Positions 1 to 11,532 of a stretch of 11,532 bases of DNA are shown here, one piece after another. Within the stretch, counting starts at the first letter, position 1. Every line of letters begins with the position of its first letter. Location of the stretch: NCBI GenBank assembly GCA_964534375.1, contig CAZHPN010000184.1, positions 1 to 11,532 of the forward strand, read 5' to 3'. The DNA is from an uncultured bacterium (GTDB lineage: Bacteria; Lernaellota; Lernaellaia; Lernaellales; Lernaellaceae). Position numbers and translations under genes: made by a program. A model generated the notes under the pieces. That model saw nothing but the letters and a program-made list of their open reading frames with translations, did not search any database and had not been told where the DNA came from.

Positions 1-1
1 C

Positions 2-430
2 ATCCTGACCCTGCCGATCCGCGCCAACCAGGAAAAGCGGACCTTCGTCGCCATTGTCGACACGGGCAGCAGCCTGCCGCTCGCCGCCCCGCAAATGGTG
101 GCGGACGTGTGGCGGTTGCCGACCGGGCCGGGGAATTCGTACGAGATCGACGGCATCGCCGCCGTCACGGCGTTTGGCGAGCGGGTTACGGGCGCCCACG
201 GCTATCGCGTGGACCACCTGTTCCTCGGCGACGCCGACTGCGGCCTGTGTCCGCTGGTCGCCGGCAAGTTCGCGACGCCGTCGCTCGGCATGAGGTTTCT
301 CGCGCAATATCGCTTCACCATCGATTACGCGGGCAAGCGGCTGGTGTTGGTGAAGATTAGGTCGTATAGGAGACATACGACCAATGCGACCTATTCTCTC
401 AGCTCACCCGTAAGATGCTCAGCCCGTTGA
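2..430 (+). CDS. Retropepsin-like (clan AA) aspartic protease, 5'-truncated by the window edge
   Basis: The frame is open from base 2 (ILTLPIRANQEKRTFVAIVDTGSSLPL...) and continuous with ORF 95..430. Catalytic D-T-G at 59-67. C-terminal SLGMRFLAQYRFTIDYAGKRLVL matches the usual lG..fL....v.iDy....l.l end of these proteases. The last ~24 codons run through a lower-GC repeat region. Confidence 0.8.
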   Translation: MLTLPIRANQEKRTFVAIVDTGSSLPLAAPQMVADVWRLPTGPGNSYEIDGIAAVTAFGERVTGAHGYRVDHLFLGDADCGLCPLVAGKFATPSLGMRFLAQYRFTIDYAGKRLVLVKIRSYRRHTTNATYSLSSPVRCSAR

Positions 431-440
431 TCCCGTTGAT
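358..440. repeat. 9-nt-period degenerate palindromic repeat plus a CCCGTTGAT tandem duplication
   Basis: Units TAGGTCGTA/TAGGAGACA/TACGACCAA/TGCGACCTA at 358-393. GGTCGTAT (360-367) is the exact reverse complement of ATACGACC (375-382). CCCGTTGAT occurs twice at 423-440. Confidence 0.6.
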
Positions 441-446
441 CGTGTC

Positions 447-493
447 AAAAAAAAATCGCCCTATCGCCGCGCGGCCGGCACGGCCGCCGCGGC
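447..493 (-). terminator. Possible intrinsic terminator of the acyltransferase transcript
   Basis: 12-bp GC stem with one bulge (466-477 / 481-493) just after the stop at 498. A T9 run follows on the minus strand (447-455), but it is ~10 nt from the stem, which is non-canonical. Confidence 0.4.
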
Positions 494-497
494 AAGG

Positions 498-1511
498 CTA
501 GTCTTTGTACGGGCTCGGCACGCCGGCAGGCTGCACCTTGTAGCGCCGGTGCACCCAGAGCCACAATTCCGGATTCTCGCGAATGACTTTGGCGACGGCG
601 TTGGCCTGGTTCTGGGTGTTGATCCGCAATTCCTCTTCGGGGTCTTCCGGGTGCGGCTCCCAGGGCACTTCCTCGGTCATGACCAGTTTGCAGCGGCCGG
701 GGCCGGTGCGGAACGCATAGCCGACGAGCACGGCGGCGCCGGTCTCGCGCGCGACCCAGGCGTTGGATTTCACGGTCGAGGCCTGGCGGCCGAGCCAGTC
801 GACGAAGATGCCCTGGTCGAGCTTCATGTTCTGATCGACGGCCATGATGATGCCTTCGCCGCGCTTGAAGCCGTCCAAAATCCGCTTCATCGAGTTCTTG
901 TGCAGGATCGTGCCGAGGTTGGCGTCCAGGCGCGCGTTGCGCACCAACCGCTCGATGTCGGCGTTCGATTGGCGCTTGGAGACGATCGAGATCGGGTAAC
1001 CGCCGATGCTGGCGCGGCAGCCGGCGAAGTCCCAGACGCCGATGTGGCCGCCAATGAGGATCACGCCTTTGCCGCGATTGTAGGTTTCGGTGAGCAGATG
1101 CTCGTTTTCGATGGGGAAATTGGCCCAGTATTCCTCGTCCATCTGCGGCGTGCGCACGTAGTCGAGCGCGTGCCGGCCGAGGTTGATCATGCAGGCGCGG
1201 TAGATGGCCTGTTTTTCCGCGGCGGTTTTGGAATCGCCGAACGCGATATCGAGGTTGGTGAGGGCCACGCTGCGGCGAATTCGCAGCCGGGCCAGCAGCC
1301 GGCCGACGACCCCGCCAAACCAGTCGGCGGTTTTCCACGACATCGCGCGCAGCGGCGGCAACAAAAGGCGCAGGAGCAACTGGAACGCCCACGAGCCCTT
1401 TTCGAGTTCGGGCTCGGTGTGGGCGACGACATAGTCGTGCGCTTCCTGGCGGGTCCAGGGGAACGGTTTCGGCCGCGGCGTGCTTTTCGACTCGACGTTA
1501 TTGTCAGGCAT
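498..1511 (-). CDS. lpxL: Lipid A biosynthesis late acyltransferase (LpxL/HtrB/MsbB family)
   Basis: 337 aa. Contains NLDIAFG, GKGVILIGGHIGVWD (catalytic HxxxxD/E), AVDQ, the FVDWLGRQAST segment and C-terminal IRENPELWLWVHRRYK. The exact paralogue and acyl specificity cannot be determined from sequence alone. Confidence 0.88.
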   Translation of the reverse strand: MPDNNVESKSTPRPKPFPWTRQEAHDYVVAHTEPELEKGSWAFQLLLRLLLPPLRAMSWKTADWFGGVVGRLLARLRIRRSVALTNLDIAFGDSKTAAEKQAIYRACMINLGRHALDYVRTPQMDEEYWANFPIENEHLLTETYNRGKGVILIGGHIGVWDFAGCRASIGGYPISIVSKRQSNADIERLVRNARLDANLGTILHKNSMKRILDGFKRGEGIIMAVDQNMKLDQGIFVDWLGRQASTVKSNAWVARETGAAVLVGYAFRTGPGRCKLVMTEEVPWEPHPEDPEEELRINTQNQANAVAKVIRENPELWLWVHRRYKVQPAGVPSPYKD

Positions 1512-1547
1512 GGCGCAATCTCGTCGAACGCTCGGCCCGCGGGCCGC

Positions 1548-2330
1548 TTACTTGCCGCCTGTTTTCGCCGGCGCGGGTTTCTTCGCCGGGGCCGGCGCGG
1601 CTTTGTCGCCGGCCGTCGGGGCGGGTCCGAGATTCATCGAGCCGCTCGGCGGGGGCATGCCGGGGCCGCCCATGCCGCCCATGCCGCCCATGCCCTGCGG
1701 CATGCCGGCGGTGGCGGCCTGCGTCACCTGGGCGATGACCTTGTCGTTCAGCTTGACGCTGGCTTTGGCCTTGAGATCGTTGACGATCTTGGCGATCGCT
1801 TCCTGTTGCGCCTGCTGCATCAGGAACTGCGCGATCTTTTCCTTAACCTCTTCATACTTCTGGCTCGCCAACTGGGGCGTGCTGTCGTAGAACTTCCGCA
1901 TCGCGGCCTCGTCGGGCGCCTTCACGTCTTTGGTCGCTTCCTGCATGAATTCGCCGAACACGATCTGCTTGACGACCTGCTGGAGTTTCTCCTGCATCTC
2001 GGCCTTCTGCAGCGCGCCGTCGGCGGCGGCCTTCTCATACACGACCTCAACGCCAACCAGGTTGTCGACGAGGTTCTTCATGCCGTCGGGCGAGAGCAGT
2101 TGCGGCTTCATGTACGCCGGCATCCGGGCGATCATGTCGTCCATCAGTTTCTTGGGGATGGGAGTATTGTTGACCCAGGCGACGACCTGGTCGTCGGGCA
2201 GGATGGTCGTCGACTTCAACGAGATCGAATCCGCCGTGGCCGCGGGTTTCTTGGCAACCTGGCCGTTGCAGGCGATCGCGAAGGCCGCAAGCGCCAGCAA
2301 GCCGGCGACGAAATACGTTAAACGTTTCAT
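1548..2330 (-). CDS. SurA/PrsA-like chaperone lipoprotein without a parvulin domain, 260 aa
   Basis: Start moved to ATG 2330 (MKRLTYF..., AAGGA upstream). Lipobox FAIA-C. VVAWVNNTPI, LVDNLVGVEVVYEKA, EAAMRKFYD and YEEVKEKIAQFL...IVNDLKAKASVKLN match the N/C chaperone module of PrsA/SurA-type proteins. Low-complexity G/M/P/A/K tail. Confidence 0.72.
   Translation of the reverse strand: MKRLTYFVAGLLALAAFAIACNGQVAKKPAATADSISLKSTTILPDDQVVAWVNNTPIPKKLMDDMIARMPAYMKPQLLSPDGMKNLVDNLVGVEVVYEKAAADGALQKAEMQEKLQQVVKQIVFGEFMQEATKDVKAPDEAAMRKFYDSTPQLASQKYEEVKEKIAQFLMQQAQQEAIAKIVNDLKAKASVKLNDKVIAQVTQAATAGMPQGMGGMGGMGGPGMPPPSGSMNLGPAPTAGDKAAPAPAKKPAPAKTGGK
1665..1691 (-). repeat. Perfect 9-bp x3 coding tandem repeat encoding (MGG)3
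   Basis: GCCGCCCAT x3 on the + strand, translating to GMGGMGGMGG on the minus strand. Confidence 0.9.
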
Positions 2331-2383
2331 TTTTGGTCCTTGTTGAGTTATGTGATTGGCTTCCTTCCCTCCGAAGCGGTCGC

Positions 2384-2412
2384 ACTCTAGACGCATTGAA
2401 CCGTGGAGTCAA
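2384..2412 (-). promoter_or_regulatory. Predicted sigma70 promoter for the chaperone-acyltransferase unit
   Basis: Minus strand TTGACT (2412-2407) - 17 bp - TAGAGT (2389-2384), 53 nt before ATG 2330. Confidence 0.65.
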
Positions 2413-2519
2413 CCGGCGAAATCCGCGACGCGGGCCGCGAGACAGGGGGCGGTTGAGGACGCCCGCGAAGCACAGCCGAGGGCGGCTGCGCCGCAACATG
2501 TCCGATCAGCACGGCCGGT

Positions 2520-2548
2520 TTTCCGCGGACGGCGATCGCGGTTATAGT
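2520..2548 (+). promoter_or_regulatory. Possible sigma70 promoter for polA
   Basis: TATAGT at 2543-2548 in a local AT-rich patch. Only a weak -35 (TTTCCG, 2520-2525) lies 17 bp upstream. Confidence 0.35.
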
Positions 2549-2602
2549 TATTGAGTTTTCAACGACGCGCGAACGACCGACGCGGGAAAGCGATCCGATG
2601 CA

Positions 2603-5284
2603 ATGAACGAACCGACGAAGCGACTGGTGTTGATCGACGGCAGCGGCTACATCTTCCGCGCGTTTTTCGCGGTCCGCGCGCTGAGCACTTCGACGGGCCT
2701 CCCGACCAACGCCGTTTTCGGCTTCGCCAGCATGCTCGACAAAACGCTGCGCGACCTCGCCCCCGACGCGGTCGCTGTTTGCTTCGACACGCCGGTGAAA
2801 ACGTTCCGTCACGTGCGCTTCCCCGACTACAAAGCGAATCGCCCCGAGCCGCCGGAGGCGCTGGTCCCGCAATTTCCGCTCATCGTGGAATTGGTGCAGT
2901 TGCGCGGGCTGCCGATGTTGCGCATCGAGGGCTTCGAGGCCGACGACCTGATCGGGGCGCTGGCGCGGCAGGGCGAGGCGGCGGGCTGGGAGGTCGAGAT
3001 CGTCACGGGCGACAAAGACCTGATGCAGCTCGTCAGCGACCGCGTGCGCATTTTCGACGGGCTGAAGGAAACGTGGATCGGCCCCGACGAGGTGAAAGCG
3101 CGGTTCGGCGTCGAGCCGGCGCGGGTGATCGACGTGCTGGGCCTCGCGGGCGACACGTCCGACAACGTGCCCGGGGTGCCGGGCGTCGGCGAGAAGACCG
3201 CGAGCAAGCTGGTGGTCGAGTACGGCAGCCTGGAAGCCGCGCTGGCCGCCGCCGACCAGATCAAGGGCAAGCTCGGCGAACGGCTGCGCGAAAACGCGGA
3301 GCTCGCGCGGCTCTCGCGCGAACTGGTGACGATCGACGTGAACGCGCCCGTCGGCAAGACCATGGCCGAACTGACGCCGGCGCCGCCGGACATCGAGGGC
3401 CTGCGCACGTTCTACACGAAGCTGGAATTCCGCGGGCTGCTGGCCGCCCTGCCGTCGCCGAAATCGACGATCGACCGCGACAAATATCGCGCGATCCTCG
3501 ACGAAGACGAGCTGCGGGCCGTGATCGCGAAACTGGAAAAATGCGAGGGTTTCGCCTTCGACACCGAGACCACCTCCACCTCGGCGATGTCGGCGCACCT
3601 GGTCGGCATGAGTTTCTGTTGCGGCGCGCAGGAGGCGTGGTATCTGCCGCTCGCGCACTCGTATCTGGGCGCGCCCAAGCAAATCCCCGTCCTGCGGGCG
3701 CTGGCGCTGCTGGCGCCGCTGCTGACCGATCCGCGCCGGCCCAAATGGGGACAAAACGCCAAATATGACATGTTGGTGCTCGAGAACGCCGGGGTCAAAG
3801 TCGCGGGGCTAGTCGGCGACACGATGATCGCCGACTACCTGCTCGGCGCGGGCCTCGGCGGGCATTCGCTGGACGCGATGGCCCAACGGCACCTGGGCCA
3901 CACGAACATCAAATACTCCGAGGCGACCGGAACCGGCAAGAACAAGGTCACCTTCGACCAGGTCGAGATCGGCGCCGCGACCCGCTACGCCGCCGAGGAC
4001 GCGCACGTCACGTGGCTGCTGAAGGAAAAGCTCGAGCCGGCGCTGCGGCGGGACGAAGGCGGCTGGCGCATCTACCGCGAGGTGGAGATTCCGCTCGTCG
4101 AAACCCTGGCGGCGATGGAGCGGGCCGGCGTGGCGATCGACGCGCCGTATTTCGCCGCCCTGTCGCAGGAGATGGACCACCGCGTCAACCTGCTGGTGAA
4201 CGAGATCCACCAGCTCGCCGGGGAGCCGTTCAACCTCAACAGCCCGGCGCAGATCGCCCGCGTGCTGTTCGAGAAGCTGCAAATCAAGGCCGGCCGGAAG
4301 ACCAAGACCGGCTTTTCGACCGACGCGGCAGTGCTCGAGAAGCTGGCCGAGGAAGGCCACGACGTGCCGCGGCTGATGTTGGAATATCGCGCGCTGGCCA
4401 AACTCAAAGGCACGTACGTCGATGCGCTGCCGCTGCTGGTGAATCCGCGCACGGGCCGCATTCATACGAGCTTCAACCAGACCGTCGCCGCGACCGGCCG
4501 CCTCTCGTCGAGCGACCCGAACCTGCAGAATATTCCCATTCGCAGCGACGACGGCCGGCGCATCCGCCAGGGCTTCGTGCCCGCCGCCGGCAAGCTGCTG
4601 CTCGCCGCCGACTACAGCCAGATCGAGTTGCGGCTCGCCGCGCACATGGCCGGCGACCAGATCATGATGGACGCCTTCCGCGCCGGCCTCGATGTGCACA
4701 CGCGCACCGCCGCCGAACTGATGAACGTCTTCCCCAACATGGTGACGCCGGAGATGCGCGCGGCGGCGAAGACGGTCAACTTCGGCGTGCTCTACGGCAT
4801 GGGCGCGGCGCGGCTCGGCCGCGACCTGGGCATCGGCACGAAGAAGGCGCAGGAGTTCATCGACAACTATTTCGCGCGCTTTCCCAAACTCCGCGCGTGG
4901 CTCGACCGCACGCTCGCCGAGGCGCGCGAACGCGGCGAGGTCCGCACCATTCTCGGCCGGCGCCGGCCGCTGCCCGATCTGACCAGCGCCGACCCGGCGG
5001 CGCGCTCGGCGGCCGAACGCGCGGCGATCAACACGCCGGTGCAGGGCAGCGCGGCGGACCTGATCAAGCTGGCGATGCTGTCGTTGCACCGCCGCATCGA
5101 AAAGGAAAAACTGCCGCTGACGATGATCCTGCAGGTGCACGACGAACTGGTGTTCGAGGTCGAGCCGGGCGCGGCGGAAGAGTGTCTGGCCATCGTCAAA
5201 AAAGAGATGGAAGACGTGATGGAACTGGCGGTGCCGATCGTCGTCGAGGCGAAGACCGGCGCCAACTGGCGGGAGGCGCATTGA
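2603..5284 (+). CDS. polA: DNA polymerase I (5'-3' exonuclease, 3'-5' exonuclease and polymerase domains)
   Basis: 893 aa. 5' nuclease motifs LIDGSGYIFRAF, EADD, TGDKD, GDTSDNVPGV. Exo I FDTET, Exo II QNAKYD, Exo III YAAED. Polymerase motifs A (ADYSQIELR), B (RAAAKTVNFGVLYG) and C (LQVHDEL). Confidence 0.99.
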   Translation: MNEPTKRLVLIDGSGYIFRAFFAVRALSTSTGLPTNAVFGFASMLDKTLRDLAPDAVAVCFDTPVKTFRHVRFPDYKANRPEPPEALVPQFPLIVELVQLRGLPMLRIEGFEADDLIGALARQGEAAGWEVEIVTGDKDLMQLVSDRVRIFDGLKETWIGPDEVKARFGVEPARVIDVLGLAGDTSDNVPGVPGVGEKTASKLVVEYGSLEAALAAADQIKGKLGERLRENAELARLSRELVTIDVNAPVGKTMAELTPAPPDIEGLRTFYTKLEFRGLLAALPSPKSTIDRDKYRAILDEDELRAVIAKLEKCEGFAFDTETTSTSAMSAHLVGMSFCCGAQEAWYLPLAHSYLGAPKQIPVLRALALLAPLLTDPRRPKWGQNAKYDMLVLENAGVKVAGLVGDTMIADYLLGAGLGGHSLDAMAQRHLGHTNIKYSEATGTGKNKVTFDQVEIGAATRYAAEDAHVTWLLKEKLEPALRRDEGGWRIYREVEIPLVETLAAMERAGVAIDAPYFAALSQEMDHRVNLLVNEIHQLAGEPFNLNSPAQIARVLFEKLQIKAGRKTKTGFSTDAAVLEKLAEEGHDVPRLMLEYRALAKLKGTYVDALPLLVNPRTGRIHTSFNQTVAATGRLSSSDPNLQNIPIRSDDGRRIRQGFVPAAGKLLLAADYSQIELRLAAHMAGDQIMMDAFRAGLDVHTRTAAELMNVFPNMVTPEMRAAAKTVNFGVLYGMGAARLGRDLGIGTKKAQEFIDNYFARFPKLRAWLDRTLAEARERGEVRTILGRRRPLPDLTSADPAARSAAERAAINTPVQGSAADLIKLAMLSLHRRIEKEKLPLTMILQVHDELVFEVEPGAAEECLAIVKKEMEDVMELAVPIVVEAKTGANWREAH

Positions 5285-6186
5285 CGACGCCCGTCCGTAC
5301 GACGCGCCTGGCCGTCGCGAAACTGATCACGGCCCTGTTCGCGCTCGCCGCGTGTCTCGGCGCGATCTGGTATTTGAACCGCGAGGCCGCCGCGCCGGCG
5401 CCGCGAGCGAACCCGCCCGCGCCGGTCGGGCCGCGGCTGGAGACGCCGCCGAGCGCCGTCGCGCCGCCGGCCGCGACGCCCGACGGTCCGGTTGAGACGC
5501 CGGCCGAACGGCTGAAGAACACCATCGTCAACGTCAGCGACGGCGAATCGGCGATCACCGCCGACGGCCGCCGCATCCGCTACCTCGCGATCGACGCGCC
5601 CACGGGCAACGAGCCGTTCGCCCGTGAAGCGACGGAACTGAACCGGCAACTGGTCAATCTCAAGACCGTGCAGCTTTCGCCGTGCGCGAAACGCGACGTG
5701 GATGAAAACGGCCCGCTGTTCGCCGACGTTTCCGTCGATGGCGCGTCGGTCGAAGGCGGCCTGCTGAGCCTCGGGCTGGCCGAAGTCCGCCACGACCCGG
5801 ATTGCATCGCCGACTGCCGTCGCTGGTGGAAGCTGACGCTCGAGGCGTGGCGCGACAAACGCGGCATGTTCCGCGACGCGTCCGGCCGGCCGACGCCGGC
5901 CGTGGTCGCCGACCGGCTGCTGGGGCATTACGGCCTGGTCGCCGGCGTGGTGCACGACATCGGCGAATCGTCCGACGCGTTCAACGTCAACTTCGGCGAC
6001 AGCAGCGTCGGCGTGTTCACGTTGACGATTTCCAAGAGCGACCTGGAGCCGTTCTTGCGCGACAAAATCGATCCGCGAACGCTGGCCGGCAAGGAAGTGA
6101 CGGTTTTCGGAAAAGTTGTTTCGTCTTACGGAACAAGGATCTTCGGCGTCTGCCCGACGCAGGTTGTCACCGTAACGACGCCATGA
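5281..6186 (+). CDS. Membrane-anchored thermonuclease (SNase)-like protein with C-terminal OB-like domain, probably catalytically impaired, 301 aa
   Basis: TTG at 5281 overlaps the polA stop (TTGA); this is the 3' part of ORF 4012..6186. N-terminal TM helix (LITALFALAACLGAIWYL), Pro/Ala linker, SNase-fold motifs (VNVSDGES, RIRYLAIDAP, EPFAREA, LLSLGLA, EAWRDKRGMF), then NFGD...FTLTI...LAGKEVTVFGKV. Confidence 0.8.
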   Translation: MTTPVRTTRLAVAKLITALFALAACLGAIWYLNREAAAPAPRANPPAPVGPRLETPPSAVAPPAATPDGPVETPAERLKNTIVNVSDGESAITADGRRIRYLAIDAPTGNEPFAREATELNRQLVNLKTVQLSPCAKRDVDENGPLFADVSVDGASVEGGLLSLGLAEVRHDPDCIADCRRWWKLTLEAWRDKRGMFRDASGRPTPAVVADRLLGHYGLVAGVVHDIGESSDAFNVNFGDSSVGVFTLTISKSDLEPFLRDKIDPRTLAGKEVTVFGKVVSSYGTRIFGVCPTQVVTVTTP

Positions 6187-6196
6187 CGAAATGGAC

Positions 6197-6455
6197 AACC
6201 GCGAATGAATGAATTTTCTTGATTGAACCGCGAATCAGGAACGGGAACCGCGAATGCACGCGAATGCACGCGAATCCGACATGATCTACATTTGTTCGCC
6301 CGCATCTGCGGGCTAATCAAAATTTCATTATTCGCGTGGATTCGCGTGCATTCGCGGTTCCCGTAAATTGCATGACTTGCCGGATTCGCGGTTCCAATAA
6401 TTGCAACACTTGCCGGATTCGCGGTTCCTTCACCTCATCCCATACATTCGCGGTT
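6197..6455. repeat. Nested inverted-repeat (REP/REPIN-like) element between convergent genes
   Basis: Five CGCGAAT cores on the left face six ATTCGCG cores on the right. Inner arms 6241-6275 / 6330-6364 are 34/35 complementary. Outer arms 6197-6211 / 6441-6455 are 14/15. A 21-bp direct repeat lies at 6375-6395 and 6408-6428. Confidence 0.9.
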
Positions 6456-6460
6456 TGAAA

Positions 6461-7045
6461 TCACTTCACGCCGACGGTCAGCAGGATCCGCATCAGTCGC
6501 ATGCCGGCGACGCGGTGATGCGAGAGGCGCAGCCCGGCGTCGGCGAACAATTGCTCGCGTTCGGCCGCCGTGCGGGCGCGCTCGCCGAGCAAACGGCGGA
6601 GCGGCGACGGTTTGATATCCGCCAGAATGAAGCGGCCGCCCGGGCGCAGGACGCGGACGGCTTCGCGCACGCCGGCGGCCTGGTCGGCCCAATGGTGAAA
6701 GGAAACGCTGGTCAGTACGGCGTCCGCCGAGCTGTCGGGCAACGGCAGTTTCTCTCCGGGCGCCAGGTGAAATTCCGCGCTCGGCGTCAGGCGGCGGGCG
6801 ACTTCGACCATGCCGGCCGCGGGGTCGACGCCGATCAGCCGCGCCTCCGGCCACCGCGCGTGAACGGCCCGCAATAATCGACCCGTGCCGCAGCCGACGT
6901 CGACGACTGTGCTCGGGGGCGCGGCCGCCAATTCGTCGATCACCGTGACGTGGACCGGGTCGAACATCAAGCGTTGCAACAAGGAGTCATCGTAGGTGCG
7001 CGACCAACGATCGAAACGTGCAACATCGCGATTGGCATGGTTCAT
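6461..7045 (-). CDS. Class I SAM-dependent methyltransferase, 194 aa
   Basis: Start moved to ATG 7045 (MNHANRDVARFDRWSRTYD). Motif I VVDVGCGTG, GVDPAAGMV, EKLPLPDSSADAV, SFHHW, RVLRPGGRFILAD. The upstream extension to 7393 overlaps an IS remnant. Confidence 0.92.
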   Translation of the reverse strand: MNHANRDVARFDRWSRTYDDSLLQRLMFDPVHVTVIDELAAAPPSTVVDVGCGTGRLLRAVHARWPEARLIGVDPAAGMVEVARRLTPSAEFHLAPGEKLPLPDSSADAVLTSVSFHHWADQAAGVREAVRVLRPGGRFILADIKPSPLRRLLGERARTAAEREQLFADAGLRLSHHRVAGMRLMRILLTVGVK

Positions 7046-7053
7046 GGACGGCG

Positions 7054-7082
7054 AGTGTAGTGCGGCAGCCGGCGCGGCGCAA
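7054..7082 (-). promoter_or_regulatory. Predicted sigma70 promoter of the methyltransferase gene
   Basis: Minus strand TTGCGC (7082-7077) - 17 bp - TACACT (7059-7054), with only 8 nt before ATG 7045. Confidence 0.6.
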
Positions 7083-7101
7083 GATGAAGCGGGGCCGGCC
7101 C

Positions 7102-7505
7102 CAGGGCAAACGCCTCTAAGCGCCCAACACCGCGTCGGGGGGCGCTTGTCCGGCGGCGATTTTTTCCAAGGGCATCGCGGCGAAAACGCGGCTATGCGTG
7201 TCGTGCGACGGAATGCCGTTCGGGAGTTCCAGAACCGTGCCGAGCCACGGGCGCTGCGCCAGGCCAAGGGTCTCCATGTCCGTGAATCCCGCGCCCCCGC
7301 AGTCCAGGCAGCAGACGCCGATGACCAGGATGTCGATCGGCTGGCGCAAGCGGCCGAGATCGGGGAAATGGAACGGGGCAAGGTCTGTCCCATGAAGGAT
7401 CGCGAGCACTTCCCTCACCAAACCTGGCAGGCGGGGCGCAATGTGGTCCGCTATGTCCACCGAGACTCGGTCCGACCAGACCTAACTGCAGATGCGTTTA
7501 CCCTG
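7102..7505 (-). mobile_element. Internally deleted (non-autonomous) ISAs1-family insertion sequence, 404 bp
   Basis: Terminal inverted repeats CAGGGCAAACGCCTCT (7102-7117) and AGATGCGTTTACCCTG (7490-7505; reverse complement CAGGGTAAACGCATCT), 14/16 identical. They enclose an ISAs1 transposase N-terminal fragment. No clear target-site duplication. Confidence 0.85.
7116..7460 (-). pseudogene. ISAs1-family (H-repeat-associated) transposase remnant: N-terminal domain only, DDE core missing
   Basis: IDILVIGVCCLDCGGAGFTDMETLGLAQRPWLGTVLELPNGIPSHDTHSRVF matches the ISAs1 N-terminal signature (DIL.I......G...L.L.nGIPSHDT..RVF). 114 aa, far shorter than a full transposase. Confidence 0.85.
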
Positions 7506-7712
7506 CGCCCGCTGCGCGAACGCCGTCTCGCGGGCCGCTTCCCTCCGGCCGGCCGCTTTTCGCGCGGTTTCTTTTCGACTTTTCCGTGGCGAAAAACGTT
7601 GGAAAAAAAATAGCGCCGTTATTACATTGATTGCTGTGCACAAAAACGAGGCCCGCCGCCGGCGTGGGCGGCCCGGGCGACGAAGCGATGAATGTCGATG
7701 GGGGGCGCAATT

Positions 7713-8684
7713 ATGGAACGTAGCCGCCGGCGAATCGCCGCGGTGGACCCCGACGGCGAACGCGGCCGGCGGTTGCTCGAGTTGATCGAGGCCGAAGACT
7801 GCGCCGGGGTGCATCTGTCCGACTGGGATCGAGCTCTGCAGGAAATTTACAACGACCCGCCGGACCTCATAATTTTGGCGGCGGAGGGCCGGCGCTGGAA
7901 GGCGACGCTGCGGAACCTGAAAACCGATCCGGTGTTCGGGCACCTGCCTGTGCTGGCGTTGATGGAGCCGGCGACCTTGGTGACGGGCGCGCCGTTCGCG
8001 ACCCTGCCGGTCGACGATTTCTGCTTCCTGCCGCTCGACGACCACGAACTGCGCCTGCGCATTCGGCTGGCGATCGAAAAGGCCGCGCGGCGGCTCGACG
8101 CCAATCCACTGTCGCGCCTGCCCGGGGTTCACGCGGCGATCGCCGCCGTGCAACAGCGCATCGACGAGAAGAGGCCCTTCGCCTTCGCCCTCGTCGACAT
8201 CGACACGCTGCAGGCGTTCAACGACCGGTACGGCTTCGCCCGCGGCGACGAGGTCATTCGCATGACCGCGCGCGTGCTGGCCAACACCGTCCGCAGTTTT
8301 CCGGACGCGCGGGGCTTCGTCGCGCACCTCGGCGGCGACGACTTCGCGCTGGCGGTCGACCCGTCGGCGCTGGAATCCCTCAGCCGCGAGGCGCTCGTGC
8401 AATTCGACATGCTCGCGCCGACCTTTTATGACGATGCCGACCGTCAACGGGGCGGCGTCGAAATCCTCGACCGGCAGGGCAACCGGCGCGTTTTCCCGCT
8501 CGTGACGCTATCGATTGCCGCGGTCTGTTCGAGCAATCACGACTTCACGCACTACGGCCAGTTCGCGGCGGTGGCGACCGACGTGAAGAAAAAGGTCAAG
8601 GCGATGGCGGGCTCGAACTGCCTGCTCGACCGCCGCTGCACGAAGGTCGACGAACCGACCGACGAAACGCCGCGGGTGAATTGA
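7713..8684 (+). CDS. Receiver-like domain + GGDEF-family (GGDDF) signalling protein, 323 aa
   Basis: ATG 7713 preceded by GGGGGG (alternative starts 7692/7698). N-terminal REC fold (IAAVD, PPDLIIL, HLPVLAL, VDDFCFLPLDDHELRLRI). Then DANPLSRLPG, DIDTLQAFNDRYGFARGD, HLGGDDF (GGDDF at 8331-8345) and TLSIA. Confidence 0.88.
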   Translation: MERSRRRIAAVDPDGERGRRLLELIEAEDCAGVHLSDWDRALQEIYNDPPDLIILAAEGRRWKATLRNLKTDPVFGHLPVLALMEPATLVTGAPFATLPVDDFCFLPLDDHELRLRIRLAIEKAARRLDANPLSRLPGVHAAIAAVQQRIDEKRPFAFALVDIDTLQAFNDRYGFARGDEVIRMTARVLANTVRSFPDARGFVAHLGGDDFALAVDPSALESLSREALVQFDMLAPTFYDDADRQRGGVEILDRQGNRRVFPLVTLSIAAVCSSNHDFTHYGQFAAVATDVKKKVKAMAGSNCLLDRRCTKVDEPTDETPRVN

Positions 8685-8712
8685 TCCGCATCCGGCCGAG
8701 AACTCGGCGTCG

Positions 8713-8740
8713 CCTTTGGCCGCATCCAAAGGTTCTTTTT
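8713..8740 (+). terminator. Intrinsic terminator after the GGDEF gene
   Basis: CCTTTGG-ccgcat-CCAAAGG (8713-8732) followed directly by TTCTTTTT. A second small palindrome, GCCGAG-aa-CTCGGC, lies at 8695-8708. Confidence 0.65.
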
Positions 8741-8770
8741 GCCCCAGATGAACGCAGATGGCCGCAGATA
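8741..8770. repeat. 10-nt x3 tandem repeat (nnCGCAGATG)
   Basis: GCCCCAGATG AACGCAGATG GCCGCAGATA in the convergent intergenic gap. Confidence 0.7.
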
Positions 8771-8814
8771 CGGCACAGGCCATGCGGTCCGGGCACGGCC
8801 GGTTTCGCAAGCGC

Positions 8815-9540
8815 TCAGTTTGTCGCGGTGATGCCGCCGCCGAAGCGCACGCCGAGGGAGACGAAGCCGCCGAACATCTGGGTTCGCGGGCCCTTGCCGT
8901 AGGCGTCGATGTCGCCGGCGTCGCCGCCGGCGGTGATGCTCCACGCTTCGGTGGTCAGCGGCGCGTAGCCGCCGACGGTCAACGACCACACCATGCCGAT
9001 CAGGCCGTTTTCTTTGTGATAAAGAATGGGGGTCCATTCGGCGGTCAGGCCGAGGCGGCCGAGCCAGGCGTTGCGATTGAAGGTCAAGTTGTCGTCGCCG
9101 TTGGGGATGCCGATGCCCTGGTAGCGGCCGGTCACGCCGTCGAGTACGAAATTGAGCGACGACAAACCGACGCCGAGTTCCGGGCGCAGCCGCCAGCACG
9201 GCGTCGCGATGGCGTCGTAACCGACGGACAACGTGTAATAGCCGCCCGCGAAACTGACGTCGGATTGCTTGCCGCCCTCGTACAGCAGAAACGTGTGGCC
9301 TTCCAGGATGAGGTGAAAATTCTGTTGCAGGACCAGTTGCAGATTCCAACCGATCGCCGGCGCGACCGGCGAAAAGCGGTGGATTCCCGCCGGGCGGAGA
9401 AAGCTGTTCATGCCGCTCATGTCGATGATCAGCGGTTGGATGTCCAGTCCGCCGTAGATGCCCCAAAGCAGACTGTCGCCGGCCCCGGCCGCGCCGGTCA
9501 GCAGGACGATCAACAAGCCGGCAAGCAAGATCTTGCGCAT
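8815..9540 (-). CDS. Exported hypothetical protein, probable outer-membrane beta-barrel, 241 aa
   Basis: Start moved to ATG 9540 (GGAGGG upstream). Signal peptide MRKILLAGLLIVLLTGAAGA. Many alternating Gly/aromatic amphipathic strands (YYTLSVGY, RLGLTAEW, WSLTVGGY). C-terminal strand FVSLGVRF. Confidence 0.7.
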   Translation of the reverse strand: MRKILLAGLLIVLLTGAAGAGDSLLWGIYGGLDIQPLIIDMSGMNSFLRPAGIHRFSPVAPAIGWNLQLVLQQNFHLILEGHTFLLYEGGKQSDVSFAGGYYTLSVGYDAIATPCWRLRPELGVGLSSLNFVLDGVTGRYQGIGIPNGDDNLTFNRNAWLGRLGLTAEWTPILYHKENGLIGMVWSLTVGGYAPLTTEAWSITAGGDAGDIDAYGKGPRTQMFGGFVSLGVRFGGGITATN

Positions 9541-9566
9541 CAATTTCCCTCCGGTGAAGCCGCGCC

Positions 9567-9595
9567 AGGATAGCACATCTCCGCCGGCTTGTCGG
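9567..9595 (-). promoter_or_regulatory. Possible extended -10 sigma70 promoter for the beta-barrel gene
   Basis: Minus strand TGcTATCCT (9575-9567), with CCGACA (9595-9590) 17 bp upstream of the hexamer. Confidence 0.45.
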
Positions 9596-9618
9596 CAACG
9601 GAGCGGGGCCGCGCCGCG

Positions 9619-9650
9619 ATAAAGAAAAGGCCGGCCTCGCGCGGCCGGCC
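9619..9650 (-). terminator. Intrinsic terminator after the OmpA-like gene
   Basis: 8-bp stem GGCCGGCC (9629-9636 / 9643-9650) with a 6-nt loop, followed on the minus strand by TTTTCTTTAT. Confidence 0.8.
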
Positions 9651-9672
9651 GTCGGTATTGTCGCAGTCGCGG

Positions 9673-10473
9673 TTACTCGGTCGTCCCGACTTCGGAGGTC
9701 AACTTCGCCGGTCGTTCGAAGACCACGGTCAGGTCCACCCGGCGCCGTTCGGGGTCTTTCTTGCCGGTGGAAGCGACGGGCGCCGCGGAGACCGCGGCAG
9801 CCGCGGGCGGCGGCGCGTTCTTGTCTTTCGGCGTCGCGCTGGCGACAAAACCGGCGGGGTGGCCGTCAAGGGCCTGCATGAAGACATGCGCGGCCGGGAA
9901 GCCGTTGGTCGTCAGGTAGAAACGGGTCACGAGGGCGCGGCGTTGCGCCAGGGCCATGTTCTCGTCTTCCGTGCCCGGCGGATCGGTGTAGGCGGTGAGC
10001 ACGACGTAGAACTTGTGGTTGGCGTACATGGCGTTGAGATACGCGAGGGCCTTATCCAGCTTCTCGCGTTCCGCGGGTTTGATCGAATTGGAAGAGAAAT
10101 CGAAATAAATCGAGGTCTTGAAGTTCTTCAACTCGTCCGGCGGCCCGCCGGCCTGCTCGGTCACGGCGGCAGCCACGGGCGTCGAATGCGCCATCGCGCA
10201 TTTCTTGGCGAAATCGGCGAGCGCGACCGTTTGGTCGGCCGCTTTCGCCGCCTGGTCGGTTTGGTCGACCGCGAGCAGTTGCGTCTGCTGCAGTTTCATT
10301 TCGGCGCTGGCGAATTCGTCCGGGCAGAGTTTCATCGCTCCGGCGGCCTTGGCGTCGTCAACCGCCTTCTTCGCGGCGTCGATCTTCGGGGTCAGAACGT
10401 CGGTTTTCGCGGCGCAGCCGGCGAGCAACGCCACCGCGCACAGAACGCACAGAATGCCAGCGATCCGGTTCAT
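9673..10473 (-). CDS. OmpA/Pal-like peptidoglycan-binding lipoprotein with N-terminal DUF4398-like helical domain
   Basis: 266 aa, GGGAGG RBS. Lipobox LLAG-C. AKKAVDDAKAAGAMKLCPDEFASAEMKL is DUF4398-like. OmpA-C motifs IYFDFSS, AYTDPPGTEDENMALAQRRA and RRVDL. Confidence 0.85.
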   Translation of the reverse strand: MNRIAGILCVLCAVALLAGCAAKTDVLTPKIDAAKKAVDDAKAAGAMKLCPDEFASAEMKLQQTQLLAVDQTDQAAKAADQTVALADFAKKCAMAHSTPVAAAVTEQAGGPPDELKNFKTSIYFDFSSNSIKPAEREKLDKALAYLNAMYANHKFYVVLTAYTDPPGTEDENMALAQRRALVTRFYLTTNGFPAAHVFMQALDGHPAGFVASATPKDKNAPPPAAAAVSAAPVASTGKKDPERRRVDLTVVFERPAKLTSEVGTTE

Positions 10474-10540
10474 GATTTCCCTCCCGGACGAACGGTCCCG
10501 TCCGTCGACTCAAAGGGCAGCAATGCAGCGAACCTTCCTT

Positions 10541-10569
10541 TTTATAGCGTACACGCCAGCCGCCCGCAA
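10541..10569 (-). promoter_or_regulatory. Predicted sigma70 promoter for the OmpA-like gene
   Basis: Minus strand TTGCGG (10569-10564) - 17 bp - TATAAA (10546-10541). Confidence 0.6.
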
Positions 10570-10575
10570 GCCGAA

Positions 10576-11403
10576 TTAATGAAGATTTTTCAGCTTTTTC
10601 CGCGCGATGTCGGCTTCCTTGCTGCGCGGAAACTGCTGGATGACCTTCTCGTAGAAAAGTTTCGCGTCCGCCATATCGCCTTTCTGGTAGAAGGCGATGG
10701 CCGTATTCAACAGCGCCTCGGAGAAGTGCGTCGTTTGCGGATATTGGTGCATCAGCGTGTCGAACGCCAGAATGGAATCGTCCCAGCTCTCCTGTTTAAA
10801 CATGCTGGACGCGACGTAGTACTGGGCGTCGGCGCACTTCGGGCTCTTCTTATATTGCGTGAGGAATTGCCGGAACTGCGTCTTGGCCGATTCCAAGTTG
10901 CCCTGGTTGTAGAAGGCGACGCCTTGTTTGAACAGGTCGTCTTCAGTCAGCTTGTCCGCGCCCGCCGGCGGGATCGGAGCGGCGCCCGCGGCGCCGGTGA
11001 AGTCGCCCAGATTGCCGCGATCCACGTTGGTTACTTTGGCCCTCTTCTCCAGGGTCGCCAGGCGGACGTCGATCGCCTCGAACTGGCGCGCCAACTGCCG
11101 CCGCAGCATCGTAATCTGCTGCGGCGTCAACTGCTCGTGGCCAATGGCGTCGACCTTGCCCTGCAGAATTTGCAGGTCGTTCTGCAACTGGTTGAACCCG
11201 AGCACGGCGTCGCCGGCGGCCTGCGTGCTGGCGTCGAAGCGGGTTTTCAGGTCCGCGTTTTGCTTCTCCATGTCGTCGAGCCGCTTTTCCAGCGTGCCGA
11301 TCTGCACCTGCATCTCGGCGCCCTCGCTGGTCTTGACACAGCCGGCCAGCGCGAGCGCGAGCCCGATCGACAACCACAAGCCTGCAATAAGACGCATAGG
11401 CAT
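10576..11403 (-). CDS. cpoB: Tol-Pal-associated cell division coordinator CpoB/YbgF-like lipoprotein
   Basis: 275 aa, AAGGAG RBS. Lipobox LALAG-C, coiled-coil middle, three C-terminal TPRs (FRQFLTQYKKSPKCADAQYY...; YEKVIQQFPRSKEADIARKKL). Confidence 0.82.
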   Translation of the reverse strand: MPMRLIAGLWLSIGLALALAGCVKTSEGAEMQVQIGTLEKRLDDMEKQNADLKTRFDASTQAAGDAVLGFNQLQNDLQILQGKVDAIGHEQLTPQQITMLRRQLARQFEAIDVRLATLEKRAKVTNVDRGNLGDFTGAAGAAPIPPAGADKLTEDDLFKQGVAFYNQGNLESAKTQFRQFLTQYKKSPKCADAQYYVASSMFKQESWDDSILAFDTLMHQYPQTTHFSEALLNTAIAFYQKGDMADAKLFYEKVIQQFPRSKEADIARKKLKNLH

Positions 11404-11433
11404 GAACCGTCACTCCTTAAGCTTTACGCTCCG

Positions 11434-11462
11434 ACAATAACAACACGGAGGCGACTTGACAA
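11434..11462 (-). promoter_or_regulatory. Predicted sigma70 promoter for cpoB
   Basis: Minus strand TTGTCA (11462-11457) - 17 bp - TATTGT (11439-11434), with an extended -10 TG. Confidence 0.7.
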
Positions 11463-11481
11463 GAAACCATCGGGCCGGCGC

Positions 11482-11532
11482 CAGGGCGAACGCATCTAAA
11501 TTCCGAGCAACTTTTTCAGGTAGTCCGGTTTC
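11482..11532 (-). mobile_element. Right end of a second ISAs1-family IS, continuing beyond the window
   Basis: CAGGGCGAACGCATCTAA (11482-11499) is 16/18 identical to 7102-7119. The minus-strand frame ending at the repeat resembles an ISAs1 transposase C-terminus. Confidence 0.75.
11496..11531 (-). CDS. C-terminal tip of a probable ISAs1-family transposase (partial)
   Basis: Reads ...KPDYLKKLLGI* (TAG at 11498-11496), resembling the dYL.kvL terminus of ISAs1 transposases. The stop has the same offset from the IS end as in the 7102 element. Only 11 codons are visible. Confidence 0.65.
   Translation of the reverse strand, partial: KPDYLKKLLGI

Follow-up and report, generated by a model that had tools for sequence, protein, structure and literature searches.

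The window analysed here is an 11,532-nt stretch of DNA from an uncultured bacterium (contig CAZHPN010000184.1), and it carries two copies of an insertion sequence (IS). The first is an internally deleted, MITE-like ISAs1-family element of 404 bp (7102..7505, minus strand). Its inverted end motifs lie at 7102 (+), the C-type end (transposase 3′ side), and at 7505 (−), the T-type end (5′ side). The element encloses a remnant transposase ORF of 114 aa (7116..7460, minus strand), in which the N-terminal domain is fused to the last C-terminal residues (..DAVLGA*), with the stop codon inside the terminal repeat. The ISAs1 N-terminal domain was recognised by both Pfam and NCBIfam profiles. PF13808 (DDE_Tnp_1_assoc) matched with 48.3 bits (cut-off 32.3), and NF033564 matched over model positions 1-58 with 41.1 bits, below its cut-off of 70 because the ORF is only a fragment. 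The 10-bp flanks of this element differ, with GGGCCGGCCC at 7092-7101 and CGCCCGCTGC at 7506-7515, and form no matching duplication.

The second copy is represented by the C-type end of a full-length element (11482..11532, minus strand), truncated by the contig end. It encodes ..KPDYLKKLLGI*, with the stop codon at 11498-11496; elsewhere, the C-terminus of the family reads ..YLLRVLxI*. The same 50-nt end also closes or opens contigs, eight of them in the assembly. The 10 bp adjoining its tip, GGGCCGGCGC (11472..11481), occupy the position of a target-site duplication, and no partner for this end was found in the assembly. The coordinates and shared orientation given by the initial annotation for the motifs at 7102 (+) and 11482 (+) were correct; the inverted motif at 7505 was absent from it. 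By chance, 0.47 matches to the end motif were expected in the window, and three or more were reached in 6 of 200 shuffles.

Each copy adjoins a minus-strand gene reading away from it. Next to the 404-bp element lies a gene for a SAM-dependent methyltransferase of 194 aa (6461..7045; Methyltransf_11, E 3.7e-24), with its ATG at 7045. Its predicted promoter consists of a −35-like hexamer, TTGCGC (7077..7082), followed after 17 nt by a −10-like hexamer, TACACT (7054..7059). Since 8 nt lie between the latter and the ATG, the predicted mRNA is leaderless or almost leaderless. Next to the second copy lies a gene for a CpoB/YbgF-like TPR lipoprotein (10576..11403; TPR_6 and YfiO matches). Here the predicted promoter has TTGTCA at 11457..11462 and, again after 17 nt, TATTGT at 11434..11439, with TG just upstream of it. 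The ATG follows TATTGT after 30 nt and is preceded, at 8 nt, by AAGGAG. Both −35-like hexamers lie 19 nt from their IS tips (7102 and 11482), and the sequence thus bears out the earlier claim of two predicted minus-strand promoters, with their −35 edges at 7082 and 11462, at exactly this distance. In a consensus scan with a threshold of 9/12, the promoter at 11462, with its TG before the −10, scored 9/12 and was one of only two matches in 4.7 kb; the promoter at 7082 scored 8/12 and was missed. No contig from two DNA runs bridged either element, and no empty site was seen among them. RNA contigs of two metatranscriptome runs left 6931-7700 and 10781-11532 uncovered and are hence silent on promoter use. 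Relatives offered a single useful match for an empty-site comparison (G001), which was rejected as not comparable, its gene order upstream of cpoB being different (an OmpA-like gene and a terminator).

The full-length copy of the source genome itself is unassembled, and the features of the element were taken from related copies. These measure 1239-1334 bp (the lengths found were 1334 bp and 1239-1241 bp), contain a single transposase gene, have the ends CAGGGYRAACGCATCTAA and generate a 10-bp target duplication. In the source genome, exact 10-bp duplications stood flush with CAGGG in all six paired copies, and duplications of this length were also found in three metagenome copies. A relative with the same ends (G015) encodes a transposase with PF13808 and PF01609 and an NF033564 score of 405.2 bits (cut-off 70). 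For the transposase of a metagenome copy, both Pfam domains were present in 120/120 homologues among the matches listed. Terminal inverted repeats starting with CAGGG are an ISAs1-family trait (ISfinder), and family members span ~1.2-1.5 kb, with one ORF and a target duplication of 8-10 bp. The elements belong to the ISAs1 family: NF033564, PF13808 with PF01609, the CAGGG ends, the length and the duplication all fit. For the 372-aa transposase, a confident structure prediction was obtained. A fold search with this model gave Tn5 as the best solved matches (E 9e-9, TM 0.55-0.60), with the IS256-type ISCth4 far lower (E 1e-3). The predicted fold is Tn5/IS4-like, not Mutator-like.

With 64% GC, the source genome yielded ambiguous ORF lists, and genes were called by GC3 and Pfam instead. 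A Pfam-supported gene read away from the IS at all ten C-type ends of this genome, starting 29-89 nt from the end, or perhaps ~170 nt in the case of rpsU. This agrees with the earlier proposal that insertion leaves the promoter intact. TAnnnT occurred at offsets 41-43 in seven of the ten C-type ends (genome frequency 0.0021 per position) and at the predicted place in none of the eight T-type ends. The fixed orientation suggested by the initial annotation holds within the source genome on these counts (7/10 versus 0/8), and fails in relatives, in which either end may adjoin the promoter; it is a local property of this genome and not a general one. A C at position 6 of the end was considered as a marker of the promoter side. 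It fits the source genome and fails in G010, where the promoter of the pair L016/L020 adjoins the T-type end; as a general rule it was rejected.

The spacing between IS tip and −35 was then examined in a pooled set of at least 222 unique ends in 221 flank clusters, drawn from the source genome, its relatives, public genomes and metagenomes. TTG stood at offset 19 in 25 of these ends; the mean for the other offsets was 4.4. The initial annotation had proposed surveying IS ends for TTG at a fixed offset followed by TAnnnT, and this survey revealed the positional enrichment: among the ends listed, a composite −35/−10 match at offsets 18-20 was present in 42/222, versus 7.9 expected (P 1.5e-17, by a Poisson test that treats offsets as exchangeable). 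With the source genome removed, 37 matches remained versus 7.5 expected (P 1.4e-14, same test). The peak was present in GC-rich (20/89) and AT-rich flanks (22/133) of the ends listed. In the first set of at least 168 unique ends, TTG followed after 16-18 nt by TAnnnT was found nine times at offset 19, twice at 18 and three times at 10; the remaining 57 offsets together gave 11 occurrences. The opposite strand gave nine matches over 80 offsets, with a maximum of two at any one. In an independent set of 45 new metagenome ends, 11 composite matches fell at offsets 18-20, compared with 28 spread over the remaining 87 offsets. The spacing rule, first noted from two sites, thus extends at 18-19 nt to the source genome, its relatives, at least 124 public-genome loci and the independent metagenome set. 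At one locus (L033), a tRNA-Arg gene lies 16 nt downstream of the predicted −10.

The TTGs at the peak resemble promoters in their downstream sequence. Among the ends listed, TAnnnT followed 16-18 nt after TTG in 20/42 cases at offsets 18-20, versus 16/267 for TTGs elsewhere in those flanks (Fisher P 8e-11). Of the 42 listed ends, 23 had A at position 4 of the hexamer, 15 had C at position 5 and 18 had A at position 6. By these sequence features, the TTGs at offsets 18-20 probably belong to promoters with the usual −35 degeneracy rather than bare TTGs. The −35 kept its place better than the −10: 16/20 strict matches among the ends listed were at offset 19, and where the spacer was other than 17 nt, the −35 remained at 19 in 4/5. 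The −10 as the anchor was not supported. No −10 peak appeared without TTG at offsets 18-20 (16 versus 10.4 expected among the ends listed, P 0.06), and the −35 offset was the steadier one, in small numbers. Five ends (L016, L019, L053, L131 and L158) had TTGAC at offset 19 with no −10 passing the TAnnnT test. The signal was present in only about a fifth of the listed ends (42/222), implying that many insertions lie elsewhere or at promoters invisible to our scoring; where both ends of an element were available, about six in ten showed it on at least one side.

We are confident of promoter homing in itself, with ISAs1-family elements keeping a fixed distance. The best explanation, and one we consider probable, is that the target is chosen relative to sigma-70-type promoters by docking on promoter-bound polymerase. 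Both window sites are insertions of one ISAs1-family insertion sequence, whose transposase would pick its target by position relative to a sigma-70-type promoter. The staggered 10-bp cut would be placed so that tip and −35 are kept apart by the duplication and nine further bases, 19 nt in all and in some cases 18. If the hexamer is numbered −35 to −30, about −54 to −45 would be taken up by the duplication, where the footprint of the polymerase has its upstream edge. Promoter and downstream gene stay intact and, in the source genome, the transposase 3′ end faces the promoter. The data directly establish the element and its family, the duplication, the fixed spacing with its recurrence in independent copies, and the genes lying downstream. 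We infer that RNA polymerase guides target choice, with the spacing being fixed at target capture, when the transpososome would dock on the promoter-bound holoenzyme, as proposed for TnGBS. Candidate docking surfaces are region 4 of sigma and the C-terminal domain of alpha.

The most serious alternative is that the transposase itself, for example by means of its helical N-terminal domain, reads a TTGAC-like sequence lying a set distance away from its active sites. Selection would then remove insertions next to these hexamers within genes and leave mostly those at true −35s, which would produce the association with a −10. The dependence of the signal on TTG, the steadier −35 coordinate and the ends with TTGAC and no clear −10 are all in keeping with such a direct read-out. 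Conservation is good for TTG only, with positions 4 to 6 varying as in ordinary −35 boxes, and three bases are too few to account for homing. Furthermore, the frequency of a −10 after TTG (48% at the peak versus 6% elsewhere in those flanks, among the ends listed) differs by more than intergenic survival alone should give. We regard direct read-out as possible but unlikely. Random insertion with survival of harmless copies upstream of promoters is very improbable: surviving IS copies are generally enriched between genes, but selection cannot yield a peak at 19 that is sharp to a single base and flat on either side. The peak is confined to one strand and recurs in an independent set, and the positional profiles contradict this reading.

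The initial annotation had also pointed to a shared flank at the two window sites, GGGCCGGCnC; it is real at both and absent from the genome's other eight C-type ends. Although nine of the ten bases adjoining the tips are identical and CAAGA-N7-GGGCCGGCnC is common to both sites, it is scarcely credible that the IS really ends further out and brings the −35/−10 pair along as an outward-facing promoter of its own, a reading contradicted by the data in hand, namely the 10-bp duplications flush with CAGGG in 6/6 pairs, the 221 unrelated clusters formed by the flanks of the 222 listed ends and the lack of GGGCCGGC at those other eight ends.

To our knowledge, Mutator-like elements (TnGBS, ISLre2 and ISKra4) are the only ones for which insertion immediately ahead of promoters has been described. 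Its recurrence in an unrelated family that is very widespread points towards docking on the initiation complex as a general solution, which would address how such elements find promoters, a question dating from 2009. The 372-aa transposase, with its confident model, would provide a second system that could be studied in vitro. Promoter homing would explain how elements and MITEs pile up before genes without breaking them. Regulatory effects are predicted, because upstream activator sites would be displaced by 1.3 kb. Each ISAs1 copy would also point to a −35/−10 pair in phyla whose promoters are otherwise unknown. The broader proposition, that ISAs1 transposases with their Tn5-like, non-Mutator fold are physically guided by promoter-bound sigma-70 holoenzyme across many phyla, is one we put forward tentatively, at slightly less than even chances. 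If true, every copy or derived MITE would mark a working promoter to the base, so that uncultured bacteria would carry a natural map of their promoters, and orientation would follow from how the two terminal repeats differ. Polymerase-tethered transposition would have evolved convergently in a small, well-folding enzyme.

The elements studied share the transposase family (NF033564), the single ORF, the length of 1.2-1.3 kb, the CAGGG-starting ends and the 10-bp duplication with known ISAs1-family members (ISAs1, IS1358 and the E. coli H-repeat YbfD/YdcC proteins). No target rule for ISAs1 was found in the literature searched, which took in passages of PMC3942029 and PMC9208149; in those of PMC9208149, a large survey, only an orientation bias of neighbouring genes is noted for this family. 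The Ty3 retrotransposon, whose integrase is guided by TFIIIB/TFIIIC (cited in the available part of PMC3942029), likewise integrates at a fixed position beside a transcription initiation complex, but it is a retroelement of eukaryotes and relies on factors of RNA polymerase III. Closest are TnGBS, ISLre2 and ISKra4 (p-MULT 3 and 4), DDE elements which, according to the same part of PMC3942029, insert 15-17 bp upstream of the sigma-A/sigma-70 −35 box, in a fixed orientation if their inverted repeats differ and in both if these are nearly identical; contact with the polymerase has been proposed for them. As described in that 2014 paper, they resemble ISAs1 elements in lying a short and constant distance ahead of the −35 and leaving the promoter intact. 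The link between repeats and orientation also recurs, the source genome having unequal ends and one orientation, while the ends in G015 are identical over 20 nt. The distance differs (18-19 nt in ISAs1 versus the 15-17 given in that part of the paper), as do the hosts, mainly Firmicutes in the same account, versus the PVC group, Cyanobacteria, Bacteroidota, Acidobacteriota and Legionella for ISAs1 among the matches listed. The TnGBS group has a Mutator-like (IS256-related) transposase, whereas ISAs1 has DDE_Tnp_1 with DDE_Tnp_1_assoc. Since the predicted ISAs1 fold is Tn5/IS4-like rather than Mutator-like, ISAs1 appears to behave like TnGBS, ISLre2 and ISKra4 without being a member of that group, by convergence.

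The window was one entire contig of 11,532 bp in an assembly of 381 contigs. In it, the insertion sequence (IS) end motif CAGGG[CT][AG]AACGC matched three times, at 7102 (+), 7505 (-) and 11482 (+), against a chance expectation of 0.47. The inverted ends at 7102 and 7505 enclosed a 404-bp element (7102-7505) with a 114-aa minus-strand ORF. This ORF carried PF13808 (48.3 bits), the N-terminal domain of ISAs1 transposases, and also matched NF033564 at model positions 1-58. The element is an internally deleted copy, because the N-terminal domain passed directly to the final residues and the stop, which lay inside the terminal repeat. Its flanking decamers were unequal (GGGCCGGCCC at 7092-7101, CGCCCGCTGC at 7506-7515), and in the absence of a matching target duplication it must be old or rearranged, or have had one flank exchanged. 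The end at 11482 belonged to a full copy interrupted by the contig end, and lay on its transposase 3' side (terminating in DYLKKLLGI and a stop). Ordinary neighbours were a lipid A acyltransferase (501-1511, minus), DNA polymerase I (2603-5281, plus), a GGDEF-domain protein (7692-8684, plus) and an OmpA/Pal-like protein (9673-10473, minus). The cpoB gene lay upstream of the pal-like gene, an order reversed in the relative G001.

Re-reading of the sequence confirmed the positions that the initial annotation had given for both ends and their predicted minus-strand promoters. At 7102, the outermost base (tip) was followed by 19 nt, TTGCGC (from 7082), 17 nt, TACACT (from 7059), 8 nt and the ATG of a methyltransferase gene. 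At 11482, the order was tip, 19 nt, TTGTCA (from 11462), 17 nt and TATTGT (from 11439, with TG just before it), then AAGGAG and the ATG of a CpoB-like lipoprotein. The motif GGGCCGGCnC, noted earlier as shared by the flanks, coincided at both sites with the decamer where a target duplication would lie, but was missing from the other 8 ends on the transposase 3' side (C-type ends). The decamers at 7092-7101 and 11472-11481 agreed in 9/10 bases (GGGCCGGCSC, with the palindrome GGCCGGCC inside), and no other copy in the genome had this decamer. At 64% GC, the agreement could be due to chance, or to a weak target preference.

The 50-nt C-type end seen at 11482 opened or closed 8 contigs of the assembly, and the second end type, on the transposase 5' side (T-type), 7 further contigs. 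The IS body was not found in this assembly. Six pairs of contig ends could be matched by exact target duplications of 10 bp that directly abutted CAGGG, each pair consisting of one T-type (CAGGGTA) and one C-type end (CAGGGCG). Three full-copy ends were without a duplication partner (on contigs C57 and C368, and the window's 11482). Counting outward from the tip, TAnnnT occurred at offsets 41-43 in 7/10 C-type ends, compared with 0.0021 per position genome-wide (binomial P 4e-14, 64% GC), and TTG at offsets 18-20 in 4/10. For T-type ends, the numbers were 0/8 and 1/8. Candidate starts of the genes adjoining the C-type ends were 29-89 nt from the tip, and the true start of rpsU was probably near 170 nt. 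Pfam supported all ten genes (GH35, S21, deoxynucleoside kinase, radical SAM, metallophosphoesterase, ACT, creatininase, GT2, methyltransferase and CpoB-like).

When a single genome per species was scanned, at least 124 loci from many phyla were obtained; with the relatives and this genome, they formed a first set of 168 unique ends. Among the matches listed for this set, TTG + 16-18 nt + TAnnnT on the outward strand was found 9 times at offset 19, twice at 18, 3 times at 10, and 11 times across the other 57 offsets. On the opposite strand, 9 composites were spread across 80 offsets, with at most 2 at any one. TAnnnT alone had its maximum at offset 42 (13 versus ~3.5). For replication, metagenome contigs were scanned with a longer C-type-end pattern, and 63 matches yielded 45 new ends after removal of 6 short flanks, 9 repeats of earlier flanks and 3 duplicates. 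Composites (at least 8/12 overall and 3 per hexamer) numbered 11 at offsets 18-20 and 28 across the other 87 offsets; in the strict form, 5 and 5.

The pooled set, again among the matches listed, comprised 222 ends, whose flanks fell into 221 unrelated clusters. TTG stood at offset 19 in 25 ends (mean 4.4), and the composite at offsets 18-20 in 42 versus 7.9 expected (P 1.5e-17), or 37 versus 7.5 without this genome. It was found in both GC-rich (20/89) and AT-rich (22/133) flanks, and thus in only ~1/5 of a sample of ends defined by one end motif, with a crude hexamer scoring that suits sigma-70-type promoters only. The 19-nt spacing, first noticed at two sites, is therefore real and general, and the positional reading, with IS ends at a fixed distance upstream of predicted promoters, is strongly supported.

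A second, weaker mode lay one helical turn closer, with good predicted promoters at offsets 9-10 (12 versus 5.3 expected in the pooled matches listed, P 0.008). Its sites in this genome were C57:31884 (L225; TTGACA-18-TATAGT), C368:2115 (L224; TTGACT-17-TAGAAC), both without a duplication partner, and C338:51 (L222). The first base outside the tip was G in 70/168 and T in only 15/168 of the ends listed (0.23 bits), pointing to a mild base preference at the cut site, or to an end one base longer. At three metagenome loci (L163, L179, L182), ends had a second end of this IS type 5-15 nt away and are therefore nested or adjacent insertions. In six mostly cyanobacterial loci (L035, L038, L043, L044, L100, L152), TTGACA occurred ~24-27 nt inside the end, reading inward, with the transposase C-terminus lying ~200 nt deeper in the element; this hexamer may belong to an internal or antisense promoter.

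The signal was more than a bare TTG. Among the matches listed, TAnnnT followed 16-18 nt beyond 20/42 TTG at offsets 18-20, but only 16/267 elsewhere in the same flanks (Fisher P 8e-11). Positions 4 to 6 of the -35 hexamer were as degenerate as in ordinary -35 boxes. At L033, the predicted -10 ended 16 nt before a tRNA-Arg gene. Ends without TTG had no significant -10 peak (16 versus 10.4 expected, P 0.06), which counts against a pure polymerase reading. Among the 20 strict hits listed, the -35 offset was 19 in 16 and the -10 offset 42 in 13. As the -35 offset was steadier and no significant -10 peak occurred without TTG, the -35 element is the anchor. The transposase itself could read it, but three conserved bases alone are too few to direct insertion to targets half of which carry a -10 at the right spacing. 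We therefore favour that sigma region 4 would read the -35 element and the transposase would dock on sigma; a polymerase-guided mechanism, as originally proposed, is plausible. The duplication comprised the 10 bp adjoining the tip, with 9 further bases to the -35 hexamer. From textbook promoter geometry (hexamer at -35 to -30), we infer that the staggered cuts fall at about -54 and -45, which would be the upstream border of the region covered by the polymerase.

The fixed orientation suggested in the initial annotation held in this genome (-10 at 7 C-type versus 0 T-type ends; gene reading away from the tip at 10/10 C-type ends), but not in relatives. Both promoter-side ends were 5' ends in G015, and two were 5' and one 3' in G010. 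For 10 metagenome elements represented by their two ends, the promoter was beside the 5' end in 4 (including 3/3 with intact duplications), beside the 3' end in 1 and on both sides in 1 (L200). Fixed orientation is thus a local feature of this genome. Its two end types differed at positions 6, 7 and 19 onward, and the G015 ends were identical over 20 nt. For Mutator-like elements, the available text of PMC3942029 links orientation to asymmetry of the two repeats, an idea with which the unequal ends here and the identical G015 ends would agree.

Complete 1334-bp copies, with ends identical in kind to those in the window, were present in G015. Their ORF contained PF13808 and PF01609 and matched NF033564 'ISAs1 family transposase' at 405 bits (cut-off 70). 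The full copy at locus L003 (region 1561-1711) had in-frame stops directly before its TTG start, in the stretch that codes for the first 15-25 residues in relatives, and its transposase may be N-terminally damaged. Metagenome copies measured 1239-1241 bp, with a 372-aa product. Both domains occurred throughout the best 120 listed homologues of this protein, some named 'predicted transposase YbfD/YdcC'. The transposase structure model (mean pLDDT 90.7, built on 39 sequences) had Tn5 transposase as its predicted nearest fold (E 9e-9, TM 0.55-0.60), and IS256-type ISCth4 as a much weaker predicted match (E 1e-3).

A full-text literature search covering the main text of articles found no paper that describes a promoter rule for ISAs1. 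For ISAs1, the available part of a large survey (PMC9208149) mentions only biases in neighbour orientation and in phylum, and the accessible portions of papers on Paracoccus elements and the cyanobacterial MITE Nezha contain no target rule. The available text of PMC3942029, in which ISAs1 is absent, places the insertions of TnGBS, ISLre2 and the ISKra4 group at 15-17 bp upstream of sigma-A -35 boxes and proposes that these elements contact the initiation complex. The ISAs1 elements show the same kind of behaviour, but their transposase family is unrelated. What is new is promoter-adjacent insertion in a transposase family unrelated to, and much more widespread than, those previously known.
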